Positions 1 to 64,000 of a stretch of 64,000 bases of DNA are shown one piece after another. Within the stretch, counting starts at the first letter, position 1; every line of letters starts with the position of its first letter. The position numbers were made by a program, and so were the translations under genes. Source of the DNA: a virus; the IMG/VR virus record IMGVR_UViG_3300022555_000009; one strand, 5' to 3'. The notes beneath the pieces are model-generated. The model was not told the DNA's origin, searched no databases, and saw only the letters and a program-made list of their open reading frames with translations.

Positions 1-2172
1 TCTGTAACGGTTATAAGTTTTACATCAAACACTATTACCTACAGAGTTGTCGGTGGCACTATTCCTACAGCAGGTTCTGTAACTAATATTACTGTTTCTG
101 GATCTACGCTAGTTCTTCCCACAGGATCATTGACTCTACCGGCTCTTGCTGCAATCGGAGATATCCCTTATGCTTCGTCAACAACTGTTCTAAGTAAAAT
201 AACTGCTGTCGCAGTTGGTAACGCCTTTATTTCCCGCGGAGTCGGCACTGTCCCTGCATGGAGTAAAATCGGTCTAGATACATCAGGAACAGAAAGCGTC
301 AAGCATGTCGATGGAGTCTTGCAGATTGTAAATGGCGGCTTAGGATTATCCTCAACTGTAGCCAACACCGTTTATAAAACTAATGCAGGCAATACTGCTT
401 TTGTAGCATCTAATATAACAGACGACGGCAATATACACTTCAATAGCGTTTCTCTAGATACTATAAAGTCTGTGACGATTCCTTATGTTTCTGGTGTAAC
501 TAATCAAATCAATATTACCAACACGGACACCATTAATAACACCACTGCTATTAATATCAGTAAAACGAATTCGCCAGGTGGTGCGTACAATGTTTATGGT
601 TTGCAGGTTGCTCTCAATACAACAGGCGGTACAAACGCTTACGGAACTTACTATAACGTCATTGGTACAGTAACTAACAAGTATGCTATATACATTGCGG
701 CAGGTTTAATCAATTCGGCTGACGCAACGGAAGCTAGTCAAGGCGCAGGATCGCTGATCCTAGCTGGCGGTATGTACATCGTTAAGAAAGCATATTGTGA
801 CGGCGGCGTATATCTACTAAACAATGCCGCGTACTACACAGCATTGGTTGGAGCCTCTGGAGCTTCCGGTCAATCTACAATAACTCTTAACGCCAATAGT
901 GGAAGCAGAACAATTTCTCTATCAGGAAGCTTAACGGTAGGCACCGGCGGAATCACATTAACTCCTAATGCGGCAGGGACCACATTAAGTATTACTAATA
1001 CTGCGTTGACTTTCAATTCTACTTTAGGTAACACAGGAGTTCTCATTGCTTCTTCCGCAAATACTATAGACACAGAAGCTCAACTATCGATAACTCGAGG
1101 CGGAACAGGCACAAGCACTTTCACGGGAACCGGTAAAAATGTATTCGACAATGGCCCTATATTGATTACTCCCACTCTCGGGGTTGCATCCGCAACCTCT
1201 ATCAACGGATTAACTATATCATCATCTACAGGAACCTTGACGATAACAAATCTTAAAACACTCTCTGTAAGTAATACGCTTACTCTAGCTGGAACTGATG
1301 GTAAAGCAGCAACATTCAATGATAACTTTACCACAGGAACTTTAACTAGCGGCTATGTCATATACGCTTCAGCAGCGAATACAATTGCATCGGAAGCGAT
1401 TTTATCTACTTCTCGGGGTGGAACTGGAAACGGATTTACTAAATTCTCTGGTCCTGCGTCAGCAGAAAAAACAAAAACTTTGAGAGACGCCTCTGATACT
1501 ATTCTTGAATTGGGAGGCTCTTATACCCCAACAGGAACTTGGAATTGGGGCAGTGCCACTATTTCAAACCTAACAGCTAGTGCTGTCGGCGCGGCCAATA
1601 TCACAGGAACAACCTTGTCCTCAACGGTTACGTCGTCTAGCTTGACGTCCTTTGGAGCTTCAATTGCTCTAGGCACTCCAGCTTCGGGCACTCTAACTAA
1701 CTGCTCATTCCCAACATTAAATCAAAGCACTACAGGTCAGGCAGGCAGCGTGGCTAATAACTTGAATTTTACCAATACCTTTTCCTCCGGAGGAACAACT
1801 GCTTACAATGGTGCTGCAGTTCGAACAATATATGTTCCAGGACAAAACTTAGAGACAGGGGCTACGGTGACATTCTCTACAGTTACCGCCGCTTCCTTCA
1901 ACTCAACTTCCTTGAGGGCATTGAAGAAAAATATCAATGATTTTACTCAGTCCTCCTTAGATATTATTGACACAGTGAAGGTAGTGTCCTTCAATATGAA
2001 AGACGACGATGTCTATCACGTAGGCTTTATCGCTGACGATACACATGAGTACTTAGCAACTAGGGATCACAACAAGATGGATTTGGGAAACTCAGTAGGT
2101 TTGTTGATAAAAGGTATGCAAGAGCTTAGGGAAGAAAATAGAAAATTAAAGTCACTATTAGGAGTGGTGTAA
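1..2172 (+). CDS. Tail fibre protein, C-terminal part, with intramolecular chaperone (peptidase S74-like) domain; 5' end lies upstream of the window
   Basis: The frame is open from base 1. The protein is a Thr/Gly/Ser-rich beta-strand type. Its C-terminus has TSLRALKKNI...HVGFIA...LLIKGMQEL plus a coiled coil, the typical S74 autocleavage chaperone pattern. Confidence 0.85.
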   Translation, partial: SVTVISFTSNTITYRVVGGTIPTAGSVTNITVSGSTLVLPTGSLTLPALAAIGDIPYASSTTVLSKITAVAVGNAFISRGVGTVPAWSKIGLDTSGTESVKHVDGVLQIVNGGLGLSSTVANTVYKTNAGNTAFVASNITDDGNIHFNSVSLDTIKSVTIPYVSGVTNQINITNTDTINNTTAINISKTNSPGGAYNVYGLQVALNTTGGTNAYGTYYNVIGTVTNKYAIYIAAGLINSADATEASQGAGSLILAGGMYIVKKAYCDGGVYLLNNAAYYTALVGASGASGQSTITLNANSGSRTISLSGSLTVGTGGITLTPNAAGTTLSITNTALTFNSTLGNTGVLIASSANTIDTEAQLSITRGGTGTSTFTGTGKNVFDNGPILITPTLGVASATSINGLTISSSTGTLTITNLKTLSVSNTLTLAGTDGKAATFNDNFTTGTLTSGYVIYASAANTIASEAILSTSRGGTGNGFTKFSGPASAEKTKTLRDASDTILELGGSYTPTGTWNWGSATISNLTASAVGAANITGTTLSSTVTSSSLTSFGASIALGTPASGTLTNCSFPTLNQSTTGQAGSVANNLNFTNTFSSGGTTAYNGAAVRTIYVPGQNLETGATVTFSTVTAASFNSTSLRALKKNINDFTQSSLDIIDTVKVVSFNMKDDDVYHVGFIADDTHEYLATRDHNKMDLGNSVGLLIKGMQELREENRKLKSLLGVV

Positions 2173-3297
2173 ATGTCAGAAGGATTTAAGACATATATAT
2201 CAGGTTCTTACTGGGTATTAAGTACAGTATTTGAGCCTAAGAATGCAGACGCCACTACACCAAACTCCACTATTGGTAATCATTTTATGGATGGAGGATC
2301 CCCTATATACAACCTCTATTTAGCAAGGAATACAGCATCAGTAGGCGATAGTGTGGGTCTGGTTCAAGCAGCTAATGTAGGGTTCACTTATCAAGGCACT
2401 GATATTTCCGCTTATTTTCAAAAAGTGGGGTATGGCCCCGGAACCACCATTGTTCATCAAGCTACCTCTGCTGGTTCCACCGTCTATTCCTGTCCCGGGC
2501 CCGGGCCCGGAACAAATAAAAAAGTTCGCCATGCCTTTTTCATTGCGGGTGGAGGAGGTGGAGGTGGGGCAGGTGGTGATAATGCTGGAACCTATGGAGG
2601 TGGAGGTGGAGGTGGAGGTGGGGCTGCGGGATATTATAATTCTGGTGTAGTTGACTTACCCAGCGGTAGTATTAGTATTACTGTAGGTGCTGCCGGTACT
2701 GGGGGGACCACGCCCTCAGCAACGGGGGTAGCTGGGGGGTATTCAGCTATAGAAGGATACTATAATGTAAATGGGGGAACTGGAGGCGTGGGAGGCTATA
2801 GTGGACTTCCGGGTAGTGGGGGATATGGTGGAGTTGGAGGGTTTGGTGGTGGTCTAGGAAATTACATTGCATATGATACCTCACAATCTAGGGCTGTTCA
2901 AGGACAACCATCCTCTACAACTAATACAGCAACAATAACTGTAAGGAACTCAGCTACCATTACCAATACCTCTGGGGTTGGAGGACTTGGAGGCCAGAAT
3001 GGAAGAGGAACCATTGTTATAATACAAGAGTCTGAGGCTTATAGAACTCCGGGGGGAGGAGGGGGGGGAGGAGGGGGAGGATGCCTTGTTGGCTCAAACT
3101 CTGGTGGTGCTGGTGGGGCTGGGGGTAATGATAGATTTAATGGGCCGTGGGGGTCATCCACAGGAGGAGCAGGAGGTACACCTACTAACTTTGGAGGAGG
3201 TGGAGGAGGTGGAGGGGGTGCAGGAGATGATCCTTCTCGTCGATATGGTGGTAATGGCGGGAATGGATATTGTGGATGTGTATACATATATTACTAA
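2173..3297 (+). CDS. Glycine-rich tail-associated protein
   Basis: AGGGGGGG runs, SITVGAAG and GGNGGNG.....IYY motifs match glycine-rich domain phage proteins. It abuts the tail fibre gene. Confidence 0.7.
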   Translation: MSEGFKTYISGSYWVLSTVFEPKNADATTPNSTIGNHFMDGGSPIYNLYLARNTASVGDSVGLVQAANVGFTYQGTDISAYFQKVGYGPGTTIVHQATSAGSTVYSCPGPGPGTNKKVRHAFFIAGGGGGGGAGGDNAGTYGGGGGGGGGAAGYYNSGVVDLPSGSISITVGAAGTGGTTPSATGVAGGYSAIEGYYNVNGGTGGVGGYSGLPGSGGYGGVGGFGGGLGNYIAYDTSQSRAVQGQPSSTTNTATITVRNSATITNTSGVGGLGGQNGRGTIVIIQESEAYRTPGGGGGGGGGGCLVGSNSGGAGGAGGNDRFNGPWGSSTGGAGGTPTNFGGGGGGGGGAGDDPSRRYGGNGGNGYCGCVYIYY

Positions 3298-3318
3298 CTA
3301 AAAATAGGAGAGAATAAA

Positions 3319-3732
3319 TTGGCATTATTGGCGTATAGTTTTGATACAGGCTATGCAGAAAAACTTGATAATATCTATCTAAAGATAGTTAATATCTCTT
3401 TTAACTCATATAATACCCAAGTTCTTATTGATATGCAAGCTTGGCTAACTAAAGAATCTAGAGAACAGGCTAAAAAAGTTGATGAAATAGAACTAAGATT
3501 AAAGTTAGGAAAAAAAGAAAATCAGACAGACGAAGAATGGATAGAATTTGAGAACAATGCAAAGATAATGTATAGGCCTCAACCACTAGCTACTTGGCAG
3601 ACGGGGTGTAGAGCGGTAGATATAGATGTACACTCTATTGATTTACTTGATCCTAACAGTATGTTAAGTTCTGCTTATCAATATTTAAAAGATAATTTCA
3701 AACCTGAGATACATAATTTTAAGGATGTTTAA
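3319..3732 (+). CDS. Hypothetical protein, possibly fibre-associated
   Basis: AGGAGAG RBS precedes a TTG start. The C-terminus is AYQYLK...FKDV, a pattern often seen in small genes after fibre genes. Confidence 0.6.
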   Translation: MALLAYSFDTGYAEKLDNIYLKIVNISFNSYNTQVLIDMQAWLTKESREQAKKVDEIELRLKLGKKENQTDEEWIEFENNAKIMYRPQPLATWQTGCRAVDIDVHSIDLLDPNSMLSSAYQYLKDNFKPEIHNFKDV

Positions 3733-4454
3733 TGTCTATTTCCATTATAATTCCCTGTTATAATCAAAGTGAGTTTTTATTAGAAGCAATAAATAGTTGT
3801 ATTAATCAATCTAAGAAAGCTGATGAAATCATTGTTTTATTAATGGACAAAAGAAGTTGGGAATTAAAGGAATATCTGGAATCACTTAACATAATATGTA
3901 TAGTAAGCCCTCAATTATCTCTTACTAAGGCAAGAAATATGCTTATTGCAAATACAAAATCTACATATATCATACCATTAGATGCTGATGATTATCTTCC
4001 TTTGAATTTCATTGAGGAGACATCTAAAATAGATAGTGACATTGTCTATGTGGATAGCAGGGTGCTAGGTAATGGTATGGATATAATCACTAGGACTCCT
4101 GATATTGTTCAAAAAAGGCATTTTACTTCAAAGCATCCATTAATACGAACTACAGCACTTTTTAAGAAAACTGTATGGTTTGATATCGGTGGTTATAATG
4201 AAGATTTTACTTATGGACACGAATGCTGGGAATTTTGGTATAGAGCATTTTTTCTAGGAAAATCTTTTAAAAAATGCCATACTACTTATTATATATATAA
4301 ACAATATCCTACTAACGGAAGAGCTTATATCGCTCGTGATAATTTTCAGATAATAAGAAAACAATTAAAAGAATTGTATCCCGGAGATTTTGAAGTGATC
4401 AGCCGTAGAAATATCCCACCAAAAGAAAGAAAGAATTTCGCGAATCTAAAGTAA
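3732..4454 (+). CDS. Glycosyltransferase family 2
   Basis: ISIIIPCYN start, ARN, LDADD (DxD motif) and IGGYNE. Confidence 0.9.
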   Translation: MSISIIIPCYNQSEFLLEAINSCINQSKKADEIIVLLMDKRSWELKEYLESLNIICIVSPQLSLTKARNMLIANTKSTYIIPLDADDYLPLNFIEETSKIDSDIVYVDSRVLGNGMDIITRTPDIVQKRHFTSKHPLIRTTALFKKTVWFDIGGYNEDFTYGHECWEFWYRAFFLGKSFKKCHTTYYIYKQYPTNGRAYIARDNFQIIRKQLKELYPGDFEVISRRNIPPKERKNFANLK

Positions 4455-4468
4455 GCAGTATACATAGG

Positions 4469-4475
4469 ACTAATT
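4469..4475 (+). promoter_or_regulatory. ACTAATT putative phage late promoter
   Basis: Recurrent intergenic motif, here upstream of the RBS of gene 4498. Confidence 0.65.
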
Positions 4476-4497
4476 TCTAATAGAGAGGAATACTCCA

Positions 4498-5196
4498 TTG
4501 GATTTTATAGGCCTCACCTTTTTTATACCTTCCACCTTGTTAGTTATATGGGGAACCTTTATAGCTACCAAGTATTACCTGTCGGAGAAGACGCGATTTG
4601 AAGACTATTATCTTCTCCTGGCGATAGCGAGTTTTTTTGGCAAATTTTTACTGCAATCTTTCATCCTAGTAACTAATAATTTAAGTCCCAGCCTCGTTTT
4701 CATGGTCCAGGCTTTACAAACTTGGACCTATTGGTTTTTGTTGATCTTCCTATTCAAAAGAAATTTTTTCGAAGCCAAATTAAAAAGAGTCTTATGGATT
4801 CTTTTGACCTTGATTATAGTGATAGGTAGCACCATCCTCATAGCCAGCAGTTCTTTCCAAATAGATCCCGTCGTATACGTAGCGAAGTATCCAACTCTAA
4901 TGAAGATGGACTATCTCTTAGATGATAGCTTTGTTAATACAACTCAGTACTTAAGAGTATTCATGCTAGGCCTTTGCGTGTGGTTCTCTTGGAGACTACT
5001 GAAAAAGCCATCCTGGATGTTTTTCGGCGCCTCCTTTCTTTTTCTAGTTGAACTTTTTACATTCTATAATAATCTACCCTGGAAATTTCTTCCTTCATGC
5101 TTTATATTCAGAATAATCCAAGTATTTGAATTAATTTCTATCATATGCATATCTTTAGATATGAAGTTATATTTTGGTAAAAGAGATTCTAAATGA
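4498..5196 (+). CDS. Multi-pass (about 7 TM) membrane protein
   Basis: Several long hydrophobic segments and a GAGAGGA RBS. Confidence 0.7.
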   Translation: MDFIGLTFFIPSTLLVIWGTFIATKYYLSEKTRFEDYYLLLAIASFFGKFLLQSFILVTNNLSPSLVFMVQALQTWTYWFLLIFLFKRNFFEAKLKRVLWILLTLIIVIGSTILIASSSFQIDPVVYVAKYPTLMKMDYLLDDSFVNTTQYLRVFMLGLCVWFSWRLLKKPSWMFFGASFLFLVELFTFYNNLPWKFLPSCFIFRIIQVFELISIICISLDMKLYFGKRDSK

Positions 5197-6221
5197 CTGA
5201 AGCTCCTGCTAGTGCAGTAACGCCTGCTGTCGTGTCTTTATTACACGACATAATCAGCAAACCTTTTTGGGAATCCGCTGTGCTGATAGTCCTAGCAGGT
5301 CTTGTGACATTTTTTGTTGTAGGCGGTCTTGCGTTCGCCCTATCGCGAATTCGAGGGGAGGTAGATATAGATTTCTTATCTTTGTTCCGTATAGGTAAGA
5401 AAAGAGAAGAACTAACTTCTAGAAATGATATCAATATCGTAGTAAATAATACCCCACCCTCAACTTCCGCTGAATTCGTTAAAGAGGAGAATAAGCTTTT
5501 GAATGAAATGATAGGGGCAGAAGACATGGTTGAAAAAGATGAGATTATCGCGGAGAAAACTCCTGGTGATCCCGATAACGTCTTGCTTATGGTTATTAGC
5601 AAGAGCGTTAGATTCGGATCGGATATCTCCAAATACAAAGAAGTGTACTTAATAAAATCTCAGATGGCTGCTGCGGAGTTGAGGTCGAATATTATTGAAA
5701 ATATTCTTATAAAAGATTACATGGAGGTAATATATAAGAAAAATTCAAAAATCAACATTCAAGATGACCAGTCCTATCGAATCTTTGAAGAGATAGTCCA
5801 TAACCAGGCCCATAGAAATATCTTAGCAGTCTTGCGTAGATTGTTCAAAGACAATCATTTAACTCAATACGACGAAGAAGGCTTCAATGAGTACTCAAGT
5901 GTACAATGCGAAAGAATAATAACGCAAATGAAGTTATCTATAAATGGGTCTATTCCTAGTTTTCTTGATCCGGGTCGAGAAGCAGTAAATATAATCCTTG
6001 ATCGCTCGAATCAAGCGCTCTTAGAAACCTTCAAAGATATTTTTTCTGAAGCCCGTGTTTTAGCTTTCAGAACAGAGTCAGTTATACGTAAAAAAGAAAA
6101 AGACTTCGACGATGAGATAAAGAAGCTCACGGGAATTTCAGAAGCTCATAAAAGGGCTGATATCGCTTCTGAAGATCCCTATGCTATAAACTATAAAACA
6201 AGGGAATTAAAATATGAGTGA
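5193..6221 (+). CDS. Single-pass membrane protein with soluble helical domain
   Basis: Hydrophobic segment at about aa 25-50. ATGA overlap with the previous gene. Confidence 0.65.
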   Translation: MTEAPASAVTPAVVSLLHDIISKPFWESAVLIVLAGLVTFFVVGGLAFALSRIRGEVDIDFLSLFRIGKKREELTSRNDINIVVNNTPPSTSAEFVKEENKLLNEMIGAEDMVEKDEIIAEKTPGDPDNVLLMVISKSVRFGSDISKYKEVYLIKSQMAAAELRSNIIENILIKDYMEVIYKKNSKINIQDDQSYRIFEEIVHNQAHRNILAVLRRLFKDNHLTQYDEEGFNEYSSVQCERIITQMKLSINGSIPSFLDPGREAVNIILDRSNQALLETFKDIFSEARVLAFRTESVIRKKEKDFDDEIKKLTGISEAHKRADIASEDPYAINYKTRELKYE

Positions 6222-6510
6222 TACTACTGTAGTAAATACAAGCGTTACTGTAAATACAAAGCCTTTGGGATTCTTTAGAGACCCCTCAGGAGACTTGAGT
6301 TCAGGAAGGCTTGTAAAGATAGGCTCTTTTTTCGCAGCCATTGTTATTGGCTTAGCAGGATTAGGTGTATTAAGTTACGCCGCAATCTATCCTGCGGCAA
6401 CAGTTAACGCAGCCTTGACACCACTTTCCAGCTACTGCTTAGGAATTGCTGGAATGTTTTTAGGCGTCGCCGGCGGATCTGAGATCGTACAGAAAGTTAC
6501 TAAAAGTTAA
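6214..6510 (+). CDS. Small two-TM protein, holin candidate
   Basis: 98 aa with SSGRL followed by two hydrophobic helices and a basic C-terminus. Confidence 0.5.
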   Translation: MSDTTVVNTSVTVNTKPLGFFRDPSGDLSSGRLVKIGSFFAAIVIGLAGLGVLSYAAIYPAATVNAALTPLSSYCLGIAGMFLGVAGGSEIVQKVTKS

Positions 6511-6529
6511 GTCCCACTGGAGGACACAC

Positions 6530-6536
6530 ACTAATT
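6530..6536 (+). promoter_or_regulatory. ACTAATT putative late promoter
   Basis: Motif in the intergenic region upstream of 6580. Confidence 0.65.
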
Positions 6537-6579
6537 ATAGAGTTAGGAGCCTCATAGAGGTAAATACAAAGGAGATCAT

Positions 6580-8436
6580 ATGGCAACTATTAAGAAATCC
6601 CTGAAGAAGGGCGGCGAGGCTCGTTGGACGTTCCGAGGAGCTCAGTCGGGAGATTTTTTCACAATTCCAAACGGATTCCGAGTCGCTACCGACGGCGTTG
6701 TTTTAGAGAACAATACAACCGTTCCAGTAGAAGGAACCATTTCTATCGGTAAGGGCAGCGTTCCTATTTTTGGAGCTTATGCCTTCACACTCAGCACTCT
6801 TACGACTGCTACCACAGGTACTATTACTGCTGGTGGTGCGTTGAGCTTCACCACAGCTCTGACTGCTGCTCAGGTTACCGCAGTTAACGCTCTCGGTAAC
6901 ACAGCGGCTGGATTAGCTCTCTTCGCATCTTCTCTTGTAGGTAATATCAATGCAACAGCGGCAGGAGCGGCTGCAGCAGCAGCAGCAACTACCAATCCTG
7001 GATACCTATCCCCTTGGACAGTATCTTCTTCTGGTGCAGTTATTACCTTCGTGGCCCCTGTTCCAGGCACTGTCAACACAGCACCTACCTTCACGGGCTC
7101 AGCTGGTGTAACAATCAGTGCAGCTGTTAACACGGCAGTTGGAGCAAACGACGTTTCTGTTCTATCTGGTTACTCTGTAGCCTCCTTGGCCCCAGGAGCA
7201 ATAACTCAGGTTACTTTGCCTGCGCCTATCTACAACGACGTGGCTACCGGTGGAAGACTTAATACTGTTTTCACAGGTACAACTTCAGGCTCTGCGGGAT
7301 CATATGTTCTCTGTGGAAAGACAGTAAGTATTCCAACATCTACCACGGCCCTTCAAACCGGAGTCGTACTAGGCGGACGTTCTATTTATGTCTCTACGAT
7401 ATCTGGTTACGTAGGTACAGCAGGTATCACTGTTAACGGCGTCGCTGTTACGGCTCTTGCTTCTTCTCTCGCCGGTATCGTTAACGGCATCGCAAATACT
7501 AACGTTCCAGGATGGACTATATTCTCTGACGGCGCAACAATCTTTACAATGATTGCTAACTTGCCCGGTCCGACATCAATGCCTGTTATAGTGACTGCAG
7601 GTCAGTTCACTAACACACCATCTACCCAGACTGTGGGCTTCAATCTTCCTGGTTATATCGCTGACACTTCTACTCCGATCGCAACTACAATTACTTTAAA
7701 CGGTAACGCTGGTGCATTAGCTTCTGCTGTAATCGGTGGAAATTATGTCGCAGCTCCTTATCTCGCTGCATTGACTTATACTCCTACTATAATGGCCCCC
7801 GTCTTTGCTGGATGTGCGTGGTACCAGGGAGTTATGACTGGTGCGCCAACTGCAACTACTCAGATAGTTATTGATGGTGTTTCTTCGATCGCTTGTGGTG
7901 CAACTTCTCTAGCTTCCCTGATGACTGCCATGGCTGGTCTATCAGGCGTTAACTGGATTATCACAAACGTAGCAGGCGGCTCCTTCCTGATGGTTAACAC
8001 CGTCCCAGGATATCACGCTCCTCCTGTGATTTCTTTCACCAACAACAACAACGCTGCTGTGGGTACTATTACTTCTGGTCCAGGATTTACTCTTTCTGGC
8101 TACACCCAGACTTACACGGCAACGACCGCAGTGTTTACTTCTCAGGCTACTACTTATGCGCCTGGAATGTCTTTCTACCCCGTGGTAGCTCCTACTACTC
8201 AGACTTGGATTAAGAATGCGGCTTACAGCGGCTCTACTGGTGGCGTTATTGTATCTAACGATATTGTAAACACCGTGGGCTACTCGGCTCCAACTCTCAC
8301 AGTAGGAAGTACAATCGGTACTCAGACCTATGTGAATACCCTCACTTCAACTGATACTCCTTACTTCTTTACCTTCTCTCGTTCTGAGATGCATGGTAAG
8401 ACCAATGTGTCAGTTCTTCTAAAGAAGTGGTCGTAA
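6580..8436 (+). CDS. Ala/Thr/Gly-rich virion structural protein (head decoration or fibre candidate)
   Basis: AAAGGAG RBS, its own promoter motif and terminator, beta-rich low-charge composition, and codon choice resembling the capsid gene. Confidence 0.6.
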   Translation: MATIKKSLKKGGEARWTFRGAQSGDFFTIPNGFRVATDGVVLENNTTVPVEGTISIGKGSVPIFGAYAFTLSTLTTATTGTITAGGALSFTTALTAAQVTAVNALGNTAAGLALFASSLVGNINATAAGAAAAAAATTNPGYLSPWTVSSSGAVITFVAPVPGTVNTAPTFTGSAGVTISAAVNTAVGANDVSVLSGYSVASLAPGAITQVTLPAPIYNDVATGGRLNTVFTGTTSGSAGSYVLCGKTVSIPTSTTALQTGVVLGGRSIYVSTISGYVGTAGITVNGVAVTALASSLAGIVNGIANTNVPGWTIFSDGATIFTMIANLPGPTSMPVIVTAGQFTNTPSTQTVGFNLPGYIADTSTPIATTITLNGNAGALASAVIGGNYVAAPYLAALTYTPTIMAPVFAGCAWYQGVMTGAPTATTQIVIDGVSSIACGATSLASLMTAMAGLSGVNWIITNVAGGSFLMVNTVPGYHAPPVISFTNNNNAAVGTITSGPGFTLSGYTQTYTATTAVFTSQATTYAPGMSFYPVVAPTTQTWIKNAAYSGSTGGVIVSNDIVNTVGYSAPTLTVGSTIGTQTYVNTLTSTDTPYFFTFSRSEMHGKTNVSVLLKKWS

Positions 8437-8458
8437 TTTAAACGAATTTTCGAAAAAT

Positions 8459-8484
8459 AAAGGAGGCTGAAAAGCCTCCTTTTT
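8459..8484 (+). terminator. Rho-independent terminator
   Basis: AAAGGAGGCT-GAAA-AGCCTCCTTT hairpin followed by a T-run. Confidence 0.9.
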
Positions 8485-8501
8485 AATTTAATTAGAGATG
8501 T

Positions 8502-8508
8502 ACTAATT
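8502..8508 (+). promoter_or_regulatory. ACTAATT promoter, 7 nt before an SD-less ATG
   Basis: Sequence is ACTAATT-TGGAACG-ATG. Confidence 0.65.
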
Positions 8509-8515
8509 TGGAACG

Positions 8516-8959
8516 ATGTACCAAAACCCCAGAACTCTATTTCAGCAGCGTATAAATGGTCTTCTAAAAGATCCGGAATGTTCTCCTATGTTTGAGGATA
8601 TCTTTAAATTGCTGCAGTTATATGCCTTAGAAAAATTAACGCCCAATAAGCCTGATGAGTCAAACTGGAAAACTCTGTTGCTTATGTACGAAGAACTAGG
8701 CCCATCTGGGATGGCTAAGCTCGTGTCCTTGGCTAAAGGCAAAGCCATAACTTTCCCTACAGAAGAAGAGTTTCAAGACTCTGTAATAACTACTTTAAGT
8801 TATTACTATAAGGAAGTAGAGAATAAGAATTGGGACGAAATTAAAAAGATACTGAATCAGCCGGATCTGAATACTATTAAGTTCGGCATTCGCGTACGGA
8901 ATTTCTCGACGTTTATAAATGAACAGTTGTTGAAAAAATTCAAGAAGGTAGAAATATGA
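8516..8959 (+). CDS. Hypothetical protein, possibly Mor-like DNA-binding
   Basis: 147 aa ORF containing LAKGKAITFPT and a helical C-terminus. Confidence 0.6.
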   Translation: MYQNPRTLFQQRINGLLKDPECSPMFEDIFKLLQLYALEKLTPNKPDESNWKTLLLMYEELGPSGMAKLVSLAKGKAITFPTEEEFQDSVITTLSYYYKEVENKNWDEIKKILNQPDLNTIKFGIRVRNFSTFINEQLLKKFKKVEI

Positions 8960-9432
8960 AAAACAAAGATTTAGAGGACGCAAAAAACATGTTAACTGCT
9001 ACGTTGGTGGAATCCACTAAAACACCAACCTTATACGACCCTTCTACAGAAGTAGAGAGATCATTATCTAGCTTTCTTCAACATAGGCTGACCAAATTGC
9101 AGGAGGACGCTTCAAGAGAAGAAACTATATGGGAGGCTATAACAGAGAGAGTCTCTGAGTTCAATCCTGATCAGCTAATGAGGCTTCTAAATATTCTACA
9201 AGAGAATAGTAACTCAGGCGTTGAAAAAATCCTGAGTCCTTTCATTCCGAGAGCAGGGGAAAGAATTCCCCTCTTGCCTGACAACTCAAAGAAGAGTAAG
9301 GATATCGTCGAAGAGACAATATTCAATGAGTCTGGTAAAGATTTGATGGAGGCCTTTTCCGAATTGAACTCCCTAGTGAGGGAAATGGCTAAGACAAGAG
9401 AAACTGAGGATATAAAGAAAGTACTGTCGTAA
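8956..9432 (+). CDS. Hypothetical helical protein
   Basis: 158 aa ORF with an ATGA overlap. Confidence 0.7.
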   Translation: MKNKDLEDAKNMLTATLVESTKTPTLYDPSTEVERSLSSFLQHRLTKLQEDASREETIWEAITERVSEFNPDQLMRLLNILQENSNSGVEKILSPFIPRAGERIPLLPDNSKKSKDIVEETIFNESGKDLMEAFSELNSLVREMAKTRETEDIKKVLS

Positions 9433-9446
9433 AATATACTTTTCTG

Positions 9447-9550
9447 TATCTTTAGAAAGGAGGTGATCCTAATCTAAAGGTGACGAAAATGTACAAAAAT
9501 AAAAGGTAGGAATATGCTAAGAGGCTCTCTGAAAAGAGAGCCTCTTTTTT
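9447..9550 (+). ncRNA. Candidate small RNA with perfect 17-nt complement to the 16S rRNA 3' end
   Basis: TATACT -10-like box at 9435-9440. TAGAAAGGAGGTGATCC (9453-9469) lies within a hairpin (CTTTAGA 9450-56 / TCTAAAG 9473-79). The element ends at a strong terminator. Confidence 0.45.
9519..9550 (+). terminator. Rho-independent terminator between convergent genes
   Basis: AAGAGGCTCTCT-GAAA-AGAGAGCCTCTT plus a T-run. Confidence 0.9.
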
Positions 9551-11366
9551 ATACACTACTCATCTCAAATATCATCTTCGCTGTATTACGATCTAAGTAC
9601 TGTTGAGTACCGAACTTTTTAGTTGTGAAGTCCTTATCTTCCAAATTCATATCTCGAACACAATCTAAGGAGTTATCAATAATTAGGAGATAGGTGTACA
9701 CCGTCTTCTGTTGCCCAATACGATGAATACGAAATATAGATTGGTTATACTCTGTATAATTCCAGGTTCTATCAAAGTAAATAGCTATATTAGCCTCAAC
9801 AATAGTCACGCTGCTATTAAGAACCTGTATGCCCGCAATAAGAATATTGCGATCTTTCGAGGCTTGAAAATCTGCTATGATATCTGCCTTGAATTCATCC
9901 AGGGTCCTCCCCTTCGGTACTTTGACTTCCCCGTTGATGAGATAGGGCTGCCTCTTTTCTAAGATTACCGCCAGTTCTTGACCGACTGTAGGATGAGAGC
10001 ACCATATAATAATTTTTTCGTTAGGATGCTTTTCTAAGAGATCATCCAAAGCTCCCATCTTACAGTGATTAGAGAACTTAAATTTTTCGACCTTGCGAAT
10101 AAGATTGTCTGGTAACTTTGTTTCATGGTTTAAAAGTAAGCTTGGATTATCGATGGCTAAGGAGAGATAGGGGAAAGAATTAAACACAGCTCGAGAGTCT
10201 ATGCCTCCGTAAAATTCTTGTATGGCTCGTAGTTTTTCTACAACGATTCCTTGGTAGATTTCCTTCTGCTCATCAGATAGCTCCACATAAATCTTCTGTA
10301 TGAAGTGCTCAGGCAACTCCAAAACGTCGTCAGCAAATCTTCGAGTAGACACTGATTTTACAATATCAGCCATCTCTATAAGTTTATTGGGTTTGAAGTA
10401 ATTGATAGCATATAAAGAAAATCTATTGCCAGTATCTGCATACTCTTGTAGCCACTCGAAGTAAGAGAAATTCTTTACTAAGGCGGGATCTAAGAACTTC
10501 AGCTGTGAGTAGTACTTCTCTTCTCTGTCTGCAGGAGTTCCTGTTGCAATGTATCTATACTGAAAGAAGGGAGCGGCAAGGTGTATGGCCTTAGATTGCC
10601 TGGCTTGAGGATTCGCGATATTATGTGATTCGTCCAGGATAATGATGCCAACATCTCCCTGAAGCCAATCTCGAAAGGGAATAGGACACTTACGATAATT
10701 CTTTGAATTGGATATCTCTTCCTGATACTCATCAGATACTAAGAGGAAAGATCGGTAGCTGCAGATGACAACATGAGATTTCACGTCGTCAAAAGGTCGC
10801 CGGTTTTTAATTCCCCCAACTCTAACATCTGATGAGTCATAGTTAGAAAATCTCCCCAGTTCTCTCTTGATATTGTAAGTGCCAGACCCTGAGGTAATGA
10901 TAAGTACTTTTCTGACGTCTTTGTATTTACGGAGTAATTCAAGGGTGTTACATAGTATCCAGCTCTTCCCGGTACCTTGTTCATTAAAAAGAGCATATCG
11001 GTTGTAACTGGAGCATTTAGATAGGTCTTCGAGTTGGAAATATTCATGCGGCGCCTTCCCCATAATGGGTTGTACTTTTAAATCATCTTTAGTAAAAGGA
11101 ATTCTTTGAAATTCGATCGATCTCTTGGGAGTCTTCAATATCTCTATCTGAGACCATACTTCGTTTGTAATATAAAGTTCTTCTACGTCTCCCAAAGCGT
11201 CTATGACAGAGTCATAAACAGACGTCGGAATACACCACTGTTTACTCTTTGGTTCAAACTGACATCGATATCTCTTATATATAGTAAGATCTGTATCGAA
11301 GGCGTTGACCGAGAATAATTGACTGGCATATATTTTATCGTCGCGAACTAGAATCTGAATGCTCAT
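9549..11366 (-). CDS. SNF2-family (SF2) helicase/translocase
   Basis: EQGTGKS (Walker A), ILDESH (motif II), ATGTP (motif III) and QSIFRIHRIGQ (motif VI). Confidence 0.92.
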   Translation of the reverse strand: MSIQILVRDDKIYASQLFSVNAFDTDLTIYKRYRCQFEPKSKQWCIPTSVYDSVIDALGDVEELYITNEVWSQIEILKTPKRSIEFQRIPFTKDDLKVQPIMGKAPHEYFQLEDLSKCSSYNRYALFNEQGTGKSWILCNTLELLRKYKDVRKVLIITSGSGTYNIKRELGRFSNYDSSDVRVGGIKNRRPFDDVKSHVVICSYRSFLLVSDEYQEEISNSKNYRKCPIPFRDWLQGDVGIIILDESHNIANPQARQSKAIHLAAPFFQYRYIATGTPADREEKYYSQLKFLDPALVKNFSYFEWLQEYADTGNRFSLYAINYFKPNKLIEMADIVKSVSTRRFADDVLELPEHFIQKIYVELSDEQKEIYQGIVVEKLRAIQEFYGGIDSRAVFNSFPYLSLAIDNPSLLLNHETKLPDNLIRKVEKFKFSNHCKMGALDDLLEKHPNEKIIIWCSHPTVGQELAVILEKRQPYLINGEVKVPKGRTLDEFKADIIADFQASKDRNILIAGIQVLNSSVTIVEANIAIYFDRTWNYTEYNQSIFRIHRIGQQKTVYTYLLIIDNSLDCVRDMNLEDKDFTTKKFGTQQYLDRNTAKMIFEMSSV

Positions 11367-12160
11367 TGGAGATTATGCTCCTTGAAATATTTTCTCCAGT
11401 CTACGCCGCCTTTATAGTACTCCCCCTCACGAGGATCTGCGATAACAATATCTACTGTCAAAGGAACACCCTTCTGCCAGGGTTCCATTCTTTCAAATAT
11501 TTCTTTGATCTTGGCTATCACCTCTTTCATTTCATTATCCCAGATAATGAAATCTACAGAGTCGTGAACCATACCTTGTATATAGGATTTAATATTATTG
11601 GCTTCTTTCCAGATTTGGAAATCGACCATGCAACCCATTACTTTACAAGCCTCATCATTTTGAATAGTCGTGTTGGCTAAGATATTATAAAGGCCCGCTA
11701 CTTCTTTTCTATCCTCATCCTTACCTTTTAGCATAAGAACTGGCGTTCTGCGAATTGCTCCGTGGTAAGAACGAACATATCCCTGCTCCTCGCCTATCTG
11801 CTTATTACGCTCAATGCGATCAGCAAGTCCTTTATATGTCTTAAAGAATTGGTCTCGAATATAATCAGCGACCGTAATGTAGCCCCACATTTTAGGTTCT
11901 ACATCTTTATACTTCTTAGCAATATTAAATTTCTTGTCGTAGAGCTGAAATTCCTCTATGAAGTCGTCGACCTGCTCTTGCGTCCATTTTACAGATAAAG
12001 TAGTCTCGGCGAATGTTATGGAAGCCATACCGAATAAAAATCCGAAGTTAACTGCTTTCGCCATTTGTCTGTATACATCGTAAATGTTATCTTTCTGGCG
12101 CAGTCTCTTAAATTCAATTTCTGTTATGGGCCTCATGACTTTTCTATGTGTGATTTTCAT
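11363..12160 (-). CDS. polA: Family A DNA polymerase, C-terminal fragment (motifs B and C only)
   Basis: RQMAKAVNFGFLFG (motif B), GYVRSYHGAIRR, NTTIQ and MVHDS (motif C). Motif A and the exonuclease domain are absent. Likely start is the ATG at 12160. Confidence 0.88.
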   Translation of the reverse strand: MKITHRKVMRPITEIEFKRLRQKDNIYDVYRQMAKAVNFGFLFGMASITFAETTLSVKWTQEQVDDFIEEFQLYDKKFNIAKKYKDVEPKMWGYITVADYIRDQFFKTYKGLADRIERNKQIGEEQGYVRSYHGAIRRTPVLMLKGKDEDRKEVAGLYNILANTTIQNDEACKVMGCMVDFQIWKEANNIKSYIQGMVHDSVDFIIWDNEMKEVIAKIKEIFERMEPWQKGVPLTVDIVIADPREGEYYKGGVDWRKYFKEHNLQ

Positions 12161-12201
12161 ATAGAGAATATATGAATCAGCCTTTGTATATATTGGTCCA
12201 T
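12161..12201. promoter_or_regulatory. 41-bp divergent promoter region with a TATATT box on each strand
   Basis: TATATT lies 6 nt before the polA-C ATG and 7 nt before the sbcC ATG. There is no SD on either side. Confidence 0.55.
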
Positions 12202-14289
12202 ATGACAATACTAAAACTTGAGCTTGAAAACTTCATGAACATAGCTAAAGCCGACCTAGATTTTAAAAACGGCATAAATGTTATTTCGGGAAAAAATGGA
12301 GCAGGAAAAAGTGCTGTGCTTGAAGCTATCGCTTTCTGCATGGTTGAACGCAGAAGAGGGGACTCTTGGAAAGACTACATCAGGTCCGGAACAACAGGAT
12401 TTAAAATCCACCTACTCATACAAAAGAGTGCGGCAAAAGCGGATGTCGTTGAATTCAGATATGAAGGTAATATAAAGCAAGGCGCGACCAGTAAGCAAAT
12501 TATCTACCAGGGTAAGACCTATGTGAATTCGGAGTGCTCTGATTTTATAAAGGACACCTTTGACTCCGAAATGTTGGAGAATATTATTTTTACCCTACAG
12601 GATAGTAAACCAGTCACTCACCAGACTCCTCTGGAGCGTAGGACCATATTTAAGAAAATATTCAATTCTAATTTCACAACCGCTGTTGAGAAAATTAAAG
12701 CGGATATTGAACAAAAAGAGGCTGAAAGCACAACCTTAGCATACGAGATAAATGCCATTAAATCCAAAACTTATCCTAAGGTGAGATTAGAGAGTATGGA
12801 TCCTCAGGAATTGAGTGTCTATCTTACAGAGCAATCTAAGATAGAAGATAAGATGAAAGAATCTACGTTCGATAATGAATTTAATACCCTCTACCTGAGC
12901 AACCGAGAAGTCTTCGAAAAGTATGTGTTGCCTTCGTACCTAAATACTAGGGATGATGTAACGAAGCTTGAGAAAGAAATCGGAGATTCTCTAGTGAAAA
13001 CAGAATTCTGCGAACGCGACATACGAGCTGGTGAAGCACGGCTTAATACTTTAGATATAAATATCAGTGGGCTCAAGCTCAAAATAGAAGCTCTTGAAAA
13101 ATCTCTGGACTCTGAGAGTGATTCTATAGGAGACCTTGAAAAAACTTTACAAGGTTTGAGAGCCCGTATCCGGGAAGCTCAGGTGCTTAGGTCCATCTCC
13201 AATACACATTTGGAAACACATAAGAAAGGTAAGTGCGATGCTTGTGGGCAAGATTGTGATATAACAAGGATCCAGGAGTTAGAGACCGGGGTTAAAGTTA
13301 TTTCTAGGCACATTCAGGATTTAATTTCTGATGAAAATCAGGTTACGGCCCAGCATACTTCCTGTGTAGCGCGTGTTAAAGAGATCGGTAAAACCTTAGA
13401 TGACTTAAGGAATACTCTTTATCGTGAGAATGTGGGGGTCGAGAAAACAACAAAAAATCTTGAAAATAATCGACGTGAAATTACCCAGGATAGGCTATCT
13501 ACGCAGAGTCTACAAACGATTTTACAAGAGAAAACAAGAGAATTATGTAGAATAGAACCCGAGGTCGATCAGAAAGAAACATGGCTCAAAGAGAACGAAT
13601 CTCGATGGCAGGCCTTAGAAACTTCTGATCCAGCTATTTATGAAGAACAACTGAAAGGCATACGCGCTAAGATTCAGGATTATAATCAAAGATTGACATC
13701 TAGGTTAGAGCGAGAAGCTTTCAACAAGAAGCTAGATGAGCAGATTCAAAAAGATTCTGACCAGGTGCAAAAGCTATCTGAGAAGATAAATACTCTAGAC
13801 TTAGAAATCAAAAATCTCGAGTTCGTTAAGATGTTCTACGAGACTACGTTTCCCAATTTTATCAACTCAAAGGCCTGTACCTTACTGGAGTCTTATATGA
13901 ATAACTTCCTCAGCACAACTAAGGAGGGATTCCAATTTAAACTTTTGTCCACGAAGAAAGGTATAGACTTTTTATATAAGGCAGACCCCGCGTCAGAATG
14001 GTTGAATGTTAAGTTAGCCTCTGGTTTTGAAACTTCGGTATCTAATCTAGCTTTTAAATGTGCCGTGGCTTTTTCATACCAGTCTGGACTTTTGGTTCTC
14101 GACGAGCCTGACGCATACAGTTCTGAGTCTAATAGCGAGCGGTTATTTGAAACCTTGACCAGTATTAACGACGGATTTGAGCAGATGATTATCATTACGC
14201 ATAAGACTCAGGCTATGGAATTCTTAAAGGAGAACGGCGCCAATATTTATAAAGTTACTGATGGAGTCTTCGAGCAATCTGCTGACTAA
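12202..14289 (+). CDS. sbcC: SbcC/Rad50-like SMC ATPase (gp46-like)
   Basis: LELENF, GKNGAGKS Walker A, long coiled coil with CDAC zinc hook, ASGFE signature, LVLDEP and IIITH. Confidence 0.92.
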   Translation: MTILKLELENFMNIAKADLDFKNGINVISGKNGAGKSAVLEAIAFCMVERRRGDSWKDYIRSGTTGFKIHLLIQKSAAKADVVEFRYEGNIKQGATSKQIIYQGKTYVNSECSDFIKDTFDSEMLENIIFTLQDSKPVTHQTPLERRTIFKKIFNSNFTTAVEKIKADIEQKEAESTTLAYEINAIKSKTYPKVRLESMDPQELSVYLTEQSKIEDKMKESTFDNEFNTLYLSNREVFEKYVLPSYLNTRDDVTKLEKEIGDSLVKTEFCERDIRAGEARLNTLDINISGLKLKIEALEKSLDSESDSIGDLEKTLQGLRARIREAQVLRSISNTHLETHKKGKCDACGQDCDITRIQELETGVKVISRHIQDLISDENQVTAQHTSCVARVKEIGKTLDDLRNTLYRENVGVEKTTKNLENNRREITQDRLSTQSLQTILQEKTRELCRIEPEVDQKETWLKENESRWQALETSDPAIYEEQLKGIRAKIQDYNQRLTSRLEREAFNKKLDEQIQKDSDQVQKLSEKINTLDLEIKNLEFVKMFYETTFPNFINSKACTLLESYMNNFLSTTKEGFQFKLLSTKKGIDFLYKADPASEWLNVKLASGFETSVSNLAFKCAVAFSYQSGLLVLDEPDAYSSESNSERLFETLTSINDGFEQMIIITHKTQAMEFLKENGANIYKVTDGVFEQSAD

Positions 14290-14320
14290 TTAAATAACGC
14301 GAGCGAGTTAGCTCTATAAT
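14285..14320 (+). promoter_or_regulatory. Tandem ACTAATT (14285-91) and TATAAT (14315-20) promoter elements
   Basis: Both motifs are in the intergenic region upstream of gene 14388. Confidence 0.55.
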
Positions 14321-14387
14321 AAACGTAATCAAGGGTATAGTTACCCATTTGATAAAAAGTACCGTAGTGTACAAAAAGGAGAAATGT

Positions 14388-15674
14388 ATGGCAGTTTCAG
14401 ATGATGCATTCAAGCAGTTTGCAGTAAAAACCGAACAGGAAGAAAGGGATCGCGCAGCTAAAGCCTCTAGCGGGGGCTATCAGCGAGATTTTGAAAATGT
14501 AAAATATTCCGGCCTTGAGAAAGGCGTAATGAAGATCATTCGTGGTCTCGGCGGAGTTCCTAATTCAGGCCAAGATAAGTTTACTTCTCGCACTGTGAGA
14601 CATTCTCAGATCGTTGCAGATGATGGTAAGCGCATTCGAGTCATTCTTCCTCTCAAGACAGAGAACCCAGCTTTTATTCTATGGAAGATCATAGATAGGG
14701 TTACTGAGGTTGAGTGGGTCAATAAGGCGAAGGTATTCGTTAACGAGAGGAAGCATTCTGATATCTTTAGGATGGTGTCTGTTAATGGGTACGCAGAGGG
14801 AACTAATCAGGCTAAGTACGACAAGGGTTGGGCTGGTCGCGATTACTTCGTGATGAATTGTATCGATCGTTCGATGATGGATTGGCACAAGGAAAATAAG
14901 CATTCAGTTATTCTTTCGAAGCAGATCAACACAGTAAATACCGATGACGGTAAGGTACTGGAGTTTGCTGAAGAAGGTGTACCTGCTTATGGTTTCACTA
15001 ATCTCTTGGCTTTGAATATCTTCAAGTTCTACGGTGATTGGTGTAATTATGATCTTGGCGTGGAGAAGCTCGGTCTTATGCAGAGCCCATTCCGACTCAT
15101 TAATGCTTCGAAGCATGAGGAAGAGGTGCCTGAGGATCTTCGCGATCTCATTAAGTCTGGTCCTTTGACTGATGAAGAGAAGTCTTGGGAGTTGTACGAC
15201 CTCGATAAGATTTTCGGTGTAACTTCGTACACAAAGCTTTTCAATAAGCTGAAGTTGTCAATCGCAAAGATTGATATGGCCCTCGGTAGTCATTACCTAG
15301 ATGAGCTGAAGAGTCTCGCAGACCTAGAGGCTGCAAAGAGGAAGGAGCAGAATGAGCAAGCTGAAGCGGAGAAGGGTGCGAAAGATCCAGATGGATCCGA
15401 GTCAGCGGGTCTTAATCCTGATCCTGTACCGGAAGCTCGTCCGGCGAAGCGCCCACAGATGCAGGATGTGCCTGCTGATGTAGTTGAGCCTAAAGGATTT
15501 GCTACATTAACTCCTTCTGAGCTAAGTGGAATCACTAGTTGGGTTCCTGTAGACGGAAAGAAGTGGAATATCAAGTATAACGTTCCTGGAAAGCAGTATG
15601 AGTGTCCCCAGTGTGAAACTCCTGCCCCCGAAACTTATGCTCATTGCCCTGGTTGCGGCATGTCTTTTGCGTGA
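14388..15674 (+). CDS. Probable single-stranded DNA-binding protein (gp32-like) with C-terminal zinc ribbon
   Basis: AAAGGAG RBS, replication context, YFVMNCIDR segment, flexible acidic/Pro-rich tail and CPQC...CPGC. Confidence 0.5.
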   Translation: MAVSDDAFKQFAVKTEQEERDRAAKASSGGYQRDFENVKYSGLEKGVMKIIRGLGGVPNSGQDKFTSRTVRHSQIVADDGKRIRVILPLKTENPAFILWKIIDRVTEVEWVNKAKVFVNERKHSDIFRMVSVNGYAEGTNQAKYDKGWAGRDYFVMNCIDRSMMDWHKENKHSVILSKQINTVNTDDGKVLEFAEEGVPAYGFTNLLALNIFKFYGDWCNYDLGVEKLGLMQSPFRLINASKHEEEVPEDLRDLIKSGPLTDEEKSWELYDLDKIFGVTSYTKLFNKLKLSIAKIDMALGSHYLDELKSLADLEAAKRKEQNEQAEAEKGAKDPDGSESAGLNPDPVPEARPAKRPQMQDVPADVVEPKGFATLTPSELSGITSWVPVDGKKWNIKYNVPGKQYECPQCETPAPETYAHCPGCGMSFA

Positions 15675-15689
15675 GAAGGATAATCACAA

Positions 15690-15935
15690 ATGAGAGTATA
15701 CGATAGAAACAATAAAGAGATTACTGTAGGCACAGAGATTGTGTGGGCTTCAAAGCACGGTTGTCGGGCGGTATTGAAGCGAGGAATCGTCGAACAGATA
15801 TCTATGGAGGGTATCAAGGCGAGAATCTCTAATTTCTCCTGGGGGAGAAATGAGGGAGTATATCTTGCCAGACTTCCTTTCTCTCTATGGCGTAAGCCTG
15901 AGGATGATATTCGTACCGAAGCCGAAGTGATCTAA
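15690..15935 (+). CDS. Small hypothetical protein (SH3/KOW-like)
   Basis: Starts DRNNKEITVGTEIVW and has a GAAGGA RBS. Confidence 0.7.
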   Translation: MRVYDRNNKEITVGTEIVWASKHGCRAVLKRGIVEQISMEGIKARISNFSWGRNEGVYLARLPFSLWRKPEDDIRTEAEVI

Positions 15936-15956
15936 AGAGAAATAAAGACTTTTACA

Positions 15957-15984
15957 ATAGCCGTTCGAAAGAACGGCTATATTT
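15957..15984 (+). terminator. Hairpin terminator
   Basis: ATAGCCGTTC-GAAA-GAACGGCTAT with an AT-rich tail. Confidence 0.75.
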
Positions 15985-15997
15985 ATTTATAAGAGAG

Positions 15998-17869
15998 GTG
16001 TCGACAATGGAGTTGAATGTAGCTGAGATGTTCGGTCCCGTGCTTCAGGGAGAAGGCAAGTCTCTCGGCGAGCCAGCTTTCTTTCTGAGGCTATCGAATT
16101 GTAATCTTATGTCCATAGGGTATAATCGAGGAATTTCTCAGCCAAAGATATGGATGAATAAAGGTGGAGAGAAAAATATACAAGATGTAAAGCCTGATGA
16201 TGTAATCTGGGCCACAAATGAAAACGGAAATCTCGTTGAAACAAAAGTTCTATCAGTATTCGAATACGACATCAAAGATAGAGTTGAGCTAATAGTCGAA
16301 GGGATAGATCACCCTGTTTACTGCTCAGGGGAGCACCCCTGGCTAACAAATCAAGGGTGGAAGAGAGCTGACGAGCTTCTTAAAGACGATGAAATAATGC
16401 ATTTTTCTAAGAAGCAGATTCAATCAGAAAGAATGAAAAAGTATAACCCTATTCATGATCCAGATACTATGAAAAGACATATTGAAAATACGAACTGGAC
16501 AACTCAGGGAGAAAAAATTAAAGGTGATATTCAAAGAAGGAAAGCTGCAGACACTTATGTAGACGCCGTTACTTCCATGAGACGCAATAATCCAGAAAAG
16601 TATGCAGAGATGAATAAAAATACCTCAGTAAGAATGACAACTAATAATCCAATGTTTAATCAGGAAGTAGTTAAAAAAAGTAGAGGGACCCACCAGAATA
16701 TAAATCAATATTACCCCTTTATGTCCAAATCAGAGAAAGATTTTTCTAATATTGCTATGAAAATGGGGCTGCCAGTTAAGTATATTGGAAGATTTGATCT
16801 TCAGATTAAACACAAGAGTAAAACATACTACCCTGATTTTATAATTGAGGGGACAAATAGACTTCTGGAAATATACTACTCAAAAGGGAAATTATATTCT
16901 CACAGGAATGAACAGTGGAAAAAAGAAAGGCTGGAGGCCTTCGAGGCTAATGGCTATTCCTGCACGTTTGTAAATTGTTCCGAGAGCAATATTAATGATA
17001 TTAAAGATTTAATATCCACCGAAATAAAAATGCAGAACGGGGTAAAGATTATATCTGTAACAAAAGTTAATCAATTTAAAACCCATTATGAGGGAGAAAA
17101 ATCGTTATCTAATTCCGATACCCAGTTCAATATTACCACTAAGCCGATGAGAGCAATTGATATTATGTGTTACCCTTATCATAATTTCATAGTTGATGGA
17201 ATGGTTACGCATAATTGCGGCGGTCATAACGGTGAGAAAGTTCGCGATGGGTCCGCTACTTGGTGGTGTGACTCTGAAAAGATTTGGCGAGAAAGTAAAT
17301 CGTATACTCCTGGTGAAATTATTGAATATATTAAGGACGCGGGTGAGCTTGATAATATTAGATCTGGATCTACTCACTTAGTTATTACTGGCGGCGAGCC
17401 TCTCTTACGCAGGAATATCGATCCGCTAAAACTACTTATTGAAATGCTGAGGTATGATAATCTCGCAGATCAGACATTCTATCCTTATATTGAGGTTGAG
17501 ACGAACGGCACTTGCTCAACAGAAGACTTCTTGGATACGTATGTTGATCAGGTTAATTGTAGCCCTAAACTAGCTAATAGTGGTGTGCCTCGAGAGCAAA
17601 GAATTAAGCAGGATGCTATTGAGGAGATAAAGAATCATCTTAACTCTTGGTTCAAATTCGTTGTTAGCAAACCTGAAGATTGGAATGAGATCGAGAAAGA
17701 TTTCTTGCCACTTATATTTAAGGATCAGATCATACTGATGCCTGCGGGAGCATCTCGCGAGGATCTTTTAGTTACGAGTCCTATTGTATGGGAGATGGCT
17801 TGCAAGCATAACGTCAAGGCTACAACAAGACTGCAGACCATAACTTGGGATAAGAGAGTTGGCGTATGA
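15998..17869 (+). CDS. queE: 7-carboxy-7-deazaguanine synthase (radical SAM) interrupted by an intein
   Basis: EMFGPVLQGEG...FLRLSNCNLM/C...WCDS, VITGGEPLL, EVETNGT, NCSPKL and FKFVV. The spliced product is about 255 aa. Confidence 0.9.
   Translation: MSTMELNVAEMFGPVLQGEGKSLGEPAFFLRLSNCNLMSIGYNRGISQPKIWMNKGGEKNIQDVKPDDVIWATNENGNLVETKVLSVFEYDIKDRVELIVEGIDHPVYCSGEHPWLTNQGWKRADELLKDDEIMHFSKKQIQSERMKKYNPIHDPDTMKRHIENTNWTTQGEKIKGDIQRRKAADTYVDAVTSMRRNNPEKYAEMNKNTSVRMTTNNPMFNQEVVKKSRGTHQNINQYYPFMSKSEKDFSNIAMKMGLPVKYIGRFDLQIKHKSKTYYPDFIIEGTNRLLEIYYSKGKLYSHRNEQWKKERLEAFEANGYSCTFVNCSESNINDIKDLISTEIKMQNGVKIISVTKVNQFKTHYEGEKSLSNSDTQFNITTKPMRAIDIMCYPYHNFIVDGMVTHNCGGHNGEKVRDGSATWWCDSEKIWRESKSYTPGEIIEYIKDAGELDNIRSGSTHLVITGGEPLLRRNIDPLKLLIEMLRYDNLADQTFYPYIEVETNGTCSTEDFLDTYVDQVNCSPKLANSGVPREQRIKQDAIEEIKNHLNSWFKFVVSKPEDWNEIEKDFLPLIFKDQIILMPAGASREDLLVTSPIVWEMACKHNVKATTRLQTITWDKRVGV
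16112..17215 (+). mobile_element. Intein (368 aa) with PD-(D/E)XK/Vsr-like endonuclease, inserted in the radical-SAM cysteine motif
   Basis: Ser1, KNIQDVKPDDVI (block A), CSGEHPWLT (block B), YYPDFII...LLEIY and HNFIVDGMVTHN/C (blocks F and G). Confidence 0.9.
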
Positions 17870-18264
17870 TATTGGACAACGTATTCGTATTACCTATCAT
17901 TCGAAGAAATTATCCCTCTTCCATAAAGGGAGAACTTTCACAAGAATTTCCTATTCAGGAGGACACTCGAGTTTTCTTGGGAGACTTTGCTTACGATAGA
18001 ATGGAGATTTCTGGAGGATGGTATCATTCTTTCCTGAAGGGATGGAAATGGGATCCCTGGCAACTAATCAATGTAAAAGGGAAAGTTTCTAGATATGAGT
18101 CTAAGGGATTATTTAATCTAATACCAACTACTTTAACGTCCACAGAAATTATTGACACTTGTGATTCTATCGCCGACGAGCTCCCAGAGCCTATTCGTAT
18201 TGCCTGGGAGCTTCGATGCGAAGTGTATAACAATGCACATCCGGAGATAAAGATAAATGAGTAA
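17866..18264 (+). CDS. Hypothetical protein with N-terminal segment resembling the gp23 Gol region
   Basis: VLPIIRRNYPSSIKGELSQEF aligns to MIRLVRLAYPNSIRDKLFTEF of the major capsid protein in this window. Confidence 0.6.
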   Translation: MILDNVFVLPIIRRNYPSSIKGELSQEFPIQEDTRVFLGDFAYDRMEISGGWYHSFLKGWKWDPWQLINVKGKVSRYESKGLFNLIPTTLTSTEIIDTCDSIADELPEPIRIAWELRCEVYNNAHPEIKINE

Positions 18265-18490
18265 AATGATGGGTTTCGAATGCGTTGTGCGCGGCTTACG
18301 TATCGAGAGGCTGATGAAGAGAACATCGTGGCCAGATAATATATACATTACTTTCAAAGATAAAGAAGTTCGTCAGTATGCTATTCAGGAAGATGGGCAT
18401 GATATGCATCAGCAATATATGGCATCTGGAGAAGATATATTAGCTACAGACTGGGAGATTTCTCCACGTGATCCTAGTTACAGAGGTTAA
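18257..18490 (+). CDS. DUF2829 / Tad2-like small protein
   Basis: MGF....L.....MKRTSW ... YMASGEDILATDWEI matches the family pattern (F.EA...LK.G....R..W ... W..SQ.D.LA.DW). Confidence 0.7.
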   Translation: MSKMMGFECVVRGLRIERLMKRTSWPDNIYITFKDKEVRQYAIQEDGHDMHQQYMASGEDILATDWEISPRDPSYRG

Positions 18491-19267
18491 ATGAAAGACT
18501 TCATACAATGCAGAACATGCGCAAAAAAGCCTGGACCTAAAAATATGCCAGGCTTTTTTTACGTAGACTTAGAAAATGGACAGCAAGCCATAGCAGAGTG
18601 TTCTTGCCACAAGAGATTTGTCAAGGAAGAACTTAATAGAATCAAAGCAAGTAAGGCTGGGCTTTGGTACTCTGATTATACTCCGGCGAATGATTATGTG
18701 GGAACTAAAAGTTTACAGAATGTAGAACACTTAGAAGAGTATATCAGATTTTTTAAATCTCCTGCCTACTCTAGTTCCATCATATATATGCACGGCCCCA
18801 ATGGATCCCAAAAGACGACGTTAGCTCAGTGGGTCGGTTTGAGCCTTCTTCGTAAGGGATTTAAGGTCAAATATATTCTTATGCAGTATCTTGTATCGAA
18901 GTTAGCTAACGAGAACTTTGAGACTGATGAAGAGGCTATTAAAGAACTCGAGGATCTGAAGAATGTAGATTGTCTCATTATAGACGAGGCCTTAGATAAA
19001 AATAAGGTGACCCTGTATAAGTCAGGATACCAGTTGCCCTTCTTGGAGTCTTTCATTAGAGATAGAGTAGATTATAGGAAAAAAGGCATTGTATTCGTTA
19101 GCAACGTAGCGCCTAGTGATATTGAGAGCCAAGGATTCGGCAAATCTATACAAGACTTTATAGTTAGGAACACTGTTCCCAAAGAAACAGATCTTTTATT
19201 TAAAGATGTGTATCATCAGGTTAAGTCCTCTTTTGATGTTGATAAGTTGTTTAAGGGGAATAAATGA
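18491..19267 (+). CDS. DnaC/IstB-like AAA+ helicase loader
   Basis: N-terminal CxxC...CxC, HGPNGSQKT (atypical Walker A), LIIDE and VFVSN. It lies directly upstream of dnaB. Confidence 0.8.
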   Translation: MKDFIQCRTCAKKPGPKNMPGFFYVDLENGQQAIAECSCHKRFVKEELNRIKASKAGLWYSDYTPANDYVGTKSLQNVEHLEEYIRFFKSPAYSSSIIYMHGPNGSQKTTLAQWVGLSLLRKGFKVKYILMQYLVSKLANENFETDEEAIKELEDLKNVDCLIIDEALDKNKVTLYKSGYQLPFLESFIRDRVDYRKKGIVFVSNVAPSDIESQGFGKSIQDFIVRNTVPKETDLLFKDVYHQVKSSFDVDKLFKGNK

Positions 19268-20655
19268 AAAGATCTAATCAAGACTTCATAGTACCGGCAG
19301 AATTTCAAGTACTGAAAATCCTTATTGACAACGAAGTCGATTGCCAGATTCTAAATGAGGGAATGTTTCCTCATGAGGAAGCTAAAGCTCTCTTTCAGTC
19401 AGTAATGAAATTGAAAGACAAGGGCGAGTCTATAACTGAAGGATCTTTACTACGAGAAGCTAACTTCCTCAACGACGATATCGACTTGCCTATGATCAAG
19501 AGTCTGATGGATCATAAGGCCGACCTCTCTAATTGGTTTCCGGCTATAGAGACCTTGCGGAAAGCTAGTATTAAGTATCAGTTGAACTTAGCTTTCAATA
19601 AGTTAGCCGAGACGACTAGTTTACCGGACGACTTAGAGTCTACTGGTATAAGTAACTCTCTATACGAAGCTCAACAGGTTTTGTCTCGCGGTAGTAAAGC
19701 TACTGAGTCTAAGACTTTGGAAGAATGCTTAGACGATTATAAAGACGTTCTGGAAATGAGACGTTTAGGAAAGTACTATCCTTTCGGCGATCAGTTCCTT
19801 GATTCTCATTTGACGAAGAAGGCAGCGCCCGGGCAAGTCATCATGGTTGCTGGTTCGACAGGCACAGGTAAATCAGCGTACGCTTTAAATATTCTAAATG
19901 GTATGATTAACTTAGGTCAGCCATGTATGTACTTCTCCTTGGAAATGGATACGGAGTCGACCTTCGATAGACTATTAGCAATGAGAACTAGCGTGCCTGT
20001 TGAAGGCTGGTATACATCTGGCAATCAAATAAATCCTCTTCTGCGAAAGCTTGAAGAGGAGCGAAAGCTCTTAGAGAATAAGCCGTTCAGGTTTATCGAT
20101 GATCCCAATGTCGATCTCGGTACTATACAATCTCTCATTCGAGAATTCAAGATGGTATATAGGGTCGATTACATTTTTGTCGTTATTGACTTGGTGACTA
20201 TGGTGAAGGAATTCTCTATGATGACCGGACAAAAGTCTTTAGCGAATGCTATAGAATTCGCGGTTAATAGGCTGAATGCTATGGCCAAGACAGAGAACGT
20301 GTGTTTCATGTGTGTGGCTCAGATGAATAGAGAGGCGGATAAAGAAAAGATAACTGAAATTGAAGATATTGATAAATTGAAGCCTACGCTAAACCATATC
20401 AAGAATAGTAATGCTATGGCAGAGCGAGCGAGAACAGTGCTATCTATATTTAGGGGCAAGTATTACGCGGACAGATATTTTCCAGATGACGAGGCAGTAG
20501 AGTATATGGACGATATCATGGAAGTATCTATTTTGAAGCAAAGCCAAGGAAGAGTTGGCTCTATAGGTAAGTATTTGTTCGAAGGTGAGTGTTTTCAATT
20601 GAAGCCTTACATAGAAGCAGACCACATTGATACTAATTCTGTAGGCGAATACTGA
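19264..20655 (+). CDS. dnaB: Replicative DNA helicase
   Basis: AGSTGTGKS, YFSLEM, VVIDL, VAQMNRE and ILKQSQG. Confidence 0.9.
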   Translation: MKRSNQDFIVPAEFQVLKILIDNEVDCQILNEGMFPHEEAKALFQSVMKLKDKGESITEGSLLREANFLNDDIDLPMIKSLMDHKADLSNWFPAIETLRKASIKYQLNLAFNKLAETTSLPDDLESTGISNSLYEAQQVLSRGSKATESKTLEECLDDYKDVLEMRRLGKYYPFGDQFLDSHLTKKAAPGQVIMVAGSTGTGKSAYALNILNGMINLGQPCMYFSLEMDTESTFDRLLAMRTSVPVEGWYTSGNQINPLLRKLEEERKLLENKPFRFIDDPNVDLGTIQSLIREFKMVYRVDYIFVVIDLVTMVKEFSMMTGQKSLANAIEFAVNRLNAMAKTENVCFMCVAQMNREADKEKITEIEDIDKLKPTLNHIKNSNAMAERARTVLSIFRGKYYADRYFPDDEAVEYMDDIMEVSILKQSQGRVGSIGKYLFEGECFQLKPYIEADHIDTNSVGEY

Positions 20656-20724
20656 AAAAATCAGCAAAATAAGCGCCACCTAAGCGCTTCTTCGCCGTAT
20701 ATTATATACGTACGAGGTGACAAG

Positions 20725-21219
20725 ATGCGGTGGTGGTTGTGGAAAGGATTCCCTTTCAGACGGTTCGAGTGCTGGCCAGGTCAGTACGCCGCTACCGAAG
20801 AGCGCTGGCCTGGTGAGATTGGCCGGTTTCCGGAAAGTCCTGCGGAAAAACAGGCCAGAATGGAAAGTCACACCTATCGTTGCGACGATGGAACAATTTA
20901 CGTATACGGGGTGTACCAGGGTAGGTGGAAGCCAGCGGAAACCAAGAAAGAGGAGCCCAGGCCGTCATTTACCTATTCCTACAGCGAGAAACCTCGCCCC
21001 TCGGAATCTAAGATTCTAGCCCAGTACCGGGAGGATTACGCTAATCTCGGCCTATCTTACGGTGCGTCGTATAATCAGGCCCACGAGGCCTACAGGGCTC
21101 TCTTGAAGCGCTACCATCCCGATGTCAATCCTGGAAAGGGTTCTACGGAAATGACGCAAAAAATAAATACTTCCTGGAGGAATATAGAGAGGTACTTAAA
21201 AAGTTACCAAGCAGCCTGA
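20725..21219 (+). CDS. J-domain (DnaJ-like) protein
   Basis: YANLGL...AYRALLKRYHPDVN...KINTSW, with a GAGGTGA RBS. Confidence 0.85.
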   Translation: MRWWLWKGFPFRRFECWPGQYAATEERWPGEIGRFPESPAEKQARMESHTYRCDDGTIYVYGVYQGRWKPAETKKEEPRPSFTYSYSEKPRPSESKILAQYREDYANLGLSYGASYNQAHEAYRALLKRYHPDVNPGKGSTEMTQKINTSWRNIERYLKSYQAA

Positions 21220-21239
21220 TCTGAATCTCAAATAACCCA

Positions 21240-21270
21240 ATAGCCGGTTTGATCGACCGGCTATTATTTT
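21240..21270 (+). terminator. Hairpin terminator
   Basis: ATAGCCGGT...ACCGGCTAT followed by a T-rich tail. Confidence 0.8.
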
Positions 21271-21290
21271 TATGTTCGAAGGAGAATTTT

Positions 21291-21809
21291 ATGTTGAAAA
21301 AAGTAGCAATTTTAAGTTATGTTTTTTTTGTTCTAGTCGCTAATGTTTATGCTGTGCCGCCCGGGTTTGATCCTCATCTTTTAGGATACATAGATTCTGT
21401 GTGTGCTAAGAATAAAATTCCCCCTGTTGTAGTCTATGCGATTATAGAGGTGGAATCCAAGTGGAATGCACGAGCATGTGGGCGAGGGACTGATTTCGGG
21501 TTGATGCAGTTGAATGTAAACTACATACCCGAGTTCATAGATAAATATGGAAACGCTGGTTACAAGTATAGCCCGAAAAGTGATCCGTATGATAATGTTG
21601 TGATAGGTATCCGCCATTTAAGACGTCTGTTAGATTTATTTCAGGGAGATTACTTTAAAGCCATCATCGCTTATAACTGTGGATACTCAAGAGTCATAGA
21701 AAGTAAAATCCCCTTATCTTCTATCGATTATCTCGAGAAAGTGCTGATGAACGTTTCTTTTACTGAGACTGAAATAAGAAATAAGAGCTCTTGGAGGAAA
21801 TTCTACTAA
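21291..21809 (+). CDS. Lytic transglycosylase (SLT) with N-terminal signal or anchor
   Basis: AIIEVES, GLMQL and AYNCG, plus a hydrophobic N-terminus. Confidence 0.9.
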   Translation: MLKKVAILSYVFFVLVANVYAVPPGFDPHLLGYIDSVCAKNKIPPVVVYAIIEVESKWNARACGRGTDFGLMQLNVNYIPEFIDKYGNAGYKYSPKSDPYDNVVIGIRHLRRLLDLFQGDYFKAIIAYNCGYSRVIESKIPLSSIDYLEKVLMNVSFTETEIRNKSSWRKFY

Positions 21810-21811
21810 TT
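21805..21811 (+). promoter_or_regulatory. ACTAATT promoter overlapping the slt stop codon
   Basis: Motif upstream of the sigma-like gene. Confidence 0.6.
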
Positions 21812-21832
21812 AAGGATATTGAAGGATATCCT

Positions 21833-22579
21833 ATGGCCGTAACAGCTTTTGATAGATATGTTTCTGGTAGAGACCTACAAGACGCTTTAAAATATGCCCA
21901 GGTAACTCCTTTCGAGAAAGTCCTCGCGGATGCTCGAAATGGGGATATCCGGGCTATTAATTTTATATTTTACTCGAGCCGAAAACAAATAGCGGCAGCT
22001 TTCTGGAAGTATTTTATGGGCGGAAAGAAAGCTCCCCCTAAAAAGGCGATGCAGAGAATTAAAGCAGGACATGCTGACGTATTTGCGGCTGAGGTATACG
22101 GCATGCTAGCAGATCCGGAAGATTCTGCTAACCCCTTAAAAACATATGATAATTCTAAGTTCAAGAACGAGCCTGAGTACGAACAATTAAATAAACTCGG
22201 GTATTATATTTATAGATATTGTCAGAATCTTGCTTTCAAAATGCTACGAGAAAATCCTGAAGAATACAGTTATGGTAATCCTAATGAAAAAGCTCTTCCT
22301 CAGGAACAGGTAGCCTCTTCCTTTGATCAGCACATAGAGAATGGTAATGACTTAGCTGATGCTAACGCAGACTTTGCTCAGGATGTTGAGATAAGTGATA
22401 CAGAGCAAAGATTCCTTCTTCTTCTGCAAACCAAATATCCTAAGCTATACCCCGTTATTAAAATGAGAACAGAGGGGAAGAACACTCAGGATATTGCTGT
22501 TGTCCTTGGTAAGTCTGACTGGGTTATAAATAAGTACACTGCTTTAGCTAAAGAAGTATTCAAGGAATGGATGCAGTGA
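21833..22579 (+). CDS. Sigma70-family (ECF-like) phage sigma factor candidate
   Basis: ARNGDIRAINFIF...AFWKYF resembles the region 1.2/2 entry. VIKMRTEGKNTQDIAVVLGKS resembles the region 4 HTH. Confidence 0.65.
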   Translation: MAVTAFDRYVSGRDLQDALKYAQVTPFEKVLADARNGDIRAINFIFYSSRKQIAAAFWKYFMGGKKAPPKKAMQRIKAGHADVFAAEVYGMLADPEDSANPLKTYDNSKFKNEPEYEQLNKLGYYIYRYCQNLAFKMLRENPEEYSYGNPNEKALPQEQVASSFDQHIENGNDLADANADFAQDVEISDTEQRFLLLLQTKYPKLYPVIKMRTEGKNTQDIAVVLGKSDWVINKYTALAKEVFKEWMQ

Positions 22580-23109
22580 GAACATTCCAGGCCCGCCTAA
22601 CTAGTCGCTTAAACTCTCTTCATAGGAAATTAGCGGATAACGCTATCTCTTGGATGGGAGTGTCTACTGATTGTATTCGCATTACTTTGAAGAAAGATAA
22701 TGTGGGTGATATAGTAAGTAGGACAGTAGATGGCTTGGATGTAGTCGAGGTCATATTCCCCAATATCATTGACGTACCTATGTGGCGGTTTATATCCTCT
22801 GATGGAACAGTGGAGAAGCGCGCGACTGTTATTAATGATCCAGAGTCTCCTTTAGAACCTTTTGAATGTTACGCCCCCGCTACCTCTAAAATAGACCAAG
22901 ATGATCTCCTCATTAAATTCTTTGATAATCCCGCTAATGAAAACCCCTTGGTGATTGTTCTACAGGTCAAGGATGTTTTGGGGTCTTTTGGTCAGCGATC
23001 TATTTTATTTATGAAATTAAAAGCCACATACTACGATGGTAATTTACCTGAATTCATAGTTAATAGTGTATTAGATATGGCGACTAGAAGGGCTACCTTA
23101 AAGTGGTAG
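22567..23109 (+). CDS. Hypothetical virion protein (head-closure/neck candidate)
   Basis: 180 aa beta-rich ORF co-transcribed behind an ACTAATT motif. Confidence 0.45.
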   Translation: MDAVRTFQARLTSRLNSLHRKLADNAISWMGVSTDCIRITLKKDNVGDIVSRTVDGLDVVEVIFPNIIDVPMWRFISSDGTVEKRATVINDPESPLEPFECYAPATSKIDQDDLLIKFFDNPANENPLVIVLQVKDVLGSFGQRSILFMKLKATYYDGNLPEFIVNSVLDMATRRATLKW

Positions 23110-23120
23110 CCTGTGCTCGA

Positions 23121-23127
23121 ACTAATT
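23121..23127 (+). promoter_or_regulatory. ACTAATT putative late promoter
   Basis: Intergenic motif upstream of 23149. Confidence 0.65.
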
Positions 23128-23148
23128 GTATATTAGAAGGAATATGTT

Positions 23149-25689
23149 ATGCCAGAAAAATTTAAGAAGATGGTACGGGGTATAGAGAAGTCAGGTAAGC
23201 CTGAGGATCAAGCTTATGCCATCGCAACGAGTGCCTGGGAGAAGTCTCATGGCGGCAAGACTCCAAAAGAATCTGTCAATGAATCTTATGATGTTCTTTC
23301 TACCAAAGTAGGCGATCGTTGGGAAGAGACTAAGGCCTCTCTTCTTGCCCTAGGCATGGCAGAAAGTGATCCTAAGTTTTACTCCACTTTGCTAAAGGAA
23401 GTGAAGAAGTCTTTGAAGGAAGATACCTTTAATTCTGACTTCGATCCGGACGCTTGTCAGCGCGAAGATGATCCTAAAACAGTGTCTGGAGAGGATATGA
23501 CTCCGGGCGAGAGGACTTTCAACAATCCTGAAACATACACACAGTATGATCCTGATGATGAGAATACTTTAGATCCCGATTATATTCATAACGATACTGG
23601 CGACACAACTCCCGAAGGCGCTGGCGATCCCAAGGTTAAAGAATCCGTGATTCGCGAAGCCGCAGATTCCCAAGAATGGGAGTGGAGAGGTCGCTCGACA
23701 GTGCGGACTGCCGTGGCTTGGGCTGAGCTCGATGCCGCTAGAATTTTTCAATTTAGATTTGCCTTATCTCGATCAAAAGAATCTCATTGGTGGAAAGCCT
23801 GGGATCCTCTTGCTGCAAAGGGCGTAAATTCTATAGTATCTTTAAGTATAAAGAAAGTCGGTTCAGATTTGGTTAAGTCCGATAATCCTAAGCCTTACAT
23901 AGTAGATACTGTAGGCGAAGAAGATATTCCGGACTTGCTACCTGTGGCTAAAAAGATAGTCGCGGATTACTTGAAAGTATTTAATGCAAAAAAGTTATTT
24001 CAATACCTCTGCCTACGAGCTAACGGCACTGATAAGACCCGCATTAAGTTTTATGGCTTGCTGAGTGGCGAACTCAGTAGTTTAGGGCTAAAGAGAGACC
24101 TAGAGTCCGAGCAGAAATGCGAGAATCATATTAGAATTTATCAGCAGGCGGTTATGTTCCTTCTAGAAAATTCTAGTGGACCTAAGGAAAAACCCGTCAC
24201 AGAACGCGTTGGAGACTCCTTGACAGGCAGAAATACTCCTTCTATTATAAATACGCATCCTGGAATAACAGGGCAGAACTTAGCTAAGGCTCCTGCGGAG
24301 AATCCCGACTTTACTCACGAAAGACCTTCGGCTCAAGTGTACTCGCAAGAGATAGTGATGGTTAGGGAAGACGAGATGAATGTTGCTACTCCCAAGCAAC
24401 AGAAAGATACTGGCAGATTCCGGGCTAAAGCTCAGGCCTTGGCTGACACGAAGGCTACTGGCAGGAACTTTAAGAAAATTATACAGGATAAAGAAGGACT
24501 TTTAGGAGGCCTAGGTAAAGTAGCCAATATGGTACACCCCACCTCAGGTCAAACAGAATCTACATTATCTTTTGCCGCGGTTGTACAAGAGATGATGGAT
24601 AATGGTTATGCTTTCAACGAGGCCGTTGCTTATACGTCTAAGCAGTATAAAATCCCTATGTCAGAAATTCTAGAAGACTGTGATGCAGTTGGTATGATTG
24701 ATGAGGAAGTAACCTCTTCTTCCTTCGGGGGCCCAGGCGGCGGATTTTTGCCAGCAGACGCTAAGCACGATTGGAAGAAAGATTGGGCGGAGCATAAGGG
24801 CGGATCGAAGCAGATGGAGTCCACTGAGCTAGCAAATTGTCCTAACTGCAACATGGATACTGGAGTACAGGATTCCACGTATGGCGATTATACTTGCATT
24901 AATTGTGACCATTCCTGGGGTCCTATCGGTACAAGTGACTCCAGGTCCGCTGGATTGTTATCTGACATAGACTGTGATGACAGCTCCAAGAATGCGATGG
25001 ATGCTGCTGAGTCTTTTGAAAGACAAAAGGAAGGCATTGTTGGCCGTGAATTTAACTACCAGAGACCCACGGACGATAACGACGACATTGATTGGCCACA
25101 AGATGTGCGCGAGCCAATGTATAATATGGATCCCGAATTAGATACTGACTGGGATGAAGATATCGACCCCGAGGAACGACAAGAAGAACGCCCAGAAGTA
25201 GTTAGAGCTTTATGGAAAAACTTGGCAGATAATCTTACTACTCTGGGAGTAACTCAGGAGAGCCTTAACGGGCTTTCTATGACTATCCTAGCGAGAGCTT
25301 TGGATCTTTGTTATGGTGGAAGATACTGGGAAGCAGCTGATATTCTTGAGGCTTCCATAAGGTCTGATGAACCAAAGTTGGGTCGAGAAGATATGCCGAT
25401 GCCTGGTTACCGAGAATCCTATGATGATACTATGAAGGAATTGAAATCAGGACTTCTTTCATTTGAGAATCACCTGAAGAGATTAAAAGCACGAAGAGCA
25501 GATCCTCAGGAGATAAGAGAACGGGAGAAAGAGATAGAATATTTAAAGCAGGATATTAAAGATCAGGAAAAAGCCGGATCAGATTTAAACGAAGAGGTCG
25601 ACGGCGCAGCTATGGAAACTGGCGGTAGCGGTGATGGTGGTCAAGACGGATACGACGTAGATGGAGAATCCTCAGGAGGGATTGTATAA
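23149..25689 (+). CDS. Large acidic modular protein, probable internal head protein
   Basis: ChaB-like N-terminus (QAYAIATSAW), CPNC..CINC zinc ribbon, acidic linkers and many (I/L/V)xE or xxES motifs. Confidence 0.55.
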   Translation: MPEKFKKMVRGIEKSGKPEDQAYAIATSAWEKSHGGKTPKESVNESYDVLSTKVGDRWEETKASLLALGMAESDPKFYSTLLKEVKKSLKEDTFNSDFDPDACQREDDPKTVSGEDMTPGERTFNNPETYTQYDPDDENTLDPDYIHNDTGDTTPEGAGDPKVKESVIREAADSQEWEWRGRSTVRTAVAWAELDAARIFQFRFALSRSKESHWWKAWDPLAAKGVNSIVSLSIKKVGSDLVKSDNPKPYIVDTVGEEDIPDLLPVAKKIVADYLKVFNAKKLFQYLCLRANGTDKTRIKFYGLLSGELSSLGLKRDLESEQKCENHIRIYQQAVMFLLENSSGPKEKPVTERVGDSLTGRNTPSIINTHPGITGQNLAKAPAENPDFTHERPSAQVYSQEIVMVREDEMNVATPKQQKDTGRFRAKAQALADTKATGRNFKKIIQDKEGLLGGLGKVANMVHPTSGQTESTLSFAAVVQEMMDNGYAFNEAVAYTSKQYKIPMSEILEDCDAVGMIDEEVTSSSFGGPGGGFLPADAKHDWKKDWAEHKGGSKQMESTELANCPNCNMDTGVQDSTYGDYTCINCDHSWGPIGTSDSRSAGLLSDIDCDDSSKNAMDAAESFERQKEGIVGREFNYQRPTDDNDDIDWPQDVREPMYNMDPELDTDWDEDIDPEERQEERPEVVRALWKNLADNLTTLGVTQESLNGLSMTILARALDLCYGGRYWEAADILEASIRSDEPKLGREDMPMPGYRESYDDTMKELKSGLLSFENHLKRLKARRADPQEIREREKEIEYLKQDIKDQEKAGSDLNEEVDGAAMETGGSGDGGQDGYDVDGESSGGIV

Positions 25690-26150
25690 TGAGAGAAGCA
25701 AGAGAGACTTCTATAGACTCTGAAGAATATCAGTCAGAGAATGGCTATATCGACTCTATTTATGGTGCTATTGATGATGCCATTAGTGCCGGTGCACAAG
25801 ACTCAGAGATCGTAGATATGCTCATAGATAGCTTTGATCTCGATGCACAGACAGCTCGTGAGATGGTTGCTCCCACCGTAGAAGAAGATTCTGATGGGAC
25901 CGCTGACAACTTTGTACAAGGCCGCCGAAATCACCATGGCGAGAGCGTTATTAAACTGACATCTGAGGATGTCCTATACGCTATTCTTGAGGACAAAATT
26001 TCCTTAGCAGAGGCTCGCTTAGCTATGGAAGAAGCCGTCGCTGTTCCCGCTGAGAAAGAAGAGGAAGAGAAGCCAGCACCAAAGCCGCCTTTCGCTGATT
26101 TCCCTAAGAAAATCGCTAAGAAGGTTAATAAAGAGAACCCAAAGAAATGA
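25689..26150 (+). CDS. Acidic hypothetical protein, probable internal head protein
   Basis: TAATG overlap, very acidic composition and ILE/LAE motifs. Confidence 0.55.
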   Translation: MREARETSIDSEEYQSENGYIDSIYGAIDDAISAGAQDSEIVDMLIDSFDLDAQTAREMVAPTVEEDSDGTADNFVQGRRNHHGESVIKLTSEDVLYAILEDKISLAEARLAMEEAVAVPAEKEEEEKPAPKPPFADFPKKIAKKVNKENPKK

Positions 26151-26719
26151 ACATCATCGAGGATTTTATAACTATCAACCCTTATAGCAGGGGAGGCAGT
26201 AAGCTAATCAAAGTGCAGGCTATTGTTTTACATTGGACAGCTAACCCAGGCCTCTCTGCTAAAGGTAATAGAAACTTCTATGAAGGCCGAAAGCTAGGAA
26301 ATGACGGCTATGGCTCTGCAACATATATCATAGGATATGATGGAGAGATTGAACAGTGTATGCCCGAGAATGAGAGAGCATATCATTGTGGTACTTCACA
26401 AATCGACCCCGCTTCAGGTAAGTACTACACAGATTGGGCTCGCGAAAAGTTCGGCTCGTACGCTATTGATCATGTCAATAGCTCTCCTAATAGTGTGACT
26501 ATTGGAATTGAAATGTGTCCTGTGGATCTTGATGGAACTTATAATGATGCTACCTGGCAAGCGGGCCTTGACTTGACTGCTTACCTGTTGAAGAAGTACG
26601 AACTAACCATAGATGATGTATGTACACATGAACAGATCGTAGGATGGAAACCATGTCCTATGCTATTCCATAAAAACCCCGAGAAGCTTGATGAATTTAA
26701 ACAAGCAATAAGCTTATAG
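26147..26719 (+). CDS. N-acetylmuramoyl-L-alanine amidase (Amidase_2), endolysin
   Basis: IVLHWTA, AYHCG, TIGIEMC and THEQI...KPCP. Confidence 0.92.
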   Translation: MNIIEDFITINPYSRGGSKLIKVQAIVLHWTANPGLSAKGNRNFYEGRKLGNDGYGSATYIIGYDGEIEQCMPENERAYHCGTSQIDPASGKYYTDWAREKFGSYAIDHVNSSPNSVTIGIEMCPVDLDGTYNDATWQAGLDLTAYLLKKYELTIDDVCTHEQIVGWKPCPMLFHKNPEKLDEFKQAISL

Positions 26720-26722
26720 AAT

Positions 26723-26760
26723 AAAAAACCGCATCTAAAGATGTGGTTTTTTATTTTTTT
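26723..26760 (+). terminator. Rho-independent terminator
   Basis: AAAAAACCGCATC-TAAA-GATGTGGTTTTTT plus a T-run. Confidence 0.85.
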
Positions 26761-26807
26761 CATCGCAAGAAAACCTCGAAATCTTTAGTTTCGAGGATGA
26801 ATTGCGA

Positions 26808-26980
26808 TCATCCCTGAGATTCAATATACTTTCTAATGGTTTCATCAGAAGCCTCTCCTATTGAACACGCAAAGAATCCATCTGACCAAAAGGTTCTCTC
26901 ATTCCAGAACTGCTTTTTCAAATAACCTTCATGGTCTTCCCAAAGTCGAGGTGAACTTTTAGAGAAGTCTTATGGCTCAT
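26808..26980 (-). pseudogene. tnpA: Internally deleted Y1 transposase
   Basis: MSHKTSLKVHL is joined out of frame to LWEDHEGYLKKQFWNERTFWSDGFFACSIGEASDETIRKYIESQG*. The HUH motif region is missing. Confidence 0.85.
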
Positions 26981-27001
26981 ACAACACCTATAACCTTTCT
27001 A

Positions 27002-27018
27002 AATTAGTGCTACTAATT
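27002..27018. promoter_or_regulatory. Back-to-back ACTAATT motifs between tnpA and tnpB
   Basis: Sequence is AATTAGT-GCT-ACTAATT. Confidence 0.55.
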
Positions 27019-27022
27019 AAAT

Positions 27023-28270
27023 ATGAGCGGAACGATACATAGAGCATTGAAAATAAGACTCTATCCCAATAGAATACAAGAGACTCAAATACTGAAGACG
27101 CTCGGTTCTTGTCGTTTCCTCTATAATCAAATGCTCGCTGAGAGGATCAAAACCTATGATGAATGGAAAGCCTCTGGCGAAGATGTAAGAAAACTCTATG
27201 AATATCAATATAAGACAGAAAAGCAATATAAGCAAGAATTTGAATGGCTTTCTGAACCCGATTCAATCAGCCTCCAACAATCTCGAATCGATCTCTCAAT
27301 GGCTTATCAGAACTTCTTCAAATCTCAATCGGGTAAAAGAAAAGGAAAATCAGGATTTCCAAAGTTCCATAAACGAGGTCAAAAAGACTCATATCGAACT
27401 CTCAATCTTGGAACCAACATAGCAATCAACTACGACACTCGAAAAGTGAGACTACCTAAACTTGGTTGGATTACTTTTCGTGACCTTCGCTGTAATACAC
27501 AAGGAGCAATCAAACAAGCTACTGTAAGTCGTAGCAAAACAGGAAAATACTTTGTATCTATTCTATTTGAGCAAGAACTCGAATTAGAAGGAGTTGAAAT
27601 CAATCAGGATCTGAAAACCAAGGGTCTTGATATGAGCTTAGCGAACTTCTATGTAGATGATGAAGGAAATTCTCCTGCATACGAACGTATCTACCGCAAA
27701 AATGAACCACGGTTGAAGTGGTTGCAAAAACAAGTCAGTAAGAAGCAGAAAGGTTCAAACAACCGAAAGAAAGCTCAATTAAGGGTGAACCAAGTATTTG
27801 AGAGAATTACGAATTCCAGGAAGGATTTCTCTCAGAAACTATCTACAAAACTCATTCAAGAAAATGATGTAATTGTAGTTGAAACTCTTAATTTAAGAGC
27901 AATGGCTCAGTGTTTGAAACTTGGCAAATCGATCAACGACCTTGGTTATGGTGAATTCCTAAGACAGCTTCAATACAAGAGCCTTTGGAATAATAAGACC
28001 TTGATTGAAGCCGATAAATGGTTTGCCTCTTCTAAAACCTGTTCAAGATGCGGATACGTTCACAAACAACTACAGCTGGATGATCGAATTTTCAATTGTC
28101 CGAGCTGTGGCTTCGAGATTGATCGAGACCAGAATGCAGGAATCAATCTCAAAAATTATGGTCTAAAAGAATTAGGGCTGGGACAGCCCGAAATTAAGTC
28201 TGTGGAGACATCGATGCACAAGGTCGAGTCTGTGAAGCAGGAAGCCCTGAAATCTTTAGTTTCAGGGTAG
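27023..28270 (+). CDS. tnpB: RNA-guided endonuclease TnpB
   Basis: ALKIRLYPN, GSCRFLYN, RuvC GLD / VVETL / DRDQNA and zinc finger CSRC..CPSC. Confidence 0.97.
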   Translation: MSGTIHRALKIRLYPNRIQETQILKTLGSCRFLYNQMLAERIKTYDEWKASGEDVRKLYEYQYKTEKQYKQEFEWLSEPDSISLQQSRIDLSMAYQNFFKSQSGKRKGKSGFPKFHKRGQKDSYRTLNLGTNIAINYDTRKVRLPKLGWITFRDLRCNTQGAIKQATVSRSKTGKYFVSILFEQELELEGVEINQDLKTKGLDMSLANFYVDDEGNSPAYERIYRKNEPRLKWLQKQVSKKQKGSNNRKKAQLRVNQVFERITNSRKDFSQKLSTKLIQENDVIVVETLNLRAMAQCLKLGKSINDLGYGEFLRQLQYKSLWNNKTLIEADKWFASSKTCSRCGYVHKQLQLDDRIFNCPSCGFEIDRDQNAGINLKNYGLKELGLGQPEIKSVETSMHKVESVKQEALKSLVSG

Positions 28271-28275
28271 TTCAC

Positions 28276-30621
28276 TTAACAGATCCCTGTCAATCCGGAG
28301 TCACTTAATACAACGGTGAGATTATTTTGATACCAGGTATTATTTAGAGCACATAGATAATTGACTTGATACGTACCTGCAGAAACCATGGGCAATAGGC
28401 CAGGATTGCTAGGTATGCATAGCCACCCCACTTCATTGATATCATTTTCCATTCGAGAAGAATGTAATTCTCCCAAGTACTTTTCTGTTACGTCTATACA
28501 GAAAGCTTTAGTCATCGACACATCTATGTAACAGGGTAAAGTAGATACTTTAATAGTCAAATCATTTCCTGTGCAAAGTCCAACTATACGGCTTGAGCTT
28601 ACTTTATATCTTCCGTCATAACTGAACCTAACAGGAATAGGGGGATTCCCTATATAGATGGTGTATTGACCACTAACTCCCGAGCTTGAATCGGTTGTAC
28701 TAGAGTAAGGGCCTGGACTATCAGCATTATACATGAGAATCTTCTTTTGAGATCCTGGCACCGCTGTTTGATGCAAGTACAGGGGCTTATCGAAGGAAGG
28801 ATTTAAAGTTTGAATAGAAGATATAGATGTATAATCTATATAAGGCGCCCCAGTATACGCTCCATTGTATGATACAAAAGCCTCTGAGGTAAATCCAATA
28901 GCGTTAAGCATTAACGGTAAATTATTACCTATAGGTAAATCATTCCAATCCGCTAAACGCCAGCCAGGATATGTTGTTGATACGATATTGATCCAATTAG
29001 CATTTGAGTAGGCCGGTAAATCAGTTAATTTGAATTGAAATACATTAAATGTAGGTACATCACCTGCTATAAATCCCGGTACATCAACAGGTGTATCAGA
29101 TACGACAAAAGAATTCTTAAATACTTTTTTAGCCGCCACTGTATAAATACCCTTAGTTACTTTCTGTACAGTAGTTGTAAAGTTCCAGGTTCCATTGGTG
29201 CTGAGAAGAATAGATATATCTGTGTTCGCCGAAGTAGATCCCTTACCTGAGAAAGGAGAAATGCCTATATCGGTAGGAGTACACGTCCAGGAGTAAGTAA
29301 CGGGCAAGTCAAATAAAGAAGACTCCACTCCAGATAAAGGAGGTGTTACTACTTTATAAGTTAACTGTGTAGGTCTTGCATAATGTGCAGAGAATCCTGG
29401 ACTTATGGATGCAGCCATTGATGGAAGAGCTGGTTCGTTTGCTTTATCTAAAATAGCAGATAAGTTAGTTGTAAAAGCGGAATTATCCAAGCCGCCCCAA
29501 GCAACTACAATCAGACCGGAGAACTGATTATTTAAAGCTGCCTTTATTTGAGGGGAGGAATAACTAGCAGTTAAGGAGTCAATCAGGTGTTGTACTCCAC
29601 CAGACTCATAAGAAATATTAAACATATAAATGCCAGTAGTCGCTAAGGCAGAGGCAAATTGTTTAATTATATCCACTACTTGATGTATGAGAACCACGAG
29701 GGCTTTAACTTTATCGATGATAGCTTGTATGAGTGCCAGTACTGCTGCTTCGGTTGCCTTGGCGACATTTAGCATAAAATCAACGAGGCGGAAACAAGCG
29801 TCTAAAACTTCTTGGAGGATGCCTAAGTTCTCAGGACTAAAAGTTTCCCAATGAGCTCGAGACTCCGCGGCATTTAAATCATTGACAAGAGATACTTGTA
29901 ACTTCCTAATATTGTCGTTAGAGTCTTTTATATCCTTCACCACCTGAGGCTTCTCGTCGCCTAAAGAAAAATTGGTAACTGATAACTGAGAACCTTCCAC
30001 AATAATGTTATCGTGGATTTTCTTCATATCCGTGTTAAGCTCTTTCGCATACTGGTTCACGGTATCTTTATAAGTTTTTGCTACTTTTTCGAACGCAGAG
30101 AAATCTGTAAACCAACTACCCAGCAATGTCATTGTTTTAATGAAGTCATTGGGAAGTGGAGCGGTGACAAGAAAACCCCAAGCGCCAGTCTGAGTGTACT
30201 GGCCCCATTGGGGTCTATAATGATCTTTCGTATTTGCAAAAGAAGCGTTAAATTCTTGAAAAGCTTCCATCGGAGTTAAAGACGGGATTTTAATATATAC
30301 GTCTTCAACAATACCCACAGTAGATTCGCGCTTATTTATAGCATTCCACGGGTGGATAACTATGTAACCACCTCCGACAGATATGAGAGCTTTTAAGTAT
30401 AATTTTAATTGATCAGCAACTGCTTTAACAGTAGCCGCAACAGGGTCTACTAGGGATTTGAAAAGCCAAGCTATGTAATTAAGAGCGGTTTGTACCCACT
30501 GAACTAAGTTATCTACCCAAGATAAAAAGTTGTCAAGGCCGTCGAGGACGCTCTGTATCTGGTCCCCTATGTCTACTCCCAAGTTGTGTATTGTTTGCCA
30601 ATTGGCTGGACTCGAGGACAT
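28276..30621 (-). CDS. Hypothetical virion/baseplate protein
   Basis: 781 aa with a helical N-half and beta-rich C-half. It has a GGAGG RBS and lies in the tail gene region. Confidence 0.55.
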   Translation of the reverse strand: MSSSPANWQTIHNLGVDIGDQIQSVLDGLDNFLSWVDNLVQWVQTALNYIAWLFKSLVDPVAATVKAVADQLKLYLKALISVGGGYIVIHPWNAINKRESTVGIVEDVYIKIPSLTPMEAFQEFNASFANTKDHYRPQWGQYTQTGAWGFLVTAPLPNDFIKTMTLLGSWFTDFSAFEKVAKTYKDTVNQYAKELNTDMKKIHDNIIVEGSQLSVTNFSLGDEKPQVVKDIKDSNDNIRKLQVSLVNDLNAAESRAHWETFSPENLGILQEVLDACFRLVDFMLNVAKATEAAVLALIQAIIDKVKALVVLIHQVVDIIKQFASALATTGIYMFNISYESGGVQHLIDSLTASYSSPQIKAALNNQFSGLIVVAWGGLDNSAFTTNLSAILDKANEPALPSMAASISPGFSAHYARPTQLTYKVVTPPLSGVESSLFDLPVTYSWTCTPTDIGISPFSGKGSTSANTDISILLSTNGTWNFTTTVQKVTKGIYTVAAKKVFKNSFVVSDTPVDVPGFIAGDVPTFNVFQFKLTDLPAYSNANWINIVSTTYPGWRLADWNDLPIGNNLPLMLNAIGFTSEAFVSYNGAYTGAPYIDYTSISSIQTLNPSFDKPLYLHQTAVPGSQKKILMYNADSPGPYSSTTDSSSGVSGQYTIYIGNPPIPVRFSYDGRYKVSSSRIVGLCTGNDLTIKVSTLPCYIDVSMTKAFCIDVTEKYLGELHSSRMENDINEVGWLCIPSNPGLLPMVSAGTYQVNYLCALNNTWYQNNLTVVLSDSGLTGIC

Positions 30622-30766
30622 GTATTAAAACCTCCACACTCTTTGTAATATCTTCAAACTCTTTTTTGATTTCGGCTATCATCTCCTTAGAGTAGACCCC
30701 GAGAATATTACCTAGCTCTTTATTTAGTGGTTTTAATGTTCCGTCATCGAGTCCAGTCAAGTCCAT
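30533..30766 (-). CDS. Small hypothetical protein
   Basis: 77 aa ORF filling the gap between co-oriented genes. Confidence 0.45.
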   Translation of the reverse strand: MDLTGLDDGTLKPLNKELGNILGVYSKEMIAEIKKEFEDITKSVEVLIHVLESSQLANNTQLGSRHRGPDTERPRRP

Positions 30767-30772
30767 AGTTTT

Positions 30773-31153
30773 TTACTCTGGGTGCTTAATAACTGCAGAC
30801 AAGCCCAAGGCAACTGTCCCCGTCACTATCGTTTCTATCTTGTCGAAAATACTCTCAGATAGCATGAGGGACTCAGGGAACTCAATTTCCTGCTTTGCCA
30901 TCTCCTCAATTTCAGCGTTCACTAAAGTCTGTTGCTCTGGCGTCAAAGTATAAGATTCCTCTTTGCCTTCTTCCACAGGATTCTTTGTAGAATTCTTCTC
31001 TATGAGTTCTTGCCTCTTCTTAAAAAAAGCAGCTACATCTGGCTGCAACTTCTTAATAACCCTTTCTAGCTTAAAAGAGAAAGAGATAGGAATATCTTTT
31101 TCTAAGATCTTATTTGCAGATTCGACGACAACTATAGCCTCATTCAATTTCAT
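30773..31153 (-). CDS. DUF1617-like small phage protein (paralog 1)
   Basis: IPISFSFKLERVIKKLQP...KKRQELI, similar to gene 31245-31601. Confidence 0.6.
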   Translation of the reverse strand: MKLNEAIVVVESANKILEKDIPISFSFKLERVIKKLQPDVAAFFKKRQELIEKNSTKNPVEEGKEESYTLTPEQQTLVNAEIEEMAKQEIEFPESLMLSESIFDKIETIVTGTVALGLSAVIKHPE

Positions 31154-31244
31154 TTATTTTCTCCCTTCTTAATATGATAGACTGAATCTCTAATAATTAT
31201 TGTATTACTGGAGGGATAACCTCTCGCTCATTATTTGATAATGT

Positions 31245-31601
31245 CTAATTCTCTTCTATGCTATCTAAAAGTATATAGATATACTTAGCTTCTATGTCAA
31301 TGTCCTTTATATCCTCAAGCTTTATCTTTGGCACGTCAATATCAACCTCGATATTAAGAAGGTCGTTCATTGTCTCAGTATACTTATCAATGTTTGCTCT
31401 AGGTATCGTGTACTTCTCACCATCCTCTGAGGTTCCTAGCTCCTTTAAAAGCTCATCCCTTTTCTTTGTGAATGCCTCATACTCTGGCTGCACCTTCTTG
31501 ATGAACACAGATAGCTTGAAACCAACCGATGCCTTCATTGGCTTTGTAACCAATACGTTCATCGCCTCCAGTGCCTCAATAACCTTTCCTAGACTTGTCA
31601 T
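31245..31601 (-). CDS. DUF1617-like small phage protein (paralog 2)
   Basis: MKASVGFKLSVFIKKVQP...KKRDELL...LLNIEVDI, with a GAAGGAG RBS. Confidence 0.65.
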   Translation of the reverse strand: MTSLGKVIEALEAMNVLVTKPMKASVGFKLSVFIKKVQPEYEAFTKKRDELLKELGTSEDGEKYTIPRANIDKYTETMNDLLNIEVDIDVPKIKLEDIKDIDIEAKYIYILLDSIEEN

Positions 31602-31645
31602 TTTATCTCCTTCCTGTATTTAGTTCAAAATGAAAATTTTATAGT

Positions 31646-34600
31646 TTATCCTGCTGTCATTACTGTGATGTACACCGGATACGTTCCACCAGTAGTGAAT
31701 GACCAGGCAACCCCTGTATTAGCCCTTGTACAGGTTGCTCCTGAACTTGAAAATGTTCCCATTATATTGTTTGCTACCGTGCCATTAGTATATAATATTA
31801 TCATTCCACTGCCACCAGACATTTTCCATATCACAACATGTGTTCCCGTTATATTTAAATTTACAGTTGTACTTATTGGTATATAAGTAGCCCATACCGC
31901 TCCATTTGCTGGGTTACTCTGCCCAAAGTTAATACCTCCAATAGAACCTGTATAATAGATATTTGTTCCTGATACCAAAAGAGACACTGTAGAAGGGTTA
32001 AAGGTAAACCCTGTGGATGTCTTTAGTGTTCCTGTCGATGCAAGTGTAGTAAACAAAGGATAATAGTTTGCAGAAGTTGTATGATCCTCTGTTGATGTCA
32101 GTGTAGCACTAGCATTTATAAGGGATGCCCAAGTTCCCGTAGCTACTGTTCCTACCGTAGTGAGATTGGAACATGTTGTTATGCTTGATTGCGTAGCAGA
32201 TGACACTGTGCTAGCGCTTGATACTGTAAGGCTACCACCACCAGTGGTAGTTCCACTTATAGTTCCACTTCCAGTTACATTTGTAGCGTTTGTGGCTGTT
32301 CCTGATAGACTACCACTGAAAGTAGTTGCTGTAACCGTTGTTCCTGATATTGTCATCCCTAAAGTCCCACCAGCACCAGCATGTCCTGAAGTATCAAGAG
32401 CAGAGGAAGTCCAAAACTTCAAAGCTCCCATAGTGGTTGCCATAGAAGCCCCTGATTGTGCATTATCCATCCCTATAGTCAACTGAACTGGGGAACCATT
32501 CACTTCTGCTATCCTGATACTTGGGGCATCACTAGCACTGAAAATAGCTACATCATAAGCTACTGCTGCTGGTAAGTTCGCGTATGCCACACCTTTACTT
32601 ATATTTAATACAGCCCCTGCTGTTACAGGAGCATTGGTACCATTCATCCAAATATTTCCAACACTATTAACCTGAAAATATGCATTTGTTCTATTTGGAG
32701 AGGCTGGACCAAAATGATATGCTATGGAATCCACTCCCTGATAACCCCCAGTTCCTTGCAGATACCCAATTCCATAATAACCCACACCTAAATTTATCAT
32801 GGGGGCATAGCCACCAGTTACATAGCTAGTAGTAAACCCCTGTGTTACGACGCTACTTGTTGTTCCATACCCTGTTGAAGCTCGCACTACTCCACTAGCA
32901 GCTATATTTCCCCCAGCCATAGTGATGGCATTGTTAGTGATAGTACCAGAATCACTAGCACCACCTGATACAATCATATAACCACCAGAACCACCTAGCT
33001 GGCTGAGCCTTACCACATACGAGGTATTTACATCATTATAAACAGCAGTTCCATTATGATATACCCTATATTGTGAGGTTGAATCCTTGTAGGCATCAAT
33101 GAAGAAGGTATCAGTAGCACCTGTGGTCTGTAGCTTTATTCCTCCTGCACCTAACACATGGAGGATAGTGCTGGGGGCAGTACCAATACCAACATTTCCT
33201 GAGCCATCTATCCTCATTCTTTCTGAACCTGAGGTTCCAAAAATCAATGGTATTGCATTGTTTACCCCAAGGACAAAAAAGGTATTAGAGTTAGAATATA
33301 ACAGTGTCATATTGTTAGTAGACTGTCCAAACAGTGTATTTCCATTTGCAGTGCTATACTGGTATAATTGTCCAACATAGGTAGAATTTGCCTTGGCTTG
33401 TATTACGGCATACCCTGTAGATGAGGATGTTTCCACATTGGATTTCAATGCTGAAGAGCTATATACATCAAGAATATTTGTTGGTGCCCTACCTATGCCA
33501 ATATTTCCACCAACATACAAGTCCTGCGCTATGTACTCACCACCTGATACCAGTAATGCTCCCGTTGATGTAGACGTGGTATTAGTGGCATTCGTCAATG
33601 TAAACTGGTTTGCGTAGGTTCCAGACAAACCTAGGGGACTCGCAGGAATTCCCAATCCTATTAAAGTATAATCGGAGTCGACCGACGTCATTCCATTAAA
33701 GGACCCGCTTATAGATGCTATCTTCGTAGCATTGATAGCGTCAGTTTCTTGTATGATCCAATTGCCGCCTTGATACCTCAGTATAACTCTTTGAATCGGT
33801 ACCATTTCCGGTATAACTGCGGCTAGTCCACCTAAGTTAAGAGAAGTAAAATTGCTTGCCTGCTCACTCGATAGAGAACCACTGCTTTGGCCTTGAATCC
33901 AGATATATCTATAGCTTTGGGATCCCGCGTCATTCGTAGCAGGCACACTTAAAAGCCACATAGACATATAGGAATTATTACCCATCGATGCTTGTTGCCA
34001 CACAGTTCCTGTCCACTGGTTCCAGTAGGGGGTATTGCCGCTCAAAAGGGCAATGTCAGCTTGGCTAGTTGACCAGTTTAAAGCCGCACCAGCTCCAGAT
34101 AAGTACATTATAGTGTACACACTTGAAGTGTAAGATGGATTTAATAAAGAGGGATTAGCTGTGATAAGGTCTTCATCTTTAATATTAGATAAGGCTACAA
34201 CGGGCCGCCGAGCTGTAGCTGTATTAGAGGAGGGAATAGACCCTTGCCATGAGAGTGATCCGCCGCTCATCAGGTATGTTCCAATTGTTTGATGGAGCTC
34301 TTGATGAGTCAGATAATTCATCATACCGTGACACTCTCGCAGAGCAAATCTAAATGTCGCGGAGGTGTCCCAGTAAACGAAAGCTATTTGTACCTGATCG
34401 AATGTCCACGGGGTTGTAGCCCAGACATAATTCAGTCCATCGTAGTACAGATATAAGGGTGTAGTTGGCGCAGCAGCATGAACAGGAGAAACCCATCCAT
34501 CAGTTAAACCAGGTACTGGTCTTCCTCTGAAGTATCCTTGGAAATTGGTGCCTGTGAGTGTTATTGTTCTTGAGGCTGAACTGTATGTCATAATAACATT

Positions 34601-36031
34601 CGCGGGGTTATCAAAGCCGCTAGGGTCTTTCTGTAGGCTTCTTACCGCATTAAGATCAGCGCCGCCTACGGTGACATTAGATAAATTAGGATTACCCCCG
34701 GAGTCTATAAAAAAGGCTTCGTTGCCCAGCGGTATTCTAGGGCTCTCATAAGATATATTTTTTAAGTAGTAATCGTTTCTATATGTCTTAAAGGAGGGTC
34801 CCGTCCAAGCGAAAGTATCTATGTTAGTAAGATCAATGAGTCTGAAATCAGATAGCTCAGCGTTGGCGTGATATAATCCTCCTGCGCTGTATAGGGTACA
34901 TCCCCCTATTTCTAGGACGGGGTCAAAGGACCATGCGGATGTGCTGACAGTTGTATACGCGTCTGCTAAGACAGTACTATCTTCTCCTATGATATAAAGA
35001 TGTTGCTTATTATTAATTCGATCAATGCTTACTCGGAAATATAACCACTGCTGGATTTGAGCATTCGTAGTTACTGCGTTTCCAAGAGGTAGTCCACTTC
35101 CTCCAGACTGAGAAGAATATATTCTAAATTTATGTACGCTTTGATCATAAACAAGGAAGTCTAACCAATCAGCAGAGCCTCCTTTTTCAATACCGAGGAT
35201 ATACTGAGAGGTTGCAGTATCATAAGTAAATCTTGGTCGTATCCATCCCTCCCATATAAAGGAAACAGGATGCGCAAAATTCTGATAAACCAATTGATTT
35301 AAAGTCGTGGTGCCTAAATGAAACGGCGTTGCAATACGACCGAGTTCCAACTGTACTTGAGTAGCATAAGTGAATTTAGGGCTTGATCCATTATGATCAA
35401 TTCTTATGAACTGGTTAGCCCCAGTGATGTCTCCTGAAGTAGTGAAAGTAGACTCAATCTTATACCACTGGCCGACAGGAATAGACGCAGCTAAAATCTG
35501 ATTCTGAACTAAGGTACCTGTACTAGATAACACATATAAATTAATGAGAGAAGCAGCCTCCTGCATAACCCAAGCGGACACAGTATATACCGTATTAGGA
35601 GATAGGGTTAATCCTAAAAATTCATAGTATTGCTGACCAGCGGATGTTTTAGAAAACTTTCTTACGTTGCCCAAGTATCCGTATGGAGCTTTTACTACCT
35701 CTGTGAAGGTGAGCCCTGTATTCGTCCATCCCGTACCGCTCTCAACAGGATCAAGGATTAAGTTTGACGTGTTATCATAGAGAGAAATATTGGGAATTCT
35801 ATTACCATCAGCCCACTGTTTGCATTTTATATTATCCTGACCCAAAATATAGGGAACATTAGTATTAACAACATTGACAGTAGGTACATTACCTTCTGAA
35901 GAAACACAACCAGAGTCCCTGAAGTCAAGAAAAACTTCACGAGGATTATTTGGAGTTACAAACGGTACAGGCTTGGATAAAGCCTGTACCGTTGCTGATG
36001 AGATATTAATAATTTCGTTGGCGTTGGCCAT
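31646..36031 (-). CDS. Long tail fibre / receptor-binding protein with carbohydrate-binding and LamG-like domains
   Basis: LSPNTVYTVSAWV...QLELGRIATPF (CBM-like), a LamG-like segment, ERMRIDGSGNVGIGT fibre repeats and TSTSTGALLVSGG. Confidence 0.8.
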   Translation of the reverse strand: MANANEIINISSATVQALSKPVPFVTPNNPREVFLDFRDSGCVSSEGNVPTVNVVNTNVPYILGQDNIKCKQWADGNRIPNISLYDNTSNLILDPVESGTGWTNTGLTFTEVVKAPYGYLGNVRKFSKTSAGQQYYEFLGLTLSPNTVYTVSAWVMQEAASLINLYVLSSTGTLVQNQILAASIPVGQWYKIESTFTTSGDITGANQFIRIDHNGSSPKFTYATQVQLELGRIATPFHLGTTTLNQLVYQNFAHPVSFIWEGWIRPRFTYDTATSQYILGIEKGGSADWLDFLVYDQSVHKFRIYSSQSGGSGLPLGNAVTTNAQIQQWLYFRVSIDRINNKQHLYIIGEDSTVLADAYTTVSTSAWSFDPVLEIGGCTLYSAGGLYHANAELSDFRLIDLTNIDTFAWTGPSFKTYRNDYYLKNISYESPRIPLGNEAFFIDSGGNPNLSNVTVGGADLNAVRSLQKDPSGFDNPANVIMTYSSASRTITLTGTNFQGYFRGRPVPGLTDGWVSPVHAAAPTTPLYLYYDGLNYVWATTPWTFDQVQIAFVYWDTSATFRFALRECHGMMNYLTHQELHQTIGTYLMSGGSLSWQGSIPSSNTATARRPVVALSNIKDEDLITANPSLLNPSYTSSVYTIMYLSGAGAALNWSTSQADIALLSGNTPYWNQWTGTVWQQASMGNNSYMSMWLLSVPATNDAGSQSYRYIWIQGQSSGSLSSEQASNFTSLNLGGLAAVIPEMVPIQRVILRYQGGNWIIQETDAINATKIASISGSFNGMTSVDSDYTLIGLGIPASPLGLSGTYANQFTLTNATNTTSTSTGALLVSGGEYIAQDLYVGGNIGIGRAPTNILDVYSSSALKSNVETSSSTGYAVIQAKANSTYVGQLYQYSTANGNTLFGQSTNNMTLLYSNSNTFFVLGVNNAIPLIFGTSGSERMRIDGSGNVGIGTAPSTILHVLGAGGIKLQTTGATDTFFIDAYKDSTSQYRVYHNGTAVYNDVNTSYVVRLSQLGGSGGYMIVSGGASDSGTITNNAITMAGGNIAASGVVRASTGYGTTSSVVTQGFTTSYVTGGYAPMINLGVGYYGIGYLQGTGGYQGVDSIAYHFGPASPNRTNAYFQVNSVGNIWMNGTNAPVTAGAVLNISKGVAYANLPAAVAYDVAIFSASDAPSIRIAEVNGSPVQLTIGMDNAQSGASMATTMGALKFWTSSALDTSGHAGAGGTLGMTISGTTVTATTFSGSLSGTATNATNVTGSGTISGTTTGGGSLTVSSASTVSSATQSSITTCSNLTTVGTVATGTWASLINASATLTSTEDHTTSANYYPLFTTLASTGTLKTSTGFTFNPSTVSLLVSGTNIYYTGSIGGINFGQSNPANGAVWATYIPISTTVNLNITGTHVVIWKMSGGSGMIILYTNGTVANNIMGTFSSSGATCTRANTGVAWSFTTGGTYPVYITVMTAG

Positions 36032-36051
36032 TCTTTAATCCCTTATTAAAG

Positions 36052-36058
36052 AATTAGT
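36052..36058 (-). promoter_or_regulatory. ACTAATT putative late promoter
   Basis: Motif upstream of the fibre gene RBS. Confidence 0.65.
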
Positions 36059-36065
36059 AAGAATT

Positions 36066-36356
36066 TTACCCGCCAACACCTTCGCCACCATTGCTACCAC
36101 CGTGATCTCCTTCTTCGGCTATTACGTCAGGAGGAGTAGGCCAGAAAGCAACTCCCCTTACTGTAAGATTAGTCTCACCCTGCTCTTGAAACGCGTCACC
36201 AGTGACAATCATATTCCCATTGGCAGCAAAATACTGACAAATTGCTTTACCTATCTTTATCCAAGTATCAGTTAGCGTTTTTCTCATGGAAGCTGGAACA
36301 CCAGGATCTACAAGAATAGAGGCTATTAGTTTTCCTAGTTCTTCGCCGTCTAGCAT
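36066..36356 (-). CDS. Small baseplate-associated protein
   Basis: Likely start MLDGEELGKLI after AAAGGA. It lies directly downstream of the spike gene. Confidence 0.55.
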   Translation of the reverse strand: MLDGEELGKLIASILVDPGVPASMRKTLTDTWIKIGKAICQYFAANGNMIVTGDAFQEQGETNLTVRGVAFWPTPPDVIAEEGDHGGSNGGEGVGG

Positions 36357-36369
36357 GATTTTTCCTTTT

Positions 36370-37440
36370 TTAAAAGCCGGCGAACACAGCCGCAGTGTGT
36401 GGTACGCCTGTGAATAGACAGAAGGGTAACCCGCAGAAGGGGCCGGGGCCTCCAGCATTTGGAGTAGTAGCTCCGTTAGGGAATTTTAAAAAATTAGAGG
36501 TAACGTATAAAGCAGATGTGGACACGGTGATCGCGGGTGCCGTTAATGTAATAGCGCCTCCTGCAGTTATGGTAACTACTCCAGCTCCAGCTGTTAAAGC
36601 CAAAGCCCCGGCCGCTACCGTCAAAGCATATGCTCCTGCTGTCACCGTAGTGGCGGATCCACCCGCCACTATAGTTTTAACTTCTCCTAATCCAATTACT
36701 TCTGTTTTAGTTGTAGTAGTGAAATCATTGCGAGCGGCGAGAGTAGCCATAGACATGTCGCCAGAGGCAGTAACCTGATAAGTGCCTCCAGCTCTCACCC
36801 CGACAGATCCGTGAGTCTTAGAATCATATGATTCATGTGTTTCTGTATGACTCCCGGAGTTTATAGTCATAGAATCAACTTCGAAATCACCCAAAGTACC
36901 CGTAACAATCATTTCGCCCTTATTAGTGAAATTGATTTTCATTTTTCTATTCTGTACCACTAGAGTGCCATCAGAGTCGTGCATCATCACTAGTTTATTG
37001 CTGTATACCATTCCGGAGATACCTAAGGCTTTATCCGTGAACTCGATAGCATCATTTGCTTTGACTATAAAGCTAAGATTATTATATCGGGATAGCTTAA
37101 AACCAGCGTTGGTCTCAGCCTCTTGAATAAGACTTATGGCATTTACTACTTCCCTCGAGCCATCCGTTATCTCTGCTGGGCCTAAAATAAACCCTACTTG
37201 GAAGTCTTCCACGGTCAAGACCCATACATAATCGCCTACGTTATAGGCACTCTGAGTATTCTTGAAGAAATTAGGGAAGCGAGGTAACTGGTCAATTACC
37301 GTAAAGTCTTGCATATCAGGTAGAATACGACATGCATAGTTATTATGATCAAAGTTCTCTACAGTATCGTAGTATTTTTCATCTTCGATTACGGCCTTAC
37401 ATAATCGATAATCAGTTTTTATCTGAAAGGGCGCGTTCAT
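36370..37440 (-). CDS. Baseplate central spike (gp5/gpV-like)
   Basis: N-terminal OB-fold-like YNVGDYVWV...GFILG, beta-helix repeats and an apical CLFTGVPH motif. Confidence 0.75.
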   Translation of the reverse strand: MNAPFQIKTDYRLCKAVIEDEKYYDTVENFDHNNYACRILPDMQDFTVIDQLPRFPNFFKNTQSAYNVGDYVWVLTVEDFQVGFILGPAEITDGSREVVNAISLIQEAETNAGFKLSRYNNLSFIVKANDAIEFTDKALGISGMVYSNKLVMMHDSDGTLVVQNRKMKINFTNKGEMIVTGTLGDFEVDSMTINSGSHTETHESYDSKTHGSVGVRAGGTYQVTASGDMSMATLAARNDFTTTTKTEVIGLGEVKTIVAGGSATTVTAGAYALTVAAGALALTAGAGVVTITAGGAITLTAPAITVSTSALYVTSNFLKFPNGATTPNAGGPGPFCGLPFCLFTGVPHTAAVFAGF

Positions 37441-37549
37441 CTTCGTTTTCCTTTAGCTCAGATTCTTTTTGAATTGACTCTTGCGTCTGCTCCAAAGGTT
37501 CGTCTCCGAAAAGACGCTTTTCTAAGTAATCTAACTTGACAGAGTCCAT
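37412..37549 (-). CDS. Small acidic protein (45 aa), not in ORF track
   Basis: TAATG coupling to the upstream gene. Sequence begins MDSVKLDYLEKRLFGDEPLE. Confidence 0.45.
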   Translation of the reverse strand: MDSVKLDYLEKRLFGDEPLEQTQESIQKESELKENEDERALSDKN

Positions 37550-38094
37550 TATGTACCTCTATTATTTAGTGAGTTTTCGGTATTAGTCGAACCCACTTCA
37601 GCTATGATATTTTTCGATAACTGAGAAAGTACATATTGCTGTGTTTGCCACGACTCCAATAGTCGGCGTAGAAAAGACACCTTATGATCTGCTACTAGGA
37701 CTTCATCATTTAAAGCTCTATACTCCTCTTTGAATTCCTTGCGCACCAACATCTCTAGTTCTTTAGCTGCTACCCACTTCTGAGCTGACATATCAGATCG
37801 ATTTTCTCTATGCCGTATGTCAATATACTTATCCGCATACCAGTCGTCGAATTCTTCCTTCTTCTTAGTATGGTCAATCTTGGCTACATTGTAAAGACTA
37901 AGAAGAGTTAAATATATTAGCTGATAATTGCATAATGCTGAATTGAGTTCGTGAAAAGAGATTTCTTTGTCGGATCCGATGTGAGAATACTCTTTCATCT
38001 TTTCGATTTGAGCATTGACAAAAATTATAAAAAGCTCCTCCGGAGGAGCTTTTTGATCAAGAATACTGGGCTGCTTCACTGGTCGCTGTTCCAT
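37549..38094 (-). CDS. UvsY-like recombination mediator candidate
   Basis: All-helical 181 aa protein translationally coupled to recA. It contains FDDWYADKY...ELEMLV. Confidence 0.55.
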   Translation of the reverse strand: MEQRPVKQPSILDQKAPPEELFIIFVNAQIEKMKEYSHIGSDKEISFHELNSALCNYQLIYLTLLSLYNVAKIDHTKKKEEFDDWYADKYIDIRHRENRSDMSAQKWVAAKELEMLVRKEFKEEYRALNDEVLVADHKVSFLRRLLESWQTQQYVLSQLSKNIIAEVGSTNTENSLNNRGT

Positions 38095-40223
38095 TACTCA
38101 TCTCCTAAGTCGTCCGATTCTTCGTCGGCTTCTAGAGAATCTAGTACTGTCGCTTTAGTAAATGATTCATTTACTATGCGTTTACAATCTTCAAATTTTT
38201 CTGGGTTGGCTTTGAGGTAAGTCAAAAGCGAATCCCTACCTTGTCCTTTCCAACCCCAAACATCGTTGGACATCCAACCTGCGCCAGCGACCTTTACAAT
38301 ACCTAGATCCATGATGAACTGGATATACTCGTTATCGGGATCAAAACCAGTCTCATACTTTAGATCAAGTATGGCGGATCTCTTAGGAATACCCACTTTG
38401 TTTTTCACATTTCGAATCTTTACAACGTTACCTATAACAACTTTCTTTATAGCGATATCTTCCATCTTAGATACTTTAGCTCTCCAAGAAGCGTAGAACT
38501 TAATAGCTCTTCCACCAGGAGTAATATCTTCTGGCTTTCCATTAGGAGACCACCCACCTATATTATCGCGAACCTGATTAAGAAGAATAAGGGTAATATT
38601 GAATCGAGATATATAAGGATTTAATTTACGTAGCCCCTGCGAAAATAGCTTAGCAGTGGCTCCAAAATTCGATTTCCCATATACATCTTCGACTTCAGCT
38701 GCTGAGGGTGTTGCTGCAATGGAATCATAAATAATGCATCCTATCTGGCCTGTCGCAACAAGCTCTTCCATAATAGTAAAAGCTTCCTCTCCGTTCATAG
38801 GCCTCACGAATATGAGATCTTCATCGGCAAGACTTAGTCCGGCTACCTGAGCGTACTTCTTTTCGAAAGAATGTTCCATATCAATAAAGAGTACCATCTT
38901 AGGTCCACCATCTGTTCTTCGTTGGAACTGACCTCCAATATAGGAACTGATAACAGTATTGTGTGTAGGAATAAAATTATCTGTAATATACAGATGCTCT
39001 ACATCGTCTACCATGATACATGAACATTCTTCTTTTCCCACATACTCGACGCTTTTGATATATTGATATCTAATTGTCTTCCTTGACTTCGAAAGAAATA
39101 AATCTTTTTTTCGCTCCAGAGCGAAAGGAGATCCCAACTTCTGTGGCAGCGCCAAGTGTAGCCTATACGATAGAGCTCCTTCTTTTTTTTCTCCTTTGTA
39201 GGTGTACGAAGTCTTTTTTACTTTTATCCTGGCTGTGCCTCCCAGGCTATGAACAATATCGACAACATCTTCAGCTAGCTTTTTGCTAGAGGAAGAGTAT
39301 TCAATGCCGCTGTGTTTAACATCCTTGCCAATATGCCCATCGGTGTCCAGTAAACCCCGAAGCAAATTCATTCTATCCTCTATAGAAGACCATTTATAAT
39401 CGAAGGGAATAAACTTATCATAAGAATTTCTACCTTGAAGGTCTAGTTGTTTTAGTATTGCCGGAAGAGACCCCTTCGACTTTATTCTCCAATCATAGAA
39501 GGAGGCTTGAGACAACTCAAACCCCAAAATACTTTTTATCGAATCTATAAGTTGTTGATCTTCAGAGGAAAATTGAGTCATAGCCTGAGTCATGCATCCA
39601 TCACCCAAAAGAAGTCCTAAAACATAAGGATCTAAGGGCAAGCTTTTTTTAAGGAACTCCTGAGGCTGAATCAATTCTAAATAATCTGCGTCAGGACTAT
39701 TTATTTTCCCATATTTAGAAAGAGACTTATTGATATTTTTTGCCAGATCCTCTGTGGTCACTGTTTTTAAGCAGGAATCCTCAAAATTTTTAGATTTTCT
39801 AGCCCATCTTGTAGAATACTTTGAAGACTTAACGTTCCATAGATGATCTCTTCCCGCCCTTGTTGTAGATCCATCTCGAAGGGTTATCTCAAATACATCT
39901 TTTTCTCCCTGCGGAAATACACCCGTGACATTAGTTACTCTCCCTGAAGGAGTACAAACCTTATCACCTACCTTAAGATTTCCCATAAGGGTCCATCCGG
40001 TTGGTGTCAGTACCCTAGAACTATTAGGCTGTTCTTTGCCACCGCTCTCCGGCCCAAAGAATTCTATTATACGACCGAGAGGAACTCCTCCACCCATAAT
40101 ATAATTCAGCTGAGGAGAAGACATCACTAATCTCCTCACGAGACCAGCTTCCTCTACATTGGGTAGGGAGTCGGAGTAATCCTTCTTTAATTTTGTTAGA
40201 ACTTTTGTTAGTTCCTTATTCAC
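38094..40223 (-). CDS. recA: RecA/UvsX recombinase with intein
   Basis: GGGVPLGRIIEFFGPESGGK/T, FIDMEH, IYDSIAA, LNQVR, TPGGRAIKFYAS and VKNKV. The spliced product is about 350 aa. Confidence 0.95.
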   Translation of the reverse strand: MNKELTKVLTKLKKDYSDSLPNVEEAGLVRRLVMSSPQLNYIMGGGVPLGRIIEFFGPESGGKEQPNSSRVLTPTGWTLMGNLKVGDKVCTPSGRVTNVTGVFPQGEKDVFEITLRDGSTTRAGRDHLWNVKSSKYSTRWARKSKNFEDSCLKTVTTEDLAKNINKSLSKYGKINSPDADYLELIQPQEFLKKSLPLDPYVLGLLLGDGCMTQAMTQFSSEDQQLIDSIKSILGFELSQASFYDWRIKSKGSLPAILKQLDLQGRNSYDKFIPFDYKWSSIEDRMNLLRGLLDTDGHIGKDVKHSGIEYSSSSKKLAEDVVDIVHSLGGTARIKVKKTSYTYKGEKKEGALSYRLHLALPQKLGSPFALERKKDLFLSKSRKTIRYQYIKSVEYVGKEECSCIMVDDVEHLYITDNFIPTHNTVISSYIGGQFQRRTDGGPKMVLFIDMEHSFEKKYAQVAGLSLADEDLIFVRPMNGEEAFTIMEELVATGQIGCIIYDSIAATPSAAEVEDVYGKSNFGATAKLFSQGLRKLNPYISRFNITLILLNQVRDNIGGWSPNGKPEDITPGGRAIKFYASWRAKVSKMEDIAIKKVVIGNVVKIRNVKNKVGIPKRSAILDLKYETGFDPDNEYIQFIMDLGIVKVAGAGWMSNDVWGWKGQGRDSLLTYLKANPEKFEDCKRIVNESFTKATVLDSLEADEESDDLGDE
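38958..40034 (-). mobile_element. Class 3 intein (359 aa) with LAGLIDADG endonuclease, inserted in the Walker A motif
   Basis: Starts EQPNSSRVLTPTGW with no N-terminal nucleophile. WCT triad: DHLW, CSCIMV and PTHN/T. Endonuclease motifs LGLLLGDG and LRGLLDTDG. Confidence 0.92.
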
Positions 40224-40933
40224 ATATTCTCCTTAAATGTTGTTACACGGTACTGTATTGGATTTTCCGCTTCACCTTTCTCTGTTTCGGAAAAATCCCA
40301 AATAGAGGGCTCGATGGCGTTTGATATACTCTTATCCATCACTGCTACAAGTCTTCCCCAATCTACAGGCTTTTTTAAACGGATATATAGATTTTTTATT
40401 TGAGTGAACTCTTTGGCATTCCACTGAAAAGTTCCTCGACAATGCTCTTTCCACAGCCACATCATTTGTGATAACTCTTCCGATATATTTCCGGTGGCTC
40501 TCATAAATTCATCATAAGTTCTCGCCTTAGTAATAGCGGTATAAAACTCTTTCTTAGACACCACTTCTTTTAAGATAACCGGAGCACAGTCTAGAAGCAG
40601 CGCCTGTATATTCCTCATGTCTAACTTGAAAAACCTCCTTGCAGGCATTCCTAATCGCTTAGTTTGTACCAGCTGCTTCTTTATTAAAGAATTGATAGCC
40701 GCGCATTGACGATAGTATGTCATACCTAAGTCTCTCTCAAGATAATCTACAGTTTGGAAAAACCAACCATCAGTTGTCTGATCTTTAAAGTACTTATACG
40801 CGGAGACGAGCTCCGTCAGCACTATGGCTTCATCGCAATCCTTTAATTGTCTTAAAAGAGACTTATTAACCATTAAAAATGTATCGTTTGATAGAAGCTC
40901 TAAAACATACTGTTCTGAACCCACATTTATCAT
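40220..40933 (-). CDS. Replication initiator-like winged-helix protein
   Basis: FLMVNKSLLRQL...EAIVLTEL...GWFFQTVDYLERDLGMT...LGMPARRFFKL is typical of phage replication protein N-termini. Confidence 0.7.
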   Translation of the reverse strand: MINVGSEQYVLELLSNDTFLMVNKSLLRQLKDCDEAIVLTELVSAYKYFKDQTTDGWFFQTVDYLERDLGMTYYRQCAAINSLIKKQLVQTKRLGMPARRFFKLDMRNIQALLLDCAPVILKEVVSKKEFYTAITKARTYDEFMRATGNISEELSQMMWLWKEHCRGTFQWNAKEFTQIKNLYIRLKKPVDWGRLVAVMDKSISNAIEPSIWDFSETEKGEAENPIQYRVTTFKENM

Positions 40934-41226
40934 AGACCCTTTCCTAGGAAGAACTCACCGAGACTAAGAACAAACTTATCTACGGTTGTGCATTCCCTCA
41001 GCTTCCTTTGTAGTAGAATATAGTGTCTATCTCCGAAAGATACTCCATGGTCCTCAGTTTTCTTTTTGATTAAATCTGATACTTGGCCAAAGGTGAGACT
41101 CTTCCATTTGTGACCCGATAACTCATTCTTAAACAGATCCTCTACAACCGAGAGCATCGAAGGATACTTTACGATCACTTCTTCTTCAGGAGGCTTCAAG
41201 GTTTCAGTATGCATTCCATTAGTCAT
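40930..41226 (-). CDS. Hypothetical protein
   Basis: 98 aa ORF with a GGAGGAG RBS, overlapping its neighbours. Confidence 0.65.
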   Translation of the reverse strand: MTNGMHTETLKPPEEEVIVKYPSMLSVVEDLFKNELSGHKWKSLTFGQVSDLIKKKTEDHGVSFGDRHYILLQRKLRECTTVDKFVLSLGEFFLGKGL

Positions 41227-42409
41227 TTCTCATGCTCCTCGGAGGACGCACCCCAATGATCTCCACATTTCTCTCGTGGAATTCCTTGTCAAACTGCTCT
41301 TGGCGAGTAAGAGGAGTTTGCTCTACCATAGGTCGAATAGCGTTGCTCTTCGAGAACCAATTAGCCATCTTGCTGAGAAAGTATGCCTTGCGGAGGTATG
41401 GCTTTGTCTCTTTTGAGAGATCATCCATAACCACTAGAAGTTCTCGAAGGCCAGGACTTTTAGCCATCGCCTTAGTTGATGCTTCATAGTACTCATTCTT
41501 TGTATACCCTGTCATACCATACACATAGGCGTCCACAAGAGCCGAGTAGGCGATATTGAAAAAATCTTCGATATTGAGATCCGCTATGTCTGTAAAGAAA
41601 GTGAGGTCTCTATTTAAGAGCTTCATCAAAGTTCCATTAATGGTGCTTTCATCGATAATACCGAGATTAGATTTAATCTCTTCGACTGTATAGTACTTGC
41701 CTACGAGACATTTTTCTAAGTACTGAACACCCTCGCGAAGAGATCCGCGAGCAGATCCGGCGATAGAGGCTAATCCTGCGAGCTTGAATGAATCTGGAAT
41801 ACTTTTATCATTCCAGAGATTCATCTTCTCCAAGATACCCTTGAGAGCTATCATAATATCTTTTGTATTGAAAGGTTTAAAATTGAAGGTTTGGCACCTA
41901 CTCTGTATAGCGGTAGGGATGCCAGTATTAAACATAGACAGGAGAATGAAGTGTACATGACTTCTGGGCTTCTCTAGGATCTTCAACATCGCACTTTTAG
42001 CCTGCGCGCTAAGTTGATCAGCTTCCTCAATAATGAGAATTTTCTTCTTATCATACATAGGAGCCGAATCTGCGATCTGGCCGAAATCAACTACGTCATC
42101 CTTACCCGAGAAGGAGGATCCGTCTAGTACTACTACATCCCTATCGAAGCGCTCTTCGATGATAGACTTGCAAGCCACACATTCACAGCAAGGATCGCCT
42201 TCTTTTGTGAGACTCTTACAAACTAGAGTCATAGCGACAAGGTGTGCCGCTGTTGTTTTTCCTGTTCCAGAAGGACCCTTCATTAACATGGCTGTGGGCC
42301 AATCTCCGGAAGTTTGTCTAGCCTTTAGTTCTTTTACAACTCCTTCTTGATTGTATATATCTGAAAACTTTCTAGGCCTCATTATAATAGACAATTGAGT
42401 AACTCCCAT
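41219..42409 (-). CDS. dnaX: DNA polymerase III gamma/tau-like clamp loader subunit
   Basis: MRPRKFSDI, GPSGTGKTT, PCCECVAC zinc motif, IIEEADQL, LKILEKP, IQSRC and GSLRE. Confidence 0.92.
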   Translation of the reverse strand: MGVTQLSIIMRPRKFSDIYNQEGVVKELKARQTSGDWPTAMLMKGPSGTGKTTAAHLVAMTLVCKSLTKEGDPCCECVACKSIIEERFDRDVVVLDGSSFSGKDDVVDFGQIADSAPMYDKKKILIIEEADQLSAQAKSAMLKILEKPRSHVHFILLSMFNTGIPTAIQSRCQTFNFKPFNTKDIMIALKGILEKMNLWNDKSIPDSFKLAGLASIAGSARGSLREGVQYLEKCLVGKYYTVEEIKSNLGIIDESTINGTLMKLLNRDLTFFTDIADLNIEDFFNIAYSALVDAYVYGMTGYTKNEYYEASTKAMAKSPGLRELLVVMDDLSKETKPYLRKAYFLSKMANWFSKSNAIRPMVEQTPLTRQEQFDKEFHERNVEIIGVRPPRSMRND

Positions 42410-42456
42410 TCATCTCTCCTTAGATACTGAATATAGGGATGAATGGGAGTTTTTAT

Positions 42457-43764
42457 TTATAGGGAAATTCCGGTTCCTGCCCCTTGTGTTGCAATTGGAG
42501 ATTCTCCGGTGACCACGTAGTATTTTGCAGTGTCTGTGGCATTCAGATTAGTTGTCAACGTAGTATTTCCTACTCTAAGAGTGGTCTGAGCTCTGTTTCC
42601 TCTATATATGGTTAAACTTACCTCTGTACAGAACCAGTCTCTAGTATAAAGAGAGGGGTTAAATACGTCTGTTGACAATTCGTCTTTTGATAAGTTTACA
42701 GATATGTAACGGCCTAAAACAGCGCTGTGTACATAGGGGCAAGATAACTCGAGATGGAATCCTTCGAGAAGCTCATTACCATATCTAGTCAGTAATTCTG
42801 TCACGGTATCACTGCGGTCTTGGCTGGAGTCTTCTTGAATGATTCTAGTAAATTCCCCTGGATTGATAAGGCCTCTTTTGGAGGTAATGGGAACAAATCC
42901 TACTTCTCCCGGTCCAATGACTAGAGGAGTGATATCTTTCAAGAATCCTTTCATAGGCTCGTTTACGGCTCTATACTGGTTTATGGAGTACATGTAGGTA
43001 AGACCAGGATTAGTATTTTGCCAGATTACTCCTCCGTCCACCATCAATTTGAGATTGTTAATGAATATATCGCCATCGTAATCCGGATCTGAACTAGATA
43101 GAGGCACTAGGTGCAATGCCCTGTCTGCAGCCCTGAATTTCTTATGAGATTTTTTAACTATATTTGTCGAGGTGGCTACGAACTTATGAGTATCGTCCGT
43201 ATAGATGAAGGGGGGACAATAATTTTCTCCCCTCATATGAAATCTAAGTCTATCTTCGATGAACTTGCCTGGCGTCATATAGGTTCTCCACCTAGTCAGT
43301 ATATCGTCGGCACTTTGATTGATTTCAGCATTAAGAATAAATGAAGATAACTCTGCATCATACATAGTTCGCAGTATATCTGTTATTCTTCCTGTGTATG
43401 CTCTGGATCCTATTTTTTGTTTGAAGTACCAGGGGCTTATGAGAGTAATAGTAACTAAGCCAGGTATTGTTCTTCCCGAAGTTCCAGGACCTGCTTCTAT
43501 TTTAAATATAGATAGTGGCTTCACGGAGTCGGGGCTATAATCTTGGCTAAATACAAAAGTTAAATCCTTCCCTACTATAAGGGTTCCATCTTCTATATAG
43601 TTAGAAGGTGCATTAAAGGTCCATGTCCCCGTTGTATATAGGCTGTTTACATTTGAAACAATATTTAAAACTTTTGTAGCTGCTTTAAGGGCTGTCAAGT
43701 CCTCTCCAGTCTCAACGTAGACTTGCCAGTCTACGTTTGCAGTAAAATCAAGTGGTTCAGGCAT
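42457..43764 (-). CDS. Baseplate hub protein (gp27-like)
   Basis: Position after tape-measure, tube and wedge genes. Contains SRAYTGRITDIL. Confidence 0.55.
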   Translation of the reverse strand: MPEPLDFTANVDWQVYVETGEDLTALKAATKVLNIVSNVNSLYTTGTWTFNAPSNYIEDGTLIVGKDLTFVFSQDYSPDSVKPLSIFKIEAGPGTSGRTIPGLVTITLISPWYFKQKIGSRAYTGRITDILRTMYDAELSSFILNAEINQSADDILTRWRTYMTPGKFIEDRLRFHMRGENYCPPFIYTDDTHKFVATSTNIVKKSHKKFRAADRALHLVPLSSSDPDYDGDIFINNLKLMVDGGVIWQNTNPGLTYMYSINQYRAVNEPMKGFLKDITPLVIGPGEVGFVPITSKRGLINPGEFTRIIQEDSSQDRSDTVTELLTRYGNELLEGFHLELSCPYVHSAVLGRYISVNLSKDELSTDVFNPSLYTRDWFCTEVSLTIYRGNRAQTTLRVGNTTLTTNLNATDTAKYYVVTGESPIATQGAGTGISL

Positions 43765-44113
43765 TATTTGTTACCTTCCATTTATTTATGAAACCGAGAA
43801 TATCTTTTCTGGTAGGTATAATAGCCACATCTCCAACATTGATTAAATCTTTATGAGCTATATTATTTATAGTTAAAATAATATCGTCGTATTGTGCAGG
43901 CTTGTCCTGTGAAGTACTTCCATCTAAGAAGTACTGTATAATTTGAAAGGGCTTGCTCATAAAGGAAGTATCCATCGGGTACTGAAACGGAGGCTCTGTA
44001 ATTTCGAAGGATCCAAAATCAACAGACAGAGGATCTGGGTACTGCTGGTTATCTATATCAACTTGAGTACTTGGTTTCATTAGGTTGTATCGAGATACAA
44101 TGGGATCTGCCAT
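43757..44113 (-). CDS. Baseplate wedge protein (gp53/LysM-like)
   Basis: ILTINNI...INVGDVAIIPT, plus synteny. Confidence 0.65.
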   Translation of the reverse strand: MADPIVSRYNLMKPSTQVDIDNQQYPDPLSVDFGSFEITEPPFQYPMDTSFMSKPFQIIQYFLDGSTSQDKPAQYDDIILTINNIAHKDLINVGDVAIIPTRKDILGFINKWKVTNNA

Positions 44114-44125
44114 TTCAATTTCCTT

Positions 44126-44890
44126 TTACGTGGATAAATAATTACTAGTAAAATCGGCCGAAGTAGCAATAGTCTGAGATTTAAATGTTATGCTTATTTC
44201 TCCAGATATTGGGTATCCCTTGGAGTCAAGTTTATTGGAGAATTTAAAATTAGCTGTTTCTGCTAAGTAATTTTTTAAATGTAGAAAATCGGGGAAACTA
44301 TTATTCGCTCCGAAAGCTACGGTCCAGGTACTCGATACAGTATCTGACGACCGAGTCGCGGTTTTAAAATAAGATTCTCCGAATGCTGAAAAAGCGCTGA
44401 AGGCGTTGGTGGCCGGAGCGGTTAATAAGTTCCCTACGGCAATCTCAGAGGGCACGCAAGCAGACATTAGAGTCATAATGGGACTAAAAACTTCTGTGTT
44501 GCCGTCCCAGGCATTCATTTGTCCGAATTGTAATTTGAGAGTGATAGAAAAGTTTGCAGGTAAGGATTCTTTCCAAGCACTAGCCATATAGTACTTATTA
44601 TACATTTTTTGACCTAGAGTATCCGAGGCAGTTGTTATCGCGGAGAACACGCTACTGATGGCGCCGGTGCCAGCAGCCTTTTTCATAGATTCTTGAGCTC
44701 CTTCAAAGAAAGCTTTGACTGGTTGAAATAACTGGTTAGTTATAGAAAATCCTATGTCATCTATATAGGGAAAATATAAGTCTAGGGATGCGGGTCCTGT
44801 CCCTGTTACGGTGCTTTTAGTTAATCTAACATAAGGACTACCGTTAGGAAAAGTTTTTGGGTCCGAGTAAAGAGCGGTGCTTAGGGCCAT
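44126..44890 (-). CDS. Tail tube initiator / gp48-like protein
   Basis: DSKGYPISGEISITF tube-fold motif. It follows the tape measure gene. Confidence 0.6.
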   Translation of the reverse strand: MALSTALYSDPKTFPNGSPYVRLTKSTVTGTGPASLDLYFPYIDDIGFSITNQLFQPVKAFFEGAQESMKKAAGTGAISSVFSAITTASDTLGQKMYNKYYMASAWKESLPANFSITLKLQFGQMNAWDGNTEVFSPIMTLMSACVPSEIAVGNLLTAPATNAFSAFSAFGESYFKTATRSSDTVSSTWTVAFGANNSFPDFLHLKNYLAETANFKFSNKLDSKGYPISGEISITFKSQTIATSADFTSNYLST

Positions 44891-44904
44891 AGTTATCTAT
44901 CCTT

Positions 44905-46890
44905 TTACGAGTATGATTTTACTTTAAGTTTTGGAGCTTCTGGAATATTATCCGGTCCCTCAGAGGTGGGAGCATTAGATATTTTTTCTAAAATATTATT
45001 CTGCTTGCCCATCGCTTTTGAATCTTCCTGAGCTATACTAATCAATTGTCTCAATAAATCTGCTTGCTCGTTGATTTGAGTAACAGAAGATATTTGTTCT
45101 CCAGCATGTATTGTAGCTGCAACTGCTTCACCAGGGACCCCAGGAATTACGCTTCCTGGGGAATAGTCCGTACCTATCTCAAAAGATGTTTCCCCTACAG
45201 AAGATTTAAACTTGCTCCAGTCGCTTATGGTTGATTTTTCATATCCTGGGATAGAATGTAGCAGATCCAGCTGTTGCGCCCCACTTAAGCCCGCTATGGG
45301 GATGCTTTGACCATCAAATACTATGAAATCATCCATGGCTCTATTTCTGCTATTGTAAGGGCTAACTAGTTTTCGTCTACCTTTTGCTGATAATAATCCA
45401 GTTGAGTCGAGTTGTGCAGCTGCGCCTCGAGACCCGGGAATAGTAGTGGGTTCAGCCAAGGCGGCGGCCGCGGTGCCAATTTCAAAAGAGTTTGCCTTGG
45501 AAGAGATAAGCGCGATGGCATCTAGATCATTTTCTTTTCCTTCCTTTTTGAGTTTAGCTCTCTGCTCAGACGTTAAAGATTTTGCTAATTCCTTTGTTCT
45601 CTCTTCGTAAGACTGGCCAGAAATTCCCTCGTATAAGGCAAAAGCTAAAGCGGCTGCTGCTGCGATGCCTAATCCTATGGCGCCTGCTTTAGCGACAATG
45701 GGTAGAGCTTTCTTAACTAAGTCCTTAGTTAACTTTCCACTCATCAAAGCATTTATTATGCCGCCCTCTATGTCTCCTTCTACTCCGGGGCCTCCACCTG
45801 AAGCACTTATATTTTTAGTATCCTTCATAAGAGCGTCTAATTTTGATCCGATATATAAAGCAGGCAAAGCGTATTGTACAGGAAGCTGCAAGATATCTCC
45901 AGCAGAAGGATCTTCAGATTTTACAACATTTATTTTTTCATCGGCGCTTCCACGACTTCCACCGCTTCCACCGAAGGCGCCCCCTGTCTTATACTTGCCT
46001 CTGCCCCCGCCAGGTCCGCGCGGAGGTCTTCCATTGTTAATATCTATAATCTCCGGTACGCTTTCTAACAAGCCTGCTAATTTCTCTTGGTCTATTCCAG
46101 CTTTTTCATAAGCAGCGGTGCTGGCTCCAATAGCGCTTTCTCCGAGACCTCTATCGAGTAAAAACTTACTAGTAGCTGCCTGCGATTTTAATTCAGCGCC
46201 TTTATTAATAGCCTCATGGCCTCTGCTCATATACCCAGACTGAAATTCTTTGGTTGGAGCATTGAGTATTCTATCTAATCTATTCCCGGAGTTATCCCCC
46301 GAAGTCAAGCCTAGCTTATCTGTCGCTGTACCGAAGAGCTTCAAGAAAGGCATTTTCTCAAATATTTCTTGTTGTATGTTCGAGGCAAATTGTTGATCAT
46401 CAAACTTACGCGTTTGTTTGCCTGCTTCTCTTCCTGCTTTCTTAGTAGAGGCTCTATATTCTTTGGCGTCCTTTTTATCGCTAAGGAGAGCATCTAAAAG
46501 TTCACTGTTTAGCTTTTTCTGATCTTTCTTTAAATCGTCCAAATATCTCTGTAATTGATTAGCTGTTTTGATGCTTGCATCTATAGATTTCTTTAACTCA
46601 TCTGATGTCTTTCTTTCCTCGATAGACATCGCAGCATATTTCTTATCTGCTTCTTCTTTTTGCTTCTGAGCGGCCTCTTGCATCTCTAAGATTTTAGGGA
46701 AAAACGTACTAGATAATAAATCAAAATTCTGAGTCGTCTTCCCTAAAGCTTTGACAAGCGCAGTCTTAAAGCCATCAGGCATATCGCCCATTGCTTGTGT
46801 GAGTTTTTTTATGCCTTTATCAATATCAGCCATGGAATCACTGACGCCCGGGGGCATCATGCCATCTCCCTCACCAACTACGCCCGCCAT
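44905..46890 (-). CDS. Tape measure / baseplate hub-like protein
   Basis: Coiled-coil N-half, hydrophobic Ala/Gly segment and ATIHAGEQI motif. It lies downstream of the chaperone pair. Confidence 0.6.
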   Translation of the reverse strand: MAGVVGEGDGMMPPGVSDSMADIDKGIKKLTQAMGDMPDGFKTALVKALGKTTQNFDLLSSTFFPKILEMQEAAQKQKEEADKKYAAMSIEERKTSDELKKSIDASIKTANQLQRYLDDLKKDQKKLNSELLDALLSDKKDAKEYRASTKKAGREAGKQTRKFDDQQFASNIQQEIFEKMPFLKLFGTATDKLGLTSGDNSGNRLDRILNAPTKEFQSGYMSRGHEAINKGAELKSQAATSKFLLDRGLGESAIGASTAAYEKAGIDQEKLAGLLESVPEIIDINNGRPPRGPGGGRGKYKTGGAFGGSGGSRGSADEKINVVKSEDPSAGDILQLPVQYALPALYIGSKLDALMKDTKNISASGGGPGVEGDIEGGIINALMSGKLTKDLVKKALPIVAKAGAIGLGIAAAAALAFALYEGISGQSYEERTKELAKSLTSEQRAKLKKEGKENDLDAIALISSKANSFEIGTAAAALAEPTTIPGSRGAAAQLDSTGLLSAKGRRKLVSPYNSRNRAMDDFIVFDGQSIPIAGLSGAQQLDLLHSIPGYEKSTISDWSKFKSSVGETSFEIGTDYSPGSVIPGVPGEAVAATIHAGEQISSVTQINEQADLLRQLISIAQEDSKAMGKQNNILEKISNAPTSEGPDNIPEAPKLKVKSYS

Positions 46891-46898
46891 GTATCACC

Positions 46899-47120
46899 TC
46901 ATACCCAATTTAAAAGCCCTGATGATCCAATATTAGGATTCTGTTTTATCAATCTAGAAATATCCTCAATCTTTTTTTCCAACAATTTGTACTGAAAATA
47001 AAACTCATGGAAGGGCAGACTTGTCAGATCTGATATCCCGTTGTGAGTCTTAGTCGTCATAAGAAATATCATACTCATCAGAGTCTGATAATCGTATGGC
47101 TTGAAGAATATCCAAGAGTC
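46899..47120 (-). CDS. Second tail-assembly chaperone frame (gp51/gpT-like), probably reached by +1 frameshift; not in ORF track
   Basis: Open +1 frame DSWIFFKPYDYQTLMSMIFLMTTKTHNGISDLTSLPFHEFYFQYKLLEKKIED...WV*, ending at the RBS of the tape measure gene. Confidence 0.65.
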   Translation of the reverse strand, partial: DSWIFFKPYDYQTLMSMIFLMTTKTHNGISDLTSLPFHEFYFQYKLLEKKIEDISRLIKQNPNIGSSGLLNWV

Positions 47121-48117
47121 GAAAAGAAAACCTCCGTGTACATACTTCTTTCGTTATAGGGTTCTTCAATTCGATATTAGGATCTATGCCGAAGTCTAAC
47201 TTAGAAAACTGAGTATCAACCTTCTTCGTAATATTCACATCTAAGCGAGGATCCTCACTATACTTAAGTTTTTCTTCAATAGTAGACTTGCTGAGATCAA
47301 TACCATTAAAAGCTACTATGTAAAGGGCTTTGGACAGCTTGCTCATATAGATAGCCTTATTTATATTATGTAGCTGCCAATCTAGGAATTCCTTCTCAGG
47401 TATGACTGGTAAATCCGTAGATCCCTTTTCAGATCTTGCTTCGCGCAGGTCTATTAATTGCTTTATCTTTTCAAATCTTAAATCTTCTTTTTCAAACTTA
47501 TCATCTGCAGCTTTCTTCAAAGCTAAAGAATCCCCGATTCTAGTGTACGCTAAGAATTTTACTTCCACGTAACTAGGATCATTTTTCGGAAATCGATTCT
47601 TTATAGTAACATATGATTTTACTTCACTAGGAAAATCTTTGATTTTCACATTGCGTAAGTCCACATCAACCTTAGGCTTCCATTTTCCGGCAATAAGGTT
47701 ATTGGCCTGCTCTTCTTGTCCATGAGCTTTAAGCCAGTCTAAATCCTCCTGGTTCCAAGGAAAATCTGTAGACGTAATGAGAGGTGTAAAGAAATTCGCA
47801 TATATCTTTATTAAGAGCTCCACGACGGCCTTCTCTGGCCACTCTTCTACTTTTACAGGTTCTAGGATGAGATCTTTTAACAAGTGTATAAGTCTCTCAG
47901 GCAAAAGTTCATCGGAGGCCATTGAGAGATCAATAAGATTTTCCGTATTAAAGTTTTTCACATGTATTATCTCAGGTACTCCTAGTTTTCCCTTCGTAGA
48001 AAGATTGATAGGAATATATCCGCCAGGAATATTGAGTTTCAGAGACTGCTGTACCTTGTCTATGATCTTTGTGCTTTGAGTCATGTCGTCATTTTCGTCG
48101 ACTACTTCGAACGGCAT
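47050..48117 (-). CDS. Baseplate hub / tail assembly chaperone (gp26-like)
   Basis: Start MPFEVV after a GGGGAG RBS and the ACTAATT motif. Contains IPINLSTKGKL...LLIKIYANFF...FGIDPNIELKNP. Confidence 0.7.
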   Translation of the reverse strand: MPFEVVDENDDMTQSTKIIDKVQQSLKLNIPGGYIPINLSTKGKLGVPEIIHVKNFNTENLIDLSMASDELLPERLIHLLKDLILEPVKVEEWPEKAVVELLIKIYANFFTPLITSTDFPWNQEDLDWLKAHGQEEQANNLIAGKWKPKVDVDLRNVKIKDFPSEVKSYVTIKNRFPKNDPSYVEVKFLAYTRIGDSLALKKAADDKFEKEDLRFEKIKQLIDLREARSEKGSTDLPVIPEKEFLDWQLHNINKAIYMSKLSKALYIVAFNGIDLSKSTIEEKLKYSEDPRLDVNITKKVDTQFSKLDFGIDPNIELKNPITKEVCTRRFSFRLLDILQAIRLSDSDEYDISYDD

Positions 48118-48138
48118 ATAGTATTCTCCCCTTAGCTT

Positions 48139-48145
48139 AATTAGT
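48139..48145 (-). promoter_or_regulatory. ACTAATT putative late promoter
   Basis: Lies between a terminator and the RBS of 48117. Confidence 0.65.
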
Positions 48146-48162
48146 GAAAATTTTTGAGCAAT

Positions 48163-48189
48163 AAAAAGCCTCTCCGCAGAGAGGCTTTT
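48163..48189 (-). terminator. Rho-independent terminator
   Basis: AAAAGCCTCTC/GAGAGGCTTTT inverted repeat. Confidence 0.85.
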
Positions 48190-48194
48190 ATAGT

Positions 48195-48932
48195 TTACTG
48201 CTTCTGCCTTGTGACAGTGAGAAGTGAGCTCGTCGCTGTCCCCAACGTACATTTTATATAGCCATAAGGTTTTGTTATGGAATCCTCTGTGTAAATAGAT
48301 ACGGCAGCAATCGTAGTCGATATAATCCACGAAGGTGATCCCTGCAAGTCAGCATCGGGCATAGTATAATAGACTCCGGTTACTGATCCACCAGTCGGCG
48401 TAACTGATGTTAAGAATGCACCATTTACCATTACTGCGTCATTAGTATATAGAATACTATCGAGTAAGCTTCTCGTGCCCGTGATAACTAATCGCTTAGT
48501 TGCTGGAATCGTTCCTCCTATAGCACTGATGCCTCCGCCGCTTGGGGGAGTATAATTTAGAAGGGGTCGTATACAAGAAAGTGTGATTGTCTGTGCAGCT
48601 GTATCGGAAGATAGCGTCCATGCAACTCCGTCCATAGTATTGGATACTGCAGTCAGTCCGGATTGAAAAGCCGTCACTAGGGTACCGAAGGTCATACCGC
48701 CTGCTAGAGTAACCGTGGCTGGCGTTCCTGTTCCTATAGTTAGGGTTCCGGCTCCGTTTGGTACTCCATTAACCTTGATAATATTCTGCTCTAGGTATTG
48801 TTCACCCTGTTTTATTGTATTTACAGTTAAAGTAAATTCAGCAGATGTAGCTGGAACAGGAATAATCTTAAACGTAGCAGTATTTCTATTTACTCTATAT
48901 CCTGTTGTTTGGATTCGGGCAGTAGCAACCAT
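48195..48932 (-). CDS. Thr/Gly-rich virion structural protein (decoration candidate)
   Basis: Has its own ACTAATT motif (48950-56) and terminator, and a beta-rich composition. Confidence 0.55.
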   Translation of the reverse strand: MVATARIQTTGYRVNRNTATFKIIPVPATSAEFTLTVNTIKQGEQYLEQNIIKVNGVPNGAGTLTIGTGTPATVTLAGGMTFGTLVTAFQSGLTAVSNTMDGVAWTLSSDTAAQTITLSCIRPLLNYTPPSGGGISAIGGTIPATKRLVITGTRSLLDSILYTNDAVMVNGAFLTSVTPTGGSVTGVYYTMPDADLQGSPSWIISTTIAAVSIYTEDSITKPYGYIKCTLGTATSSLLTVTRQKQ

Positions 48933-48960
48933 CTTTATAGTCCTTTATCAATTAGTAGCG

Positions 48961-49167
48961 TTATTTGTGAAGTTCTTCAGCTAAGCCAGCTTTATCTAAC
49001 TTCGAGTAGTATACACCCGGATGATCTCTCAAGTGGTCTTGGGCTATATGTTTGTATAACTCTTCTGGTGATGGAAATTCTTCGTTATCTAGGGCATATT
49101 TTGTAAACCAATCATAGGTAGGCTTGTGCTCATGCTCTACTATGATTCCTGCTTCTAACTGTGTCAT
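48961..49167 (-). CDS. DUF5661-like small protein
   Basis: QLEAGIIVEHEH...IAQDHL...YYSKL. Confidence 0.7.
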   Translation of the reverse strand: MTQLEAGIIVEHEHKPTYDWFTKYALDNEEFPSPEELYKHIAQDHLRDHPGVYYSKLDKAGLAEELHK

Positions 49168-49172
49168 ACTGC

Positions 49173-49721
49173 TTACTCCTTCGGCTTGATAAGAACATAT
49201 GCCTTGCCCAGTCCGATATCATAGGTAACTAAGGTGTATCCTAGTTTTTTCGATAAAAGCTTGGCATAACTATCATATAAAGGTTGTCTCGGAATATCTC
49301 CGGAGAACATCAATATATCGATATTTTCTTCGTGCTTTTCTAAGTAGCCTAAAAGAATGTCCTTCACGGTAGCGAAGACTTCAAATACTGTCTTCTTACT
49401 CAAGCCCGATACATTCTTATAAACAGGATCATTGTGTATGGGTTCCAAATAAGCGAATTCAAAAAGAGACATGTGGTAAGGAGGATTTAGTAAATCTAAA
49501 ATCTCCATGCTCTCCGGATCAGATCTATCCAACAAGCAGTAATTTAAAACCCCGTTCTGAGTCCTCATTGTAACTTGGGAGATATTGACTCTATAAGTAC
49601 TATTATCGGAGGTTTTAAATTTCGAAATAATTTGAGAGTCTTTTCCGTTCTCATCTCTTATTATTTTAAAAGGCGTCCAAGGTCTTACCAGGTCGCCTAG
49701 TTCTTTAATCTTCGTCTTCAT
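49173..49721 (-). CDS. Hypothetical protein, paralog of 49705-50334
   Basis: IKELGDLVRPW, FKTSD, EVFATV, RQPLYD and KAYVL are shared with its neighbour. Confidence 0.7.
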   Translation of the reverse strand: MKTKIKELGDLVRPWTPFKIIRDENGKDSQIISKFKTSDNSTYRVNISQVTMRTQNGVLNYCLLDRSDPESMEILDLLNPPYHMSLFEFAYLEPIHNDPVYKNVSGLSKKTVFEVFATVKDILLGYLEKHEENIDILMFSGDIPRQPLYDSYAKLLSKKLGYTLVTYDIGLGKAYVLIKPKE

Positions 49722-50334
49722 CGTCTTCATCGTCGTCATCCAGTAGAATACTAGGATCGAACAAAATGTAGGCTTTACTCCTGTAAGCAGTTTCGCCCGC
49801 CATTAGATAGAATCCAAGATGTTTCTCTATCATTTTAGAAAATCTATCATATAATTTTTGTCGAGAAGGTTCTTTCGCGGAAAATTCTAGAGCATCAAAC
49901 TGATCGTAATATGTTTCTAAAAAATTCAACATACATTCTTGTACGGTGGCAAATACCTCCAGGCCTACTCTGGGGCCGAGATTTAGAATATTAAATGACT
50001 CTTCCTCTTCATTTTCTTCCTCACCGGTGGTTCTCGCAAAAGTTATGATGTAACTACTTATTGGAACCTGCGATGCATCAGATTCTTCGAGATATTTATG
50101 TAAGTCCATGAGAGGTGTGACATATTGTTCACCCTCGGCGGGTTCACCATTAAATTCCTCTACAAGATCAGCAGGCCATAGCCCGTAGTACCAAAATAAT
50201 ACCTTATAAAAACCGCCGTCTGAAGTTTTAAAATAATAGTATATATTTTTGTGCTCTGAGGACTCATCTTCCTCACTAATTTCAGCTTTTCTTTTCCAAG
50301 GGCGTATCGATTCGCCGAGCTCTTTGATTCTCAT
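49705..50334 (-). CDS. Hypothetical protein with acidic tail, probable internal head protein
   Basis: MRIKELGESIRPW, FKTSD, EVFATV and FSAKEPSRQKLYD. ACTAATT (50339-45) lies 4 nt before the ATG. Confidence 0.7.
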   Translation of the reverse strand: MRIKELGESIRPWKRKAEISEEDESSEHKNIYYYFKTSDGGFYKVLFWYYGLWPADLVEEFNGEPAEGEQYVTPLMDLHKYLEESDASQVPISSYIITFARTTGEEENEEEESFNILNLGPRVGLEVFATVQECMLNFLETYYDQFDALEFSAKEPSRQKLYDRFSKMIEKHLGFYLMAGETAYRSKAYILFDPSILLDDDDEDDEDED

Positions 50335-50336
50335 TA

Positions 50337-52037
50337 TTAATTAGTCTTTGTAAAAGTATATACTATGGTCCCACAGTCCCATACTCTATCGTATCCATTG
50401 ATTTGCATATTCTCCCATTCTGTTTTTTTAAAATCGAAGTTAGGCAGTACCTTCTTTAACTTGTGTTTCTGAAAGGTTAGTCTGTGAATAAGTTCCTTGT
50501 AATCTTTCGTATAGTACATGCCAGGAGAATTCGTGTGAGAATATTCGAACCCTAAATTAAAAGTACTCTTACCATTAAAAATTCTTTTGTCAGTATACGA
50601 TAGAACTGTACTACCTAGTGGTAGCGATTTTACAACTTCGTTCCACAACTTTGATATACCGCCGACTACTACTGTGTTCAAAGAGCAAGCAAATCTAGTT
50701 AACTCATACGTATTTTTCTTAAATCTATTTTTAGACACGACTATGTGAGCCACTAAATTTCCTTCTTTGTCTTTTAGACCATACCTCATAGAACCTTGGG
50801 CGTACCCTTGAATGTGATTAACTTCAAAAAAAGATCTGCTATCAGCAGGGGACACTTGAACTATAGAGCATGATCTAGCTCCTACTTTTCTGTCACATAT
50901 TCCTAATTTATTTTTTATGATGGACTTAACTACATCAGATTTATTGATCCACTCGGAGTCCCAAAAATGTAGTAAAGTAATATTCTGAGCTTCACAAAGA
51001 CTAGTTTTATTGAAATGATATTGTGTTCCTCTCTGGCCCCTAATTTCTGAGTGCCAGTATATTTCATTCAATTCAATAGCTAAGTTCCTATCTGGTAAGT
51101 ATATATCTAATTCAAGCGGGGATATAATTCTACGGGAATTCTCTACGATTCTTTCATTAGGCAGTACTTCTTTGAGCCAAGCGACGATTTCCTTTTCTAT
51201 GATCCCTTGCGAGCCGGGGGGATAACACGTTGGACACCGGGGATACTTTCCATTAGCTAAGTAATCTTCAAAGGCAGATCCACAAGTATTACATTGAAAC
51301 TTGTAATACTTAACCTGTCCTTCCGTATCTACAGTAGAGATATATTCCTCTTGACTGAATAAAGGAGTAGCTTTTGTTATTCTTTCTGAAGACATCAGTT
51401 TACTCCAGAAATCCTGTCTCTTAGTCTTAAGAACTTTTTGCCAGATATCCGGACCATAAATGCTACATTCATTGCCATACTTTATTAGATTGGTTGCTTT
51501 AGCCTTCTCATGAGGCTTATTTCCGTGGGCACTAAAAGAAGTAATTTGAGCTTTTTGCGCGGCCTCAGACCTTACTTGATGAACTTTATCACCATACTTC
51601 TCTTCCCACTTCTTCCTAATATAATTTTTATCTTGAAAGATATTATCTACGCCAAATCTTTCCTTTGTAGTTTTCCTTATTTTAGCTTGAATCTCTGCAG
51701 ATTGGGCAGGCCTTTCTACTCCGTATCTTTCTAGGTTTGTTTTGGCTACTTTGCTTGAGGTTCCCTTAGCTTTGCAAGAGTTAGAACAGAACTCTCTATA
51801 TCCTTCTTTAAAAGATATAAACTTAACGGAGGAGCCACATATCATGCAAGTCGGCTTTGTAGTAAAATTATGGGATAATAAATATAACTTCTCGGATGTT
51901 GATCCTACTGTGGGACACTCGGTATTAACAATATCTAGCCACTCTTTTCTGTTTTTTAAAAACGTAGGAAAAGCAGGATTGAGTAGTCCGTTTGATCTGA
52001 ACATCCCTAGTTTTTTTAGTTCTTCCAGTAGCACCAT
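50337..52037 (-). CDS. Hef-like homing endonuclease
   Basis: PTCMICG..FCSNSC zinc motif, TNLERYGVE-type repeats, ELDIYLP...AIELNEIYWHS (PD-(D/E)XK-like), GARSC, NHIQG, YELTRFA and RVWDCG. Confidence 0.8.
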   Translation of the reverse strand: MVLLEELKKLGMFRSNGLLNPAFPTFLKNRKEWLDIVNTECPTVGSTSEKLYLLSHNFTTKPTCMICGSSVKFISFKEGYREFCSNSCKAKGTSSKVAKTNLERYGVERPAQSAEIQAKIRKTTKERFGVDNIFQDKNYIRKKWEEKYGDKVHQVRSEAAQKAQITSFSAHGNKPHEKAKATNLIKYGNECSIYGPDIWQKVLKTKRQDFWSKLMSSERITKATPLFSQEEYISTVDTEGQVKYYKFQCNTCGSAFEDYLANGKYPRCPTCYPPGSQGIIEKEIVAWLKEVLPNERIVENSRRIISPLELDIYLPDRNLAIELNEIYWHSEIRGQRGTQYHFNKTSLCEAQNITLLHFWDSEWINKSDVVKSIIKNKLGICDRKVGARSCSIVQVSPADSRSFFEVNHIQGYAQGSMRYGLKDKEGNLVAHIVVSKNRFKKNTYELTRFACSLNTVVVGGISKLWNEVVKSLPLGSTVLSYTDKRIFNGKSTFNLGFEYSHTNSPGMYYTKDYKELIHRLTFQKHKLKKVLPNFDFKKTEWENMQINGYDRVWDCGTIVYTFTKTN

Positions 52038-52123
52038 TTCAGCCTCTTACTATTATTTAGTATAGGTTATTCCCAGAAGTTATATTAATTTTATTAAGTG
52101 TTATAGTGTGCGAATGTTGTTAC

Positions 52124-52433
52124 GTTGTTAGCACTCTCTGTACTACCGTGTTTGAGTATACCATTCCCTTCTCTCGTATAACTTTGACTATATTATTTAT
52201 AGATAAGCCGGACTCTCTTAATTGCTTTATAATAAATAACTCCTCCTCGCTGAGCTCAGCTTTGTTAGGGGCTTTTCGCCCCTTTAGTTATATAAATAAG
52301 TTTTTACTTTGCATTTTTTTCCTACCCTCTTATGCTCTGTCCATCTGTTGCGCAACTTACCGGTGGTTTGCCCCACGTACTGATGTCCATTCTCTATATT
52401 AGTTATCACGTATACTATTCCAAATTGTTTCAT
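52124..52433 (-). pseudogene. Truncated GIY-YIG homing endonuclease remnant
   Basis: 52433-52284 encodes MKQFGIVYVITNIENGHQYVGQTTGKLRNRWTEH... then stops after 49 aa. An out-of-frame HTH-like tail (LRESGLSINNIVKVI) follows. Confidence 0.75.
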
Positions 52434-52493
52434 CGTAGCTCCCTTTGATCTTTAATTAATATCCCCCTCTCAAAAAGAATCAGAAAGCAAAAT

Positions 52494-52518
52494 AAAAGCC
52501 GCTCTTTTCAGAGCGGCT
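52494..52518 (-). terminator. Terminator of major capsid gene
   Basis: AGCCGCTCT-GAAA-AGAGCGGCT-TTT on the minus strand. Confidence 0.85.
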
Positions 52519-52545
52519 CGATTACTAATTCGTTACTATATAATG

Positions 52546-54015
52546 TTATAGTACACGGATGTTGTTGATTTGGATGATCCCGAAGTATTTTGGATTAAGG
52601 ACCTGGTAGTCACCGAAGGACGCCAAGCCTGCTTCCTTGTAGAAGTTCTTTCTCTGGAGTGAACCAGTGCTGAAGAATGGTACGAGTACTCCGAAGGCCA
52701 CGCTAACGTCTGCCTCGTTATTCTCGTTCTTCCATACGCAAAGAAGCTGATTATCCGGGATAATCTGAGAAGGAACCTTGAACACTGGAATGTTGTAGAG
52801 CTCTCCGACCTGGTATCCACCGATTCTTGGCTGTGCACCCTTGGTTGTGAAACCAGCGTTGAGTCGTAGATAGGTAACAGCAGCAGGACCACCAACGATC
52901 CTCGATACGCCGCCTCGCATAATGTCGTTAAACATTACGTCACCAACACGCTCGATAGCCTGAGAAGCAGTCTGCGCGGTATGGATATAGGAGTCCTGAG
53001 TACCGGCGCCACCTTCAGCGTCAAACTGAAGAATTGGGTAGCCGTTCGTTCGTGCAGCAGCCCAAGCAATTCTTACAGCGCGGAAGTCCAGAGCCTTCTT
53101 GATTTCCTGTCCAGCTGCGTCCATGAGAACTTCCTCAGTGGAAACACCAACAGTAGAATCAAGATACAACTCAGACATGGTCGTCCAGCTAACGCCCAAG
53201 GTCATAGGTCGAACCCTGAACTGATAATCAGTCATCACGAGGTCAACTTCACCGAGAGACGTACCAGAAGTATCCAATTCTGATGCATACCTACCGATAG
53301 CGAGTGTAATTACACCAGCATCAGATCCAGACAGCGCATACACGCCGGCACCGGAATAAGAAATAGTAATATTTAGGCCGGCGCGAATAGACCAAGTACC
53401 AGACCTGTTTTCCATAGCTACGACATCACCGTTAGCGTCATAGCAAATTGCGTATCCCTGAATATAACCGAAGCTAAATTCAGTGGAACCACCAGCGAAG
53501 GTGATCGATGTTGCTGAAACAACGACGCCGTTAGCCATTTCCTCAGGATACCTATCTTCCTTACCTTCGTAAGTAACTGCACTGTTCTGGAAAGCTCCGG
53601 GACCAGTGTAGGATCGGTTAATACCAGTGGAAACACCATACTTGTCAACGTAGATAGGCTTAATGTACTTGATAGAATCGCGAGCAGTCTCCATGGCGAA
53701 CTCAGTGAAGAGCTTGTCACGAATACTGTTAGGATAAGCAAGCCTTACAAGACGAATCATGTTTTCAGGCGTAGCAGCGAACTGTGAAGAATACGTGGTT
53801 TCAGACAGCCTGGACATGTGCCGTGCCTGATTCTCTAAGAGGATCGCGGTATTCATAGCCTTGCGATCTTCCATGGCCTTTAGGCCCTCTCCGATCTCAG
53901 GAACTCGATACCACTTCTCTAGGAGGCGGCTCGCACGAGCTTCCCGCTCGGTATAAATAGGATCGGACTCATTGAGCTTCATCCTATCTTCAGTCATTCT
54001 TGACTTAATACTCAT
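52546..54015 (-). CDS. Major capsid protein (T4 gp23-like)
   Basis: LLEKW...TAILLENQ, LVRLAYPNSI, WTTMSEL, EIKKALD and NPKYFGIIQI. Codon usage is biased. Confidence 0.92.
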   Translation of the reverse strand: MSIKSRMTEDRMKLNESDPIYTEREARASRLLEKWYRVPEIGEGLKAMEDRKAMNTAILLENQARHMSRLSETTYSSQFAATPENMIRLVRLAYPNSIRDKLFTEFAMETARDSIKYIKPIYVDKYGVSTGINRSYTGPGAFQNSAVTYEGKEDRYPEEMANGVVVSATSITFAGGSTEFSFGYIQGYAICYDANGDVVAMENRSGTWSIRAGLNITISYSGAGVYALSGSDAGVITLAIGRYASELDTSGTSLGEVDLVMTDYQFRVRPMTLGVSWTTMSELYLDSTVGVSTEEVLMDAAGQEIKKALDFRAVRIAWAAARTNGYPILQFDAEGGAGTQDSYIHTAQTASQAIERVGDVMFNDIMRGGVSRIVGGPAAVTYLRLNAGFTTKGAQPRIGGYQVGELYNIPVFKVPSQIIPDNQLLCVWKNENNEADVSVAFGVLVPFFSTGSLQRKNFYKEAGLASFGDYQVLNPKYFGIIQINNIRVL

Positions 54016-54207
54016 AAAATTAAATCTCCCTTTATATTTCTTATCGGGGAGGTTTCCGTATATTTGAAGAAACCGCGCTTACGAGGGATTGAAGATATCG
54101 AGTGTCTGTTTGTATTTATAACAGCATCTACTCTATATGAGAGTAATGGGTGAAAACAATCAATATAAGATTGTTTGATATTCAATCCTTCCCTAAAAGT
54201 AATTCTA
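54016..54207 (-). ncRNA. Candidate structured cis-regulatory leader of the capsid mRNA
   Basis: About 190 nt non-coding between ACTAATT (54213-19) and the ATG, containing six complementary stem pairs. Confidence 0.5.
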
Positions 54208-54220
54208 TTTCTAATTAGTC

Positions 54221-54574
54221 CTATAATTGATTGGCAGTGAGGTCTGGCGCAAATCCCGCTGGTCCAGGTGTGCCTGTTTCTGATTGTACTTCTGCTGCAA
54301 CAGCTCCTGATGTAGTCATACCTTGTAACAAGGCAGCCAGGGTAGACTTATATGTTTTCAGAGCCTTCTCTAAATCCATATCTATCTTAATCCAACTATT
54401 AAAAGTAGCTTGATCCTGAGACGCTAAGGAGAAGTCTTCAATGATCATCTCCAACATATCTCTTGTTAGACTTGTGCCACCGAATACAACATCAAGCCTA
54501 CAAGTTTTTAAGTTCTGAAATGCGCTAGCGGCCTGCTTAAAAGGATCGCTAGCGTTTAATTGATTAAGTGGCAT
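54221..54574 (-). CDS. Hypothetical head-module protein
   Basis: 117 aa ORF between the scaffold and capsid genes. Confidence 0.65.
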   Translation of the reverse strand: MPLNQLNASDPFKQAASAFQNLKTCRLDVVFGGTSLTRDMLEMIIEDFSLASQDQATFNSWIKIDMDLEKALKTYKSTLAALLQGMTTSGAVAAEVQSETGTPGPAGFAPDLTANQL

Positions 54575-54581
54575 TTCTTTA

Positions 54582-56207
54582 TTACTCCCAGGTTGAAGGA
54601 AGACGAGATTTCATAGGCTTATGATCACTAATGTGGCGGCCGGTTACTGATTCCATGATCTGCTTCCTACCTTCCCACACGCCGTCATTCACTGCCTTAG
54701 GAGAATCCATTTCTGCTAAGATACCAACATATAGCTTAGCTGCTTCGGATAGAGTCTTACAAGCCATAATTCGAGTTCGGAATGCTTCCATTCTCTTTCC
54801 ATGTCTTTTTACGAGATCCTTGTAGTAGGATTCTACCTTGGTGTGCTCGTTCATATTAAGCATAGAAGATGTTTTTTCAGTGAAGGATGGCTTAAATTCA
54901 GGAAGCCTCGTCGCCGCTTCCACTATGGATTCGTTTTCTATAGTGATCTGCTCGATGATCTGATCTTTCTGTTGTACTGTTTCCTCGAGTTCTGTGATAG
55001 CCTTGGAGCCTTCAACGATAACTTTCTTATACTCGTCTAGTTTCTTGTTAAGAGAAACAAATTCCTCGGACATCTTATCGGTAATAGCGGAAGTACTATC
55101 AAGTTCTTCGCGCATAGCGTCTATTTTGCTCTTCATGAGCTGTTCTCGCTGATTAATAAATCTCTTCATTCTCTCGAGCTTAACTTGAGACTCTTCAAAT
55201 TGCTCAGGAGTAGGCATACTCTCAATTTGCTTCTGCATATTGCGAATCTTAACCTGGAGTCCCTCGGCAATTTTCTTCCAGTCCTTAGACTGCTTCTCAA
55301 AAAGCTGAGTCTCGTTGACAATCTTCCTAATGCCCTCTTTGATAGCGCCTACAGAATCAACGCCAAGCTCTTCTTTGAGCTTGATCTGCTCTTCCTGGAA
55401 GGTACCAAGAAGCTTTTCAGTTACTTTGATTTCCTCTTGAACCCTAGCTTTTAGATCCGGGGTAGAATCATCCTCAAAATAATTGAGAAGTTCATGCAAA
55501 TCAGCTAAGCGATCAGCCGGCTTTGCAATAGCGGACGCTTCCTGAAGGAATCCTTCCACGTCCTTGCGGAATTTTCTTTCCTCAAGCTTCGATATTTTTC
55601 TAGTTGAAGAATTTGTAGATTCATTCATGGAAACCGTCTCCTTTGATTCTTTTCTCACGTTATTGATTGTTCCGAAAACTTTTTGACTAGGATTCAATAC
55701 AAAATCTGATATTCTTTCTATCATGTAAGAAGATGGGTCAACCGTGCGTCCATCTTCTTTCAGTTCACCAAAACCAGAGGAGGAAAAACCTATTTTGCCG
55801 CCGGCTTCCATAATTTCGCGGGCTAGCTTACCATGAGGACCAACTAATCGCAACTCTGCCATCACAGTCTGTGTCGACTCGTTGAGGTGAAGATTGTGCC
55901 ATACACCGAAAATGTTTTTTACCGAACCCTCATCCATATCACCAGGATGATCAGCAAGGCCAACAGAGCCTTCCCAGATATGTTTTTGATTCTTAATAAC
56001 ATTTTCCCATAAAGCTTTTCCGTATAATCTACCATTCTCATTTATAAAATCGTATCGAGAAACTTCTACATCCGCAACACCTACGCATTCGTACTTCTTA
56101 CCGTCAACTTGTTCATATATCTTGGTAGCAGATTCTTCCATAGAATCGCTGCTGTGAAGATGAATGTTTTGGGGCGATACAGTATAATTCTCTTGAAGCC
56201 TAATCAT
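54582..56207 (-). CDS. Prohead protease fused to coiled-coil scaffold (gp21+gp22-like)
   Basis: NENGRLY, GLADHP, IGFSSSGFG and DFVLNPS, followed by a long coiled coil. ACTAATT lies at 56227-33. Confidence 0.88.
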   Translation of the reverse strand: MIRLQENYTVSPQNIHLHSSDSMEESATKIYEQVDGKKYECVGVADVEVSRYDFINENGRLYGKALWENVIKNQKHIWEGSVGLADHPGDMDEGSVKNIFGVWHNLHLNESTQTVMAELRLVGPHGKLAREIMEAGGKIGFSSSGFGELKEDGRTVDPSSYMIERISDFVLNPSQKVFGTINNVRKESKETVSMNESTNSSTRKISKLEERKFRKDVEGFLQEASAIAKPADRLADLHELLNYFEDDSTPDLKARVQEEIKVTEKLLGTFQEEQIKLKEELGVDSVGAIKEGIRKIVNETQLFEKQSKDWKKIAEGLQVKIRNMQKQIESMPTPEQFEESQVKLERMKRFINQREQLMKSKIDAMREELDSTSAITDKMSEEFVSLNKKLDEYKKVIVEGSKAITELEETVQQKDQIIEQITIENESIVEAATRLPEFKPSFTEKTSSMLNMNEHTKVESYYKDLVKRHGKRMEAFRTRIMACKTLSEAAKLYVGILAEMDSPKAVNDGVWEGRKQIMESVTGRHISDHKPMKSRLPSTWE

Positions 56208-56242
56208 TCCATTATCCTCTTACTTTAATTAGTAATATCATT

Positions 56243-58660
56243 CTATTGAAGTAGTTGCTGCGTTTTTTGTCGATGTAAAAGATCCTCGTCACTTAAATCT
56301 TCTGCAGTGTCAGCGTCAATTTGATCTTGCTCAAAAGTACTTTTTATATCCCCAAAATTTAACTTATCAGGTTTGGTTTTTGGGTTTTGTTTTTCCATTA
56401 TAATCTGTACGGACTCTTGTAAGCTTTTCTTTTTCTCGGGAGTCAGGCCCCCCTTAGCAGCCTTCAAGGTTTCATATACGTCTCTCATGTTCGAAGGAAT
56501 CTCTGAGTACTTATAATGGCGATTATTTATCGTTGCTTCTTCTAAATCTAGCCATTTCTGCATGATAGCTTCTTGTACAATTTCTCTTGATTCAACGTAA
56601 CGTACTGTGAGTTCTCGCACTCGAGCTTCGCGCAAGCGATTCTTCTTCCAACGAGTAATTTCTTCCTTAGCTCGAGGCTCTTCTTCCTCTTCGCCCTCTT
56701 CGTTGCCAGTTTCATCCTCTCCGGCAGCTAATTCTTCTCCAGCTCCAGCGTTTTCTTCTCCGCCTTCTACGGCTCCAAATCCTCCGCCACCAATTTCAGT
56801 ACCGAACTCATCACCGCCCTCAAATTCTTTATCCTCATTATCGCCCTCAAGACCCTCTCCTTCGACTTCTGAGGGCTCTCCAAAATCATCTCCTCCGCTG
56901 TCTCCGTAAGCTCCAAAATCGTCAGCAGACCCTCCCGAGCCTCCGCCAATTGACGAAATGCCTCCGCCACCACCTGTTCCAGACTCATCTCCTCCAAGGT
57001 CATCGGCTGCCTCCGTATTATCCAGATTCCTCTTCTTTACCCACTTCTTAATATCCTTAGGATCCAAGAAAGAGAATTTAGTTAAAATATCTTGGACGAC
57101 TTCCTGAGGCAAAGGATCATTGATGGCCCCTATAATACCAGACACTGTATCTATAACGTCTTTACTCAGAGATAAGCTATTCGTTTTTGATTGAACTCTC
57201 TCGTCCGAGGATTCTTCGTTAGGGAATTTCATTGAAAGAACGAAAGGCTCGGTATAGTCGAATTCACCTGTAATAGCGAAGTGTAGTCTAAACAGATTAG
57301 ATAATCCGTCGATGAATGCTGATTGTAAGGTGTATACTCTTCTTGCGAAGGGTTTGAATTGCTCGACCAGCGAGATTGCAGACACTCCGAAATTGCCCCA
57401 TTCATTAACTAAATATCCCTTTGGAATTCCCGAAGCAATAGCCACGTCGTCCCGGTACATTTCGAGGTCGCCGATAGCATTAACATCAATGTTAGGAGAG
57501 TGTACGGATACGTTGACAAGACCGTCAGGTACCCACATCTTCGTATTAACGGAGTAGGCTTCTGAACTATTACCTTGCTCGCCAATATTTTCATATTGCT
57601 CACGAGCTTCATTGATTTTTTCGAACTGCTGAGATTCGTCCATACCGGGCGTAGTTTTTACACTATACACTGTGATAGGATACGACATTACGCGTGCGAT
57701 AGACTGCAAAGTTTTTGTGGCGTTATACTGTCTAAAGGGCGCCAGGGCCTTTAAGAAAATAGATTTACCCATTGGATAAAACTCGGATTGCTCTGAATTC
57801 AATCTAAAATGAGAAACGCACCAGGGGGGCAATACCAGATCGCCATCCGTAACGAAGCCGAATAGCTTCTTGTCGAAGAGATCAGCATACTCGTCATTTT
57901 CTTCGTCATTTAATCGTGAGAATAACATCTGCAGCTTTGAGTCTCGAGAAAGAGCTGCTACAATGTTATTATTCAAAGCAATCTTAGATGCAACTTGGAC
58001 GGGATCAAACTCTAATCGTTCGGTCACTTGGTGAACATCCAGAGGATTAATTCTTATGACGCCGTCTCTAGTTACTTTATTAGACCAAAAAGCATCTCCA
58101 GACCAGGCCATATTGTACATAGCGGAGCGCACCCTGTTTTGAGTAACTCCCCATTGCCTCAAGAGATTTTCCATTCTGGTTTTCATTCTAGGATCAGAAC
58201 AATCGATATTTATAAGCTGGCCCTGTACGTCTAACTGTGTTCCTTCATCAGCATACAGATCCACAGCCATAGATAGGAAAGGATCATTCGTTATAGCAAA
58301 TTGAAGCTCAGCCAAGCGCTTTAACCTATCCTGATAACCGGTGAAAGTATCAGTAGTATCAGTGAGCCAGGCGTCGAATAATGTTTCGAGGCGCGAAGAA
58401 AGCTTCGTTGTAAAAGTCTTGCCGAGTTTGCCCTGAGCAATTCTCATATCGGAATCAGGATCTACTTTTACGAAATCTACGTTATGCTTTGCGAATGTAC
58501 CTTTATTTCCTCCCGATCGGCGGAAGCCGAAAAGAGAGGTAAGATTTCTTACGAATCGAAATCGTTGTTTCTGAGATTTTGCTAGTTGAGCATCCTTACT
58601 GCTGTCAGAACCGACGCCTGGAAGAGGTCCAGCTCCACCACTATTTAATTTAGCCGCCAT
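56243..58660 (-). CDS. Portal protein (T4 gp20-like) with long acidic Gly-rich C-terminal extension
   Basis: AVDLYADE, GDAFW, VSHFRL...FYPMGKSI, IASGIPKGYL and FARRVYTLQ. Confidence 0.9.
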   Translation of the reverse strand: MAAKLNSGGAGPLPGVGSDSSKDAQLAKSQKQRFRFVRNLTSLFGFRRSGGNKGTFAKHNVDFVKVDPDSDMRIAQGKLGKTFTTKLSSRLETLFDAWLTDTTDTFTGYQDRLKRLAELQFAITNDPFLSMAVDLYADEGTQLDVQGQLINIDCSDPRMKTRMENLLRQWGVTQNRVRSAMYNMAWSGDAFWSNKVTRDGVIRINPLDVHQVTERLEFDPVQVASKIALNNNIVAALSRDSKLQMLFSRLNDEENDEYADLFDKKLFGFVTDGDLVLPPWCVSHFRLNSEQSEFYPMGKSIFLKALAPFRQYNATKTLQSIARVMSYPITVYSVKTTPGMDESQQFEKINEAREQYENIGEQGNSSEAYSVNTKMWVPDGLVNVSVHSPNIDVNAIGDLEMYRDDVAIASGIPKGYLVNEWGNFGVSAISLVEQFKPFARRVYTLQSAFIDGLSNLFRLHFAITGEFDYTEPFVLSMKFPNEESSDERVQSKTNSLSLSKDVIDTVSGIIGAINDPLPQEVVQDILTKFSFLDPKDIKKWVKKRNLDNTEAADDLGGDESGTGGGGGISSIGGGSGGSADDFGAYGDSGGDDFGEPSEVEGEGLEGDNEDKEFEGGDEFGTEIGGGGFGAVEGGEENAGAGEELAAGEDETGNEEGEEEEEPRAKEEITRWKKNRLREARVRELTVRYVESREIVQEAIMQKWLDLEEATINNRHYKYSEIPSNMRDVYETLKAAKGGLTPEKKKSLQESVQIIMEKQNPKTKPDKLNFGDIKSTFEQDQIDADTAEDLSDEDLLHRQKTQQLLQ

Positions 58661-59075
58661 TTAATTTCCTTCTATGTCCCTTTTTAATTAGTTTCAAAAT
58701 TCTATTAACAGTCTCTTCCGGATCCTGGTTATACTCTGATTCCCACACAATGACTACTTTTAATCCTTTCTTTTCTAAGAAAGCTGTTCTTTTTTTATCT
58801 TTGGCCCATATAGTAGATGCTTTTAACCTCATGATTTTTCTATCGGCTGTGTACTTCTCGGGATTGGCATGCCAAAAATCTCCATGAAACTCTATGGCTG
58901 TTTTCCAATCTTCTATAAAAAAATCCACTTGATAAAAAGTTTTCTTGGTCTTAAATACCATCCATTCGCCATTTAAATCGCTGTAATGTAGCCTTAGATT
59001 AGGATAGAGCTCGTGGAGCTTCTCATGTAACTCTCTACAAAATCGCTGACTGACTGCTGAGACTCCGGTCCACAT
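58650..59075 (-). CDS. Vsr/DUF559-like endonuclease
   Basis: VDFF...AIEFHGDFWHANP...VVIVWESE. Confidence 0.85.
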   Translation of the reverse strand: MWTGVSAVSQRFCRELHEKLHELYPNLRLHYSDLNGEWMVFKTKKTFYQVDFFIEDWKTAIEFHGDFWHANPEKYTADRKIMRLKASTIWAKDKKRTAFLEKKGLKVVIVWESEYNQDPEETVNRILKLIKKGHRRKLNGG

Positions 59076-59335
59076 TAGTAATATATTTTCGATGTTCGAC
59101 CAGACGGATGAGAGTGTCTCATCCTGCCGGAAATGTAATCGAGGTTGGCGCCATGATCTCCATTGCTAATATCAGACACCGCTTTAAAATCATCCGGAAT
59201 ATGTATAGATTGCCCAAAAACTCTATGAGCTTTTTTACCACACTTACATTTAATAGATGCTGGGTGGTCTTCCATCATAGGCATTTCCACTTCAGTTGTT
59301 TCCTTACAAGAGTCGCATAGGTACGGATATATCAC
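59075..59335 (-). CDS. FmdB-family zinc ribbon protein
   Basis: MIYPYLCDSC...CKCG...RVF. Confidence 0.8.
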   Translation of the reverse strand: MIYPYLCDSCKETTEVEMPMMEDHPASIKCKCGKKAHRVFGQSIHIPDDFKAVSDISNGDHGANLDYISGRMRHSHPSGRTSKIYY

Positions 59336-59771
59336 AAAAATCTCCTTCTATTAGATTTTTCCTAACAGTGTAATAAGTTAGTGTTTCGAGTTCTTTTTTC
59401 AAATAATTCCTTTTATTTTTTCTTCTCTCTGCTATATCTAAGATATCTTTAAAGATATAAAATCGACTATCTCCTCTCGCTACTTTTACGGCCAAGACAA
59501 TCCAACAAAGAGCTCCTACTGTTTTTTCTTTAAGATCCAGTAGATTTTGAATCTGATGATCTTCTATGCGTTGAAGATCAAAAGACTGAAGTTTGTTGAG
59601 AAATTTTACCTCGCAATACCAGGGCAGCCCCCGTACCGAACCGAATAAGTCAAAGGGGCGCGGTATAGTATTTATAAATTGCCCTGTTGGATCTGGTATC
59701 TTATATGCTAGATCTCCTTGAATCATAAGGGAGTTCTTAAGTATGGTGCATGCTTCCGACTCGTTTTTCAT
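59304..59771 (-). CDS. RecU-like Holliday junction resolvase
   Basis: NESE, KIPD, RPFDL, CEVK and HQIQNL. Confidence 0.75.
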   Translation of the reverse strand: MKNESEACTILKNSLMIQGDLAYKIPDPTGQFINTIPRPFDLFGSVRGLPWYCEVKFLNKLQSFDLQRIEDHQIQNLLDLKEKTVGALCWIVLAVKVARGDSRFYIFKDILDIAERRKNKRNYLKKELETLTYYTVRKNLIEGDFCDISVPMRLL

Positions 59772-59775
59772 TGTG

Positions 59776-59801
59776 ACTAATTAGTAACAAACTGACTAAT
59801 T
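59776..59801. promoter_or_regulatory. Palindromic ACTAATTAGT plus a second ACTAATT at a divergent junction
   Basis: Motifs at 59776-85 and 59795-801. Confidence 0.7.
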
Positions 59802-59820
59802 TAGAGTAGGAACTTAAAGC

Positions 59821-60345
59821 ATGGAAAACTCAATAATTACAATATGCGGTAAGGTTGAAGCGGTTGTGTATGATAAGGATGGCAACGAATTAAGTAAGTC
59901 TGTCAGTCATAACATCGTCACCTCAAGTGGAGACTCCTTGATTGCGGATATGCTTCAGCTAGTCCCCGTGAGACAGAAAATAGACTCTACTCATGGATAT
60001 CTTCCCGTTGGTACAGGCTGGACGGGTACTTTACCTAAGGCAAATACTTGGGTTAATACTCAAACGGGAATCGCGCAAGTTTTGGACACAGGGTATCCTC
60101 AATTACTAGCAGCTTGGGGCGGCAGTGCGACTCCGGCTTCGAATTCTAATGTCGTGGTATACCGAGTAACATATACTCAGGGATCTTTGAATGTGTCTGG
60201 CATAAACGAGGCAGCAATAACTTCGGATTTGAATTCGGGCTCTTCGGTTAACTGTTTAGCCTACGCTCAGATTACACCTTCTGTAAATGTCACTACTTTA
60301 GATTCACTCGTTGTGACATGGCAAATTACATTCTTGGGAAGTTGA
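59821..60345 (+). CDS. Virion structural protein (tail-collar / fibre-base like)
   Basis: HNIVTSSG...VGTG...INEAAI...LVVTWQITF. Confidence 0.7.
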   Translation: MENSIITICGKVEAVVYDKDGNELSKSVSHNIVTSSGDSLIADMLQLVPVRQKIDSTHGYLPVGTGWTGTLPKANTWVNTQTGIAQVLDTGYPQLLAAWGGSATPASNSNVVVYRVTYTQGSLNVSGINEAAITSDLNSGSSVNCLAYAQITPSVNVTTLDSLVVTWQITFLGS

Positions 60346-60348
60346 TAA

Positions 60349-60957
60349 ATGGAAATAAATAATTTAGTGGACAGTGGGTCCGCGCGCGTAATAAGGGGAG
60401 CAGGTATGCACAATGAAGTTAATCATCTCGAGGGAAAATATACTCTCACATGCAGAGACGAGAATGGTAATCTCAAGTGGGAAGATGTTATAGAGAATAC
60501 GGTAGTAGATGTAGGCAAGAAGCATATTCTTGACACTATGTTTGGTACAGGTGCGTACACTCCAACTGGACCTTTCATGGGACTCATTAGCGGAGTAGGT
60601 TGGTCTTCGGTTGCTGCTGGAGACACTATGGGTACTCACGCTGGTTGGTATGAGTGCGGTGTCGACGGTTCTCACGGGCCAACAGTAACAGCACGTATAA
60701 CTGCGAACGGCGGTTTCTCTGCGGCATCAGGTACAGGCACCGTTACTAAGGCTTTAACATCAGCGTTATCTTTCACAATAGCCACAATAACTGGTGGAAC
60801 CTCTGTTCAAGGCTGCTTTATGGTCATGGCTTCTGGCGCAGTATCTACTATAGGCAATACGGGTGGAACTTTGTACTCTGGTGGTGCTTTTACAGGTGGC
60901 GCCAAGACAGTAGCAGTAAATGACGCTATCCAGGTGTCTTACTCCACAACAATGTAA
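60349..60957 (+). CDS. Virion structural protein related to the preceding fold
   Basis: LKWEDVIENTVVDVG...GTLYS...DAIQVSY. Confidence 0.7.
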   Translation: MEINNLVDSGSARVIRGAGMHNEVNHLEGKYTLTCRDENGNLKWEDVIENTVVDVGKKHILDTMFGTGAYTPTGPFMGLISGVGWSSVAAGDTMGTHAGWYECGVDGSHGPTVTARITANGGFSAASGTGTVTKALTSALSFTIATITGGTSVQGCFMVMASGAVSTIGNTGGTLYSGGAFTGGAKTVAVNDAIQVSYSTTM

Positions 60958-61007
60958 GGATTATACAAGGATATCTTACTCAGTAAACGCGACATGGAGA
61001 ATACAAT

Positions 61008-61187
61008 ATGATAAATGAGCTTTATAAATACTTAATGAGTCAGGCGGGCAATACAAACTATTTTACTATGACAGCAATAGTTCAAGAAGGAGATCCTTTA
61101 ACTGTATTGATCCAACCGGCCCAAACTGCTGGGGATTTTATAAAATTGAATATTCATCAAGATGGAAATATGGAGATAGTTTCTTAA
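61008..61187 (+). CDS. Small hypothetical protein (59 aa), not in ORF track
   Basis: GGAGA RBS. The ORF fills the gap before 61189. Confidence 0.5.
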   Translation: MINELYKYLMSQAGNTNYFTMTAIVQEGDPLTVLIQPAQTAGDFIKLNIHQDGNMEIVS

Positions 61188-61188
61188 T

Positions 61189-61413
61189 ATGATAAGTGGC
61201 GCTAAACCTGGATCTTTTCTAACTCAGGTAACTGATTGGTCCACAGGAATAACCTATGCATTGTACCAGTATGTATATTACTCAGGTAATCTGTATAGGT
61301 GTACTACTGCTCATACCTCCACCTCATTCCCTGCTAATATAGCAAATTGGCTGGCATTGAATTCCTCCGCCTATACCTCTATGGATATAGGCATGGTTAT
61401 AGCATTATCATAG
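61189..61413 (+). CDS. Small CBM5/12-like (chitin-binding-like) protein
   Basis: WSTGITY....VYYSGNLYRCTTAHTS...NW. Confidence 0.7.
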   Translation: MISGAKPGSFLTQVTDWSTGITYALYQYVYYSGNLYRCTTAHTSTSFPANIANWLALNSSAYTSMDIGMVIALS

Positions 61414-61423
61414 AAGGCAAATA

Positions 61424-61984
61424 ATGAAATTAATGATAGGAAGTGACATAGGGACATATACATTCAATCCAGCCACTAGGCAGATAGCATTGAATAATAT
61501 TGGCGCCACTCTTTCCCTGTCTAACTTCATGGTGATAACAAATGTAACCAGCAATGTCCTGATATACAACTTTATGAACGCGTCCTTGGGGGCAACGGCG
61601 CTAAACAACAATGTAATAACATTGGCGTATAACACTACCTCCATGAGTTCCAATGATGCCCTACAGATATTCATAAATATAGACCAGACGGAATCCTTAG
61701 CAGCGCTATTAAGAAGGATGAACAAGCTTCTAGAGAGCAATGCTATTGTAGACTCCTCCTTGAGGCAGAGAGTGGTAATAGAAGCAGGATCGGTGGCTGT
61801 AACAAATGCTACTGGACTTGGAGTATCAATATCGGGTAATACCTCTGGAGGTAACCCATACTCACTGACATCCGTGGGAACATTGAATATAAATGAAGGC
61901 CCTGTTGATCAAAGATGGAGGATAGCCAACGATACAAGGCAGTCCTATGCATTGGGAATAAGAAGCCAGCTTCAATGGAGTTAG
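61424..61984 (+). CDS. Tail-associated protein, tandem paralog 1
   Basis: YTFNPA...ITNVT..IYNF...ITLAYNTT.MS..D.LQIF, shared with the next gene. Confidence 0.7.
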   Translation: MKLMIGSDIGTYTFNPATRQIALNNIGATLSLSNFMVITNVTSNVLIYNFMNASLGATALNNNVITLAYNTTSMSSNDALQIFINIDQTESLAALLRRMNKLLESNAIVDSSLRQRVVIEAGSVAVTNATGLGVSISGNTSGGNPYSLTSVGTLNINEGPVDQRWRIANDTRQSYALGIRSQLQWS

Positions 61985-61985
61985 A

Positions 61986-62639
61986 ATGAAATATCTTGTA
62001 GGCTCGGACTTTGGCTCTTACACATTCAATGCAGCAGCTAAGACAATAACATTATCTGGAATAAATACAAATACCTATAGGGTAAGCATAAATCTAACTT
62101 TAAATCAAATCCTACTGATAACCAATGTAACCACCAATGTAATAATATACAACTTCACCAACAATGCACTAGGTGCTACATCAATAGTGAATAATGTCAT
62201 CACATTAACCTATAATACAACAGGAATGAATAACTCTGATGTACTACAGATATTCATAGACTTTCCTTCTGATATTGACTCAATACCCACATTATTAAGA
62301 AGAATGAATAAACTTCTTGAAAGTCAGGCAATCGTGGATTCACAGGGTAGGCAGAGGGTTATTGCTGACTCAATAGCTGGAACTACAGCAATAACGGCAG
62401 CAACATCCTTAGGGCCTAATATAATATCTAATGTTCCGGGAGGTAATCCTTATATAATACCTACGGACCCCGCTACTTGGACAAAGGATGCCTTTGGAGC
62501 TTATGACCCCACAACGGGTACTGCCATACAGACACCTACGGTACCAACAACAGAAAAAGGAATAGACCAACGATGGAGAATATGCGATGATACTCATAGA
62601 ACTTATTGTGATGGAATAAGAACCCAATTAAACTTCTAA
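61986..62639 (+). CDS. Tail-associated protein, tandem paralog 2
   Basis: Shares LLRRMNKLLES.AIVDS..RQRV and DQRWRI..DT with the previous gene. Confidence 0.7.
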   Translation: MKYLVGSDFGSYTFNAAAKTITLSGINTNTYRVSINLTLNQILLITNVTTNVIIYNFTNNALGATSIVNNVITLTYNTTGMNNSDVLQIFIDFPSDIDSIPTLLRRMNKLLESQAIVDSQGRQRVIADSIAGTTAITAATSLGPNIISNVPGGNPYIIPTDPATWTKDAFGAYDPTTGTAIQTPTVPTTEKGIDQRWRICDDTHRTYCDGIRTQLNF

Positions 62640-62693
62640 AAAAATAAAATGAAAGATAATATAAATAGATTTTATGGTAAGGAGAACTTATAA

Positions 62694-64000
62694 ATGGCTT
62701 TGGTAAATAAACTTCAAAAGCAGGTGGATCTCCCCGTATGGGAGTGGATGAGATTCCTTCCTCAGGCTACAGCTGCTGGTACCGCCATGTGCGCCATCGA
62801 TGATGGTAATGCCAGATACATGTATGTACTCACGGCCACAGCGGTTCCAAACTCCTTCTGGAGATATGATACATGGTCTGATGCTTGGGCATTATTGGCC
62901 GCTCCCCCTGTAGTTCCAGCCACATCCTTGGGACTTAAGTATTCCAAATACAGTGGATTCAGGGGAAAGGTTCTCTATGTTCCTGATACTACACATATAA
63001 GGATAGCAGGTGTAAGGGCAGGGCTCTTTGATGGCATGACAGTAAGGATAATCTCTGGAACAGGAGCGGGACAGGAACGCACAGTTACAGCTGGAGGAAC
63101 CTCAGCGCCTACTGTTGTTGACGGTGGGTTCTTCTCGACAGTATCCGGTGTTGCCACCGCTACAGATGGATTGAAGAAATGGACATACAATCAATGGCAG
63201 GGATATCATTGCAGGGCAACCTATGGAACTGGATTAGGGCAGGTAAGGAAAATATTATACAATGATCCTACAATTCTTTATTTCAATGATGTTAACTGGC
63301 AGCAACTGGATTCTTGGCATAACACTGGGTGGTCCTCACAGTCTCCTTATGCGGCACCAGCAGCACAGACAGGGTATCAGATAGAATATTCCACATTGAC
63401 ACTAAGCTCGGCATGGACTACTAGTCCTGATACTACATCAACATTTTTGATACTATCGGGAGGAATATGGGCAACATCCTCTGCTGGTACTCCCGGATGG
63501 TCAACACACCAATACTATGATATTGCCACTGATGTATGGTATACAAAAACAGCAATAGCGGGTAATATAGTAGCGGCTTTGGGAACTGACTGGTCTTTGG
63601 AGAGGACTGGTGAGATAGGTGGGGCATACGTATCCTCAGTAACTGCAACAGCTGGTACTGCAAGGACATTGACAGCATCAACAGCATGGACAGTTGATCA
63701 ATGGGTTAACTATCAATTAAGAATACTATCTGGAACTGGAGCAGGACAGAGAAGAAGGATAGTTGGTAATACAGCTACAATTCTTACTGTTGAAAGAAAC
63801 TTTGATGTTAACCCTGATAATACATCAGTATTCTCCATATTCGCCAATACAGATTTAATGTATTTCTCTGGAGATGCACAGGGTAGCCTTCTTAGCTATA
63901 ATGTTGAACAAGATACTTGGGCTACATCAAACGTATTTGACTTTGGCACCGTAAGACAGGCATACATATCAGTTCCCGGTGCTACAGGGTGGCCAGCGCA
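62694..64000 (+). CDS. Beta-propeller-like tail/receptor-binding protein, runs off the window end; not in ORF track
   Basis: TAAGGAG RBS. Begins MALVNKLQKQVDLPVWEWMRF...FWRYDTWSDAW, with repeated IISGTGAGQ.R motifs. No stop was seen before 64000. Confidence 0.75.
   Translation, partial: MALVNKLQKQVDLPVWEWMRFLPQATAAGTAMCAIDDGNARYMYVLTATAVPNSFWRYDTWSDAWALLAAPPVVPATSLGLKYSKYSGFRGKVLYVPDTTHIRIAGVRAGLFDGMTVRIISGTGAGQERTVTAGGTSAPTVVDGGFFSTVSGVATATDGLKKWTYNQWQGYHCRATYGTGLGQVRKILYNDPTILYFNDVNWQQLDSWHNTGWSSQSPYAAPAAQTGYQIEYSTLTLSSAWTTSPDTTSTFLILSGGIWATSSAGTPGWSTHQYYDIATDVWYTKTAIAGNIVAALGTDWSLERTGEIGGAYVSSVTATAGTARTLTASTAWTVDQWVNYQLRILSGTGAGQRRRIVGNTATILTVERNFDVNPDNTSVFSIFANTDLMYFSGDAQGSLLSYNVEQDTWATSNVFDFGTVRQAYISVPGATGWPA

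Follow-up and report, generated by a model that had tools for sequence, protein, structure and literature searches.

The gap between two convergent genes of an uncultured large phage contains a conserved, strand-specific, non-coding structured element that is an extreme outlier in its complementarity to the ribosome: a hairpin carries a perfect 17-nt complement of the 16S rRNA 3′ tail, and no usable start codon follows it. We tentatively favor the reading that this is a 3′ UTR, or an RNA derived from one, that docks the 30S subunit without productive initiation and probably acts locally on the fate of the RNA. If such docking is true, phages hold an RNA-only means to hold, sense or protect host ribosomes.

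Locus and sequence elements

The window, by which we mean the whole 64,000-nucleotide stretch of phage DNA that was analyzed, has a G+C content of 41%, and no tRNA or tmRNA was found in it. A 170-kb contig encodes a protein identical to one of this phage. The 3-kb stretch around the element had no nucleotide match in the phage collection. The element occupies a 116-nt gap bounded on the left by the stop codon of a 158-aa gene (9430–9432, + strand) and on the right by the stop codon of an SNF2 helicase gene (9549–9551, − strand). The surrounding genes and signals are as follows.

8502–8508, + strand: ACTAATT promoter-like motif, 7 nt before the ATG of the 147-aa gene; no Shine-Dalgarno (SD) sequence
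8516–8959 and 8956–9432, + strand: two-gene operon encoding 147 aa and 158 aa, respectively; the element forms its 3′ end
9549–11366, − strand: SNF2-family helicase gene, convergent with the operon
11363–12208, − strand: stand-alone DNA polymerase A C-terminal gene, directly upstream of the SNF2 gene

Judging from its start, the operon at 8516–9432 itself looks leaderless, and the ACTAATT motif with its 7-nt spacing before the first ATG is kept in a related contig, L001. The same motif recurs 5–10 nt before start codons of the window, often in near-leaderless genes without an SD (for example, before 27023, 50334 on the − strand, and 59771 on the − strand), and is absent from the 116-nt gap. 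For neither protein of the operon (147 aa and 158 aa) did Pfam, PHROGs or the Atlas suggest a useful function, with the exception of one weak lead: the 147-aa protein (8516–8959, + strand) resembles Mor-type transcription activators in structure and features (TM 0.54; Atlas score 0.82). Some further observations concern the neighborhood in relatives. The C-terminal-only polA gene is separate in relatives down to 52% identity (L001 4173–4994, L002 4207–5004, L003 4222–4998). Near its SNF2 gene, the related phage contig L003 encodes a protein with Ro60/TROVE and vWA domains (9500–11080); the usual partners of Ro60/TROVE proteins are Y-like RNAs. A contig from the same phage population (L002 1–360) carries a radical-SAM gene with a weak match to an intein-splicing domain.

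Within the gap, the following parts were recognized, all on the + strand.

9437–9493: hairpin displaying the SD, from folding and a three-lineage alifold consensus
9437–9444/9485–9493: outer stem, extended in this genome, burying the mini-ORF AUG at 9489
9447–9456/9473–9482: conserved stem, from the alifold consensus
9453–9469: orphan super-SD TAGAAAGGAGGTGATCC, perfect 17-nt complement of the 16S rRNA 3′ tail
9458–9461/9467–9470: weak apical stem, predicted fold
9462–9466: open loop GGUGA, predicted fold
9472–9477: AUC-UAA, a near-cognate codon 8 nt after GGAGG with a stop immediately next to it
9476–9483: second SD-like sequence, AAAGGTGA / AAAGGUGA, within the 3′ arm of the stem and 5 nt before the AUG at 9489
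9489–9509: mini-ORF of 6 codons, AUG UAC...UAG, encoding MYKNKR and a stop
9508–9516: AGGAAUAUG block, an SD-like AGGA with a second AUG; in each of the three lineages it lies 4–9 nt ahead of the terminator stem
9519–9546, with a T-run to 9552: intrinsic terminator, 12-bp stem and 4-nt loop

The sequence TAGAAAGGAGGTGATCC is present at 9453–9469 on the + strand and matches the exact reverse complement of GGATCACCTCCTTTCTA at 17 of 17 positions, as the original prediction had claimed. A perfect 17-mer of this kind is expected by chance about 7e-6 times in 64 kb, counting both strands. We scanned both strands (~128,000 positions; mean −5.0, s.d. 2.8) for duplex energy with the assumed tail GGAUCACCUCCUUUCUA and obtained −31.1 kcal/mol for the element compared with −18.6 for the runner-up. 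No other site in the window, on either strand, comes within fewer than two mismatches of the 13-mer core. The claim that the match is far longer than any ribosome-binding site (RBS) of the window is likewise borne out: the real ones are short (AGGAG, AAGGA, GGAGG), lie 4–9 nt before their start codons, and accompany about three-quarters of the window genes, late genes included. A captured 16S fragment was considered and rejected, as the similarity ends at 17 nt and the sequence beyond is not helix 45.

The predicted fold agrees with the hairpin first proposed around the 17-mer, including the stem, the apical stem and the GGUGA loop, and the 65-nt hairpin has a folding z of −3.9. The bases of the SD in the loop are predicted to be unpaired. 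Opening the 17-mer would cost 9–13 kcal/mol, while the duplex with the 16S tail would yield about −29 to −30, which leaves a computed net of −16 to −20 kcal/mol, well past an ordinary RBS. Because this net pairing stays strong even after the hairpin is opened, binding of the anti-SD tail would be the most economical reading.

No ATG, GTG or TTG is usably spaced after the 17-mer, in line with the initial description. The nearest AUG, that of the mini-ORF, lies 25 nt away. At the distance of a start codon stands AUC (9472–9474), which is part of both a conserved AAUCUAA block and the 3′ arm of the stem; in each of the three lineages, 7–8 nt separate AUC-UAA from GGAGG. The second SD, the mini-ORF and the 12-bp terminator that had been described are all present. 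The terminator was detected for the + strand only, and its T-run and the SNF2 stop codon overlap.

Conservation, coding potential and strand

The SNF2 and 158-aa proteins each have one close relative outside this phage population, encoded by L001 (SNF2, 70% identical) and L011 (158-aa protein, 71–73% identical); the identity of flanking proteins is about 65–73% overall. Both contigs have the same convergent gene order, and the element is conserved in both. The phage itself is present, with an identical gap, in about ten contigs that came from different samples. The pairwise identities below compare three independent sequences, the window, L001 and L011.

17-mer: 15–16/17 (88–94%)
3′ arm through AUGUACA: 81–88%
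AGGAAUAUG: 9/10
5′ flank: 38–54%
Terminator sequence: 41–59%
Third codon positions of the neighboring gene: 37–46%

These contrasts indicate that the 17-mer and the two blocks downstream of it are held by selection on sequence. The terminator varies in sequence and yet retains its hairpin and T-run in all three lineages; it is maintained by compensation, with selection acting on shape. The 5′ arm of the stem varies freely, whereas the 17-mer does not. Only two substitutions occur in the 17-mer, both A-to-G (L011 has GGGGG for GGAGG, L001 has UGG for UAG), and both keep a G·U pair with the 16S tail as well as with the hairpin partner. This pattern is suggestive support for pairing, with a chance of about 1 in 5 if transitions only are considered. 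Covariation is thin, with one compensatory pair among the three sequences.

The element is absent from relatives at 47–53% protein identity: L009 has a 36-nt gap with a terminator only, the two genes overlap in L003, and L012 has an unrelated AT-rich gap of 266 nt. The element is thus a clade-specific, dispensable addition. When a covariance model made from the sequences of the three lineages was run against the window and 22 further loci, no second copy turned up; the only matches were weak and partial, at L005 and L004, both of which had been retrieved by sequence pattern. Nothing in Rfam reached threshold (the best match, Phe_leader, at 26.4 bits, fell far short of the gathering score, 55), and nothing like the element was found in phage databases.

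A protein-coding role for the gap was rejected on several grounds. Every frame contains stops, and, whichever AUG they start from, the ORFs differ among lineages in frame and length, those from the second AUG, in AGGAAUAUG, differing in frame and content as well; the 17-mer is therefore not the RBS of a protein-coding gene. The mini-ORF is not a conserved peptide either, since its length is 6 codons in the window and 12 in L001, whereas in L011 it exceeds 24 codons and runs through the terminator, and the peptides share only MY. What is conserved is CGAAAAUGUACA as sequence and not the peptide that it encodes. A hydrophobic 30-aa ORF at 9514–9606 was dismissed as a type I toxin, for it crosses the terminator and differs in frame and content in L001 and L011.

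The original prediction had placed the 17-mer in a separate sRNA gene of ~100 nt behind a TATACT box. The box does exist (9435–9440). However, no −35 partner goes with it, L001 and L011 do not conserve it, and no sigma-70-type promoter was found in the gap. Of the marks of an sRNA gene, the element has an intrinsic terminator of its own and probably lacks its own promoter. As neither the TATACT box nor the 5′ flank (38–54%) is conserved, a separate gene is not supported, and a 3′ UTR belonging to the operon at 8516–9432 is the likelier identity of the RNA. A candidate promoter on the − strand (TTGTAC, 14 nt, TAGATT) was also discarded; its spacer is too short and its −35 is not conserved.

In all three lineages, the + strand folds 3–6 kcal/mol better than the − strand. 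Canonical pairs number 16, 16 and 14 of 17 on the + strand compared with 13, 12 and 12 on the − strand, a count biased by the consensus having been predicted on the + strand. Each sequence has 3–4 G·U pairs in the consensus hairpin, which become A·C mismatches on the − strand. Together with the one-way terminator, the better predicted folding and the G·U pairs are evidence that points to the + strand RNA as the functional form.

An SD-AUCU pattern at other loci

A search of IMG/VR for the SD followed by AATCTAA retrieved the same 20–24-nt motif in non-coding gaps at operon ends of other contigs. In these look-alike viral contigs, the flanking proteins had no homology to those of this phage, and Rfam gave nothing at threshold at the sites. 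To avoid circularity, a pattern-independent sample was taken with the bare 14-mer AAAGGAGGTGATCC, which comprised at least 118 viral loci among the matches listed (IMG/VR L055–L170). After de-replication, 24 of 50 non-coding 14-mer sites among the matches listed had ATCT starting 0–4 nt after GATCC, where 3% is expected from the rate further downstream (binomial P ~2e-23). An open start codon behind the 14-mer was seen in only 10 of these 50 listed sites, and among the same listed matches on viral contigs the perfect 14-mer is commoner as an orphan than as a working RBS; L004, L005 and L036–L054 are further loci of this kind. True start codons behind the same 14-mer occupy the same offsets as AUCU. 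That nearly half of the listed non-coding sites carry AUCU suggests a common signal overlooked by gene callers and RNA-family libraries.

Some of the orphan 14-mers in unrelated viral contigs lie at operon ends before hairpins or terminators, and among the matches listed there are 8 orphan sites that have a strictly called terminator no more than 80 nt away, of which 7 contain ATCT. The AUCU sites fall into two sub-types, AUCUCC and AUCUA, several with a terminator stem within 8–17 nt. The window element shares AUCU at start-codon distance, as AUC-UAA, in all three lineages.

Neither of two explanations of AUCU survived. As a true start in the wider class AUC was excluded, the resulting ORFs being mostly 1–30 codons and unconserved, and a role of AUCU in masking the SD was discarded after a shuffle test gave no excess pairing. 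Pairing of AUCUA with the 16S platform loops would be speculation; the flanks do not extend that match. It is conceivable, though on balance doubtful, that the element belongs to a widespread, undescribed class of phage (perhaps also bacterial) non-coding RNA in which a full complement of the 16S tail, followed 1–4 nt later by AUCU, would form a non-initiating 30S dock for sensing or holding ribosomes at operon ends and before terminators.

An exact-motif scan of JGI metagenomes found L004 as its only contig, and a first exact-motif scan of bacterial genomes found no match. With the bipartite pattern itself as the query, bacterial genomes yielded many sites, which are heterogeneous. A common downstream gene was ruled out for them, since the genes varied and included Lnt, a ferritin-like protein, a phage scaffold and a release factor.

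Three groups of sites were observed alongside. In the first, the 14-mer and A-GTG-ATC-TCA-TTG lead into a conserved ORF of ~21 codons (MISLS...) with a GUG start, in Caulobacterales/Brevundimonas and other Alphaproteobacteria (L181–L184, L194, L196, L206, L216, L240, L242 and others); as read from its sequence, this site is a genuine RBS, serving a small peptide that is not annotated. Contigs of Binatia and Myxococcales have comparable MIYLS ORFs. The next is a conserved non-coding block in which the 14-mer is followed by UAU-AUCUAGCAUAGAAAUAGGAGCCUCC, in KSB1, Calditrichota, Cytophagia and other MAGs (L180, L185, L193, L228, L243, L263). Here, a CCUCC farther downstream offers the SD a pairing partner, with a small hairpin enclosed between them; there is no Rfam match, and in two loci the block lies 280–340 nt upstream of ferritin-like genes. 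The last comprises an orphan 14-mer with AUCUCCC and a hairpin, 95–156 nt upstream of a capsid scaffold gene (DUF4355/Gp46) in a Lachnospiraceae prophage and viral contigs (L217, L168, L066, L163), an arrangement that fits a putative 5′ stabilizer of a highly expressed late message.

Proposed function and comparison with known systems

From the sequence, structure, conservation, strand preference, thermodynamics and lack of a conserved ORF described above, we infer the following course of events. The + strand transcript of the operon at 8516–9432 would have its structured 3′ end in the gap (9433–9552), and a stable 3′-derived RNA of about 100–120 nt may be released from it. The apex of the hairpin would present the full-length complement of the single-stranded 3′ tail of 16S rRNA, so that a 30S subunit could enter via the exposed GGUGA loop and zip up 15–17 bp with its anti-SD tail. 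With AUC-UAA in place of a start codon, the subunit would be held without productive initiation. The docked 30S, the hairpin and the terminator would then act in cis on the same RNA: the subunit may block nucleases, as it does at orphan-SD stabilizers, or may govern access to the two conserved SD-AUG motifs downstream, beside the terminator. The thin covariation and the absence of the element from relatives at 47–53% identity weigh against such a dock, as do two further points. Known stabilizers protect RNA downstream of the 30S, whereas here no cistron follows, and a benefit in cis for the upstream genes is therefore not obvious. Also, 30S docking alone does not explain the conserved blocks between hairpin and terminator; a search for trans targets of these two single-stranded blocks found no meaningful sites in the window.

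The original prediction had instead proposed that the RNA acts in trans, an abundant decoy occupying the anti-SD tails of free 30S subunits and shifting translation from SD-led (host) to leaderless phage mRNAs; in a variant of the idea added here, it would protect the 3′ terminus of 16S rRNA against tail-cutting toxins or 3′ exonucleases. Complementarity to the last base of the tail in all three lineages, the strong net binding energy, the leaderless look of the carrier operon (with ACTAATT 7 nt before its ATG, also in L001), and a hairpin and terminator that would give a stable fragment are all consistent with this, and RNase R is reported to begin 30S decay at the anti-SD tail (PMC10901742). 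However, some three-quarters of the window's phage genes have an SD of their own, late genes included, so a global block would hurt the phage. Titration would also need a copy number near that of ribosomes from an element that is present once in 64 kb, has no conserved promoter of its own, and is dispensed with by close-enough relatives. No precedent for a ribosome decoy was found in a full-text literature search. We consider the decoy distinctly unlikely, and the proposed global damping of SD-led translation was not supported. Somewhat less improbable, yet still unlikely, is control of the terminator in the manner of an attenuator, where a 30S at the super-SD would open the stem and free the second SD and AUG, and initiation at the two SD-AUG motifs would mask the 5′ arm of the terminator; as part of that same unlikely reading, read-through into the antisense of SNF2 and polA-C would depend on ribosome availability. 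It would account for CGAAAAUGUACA and AGGAAUAUG being conserved as sequence while their peptides differ, for the first AUG being buried in the outer stem in the window, and for ORFs that enter or cross the terminator in L001 and L011. The layout also gives weak matches to leader and attenuator models (Phe_leader, 26 bits against 55), and in unrelated contigs the terminator stem often starts 8–17 nt after the 14-mer, within the footprint of a 30S. On the other hand, the window mini-ORF ends 10 nt short of the stem, 55 nt separate the super-SD from the terminator, the Rfam scores are far under threshold, and downstream there is no + strand gene to control, only the antisense of replication genes.

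The remaining alternatives give the 16S match less weight or another meaning. The gap could be a protein-binding or structural 3′-end element, such as a GGA sponge for a CsrA-like protein or a 3′ stabilizing hairpin, with the 16S match as a by-product. Three GGA-containing motifs are indeed conserved (the apex, AAGGNG and AGGAAUAUG), and the hairpin alone could halt 3′ exonucleases after cleavage in the AU-rich spacer, but a 15–17-nt 16S match kept in three lineages amid scrambled non-coding neighbors exceeds what GGA motifs or a stem need, which makes this quite improbable. If the opposite strand were the functional one, the 3′ UTR of the SNF2 mRNA would form a hairpin with the 16S tail GGAUCACCUCCUUUCUA reproduced in its loop and, as a mimic of the anti-SD, would bind SD regions or a tail-binding protein. 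The SNF2 gene lacks a good terminator, so its transcript probably crosses the gap; the hairpin forms on the − strand too, and the single-stranded conserved blocks are not assignable to a strand. This is nevertheless very unlikely in our estimate, as the − strand makes 12–13 of the 17 pairs against 14–16 and folds 3–6 kcal/mol more weakly, both substitutions break identity with the 16S tail (giving CCCCC in L011), and the terminator functions for the + strand only. It is hardly credible at all that the site has no function, being a relic or a strong RBS arisen by chance, or that it simply serves as the RBS for a genuine small protein. The mini-ORF has its own SD-like site downstream of the 17-mer, and distant relatives do without the element; against this, conservation far above neutral expectation largely refutes the idea, the peptide is not conserved in length or sequence past MY, the 17-mer lies 25 nt from the mini-ORF AUG, and its duplex energy is an extreme statistical outlier.

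Several known systems share single traits with the element. Leader-peptide attenuators such as Phe_leader (RF01859) also combine a hairpin, an SD, a tiny ORF and an intrinsic terminator; the element differs in having no run of regulatory codons, no conserved peptide and no downstream gene, and in scoring 26.4 bits against 55. In the start-stop mini-ORFs known from ribosome profiling, a ribosome is similarly held at a start codon with a stop directly after it; in the cases known so far that codon is AUG, whereas the codon here is AUC. The polypurine stabilizer of phage SP82 is an intergenic phage example of a ribosome-binding stabilizer. The 3′ UTR of Staphylococcus aureus icaR is reported to carry an anti-SD-like UCCCC motif that pairs with the SD of its own 5′ UTR (PMC3868564). 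Both are 3′ UTR elements that use SD/anti-SD complementarity, but icaR carries the anti-SD and the element the SD, for which the window holds no complementary partner. The extended SD of rpsU (bS21) in Bacteroidia, as described in PMC7797042, resembles the element in its unusually long complementarity, used there for sensing the state of the ribosome; it drives a real gene. The ordinary SDs of the other phage genes argue against a Bacteroidota host.

The closest likeness is to STAB-SD, the start-less SD of the Bacillus thuringiensis cry3A (cryIIIA) 5′ UTR, and to those of the B. subtilis hbs and aprE leaders, where a bound 30S is reported to shield the RNA (PMC4113751, PMC5737220). Like STAB-SD, the element is complementary to the 16S 3′ end and has no start codon at a working distance. 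STAB-SD, however, sits near the 5′ end of a message and guards a downstream cistron from 5′-to-3′ decay, while the element follows the last gene, with only a terminator and antisense sequence beyond. The match of the element also spans all 17 nt of the tail, against about 9 nt in that group, and the element is placed on the apex of a conserved hairpin that is followed by AUC-UAA and two SD-AUG blocks. By this comparison, it would work like an orphan-SD ribosome dock and not as a member of the STAB-SD group, with only a terminal fragment of ~90 nt downstream to protect. Orphan SDs are already known as 5′ stabilizers in a few Gram-positive messages; an arrangement in which a conserved full-tail complement sits on a hairpin where a phage operon ends, without any coding sequence behind it, has not been described. 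The kind is thus known, and the position, the length, the display on a hairpin and the co-motif are new.

Follow-up and report, generated by a model that had tools for sequence, protein, structure and literature searches.

What does a large freshwater phage do with a gene that encodes only the C-terminal part of a family A DNA polymerase (PolA), and where is the remainder of the enzyme? The gene lies at 11363–12160 on the minus strand of the window, by which we mean the whole 64,000-nt stretch of phage DNA that was analyzed. Its open reading frame of 265 aa is uninterrupted, an in-frame TGA is located 25 codons 5′ of the ATG, and gene callers returned the identical 265-aa protein on contigs from 32 blocks of the collection. 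The product matches Pfam DNA_pol_A (PF00476; E = 5e-18) over only profile positions 237–376 of 381, as well as PHROG 17 (DNA polymerase), and comprises an N-terminal strand that we propose to be a clasp, the fingers O-helix with motif B, the palm with motif C, and the C-terminus. Motif B, for which the family consensus is RxxxKxxNFGxxYG, reads RQMAKAVNFGFLFGM (residues 31–45, forming the O-helix; 12026–12070, minus strand) and has invariant N38, F39, F43, and G44 and nearly invariant R31 and K35 across 21 homologues. Motif C, VHDSVDF (residues 198–204; 11549–11569, minus strand), includes the catalytic Asp and reads HDS, not HDE; H199, D200, S201, and D203 do not vary among 21 sequences. The gene is intact and stands alone, and its product starts shortly ahead of motif B and runs to the C-terminal end of PolA, as a sequence-only reading of the locus had proposed. 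We found 23 stand-alone homologues of this C-half at 40–66% identity. Matches in the phage database were exclusively unsplit, distant PolAs (23–27% identity), and an IMG/VR scan for relatives found none.

The surroundings of the C-half gene are compact. On its 3′ side is a gene for an SNF2-family helicase (9549–11366, minus strand; Pfam SNF2-rel_dom and Helicase_C, PHROG 62), whose start shares 4 nt (ATGA) with the C-half stop, and the two genes are translationally coupled, as suggested earlier. The 5′ side is bounded by a divergent gene for an SbcC/Rad50-like ATPase (12172–14289, plus strand; Pfam SMC_N and AAA_23, PHROG 77). The divergent gene had been placed 41 bp upstream; its orientation holds, but that distance applies only with an alternative start at 12202, and the start chosen by gene callers (12172) leaves an 11-bp gap. 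The promoter-like box attributed to the C-half gene was not reproduced: a sigma-70-like site is absent from the 12161–12201 gap. Several independent contigs run across position 12160, which rules out an assembly break there. The SNF2 neighbor is also present in one relative (L018), and the SbcC-like neighbor in this relative and another (L020).

Motif A and the exonuclease were said to occur nowhere in the window, and neither was detected there by tblastn with three full-length phage PolAs or by Pfam scans of large ORFs. A weak tblastn match of the SIO-2 PolA at 44606–44869 was considered as the N-half and rejected, as this region encodes a PmgG-like head protein. The N-half does exist elsewhere in the genome, as predicted for a two-subunit PolA made from distant loci. 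By walking along one 79.8-kb contig, we located a 710-aa gene (L016:5823–7955) that lies on the same strand of the same molecule, 38.2 kb from the C-half gene; where the window overlaps with the chain of loci leading to this gene, the sequences are 100% identical. The protein comprises a 3′–5′ exonuclease, thumb, motif A, the DxHxxT helix, and a 54-aa tail that is not polymerase sequence. It matches DNA_pol_A_exo1 (PF01612; E = 2.8e-14, residues 212–376, with D229, E231, D284, Y357, and D361 of motifs Exo I–III conserved) and positions 29–198 of the DNA_pol_A profile. In Klenow, motif A follows the pattern DYSxxExR. Here it reads DYSGLQLR, with D617 nearly invariant and Gln at the position of Klenow E710 across the clade. 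Motifs A, B, and C and the exonuclease are thus all present, yet on two genes rather than in a single polypeptide.

This inventory bears on two other accounts of the locus. The C-half could be a decaying relic of a rearranged polymerase gene, with another polymerase replicating the genome. The phage does encode a Pol III-type clamp loader (41219–42409 of the window), and about 10–40 kb of the genome lie outside the surveyed part. Both halves are, however, intact ORFs that together retain all catalytic motifs, and no second DNA polymerase, complete or as separate domains, occurs in the about 129 kb surveyed. The split form is also conserved down to about 30–40% identity in dozens of lineages: it is kept in more than 40 N-halves (representatives of 50%-identity clusters) and in the 23 C-halves. 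A word-based search with N-half residues 540–710 recovered only one of the N-half relatives, and the others required an exhaustive search. We thus consider a relic very unlikely. Even less credible is that the halves are joined by RNA trans-splicing, ribosomal bypass, or a frameshift. Phage genes split by homing-endonuclease cassettes can use translational bypass, as in T4 gene 60 (bioRxiv 10.1101/2022.08.31.505936). Against this stand the 38.2 kb and ~40 genes between the PolA halves, the order of the genes (along the direction of transcription, the C-half precedes the N-half), and the start and stop codons that each half has of its own.

The two-subunit polymerase is broken at an insertion. 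The N-half tail (residues 657–710) and residues 1–10 of the C-half together make up a ~59-aa insertion in the fingers loop, the limits of which were set from relatives in which it is absent, short, or full-length in frame. The sequence-only reading had noted that the first C-half residues, MKITHRKVM, resemble the opening strand of split-intein C-fragments (IntC), and had predicted a short beta domain resembling a split-intein N-fragment (IntN) after the DxHxxT region of the N-half. Both resemblances were borne out. The pattern M-x-I-x-x-[RK]..R is kept in 19 stand-alone C-halves, and pattern, charge, profile alignment, and the model of a fused homologue together identify residues 1–10 (MKITHRKVMR; 12131–12160, minus strand) as a basic beta-strand and a remnant of the first IntC strand. 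Beyond these 10 residues, the C-half returns to polymerase sequence (R-x-I-T-x-x-E-F). The N-half tail and the C-terminal half of IntN share significant similarity. A tail HMM, built from 35 tails only, aligns end to end with the final ~48 residues of genuine IntN, and in these alignments the end of the tail coincides with the end of IntN, i.e., the canonical split site. It scores 39.8–24.7 bits (p = 1.4e-14 to 8e-10) against genuine IntN found at motif B of related PolAs and 27.3 bits (p = 1.2e-10) against the IntN of a genuine NrdJ split intein carried by the same phage; among 5,554 real and shuffled sequences, the best shuffle reached 8.1 bits. Aligning the insertion profile with an intein profile (hhalign) gave a probability of 92% (E = 7.6e-7), and the alignment crosses the break into the first IntC strand. 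When only the tail was compared with all PDB sequences, the best match was the Aes123 PolB1 split intein (9HTH; E = 0.013). Pfam intein models did not match the tail, and a scan with the tail only gave chance-level matches (Dicty_CAD, E1-E2_ATPase). Homology to the intein (Hint) fold is limited to the central ~59 residues.

Structure prediction also points to a Hint-like fold. The AlphaFold2 model (pLDDT 75.6) is of a fused homologue rather than of the phage's own pair, and 2 of the 71 rows of its alignment are genuine IntN fragments. It shows two long, paired strands on either side of a small globular part, and the segment equivalent to C-half residues 1–10 forms the strand at 48–56. In an exhaustive fold search with this model, 34 of 48,161 chains scored Z ≥ 2, with low values throughout (at most 3.8); Hint-superfamily members make up the top seven and about 24 of the 34, and align at their central region. 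Foldseek ranked the NrdJ-1 split intein first and gave no match at E ≤ 1e-3.

The elements required for splicing are missing or altered. Block A, with Cys/Ser at position 1, has no counterpart, the first ~54 residues of IntN being absent. At the N-junction there is no conserved Cys/Ser/Thr; the residue is A, C, or V. The Cys that follows NVF at the opening of the tail is accordingly not an intein Cys1: it varies among A, C, and V, and its counterparts in uninterrupted relatives are polymerase residues. Block B is degenerate, the TPDH of genuine IntN corresponding to FFADE in this phage and to F-P/A-H-E in relatives (F-[FPA]-[DH]-E in the tail profile), so that Thr is replaced by Phe and His by Glu. 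The last ~25 residues of IntC are absent as well, and none of 19 C-halves has a terminal (H)N/Q followed by a Cys/Ser/Thr +1 residue, in agreement with the earlier observation that blocks F and G are lacking. NIYDV in the C-half was considered as a relic of block F and rejected, as it is not conserved and relatives have EPFxxY there. We regard splicing as excluded because block A with Cys1, the block B Thr and His, and blocks F and G are all missing. The ends could still ligate the halves by a non-canonical form of protein trans-splicing, given that they are homologous to parts of split inteins and that inteins with unusual catalytic sets exist, such as class 2/3 and cysteine-less inteins (PMC11766414, PMC11923092); set against the loss of both outer segments, the N-junction nucleophile, the block B residues, and the terminal Asn/Gln with its nucleophile, this is highly improbable.

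With the splicing parts gone or mutated, we therefore infer a non-covalent pairing of the ends. The tails are acidic (mean charge −3.4) and the partner strands basic (+2 to +4 in 19 of 19 C-halves). Split inteins assemble by capture and collapse, with an anionic IntN and a cationic IntC (PMC11766414), and gp41-1 has a charge network between strands beta3 and beta6 (bioRxiv 10.1101/546465); the charges of the PolA tail and strand agree with both. We propose, with a probability of roughly 0.7, that the PolA of this phage consists of two subunits joined by a clasp that is a non-splicing intein remnant, an interpretation in which binding and activity are deduced from sequence and models. The 710-aa N-subunit would contribute the 3′–5′ exonuclease, thumb, motif A, and DxHxxT helix, and the C-subunit motifs B and C. 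The break falls inside the ~59-aa insertion, which corresponds to the middle of a Hint fold and reads in order as a long strand before block B, the degenerate block B, the rest of IntN to the split site, and the first IntC strand. In a counterpart of the capture step by which split inteins assemble, the acidic N-subunit tail would pair with the basic strand that opens the C-subunit, and the paired ends would hold the halves together non-covalently, bringing the aspartates of motifs A and C into one active site. The resulting complex would be the active polymerase.

The main competitor to such a clasp is that the insertion is a lineage-specific subdomain at the fingers tip with another job (contact with DNA or a replisome partner), that ordinary polymerase interfaces hold the halves, and that the break merely occurred in a tolerant loop. 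In at least 10 relatives the polymerase is unsplit and contains the insertion in frame, and its retention in fused forms may indicate a role other than joining halves, or mere tolerance. Moreover, the T7-like exo/pol split PolA (PMC10201439) and the PhiKZ split family B polymerase (PMC13648687) assemble without a known intein-derived part. Four observations weigh against this alternative. The similarity to IntN is significant, with ends that coincide with the canonical split site; the charges are complementary in all 19 partner strands; and, at 30–37% identity, split-form tails score 28–43 bits and fused inserts 7–15 bits with the tail profile, a comparison biased by the training of the profile on split forms. 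Finally, the module is scattered over the tree, with at least 11 changes, and also occurs at a second site, before motif A; such a distribution is more suggestive of a mobile element than of an old subdomain. We consider the subdomain explanation unlikely, albeit clearly less so than the alternatives above. Regarding the clasp's origin, there was no genuine intein at the exact insertion site among the 150 best relatives, and its derivation from an intein at the fingers loop is for this reason indirect.

The proposed clasp can be compared with several known systems. Naturally split inteins such as gp41-1, NrdJ-1, and IMPDH-1 occur in phage-like "fractured genes" (Dassa et al. 2009, PMC2677866). 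Like these, the PolA has its break at the canonical IntN/IntC site, homologous ends, complementary charges, and a phage replication gene as host. Unlike them, the PolA clasp keeps only the central part of the Hint fold and can form no peptide bond because every catalytic element is missing or mutated; also in contrast to fractured genes, the PolA halves are 38 kb apart with no endonuclease gene between them. Pfam and PHROG searches found no endonuclease domain in the genes flanking either half, and a homing endonuclease is likewise absent beside the C-half in L018 and L020. Free-standing homing endonuclease cassettes are another source of split genes, and they add tails to both broken ends, as in T4 gene 39/60 (MobA) and nrdA-a/nrdA-b of Aeromonas phage Aeh1 (MobE), described in the preprint cited above for translational bypass (bioRxiv 10.1101/2022.08.31.505936). 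As described there, these systems share with the split PolA an essential phage enzyme broken within its catalytic domain, with conserved extra tails on both ends, and their pieces work as a non-covalent complex, which is what we propose for PolA. Endonuclease loss and re-fusion occur in cassette-split genes, both as secondary events, and the PolA tree suggests the same here. A term search of the preprint found no description of the cassette-associated tails as intein-derived, whereas the PolA tails are demonstrably Hint-related, and the PolA halves have no remaining endonuclease and have moved far apart. [quoted passage not shown] 2023, PMC10201439), and from PhiKZ, with its family B DNAP-N and DNAP-C (PMC13648687). 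Unlike in the T7-like PolA, the break here interrupts the polymerase domain itself, after motif A and before motif B, parts the catalytic aspartates, and comes with a dedicated (proposed) joining module. The "split DNA polymerase" of a jumbo-phage review was rejected as a precedent, as it is Pol III alpha.

If the clasp exists as proposed, a family A polymerase would have its two catalytic aspartates on separate polypeptides, which is unusual for the family, and an intein would have reached an end-point that is neither loss nor splicing: its binding half would have been kept as a permanent subunit interface after the halves drifted apart. A literature search on intein remnants and degenerate inteins found no description of a natural non-splicing clasp. 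More tentatively, and at somewhat less than even odds, the central "capture" part of the Hint fold may fold and bind alone. Phages would use it as a portable module that joins proteins non-covalently and that mobile intein/endonuclease elements have left behind; it would recur at several PolA sites (the fingers loop and just ahead of motif A) and probably also where split PolB and DnaE pieces end. Intein decay would then be a general route to permanently multi-subunit essential enzymes and would have produced a natural family of orthogonal split-protein tags. The clasp, if it exists as proposed, would also suggest that split inteins have an association lobe able to fold autonomously, a unit that would be useful for engineering non-covalent split proteins. 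For annotation, "truncated" phage polymerase genes should be paired with partners rather than called pseudogenes. One relative carries the same clasp together with a genuine split intein 25 residues further on.

The PolA C-half is encoded by an intact 265-aa ORF (window 11363-12160, minus strand), which begins with ATG; an in-frame TGA precedes this start by 25 codons. The Pfam DNA_pol_A profile hits it at E = 5e-18, but is covered only from position 237 to position 376 (of 381), corresponding to the last third of the polymerase domain. PHROG 17 agrees, and motif B (residues 31-45, RQMAKAVNFGFLFGM) and motif C (residues 198-204, VHDSVDF) are present, all consistent with the sequence-only reading of an intact stand-alone gene for the C-terminal part of PolA. 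That reading also placed motif A and the exonuclease outside the window, and neither was found there by tblastn with three full-length phage PolAs or by Pfam and PHROG scans of large ORFs. The end of the C-half gene, stop codon included, shares 4 nt with the start of an SNF2-family helicase gene. Upstream, a divergent SbcC-like gene starts at a distance of 11 bp (41 bp if a later start is used), which leaves no room for anything else. The divergent neighbour proposed earlier is thus real, its 41-bp distance holds only with the later start, and a promoter-like box ascribed to the C-half was not reproduced by a consensus scan. Contigs from 32 blocks of the public collection (the longest 140,908 bp) carry the same 265-aa call, which excludes an assembly break near position 12160.

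The N-half had been expected elsewhere in the genome. A gene-by-gene walk from the window along one 79,790-bp contig, through a chain of loci 100% identical to the window wherever they overlap it, led to a 710-aa protein (P0001) encoded at L016:5823-7955 (minus strand), a locus of this phage. It comprises DNA_pol_A_exo1 (residues 212-376) and DNA_pol_A profile positions 29-198 (residues 477-659), carries Exo I-III and motif A (DYSGLQLR), and ends in the helix DVHSTTGWNVF followed by a 54-aa non-polymerase tail. The two genes share a strand and are separated by 38.2 kb, with the C-half first in the direction of transcription; joining of the halves at the RNA level is unlikely. A separate complete polymerase would have made the C-half a relic gene, which we also consider unlikely: gene tables covering ~129 kb of the phage genome contain no second DNA polymerase domain. 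Throughout the clade, the position of Klenow E710 is Gln (DYSxLQxR; N-half residue 622) and that of E883 is Ser, giving HDS, not HDE (C-half S201, window 11558-11560).

The split of PolA is old and conserved. Stand-alone C-halves (n = 23, 257-297 aa, 40-66% identity) have the N-terminal pattern M-x-I-x-x-[RK]-x-x-x-R-x-I-[TS]-x-x-E-F in common, with motif B after it. An exhaustive search returned 4,101 relatives of the N-half, the best 150 of which include ~43 N-pieces with a similar tail after DxHxxT, ~58 uninterrupted polymerases whose loop is short (DxH to motif B, 31-36 residues), 11 uninterrupted polymerases that hold the complete insertion in frame (77-104 residues), and a few with intermediate loop lengths. 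Alignment of these classes delimits an insertion of ~59 aa, composed of the tail from FEINEV on and C-half residues 1-10, within the fingers loop between F-C-R-N-K-E and P-I-T-E-I-E-F. The Cys that opens the tail was rejected as intein residue 1, because the position is variable (A/C/V) and uninterrupted relatives have polymerase residues aligned to it.

Genuine inteins occur in the same PolA clade at motif B, after Lys and before NFG, as cis mini-inteins (P0019, P0100), split IntN (P0059, P0063, P0089, P0123, P0125, P0155), and split IntC (P0004). An HMM trained on 35 tails, exclusively from non-intein split N-halves, scored 24.7-39.8 bits on these IntN fragments (per-sequence p 8e-10 to 1.4e-14), in line with the prediction that the N-half ends, after DxHxxT, in an IntN-like domain; the IntN of the phage's own NrdJ scored 27.3 bits, cis inteins 10.9-18.9 bits, and fused-insert forms 7-15 bits. 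The alignments run end to end, with profile positions 8-52 on IntN residues ~55-103, so the end of the tail coincides exactly with the end of IntN; block B (TPDH) aligns with F-F-A-D-E in this phage and F-P/A-H-E in relatives. Against a background of 5,554 sequences, half of them shuffled, the best shuffled sequence reached 8.1 bits, and real matches of at least 16 bits were confined to split N-pieces, IntN carriers, NrdJ-N, and P0019, except for one 27-bit match in an unsplit polymerase (P0166). A profile of this phage's two ends joined, together with eight fused forms, matched an intein profile in hhalign (probability 92%, E 7.6e-7) in an alignment that crosses the break and places MKITHRKVMR on the first IntC strand. 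Pfam intein models did not match the tail, and its only match below E 0.1 among all PDB sequences was 9HTH, the Aes123 PolB1 split intein (E 0.013).

An AlphaFold2 model of the 68-aa insertion of a fused homologue (L017:4963-5166; pLDDT 75.6) shows two long strands on either side of three short ones and a turn. Foldseek found nothing at E<=1e-3 and ranked the NrdJ-1 split intein first. With an exhaustive structure aligner, only 34 of 48,161 chains reached Z>=2; the first seven are inteins without exception, and ~24 of the 34 are Hint superfamily members (Hedgehog and a BIL domain among them), aligned over their central region (e.g., gp41-1 residues 37-108). Z did not exceed 3.8, low values being expected for half a domain, and the evidence lies in the enrichment of inteins, not in the score. 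Atlas structural neighbours of the tail, a lead only, were ends of viral PolB, PolA, and DnaE pieces and inteins.

The Hint fold of gp41-1 consists of two C2-related units, each a globular part plus a pair of strands; the natural break falls within the second of these, and IntN strand beta3 is connected to beta6, at the IntC start, by a network of charges (bioRxiv 10.1101/546465). In the capture-and-collapse model, cationic IntC is first captured by an anionic disordered region of IntN (PMC11766414). The PolA halves keep a beta3-like strand (EFEINEVII), a strand with a degenerate block B, the globular part as far as the split site, and a beta6-like strand; block A with residue 1 is lost, as are blocks F/G, whose absence had already been noted. 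The tails have a mean net charge of -3.4 (beta3-like strand -2.4), and the partner strand carries +2 to +4 in 19/19 C-halves. The association elements of the intein are thus retained, and its splicing chemistry is gone; residual splicing of the halves is unlikely. Our best reading, with a probability of about 70%, is a two-subunit PolA whose halves would be held together by a non-splicing half-Hint clasp, binding being what we infer from these sequence features.

A relative phage (sample SRR30464847) has a three-piece PolA (L018:4744-6027 and L019:126-2240), whose N-half (P0025, 64% identity) bears the same tail. The C part, which again neighbours the SbcC and SNF2 genes, is divided over two genes: the 146-aa product of the first combines the clasp strand with 25 polymerase residues and a genuine IntN (CFSKGTEILT..TPDH), and the second (P0004) opens with an IntC ending GQ|CNFG, at motif B. 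Dead and live split inteins therefore lie 25 residues apart in a single enzyme. In a more distant relative (50% identity), the C-half is likewise beside SbcC, and the N-half is not there. The site before motif A is a second split site with the same module, where other N-pieces end in clasp-like tails (P0176, P0087, P0139, P0158, P0164, P0167, P0171, and P0172; 10-38 bits against the clasp profile); P0150 and P0175 end there with only 7-9 bits, the level of the best shuffled control, and P0151 has a genuine IntN before motif A (PNIQQ|C).

In a FastTree phylogeny of the exonuclease and N-palm region, trait columns excluded, this phage falls in a 36-member clade with the module in 36/36: 28 are split at this site, four before motif A, and three are fused, and the remaining one, nested among split forms, is fused but has lost most of the module. 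Over the whole tree, which contains close split/fused sister pairs, at least 11 changes of the split state are required. This sporadic pattern fits a formerly mobile element, with later re-fusions, better than a subdomain of ancient origin. It also speaks, with the conservation, the charge pairing, and the coincidence of tail end and split site, against some other role of the insertion with an incidental break, an explanation that we find rather improbable even though fused forms keep the insertion.

Published precedents for the proposed clasp are fractured genes with split inteins that splice (PMC2677866), genes split by endonuclease cassettes and bearing extra tails (bioRxiv 10.1101/2022.08.31.505936), the exo/pol split of T7-like PolA, which its authors report as the first split of a PolA (PMC10201439), and the split PolB of PhiKZ (PMC13648687); the literature searched yielded no account of a natural, non-splicing remnant of an intein that clasps subunits together.

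Alongside the family A polymerase, the phage encodes a Pol III gamma/delta'-type clamp loader (window 41219-42409, minus strand) and a DnaB helicase (19264-20655, plus strand); neither a sliding clamp nor Pol III alpha was identified in the surveyed parts of the genome. Its class II ribonucleotide reductase (L016:1884-4610, minus strand, ~30-33 kb before the window start) is encoded by two adjacent genes 28 bp apart, and the halves are joined by a genuine split intein (IntN with Cys1 and TPDH; IntC ending N|C); in the SRR30464847 relative (L019:2988-6893), it is a single 1301-aa protein with a cis intein bearing a LAGLIDADG endonuclease. A radical SAM (QueE-like) gene (window 15998-17869, plus strand) contains a ~350-aa intein (Pfam Intein_splicing, residues 53-406) and, since QueC, GTP cyclohydrolase I, and Vut_1 transporter genes lie past the window end, the phage probably makes 7-deazaguanine-modified DNA. 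The RecA gene (window 38094-40223, minus strand) has an intein with a LAGLIDADG homing endonuclease, and a 49-aa ORF with a GIY-YIG match (window about 52284-52433, minus strand; L012:299-448) is probably a homing endonuclease remnant.

Follow-up and report, generated by a model that had tools for sequence, protein, structure and literature searches.

A putative +1 ribosomal frameshift at UUU_CGA in a baseplate-hub chaperone-like gene of an uncultured lake phage

Described frameshift systems and the phage locus

Pairs of tail assembly chaperones made by ribosomal frameshifting are a textbook trait of long-tailed phages. The conservation of this frameshift was described by Levin 1993 and by Xu, Hendrix and Duda 2004, 2013 and 2014 (as summarised in PMC5009743), with the same source giving the pairs as conserved "except T4". 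Almost all known cases are -1. The T4 hub assembly chaperones are gp26 (208 aa) and gp51 (249 aa) (PMC3004832, Table 2). Sites that shift +1 have been described elsewhere, namely the influenza A PA-X cassette UCC_UUU_CGU (Firth 2012, via PMC5009743), the UUU_CGN motif found in amalgaviruses and RNA viruses related to them (PMC9559581), and, in bacteria, UUU_Y as a +1-prone site, e.g., in Yersinia YopN-TyeA (Atkins et al. 2016, PMC5009743).

Here we analyzed a tail-assembly gene of a large uncultured lake phage which, judging from its comparison with relatives, very probably makes both a short and a long protein by a +1 slip on UUU_CGA; our literature search found no paper reporting a UUU-CGA +1 shift in a phage tail gene. 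The locus resembles lambda gpG/gpGT in having two overlapping frames just upstream of a putative tape-measure gene, in a single gene predicted to yield both a short form and one extended at the C terminus, and in an arrangement that is kept despite low sequence similarity. Lambda, however, shifts -1 at an XXXYYYZ heptamer, whereas the shift here would be +1 at UUU_CGA, with no heptamer and only UUU_C invariant; and lambda gpG has ~140 aa, compared with ~355 aa, a gp26/51-like fold, and a short 73-aa extension in this phage. Neither the 355-aa protein nor the 59-aa ORF that gene callers list in the +1 frame belongs to a known tail assembly chaperone family by Pfam or PHROG membership. A set ratio of short to long form, and an extension that binds the tube, are at most presumed for the pair described here.

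With PA-X and the amalgaviruses the locus would share a UCN_UUU_CGN core in which an Arg CGN codon occupies the A site while tRNA-Phe moves its pairing from UUU to UUC, with no downstream RNA structure taking part. Those systems work on eukaryotic ribosomes in RNA viruses, and this one would work in a dsDNA phage of bacteria. In PA-X the A site holds CGU, here CGA (or CAR), and the Shine-Dalgarno (SD)-like element found in half of the phage lineages has no eukaryotic counterpart. The likeness to YopN-TyeA lies in a +1 shift by bacterial ribosomes at UUU plus a pyrimidine, with no stop codon involved, but bacterial UUU_Y sites are mostly low-level errors or confined to single species, whereas here a whole phage protein family with a conserved domain would be involved.

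Site conservation and dual coding

The gene occupies 47050..48117 on the minus strand of the window (the whole 64,000-nt stretch of DNA analyzed). It starts at an ATG (48117) preceded by the SD sequence GGGGAG, encodes a putative gp26/gp51-like baseplate-hub (tape-measure) chaperone of 355 aa whose translation ends in ...RRFSFRLLDILQAIRLSDSDEYDISYDD, and stops at a TAA (47052-47050). Near its end the minus-strand codons read CGG (47136-47134), AGG (47133-47131), UUU (47130-47128), UCU (47127-47125), UUU (47124-47122), and CGA (47121-47119), the last two forming the candidate shift site UUU_CGA (47119..47124, minus strand), with the slippery UUU 24 codons ahead of the frame-0 stop and 23 sense codons following it. 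Beyond the UUC (47123-47121) that a +1 slip would select, the +1 coding segment (46899..47120, minus strand; DSWIFFKPYDYQTLMSMIFLMTTKTHNGISDLTSLPFHEFYFQYKLLEKKIEDISRLIKQNPNIGSSGLLNWV), which would form the C-terminal extension of the long product, runs for 73 codons from GAC at 47120 through GTA at 46904-46902. The TGA that ends it (46901-46899) is part of GAGGTGA, the ribosome-binding site of the next gene, with 8 nt between the stop and that gene's ATG at 46890. The same frame is closed by a TAA (47154..47156, minus strand) ten codons upstream of the UUC, and the last 23 frame-0 sense codons and stop, also read in +1, make up a dual-coding overlap (47050..47121, minus strand). The first ATG of the +1 frame (47076..47078, minus strand), which is the start of the listed 59-aa ORF, is preceded by cgattatcagactctg, with no SD-like sequence. 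The initial annotation, which had proposed an SD-assisted +1 shift, was accurate in all of these respects: the motif CGG AGG UUU UCU UUU CGA at 47136-47119 and its 23 following sense codons, the 73-codon +1 frame ending on the ribosome-binding site of the next gene, the closure of that frame about ten codons upstream (TAA 47156-47154), and the lack of an SD before the first +1 ATG (47078).

We compared 26 loci, 23 of them distinct relatives at 29-70% identity. UUU is present in 26/26 loci, with an entropy of 0 at its three positions, and is followed by CGA in 22, CAA in 3, and CAG in 1 (20, 2, and 1, respectively, among the 23 distinct loci, where UUU is likewise invariant), and by no other Arg codon; the conservation of UUU-CGN that the initial annotation had put forward as a check was therefore borne out, with CAR in 4 loci. 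The codon preceding UUU varies (TCC, TCT, ACC, ACG, TAC, GTT, or CCC), leaving UUU-C alone invariant. As background, TTT accounts for 0.61 of Phe codons, and among Arg codons CGA makes up 17% in this window, compared with 9% across the homologues, a rarity that in this phage is too slight to prove slow decoding. Synonymous sites across these loci are saturated, given a median of 0.59 changes per site on the end branches of the protein tree. Within the window we found no avoidance of in-frame TTT_CGA (3 seen vs. 2.6 expected), and this, taken with the 17% share of CGA, suggests that the bare motif is probably weak or dependent on additional context. Part of the TTT/CGA invariance could also reflect a need for Phe-Asp/Glu in the long product, which is not fully separable from the slip. 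A search for tRNA genes within the 64,000-nt window found none.

RNA structure does not account for the sequence conservation, as no conserved structure was detected: RNAalifold returned 0 consensus pairs from -24 to +96 nt, single-sequence folding gave a z-score of 0.07, and an Rfam search gave only a sub-threshold chance miRNA match.

The reading frames themselves change character at the site. Upstream of it, the 23 distinct loci hold 544 +1 stops in 6724 codons (one per 12 codons), the last of them at a distance of 4-24 codons in each of the 23 lineages, with just 4 in L024, L001, L025, and L007; downstream, each of the 23 keeps the +1 frame open over 51-89 codons, which by these counts is more than chance. 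Synonymous-site identity is 0.434 upstream (28178 pairs) vs. 0.775 in the overlap, and by window it rises from 0.45 at codons -8..-1 to 0.78 at codons 0..7, so that the jump falls exactly at the UUU codon and precedes the first +1 ATG by 15 codons. The codon-position entropy flips at the same place, with frame-0 position 3 dropping from 1.55 to 0.85 and frame-0 position 1 (the +1 wobble position) becoming the most variable past the site. For instance, the codon after Arg-Leu varies between TTG, ATG, GTG, and CTG, thereby preserving TGG (Trp) in the +1 reading. The +1 peptide is conserved in the alignment from the site on (FDSWIFFKPY), and its domain has 59 database relatives.

These patterns bear on the possibility that there is no recoding at all, the +1 frame being an independent 59-aa gene (46899-47078) translated from its own ATG by coupling or re-initiation, and any conservation ahead of that ATG belonging to frame 0 only. 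An ATG does occur at +1 position 15 or 17 in 22/23 lineages, most database relatives are called as small ORFs with this start, and one sub-family (P0041, P0048, and others) has an ATG at domain position 4. However, besides the missing SD at 47078, L007 lacks the ATG, in L016 and L026 it is displaced and the Met replaced (by Gln), and 11/23 lineages have no ATG, GTG, or TTG between the last +1 stop and position +14. Both the synonymous suppression and the conservation of +1 residues begin at UUU_CGA, and relatives with an in-frame fusion (described below) align from the slip-site Phe on. Dual-coding constraint 15 codons ahead of the ATG, together with fusions at the same Phe, means that independent initiation cannot explain the data, and we regard a locus without recoding as very unlikely; the counter-explanation that the initial annotation had raised against its own proposal, a product started at the ATG near 47078, fails on the same two points. 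The long product would not need this ATG, but since it is kept at position 15 or 17 in nearly all relatives, minor initiation of a small protein may occur there.

Fused relatives, fold, and neighboring genes

In more distant relatives, the +1 domain is encoded in frame with the body, as in P0050 (416 aa), P0053 (455 aa), and P0056 (443 aa), and the profile match to these fused proteins begins at position 1, i.e., the slip-site Phe. In hhalign comparisons, P0056 matched the body (E 4.7e-38, residues 15-344) as well as the +1 domain (E 2e-8, residues 332-390), the latter being homologous to the in-frame C-terminal domain of these relatives. The P0056 cluster lists nine 443-aa members from different contigs of up to 578 kb. 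For two fused loci we read the DNA, and found the Phe codon to be free (TTT AGT in L033, TTC TCC in L034) and no other frame to be open in either. Used as a stand-in for the trans-frame protein of the window, P0056 gave a predicted fold with a pLDDT of 90.6, its C-terminal domain (332-405) lying at 91-97.

The occurrence of such fusions could be taken to mean that the split arrangement reflects misassembly or gene decay, with the true gene a simple in-frame fusion like P0056. Yet 23 distinct sequences, which come from independent samples and assemblers, repeat both the site and the frame relation, and conservation across 28 proteins extends to the frame-0 tail (DILQAI..SDEYDISYDD), leaving this explanation with a negligible probability.

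The fused proteins also inform the direction of the slip. Tail chaperones of the phage Mu type are said to use a -2 shift, and -2 and +1 arrive in the same frame, so the same long product might be reached by a -2 ribosomal shift or, given four T's at the site of this phage (C UUU UC) and five in L026, by RNA-polymerase slippage on the T run. A -2 shift, however, would need tRNA-Phe to pair with CCU, CUU, or ACU, against a variable preceding codon and an invariant UUU-C only, and the fused forms have between F-x-F and K-P-[YF] the distance expected of the +1 product, the -2 product being one residue longer. As for RNA polymerase, efficient slippage calls for longer runs than the 3-5 T's present, and the run length is not conserved. 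We consider these other routes to the long product very unlikely, and infer a slip in the +1 rather than the -2 direction.

The 355-aa product is identical to database protein P0001 and has 28 homologues besides. Its AF2 model (pLDDT 82.5) gave 39 matches at E <= 1e-3 in a Foldseek search of BFVD, with TM by target of 0.5-0.66 among the top matches; the best of them are named "baseplate hub subunit", "Baseplate hub assembly protein, T4-like", or chaperone (E 5e-10 to 1e-5), and a search with the model of P0056 led to the same baseplate-hub chaperone outcome. Foldseek against the PDB gave no match for the 355-aa model at E <= 1e-3, and a wide VIA-align structure search returned generic helical hairpins only (Z <= 7), with no solved structure matching. 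By sequence, T4 gp26 and gp51 both match Pfam PF12322 (T4_baseplate), while the 355-aa protein had no Pfam match at E <= 0.01, PF12322 included. Searches of Pfam and PHROGs with the 355-aa, 59-aa, 661-aa, 118-aa, and 435-aa proteins were all without a match, and GenBank phages gave neither a DNA nor a protein match for the region or for the 355-aa or 661-aa protein. Comparison of the 355-aa family with T4 gp26 (hhalign E 0.03, probability 1.7%) and gp51 (E 0.27) was not significant. The modeled fold thus suggests that the protein resembles the T4 gp26/gp51-type baseplate-hub chaperones, not lambda gpG. The T4-like gp26/gp51 pairing suggested in the initial annotation holds at the level of fold and is not matched by PF12322 membership, and its further remark that the +1 frame reads like a gp51/gpT domain found no sequence support in Pfam, PHROG, or profile comparison.

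Gene order points the same way. The 661-aa gene downstream (44905..46890, minus strand) sits between the gp26/51-like gene and a gp48/PmgG-like gene, and by its position, which is that of T4 gp29, and its length it is a probable tape measure gene; its counterparts in relatives have 558-952 aa, and a long downstream ORF is present in most relatives. Its protein is a weak feature-level neighbor of Tape_meas_lam_C and showed no similarity to T4 gp29 in profile comparison. The gp48/PmgG-like protein (254 aa; 44126..44890, minus strand), a putative baseplate-tail tube junction protein, matches phrog_1114 "PmgG-like" (E 4.8e-11) and serves as the synteny anchor, P1 PmgG having been assigned as T4 gp48-like (PMC9024508). 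The hub-module order, with the 661-aa gene followed by the gp48/PmgG-like gene, is therefore present in this phage.

With T4 gp26/gp51, then, the locus would share the fold, gp29-like and gp48-like neighbors, and two related forms of one chaperone type. T4, however, makes its forms from two separate genes without a frameshift, and the window protein is larger, falls below PF12322, and has a profile match to T4 that is not significant. We put forward, as a tentative proposal to which we give somewhat less than even chances, that UUU_CGA is a genuine and widely used bacterial +1 signal, convergent with the UUU_CGN of influenza and plant RNA viruses; that short and long forms made by frameshifting are general for the hub chaperones of T4-type and giant myophages; and that T4 swapped the slip for the paralogues 26 and 51. 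If true, the "except T4" gap in the G/GT rule would close. The probable frameshift in this gene by itself suggests a function for the unexplained gp26/gp51 duplication in T4 and points to two-form chaperones as a shared tail-assembly requirement across very different tail modules. A hub chaperone family of the T4 type would here employ, for a +1 slip, the UUU_CGN core also known from eukaryotic RNA viruses, and the comparative support, natural in-frame fusions included, is as strong as sequence data allow. For annotation, the corresponding rule would be to join two ORFs that gene callers now split. Among the 59 relatives of the +1 domain in the database, most appear as orphan ORFs with a length of 40-100 aa.

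Proposed mechanism and the SD-like element

In the mechanism that we propose, the 355-aa gene would encode an assembly chaperone for the baseplate hub or tape measure, with a fold of the T4 gp26/gp51 class, and most ribosomes would stay in frame 0 and yield the short form, ending in a helix and an acidic tail (DILQAI...SDEYDISYDD). At UCU UUU CGA (47127-47119), a fraction of ribosomes would slip +1: with CGA waiting in the A site, the P-site peptidyl-tRNA-Phe would re-pair from UUU (47124-47122) to UUC (47123-47121), and decoding would restart at GAC in the +1 frame. The long form would then have ~405 aa, made up of residues 1-332 plus 73 new ones, with the junction ...RRFSF/DSWIFFKPY... (slash at the junction). 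The expected junction peptide is FSF/DSWIFFKPYDYQTL, within ...FSFDSWIFFKPY..., and the expected tryptic peptide is FSFDSWIFFKPYDYQTLMSMIFLMTTK; the junction peptide given in the initial annotation is what a +1 slip would produce. By analogy with lambda G/GT, the two forms may act at a set ratio in hub and tail-tube assembly.

The GGAGG located 6 nt upstream of the slippery UUU (47131..47135, minus strand) probably acts as an accessory stimulator or pause element for the ribosome, both here and in roughly half of the relatives. Its duplex with the 16S 3' end is predicted at -10.2 kcal/mol in this phage, and a duplex of <= -7 kcal/mol at the fixed 6-nt spacing is found in 12/23 lineages, compared with 2.1% of in-gene windows. 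The element is scattered over the tree (6 changes), and the UUU site is kept without it in 11/23 lineages. With a strong element in 12/23 only, it is best seen as accessory, not as a requirement. The E. coli prfB (RF2) gene is a known case of a +1 slip with an internal SD, AGGGGG, set off by a 3-nt spacer from a site with UGA in the A site. The phage locus would share with prfB a +1 slip of the P-site tRNA and an SD-like element upstream, with AGGGGG itself occurring in L027 and L005, but differs in having the sense codon CGA in the A site, a 6-nt spacer, and an SD that is dispensable in 11/23 lineages. The "SD-assisted" part of the initial annotation thus holds only in part: 12/23 lineages have a strong SD-like element (against a 2% background), 11 lineages are without one, and the spacing differs from the 3 nt of prfB. 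The phage family would accordingly offer a clean, short bacterial +1 cassette in natural versions both with and without an SD. Internal GGAGG is also frequent in the genes of this phage in general, with 67 occurrences seen vs. 24 expected.

Position and conservation of the probable slip site

The 355-aa gene (47050-48117, minus strand; ATG at 48117, preceded by GGGGAG), whose product is identical to the database protein P0001, carries CGG AGG UUU UCU UUU CGA in its own frame (frame 0) at 47136-47119 on the minus strand, with the second UUU (47124-47122) lying 24 codons ahead of the frame-0 TAA at 47052-47050. All coordinates in the initial annotation were confirmed in the window sequence, including the closure of the +1 frame upstream of the site by a TAA (47156-47154) and a first +1-frame ATG (47078) without a Shine-Dalgarno-like (SD) element. 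From UUC (47123-47121), the +1 frame is open for 73 more codons to a TGA at 46901-46899, which falls within the ribosome-binding site (GAGGTGA) of the following gene (ATG at 46890).

We found no sequence similar to this region among GenBank phages, and no match in Pfam or PHROGs for either the 355-aa protein or the +1-frame ORF. Metagenomic collections yielded 28 proteins homologous to the 355-aa product (33-70% identity), and 26 loci that include the C-terminus were taken as DNA (23 distinct once near-copies were dropped). The end branches of the protein tree are so long (median 0.59 changes per site) that synonymous sites are saturated between most pairs. Using a codon alignment anchored on the Phe of the conserved F-x-F-R motif, we found that the motif singled out by the initial annotation is indeed kept in relatives: the Phe codon is TTT in 26/26 loci, and the next codon is CGA in 22/26, CAA in 3/26 and CAG in 1/26, with no Arg codon other than CGA in any of the 26. 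Upstream of the site in the homologous genes, TTT makes up 61% of Phe codons and CGA 9% of Arg codons (17% in the window's genes), and the Phe two codons upstream of the site varies freely (TTC, TTT, TAT, TAC or ATT).

We additionally measured dual coding as the fraction of sequence pairs with an identical frame-0 residue that also share the codon. This same-codon fraction lies at 0.35-0.59 across the 160 codons upstream of the site (mean 0.434 over the entire upstream alignment, 28178 pairs), rises from 0.45 in the interval -8..-1 to 0.78 in the interval 0..7, and remains at 0.74-0.81 up to the frame-0 stop, such that the onset of dual coding is exactly at the slip site. Column entropy at frame-0 position 3, the most variable position upstream (1.55 bits), falls to 0.85 after the site, where codon position 1, the wobble position of the +1 frame, is most variable (1.02). 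For instance, frame 0 has Leu, Met or Val after Arg-Leu, always through an NTG codon, so that TGG (Trp) is retained in the +1 frame. Conservation of the +1 peptide (FDSWIFFKPY..LMNMI..MT..T.NSIESL..LPFHIF) starts at the slip-site Phe, 15 codons ahead of the first +1 ATG.

Entry into the +1 frame and natural in-frame fusions

Upstream of the site the +1 frame contains one stop per 12 codons (544 in 6724), and all 23 loci keep it open for 51-89 codons downstream. The last +1 stop lies 4-24 codons ahead of the site in these 23 loci, and just 4 codons ahead in L001, L024, L025 and L007. As for separate initiation, 11 of the 23 loci, including the window, have no ATG, GTG or TTG from the last +1 stop to +1 position 14, and the position-15 ATG is replaced in relatives L016, L026 and L007. 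Judged from these sequences, there is probably no way into the +1 frame other than a shift at the site. An alignment of relatives gave no conserved RNA structure at the site (0 consensus pairs), the window's own RNA fold had a z-score of 0.07, and Rfam returned nothing relevant there.

Searching a +1-peptide profile against 1.84 billion representative proteins matched 59 relatives of the +1 domain, most of which are orphan ORFs of 40-100 aa started by gene callers at the internal ATG. Three longer proteins match from profile position 1 (the slip-site Phe): P0050 (416 aa) at residue 327, P0053 (455 aa) at residue 357 and P0056 (443 aa) at residue 333. Residues 15-344 of P0056 match the frame-0 family (E 4.7e-38) and residues 332-390 the +1 domain (E 2e-8), and the joint alignment reads as one continuous protein (...KYEFS-LDSLIALKPF... 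vs ...RRFSF|DSWIFFKPY...). This fusion is not a sequencing error, since its cluster comprises nine members of 443 aa found on different contigs (up to 578 kb). Where the DNA of fused genes was read (L033 and L034), the Phe codon and the one after it read TTT AGT or TTC TCC and there is no second open frame; the UUU_CGA constraint is therefore limited to broken-frame genes. The spacing from F-x-F to K-P-[YF] in the fusions equals that of the +1 product, while a -2 product would have one additional Phe there, which offers weak evidence from sequence for +1 over -2. The predicted fold of the fused protein has a pLDDT of 90.6 (91-97 in the added domain).

We also observed that in distant relatives (L007:3935-4198, L010:4019-4285, L030:2468-2713; P0056, P0041, P0048) the +1 or C-terminal domain has a Pro/Met-rich tail (...PSMPSF.MPS..F*), which may be a docking peptide; the window's clade is without it and ends in NPNIGSSGLLNWV. 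At L010 and L011, the +1 stop is followed by an intrinsic-terminator-like hairpin instead of a tape-measure gene. For one sub-family (P0041, P0044, P0047, P0048 and P0062), the annotated start of the small ORF is an ATG at +1-domain position 4 (MIYWQP.., MLYWRP..), and the superfamily may thus express this domain in three ways: as an in-frame fusion, through a +1 frameshift or from a start of its own.

Proposed mechanism and the GGAGG element

A programmed +1 ribosomal frameshift is very probably the best explanation of these sequence patterns. While the A site awaits decoding of CGA, the P-site tRNA-Phe (anticodon GAA) would move its pairing from UUU to UUC, and decoding would restart at GAC. 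CGA is reportedly read inefficiently in E. coli via an A:I wobble pair (Curran, 1995), and +1 shifting at UUU-pyrimidine sites is said to have been analysed by Schwartz and Curran (1997). In bacteria, UUU_Y is known to be prone to +1 shifts, and UCC_UUU_CGU forms the minimal cassette of influenza PA-X (PMC5009743). Across the window, in-frame TTT_CGA shows no depletion (3 observed, 2.6 expected), which suggests that the bare motif is weak. The second instance lies at codon 231 of the gene at 9549-11366 (minus strand), with a +1 frame open for 57 codons behind it, probably by chance; the third, in the gene at 56243-58660, meets a +1 stop after 2 codons.

SD strength was calculated as the duplex with the 16S 3' end over the 14 nt ending 3 nt before UUU. 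The window's duplex reaches -10.2 kcal/mol, and values of -7 kcal/mol or lower occur in 12/23 lineages, compared with 2.1% of equivalent stretches inside genes. The values form two modes (twelve at -8.4 or stronger, eleven at -6.0 or weaker), and lineages with the SD are scattered over the tree, a pattern that takes 6 changes, of which well-supported branches force at least 3. Eight lineages have Arg-Arg at the SD positions, and the second Arg is AGG in 8/8 against a background of ~20% of Arg codons. Enrichment, AGG use and tree scatter together argue that GGAGG is selected where present. The proposal that the shift is SD-assisted is supported in part: twelve lineages have a strong element, and the other eleven keep the site without it. 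Because the 6-nt spacer matches initiation-site spacing, unlike the 3-nt spacer of prfB, we infer that GGAGG acts as a pause element or accessory stimulator. The window's genes use an SD at 26/44 starts and show no avoidance of internal GGAGG (67 observed vs 24 expected).

Gene identity, neighbourhood and possible function

The AF2 model of the 355-aa protein (pLDDT 82.5) matched no solved structure but gave 39 matches at E <= 1e-3 among predicted viral structures, the best of which are named 'baseplate hub subunit', 'Baseplate hub assembly protein, bacteriophage T4-like' and 'baseplate hub assembly chaperone'; the fused relative's model retrieved the same list. Pfam PF12322 includes both T4 gp26 and T4 gp51, which are catalogued as chaperones of hub assembly (PMC3004832); the window's protein did not reach this family in the Pfam search, and profile comparison with gp26 and gp51 gave nothing significant. 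Of the suggested T4-like gp26/gp51 identity, then, the part resting on predicted fold and neighbourhood is supported: by these the protein is gp26/51-like, while sequence comparison did not place it in the family. The second gene downstream encodes a PmgG-like protein (phrog_1114, E 4.8e-11), and P1 PmgG is the counterpart of T4 gp48 (PMC9024508). Lying between the two, the 661-aa gene takes the position of T4 gp29 (tape measure); its product has no family match and a weak feature-level neighbour carrying a tape-measure domain, and its counterparts in relatives span 558-952 aa.

The frame-0 product ends in a helix and acidic tail, which the trans-frame product would replace with a helical domain of ~73 aa, a constitutive part of the protein in other relatives. 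As in lambda G/GT, hub/tube assembly on the tape measure may involve both forms at a fixed ratio. T4 is said to be an exception to the G/GT rule (PMC5009743), and we speculate that its two paralogous genes of the same fold class are an alternative route to two forms. Our literature search found no report of a frameshift in gp26/51-like genes or of a UUU_CGA +1 site in phage.

As a parallel only, genes 27 and 28 of T4 (L032, AF158101), directly upstream of tape-measure gene 29, have a known and annotated 56-nt overlap (10349-10404), in which gene 28 begins in a different frame before gene 27 has ended. Within the window, neighbouring paralogous ORFs encoding 188 aa (49173-49739) and 209 aa (49705-50334, both minus strand) overlap by 35 nt and share an N-terminal IKELGxxxRPW, the upstream one ending in acidic DDDDEDDEDED. 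A 566-aa HNH-type homing endonuclease (50337-52037, minus strand; phrog_3339, E 1.5e-106) is encoded between the major-capsid gene (52546-54015) and the tail/hub genes. Finally, residues 62-428 of a 709-aa ORF among the replication genes (38094-40223, minus strand) match terminase-large-subunit PHROGs, and its residues 432-604 match RecA-fold families (UvsX-like, DNA repair); the ORF may encode a composite or intein-bearing helicase/ATPase.
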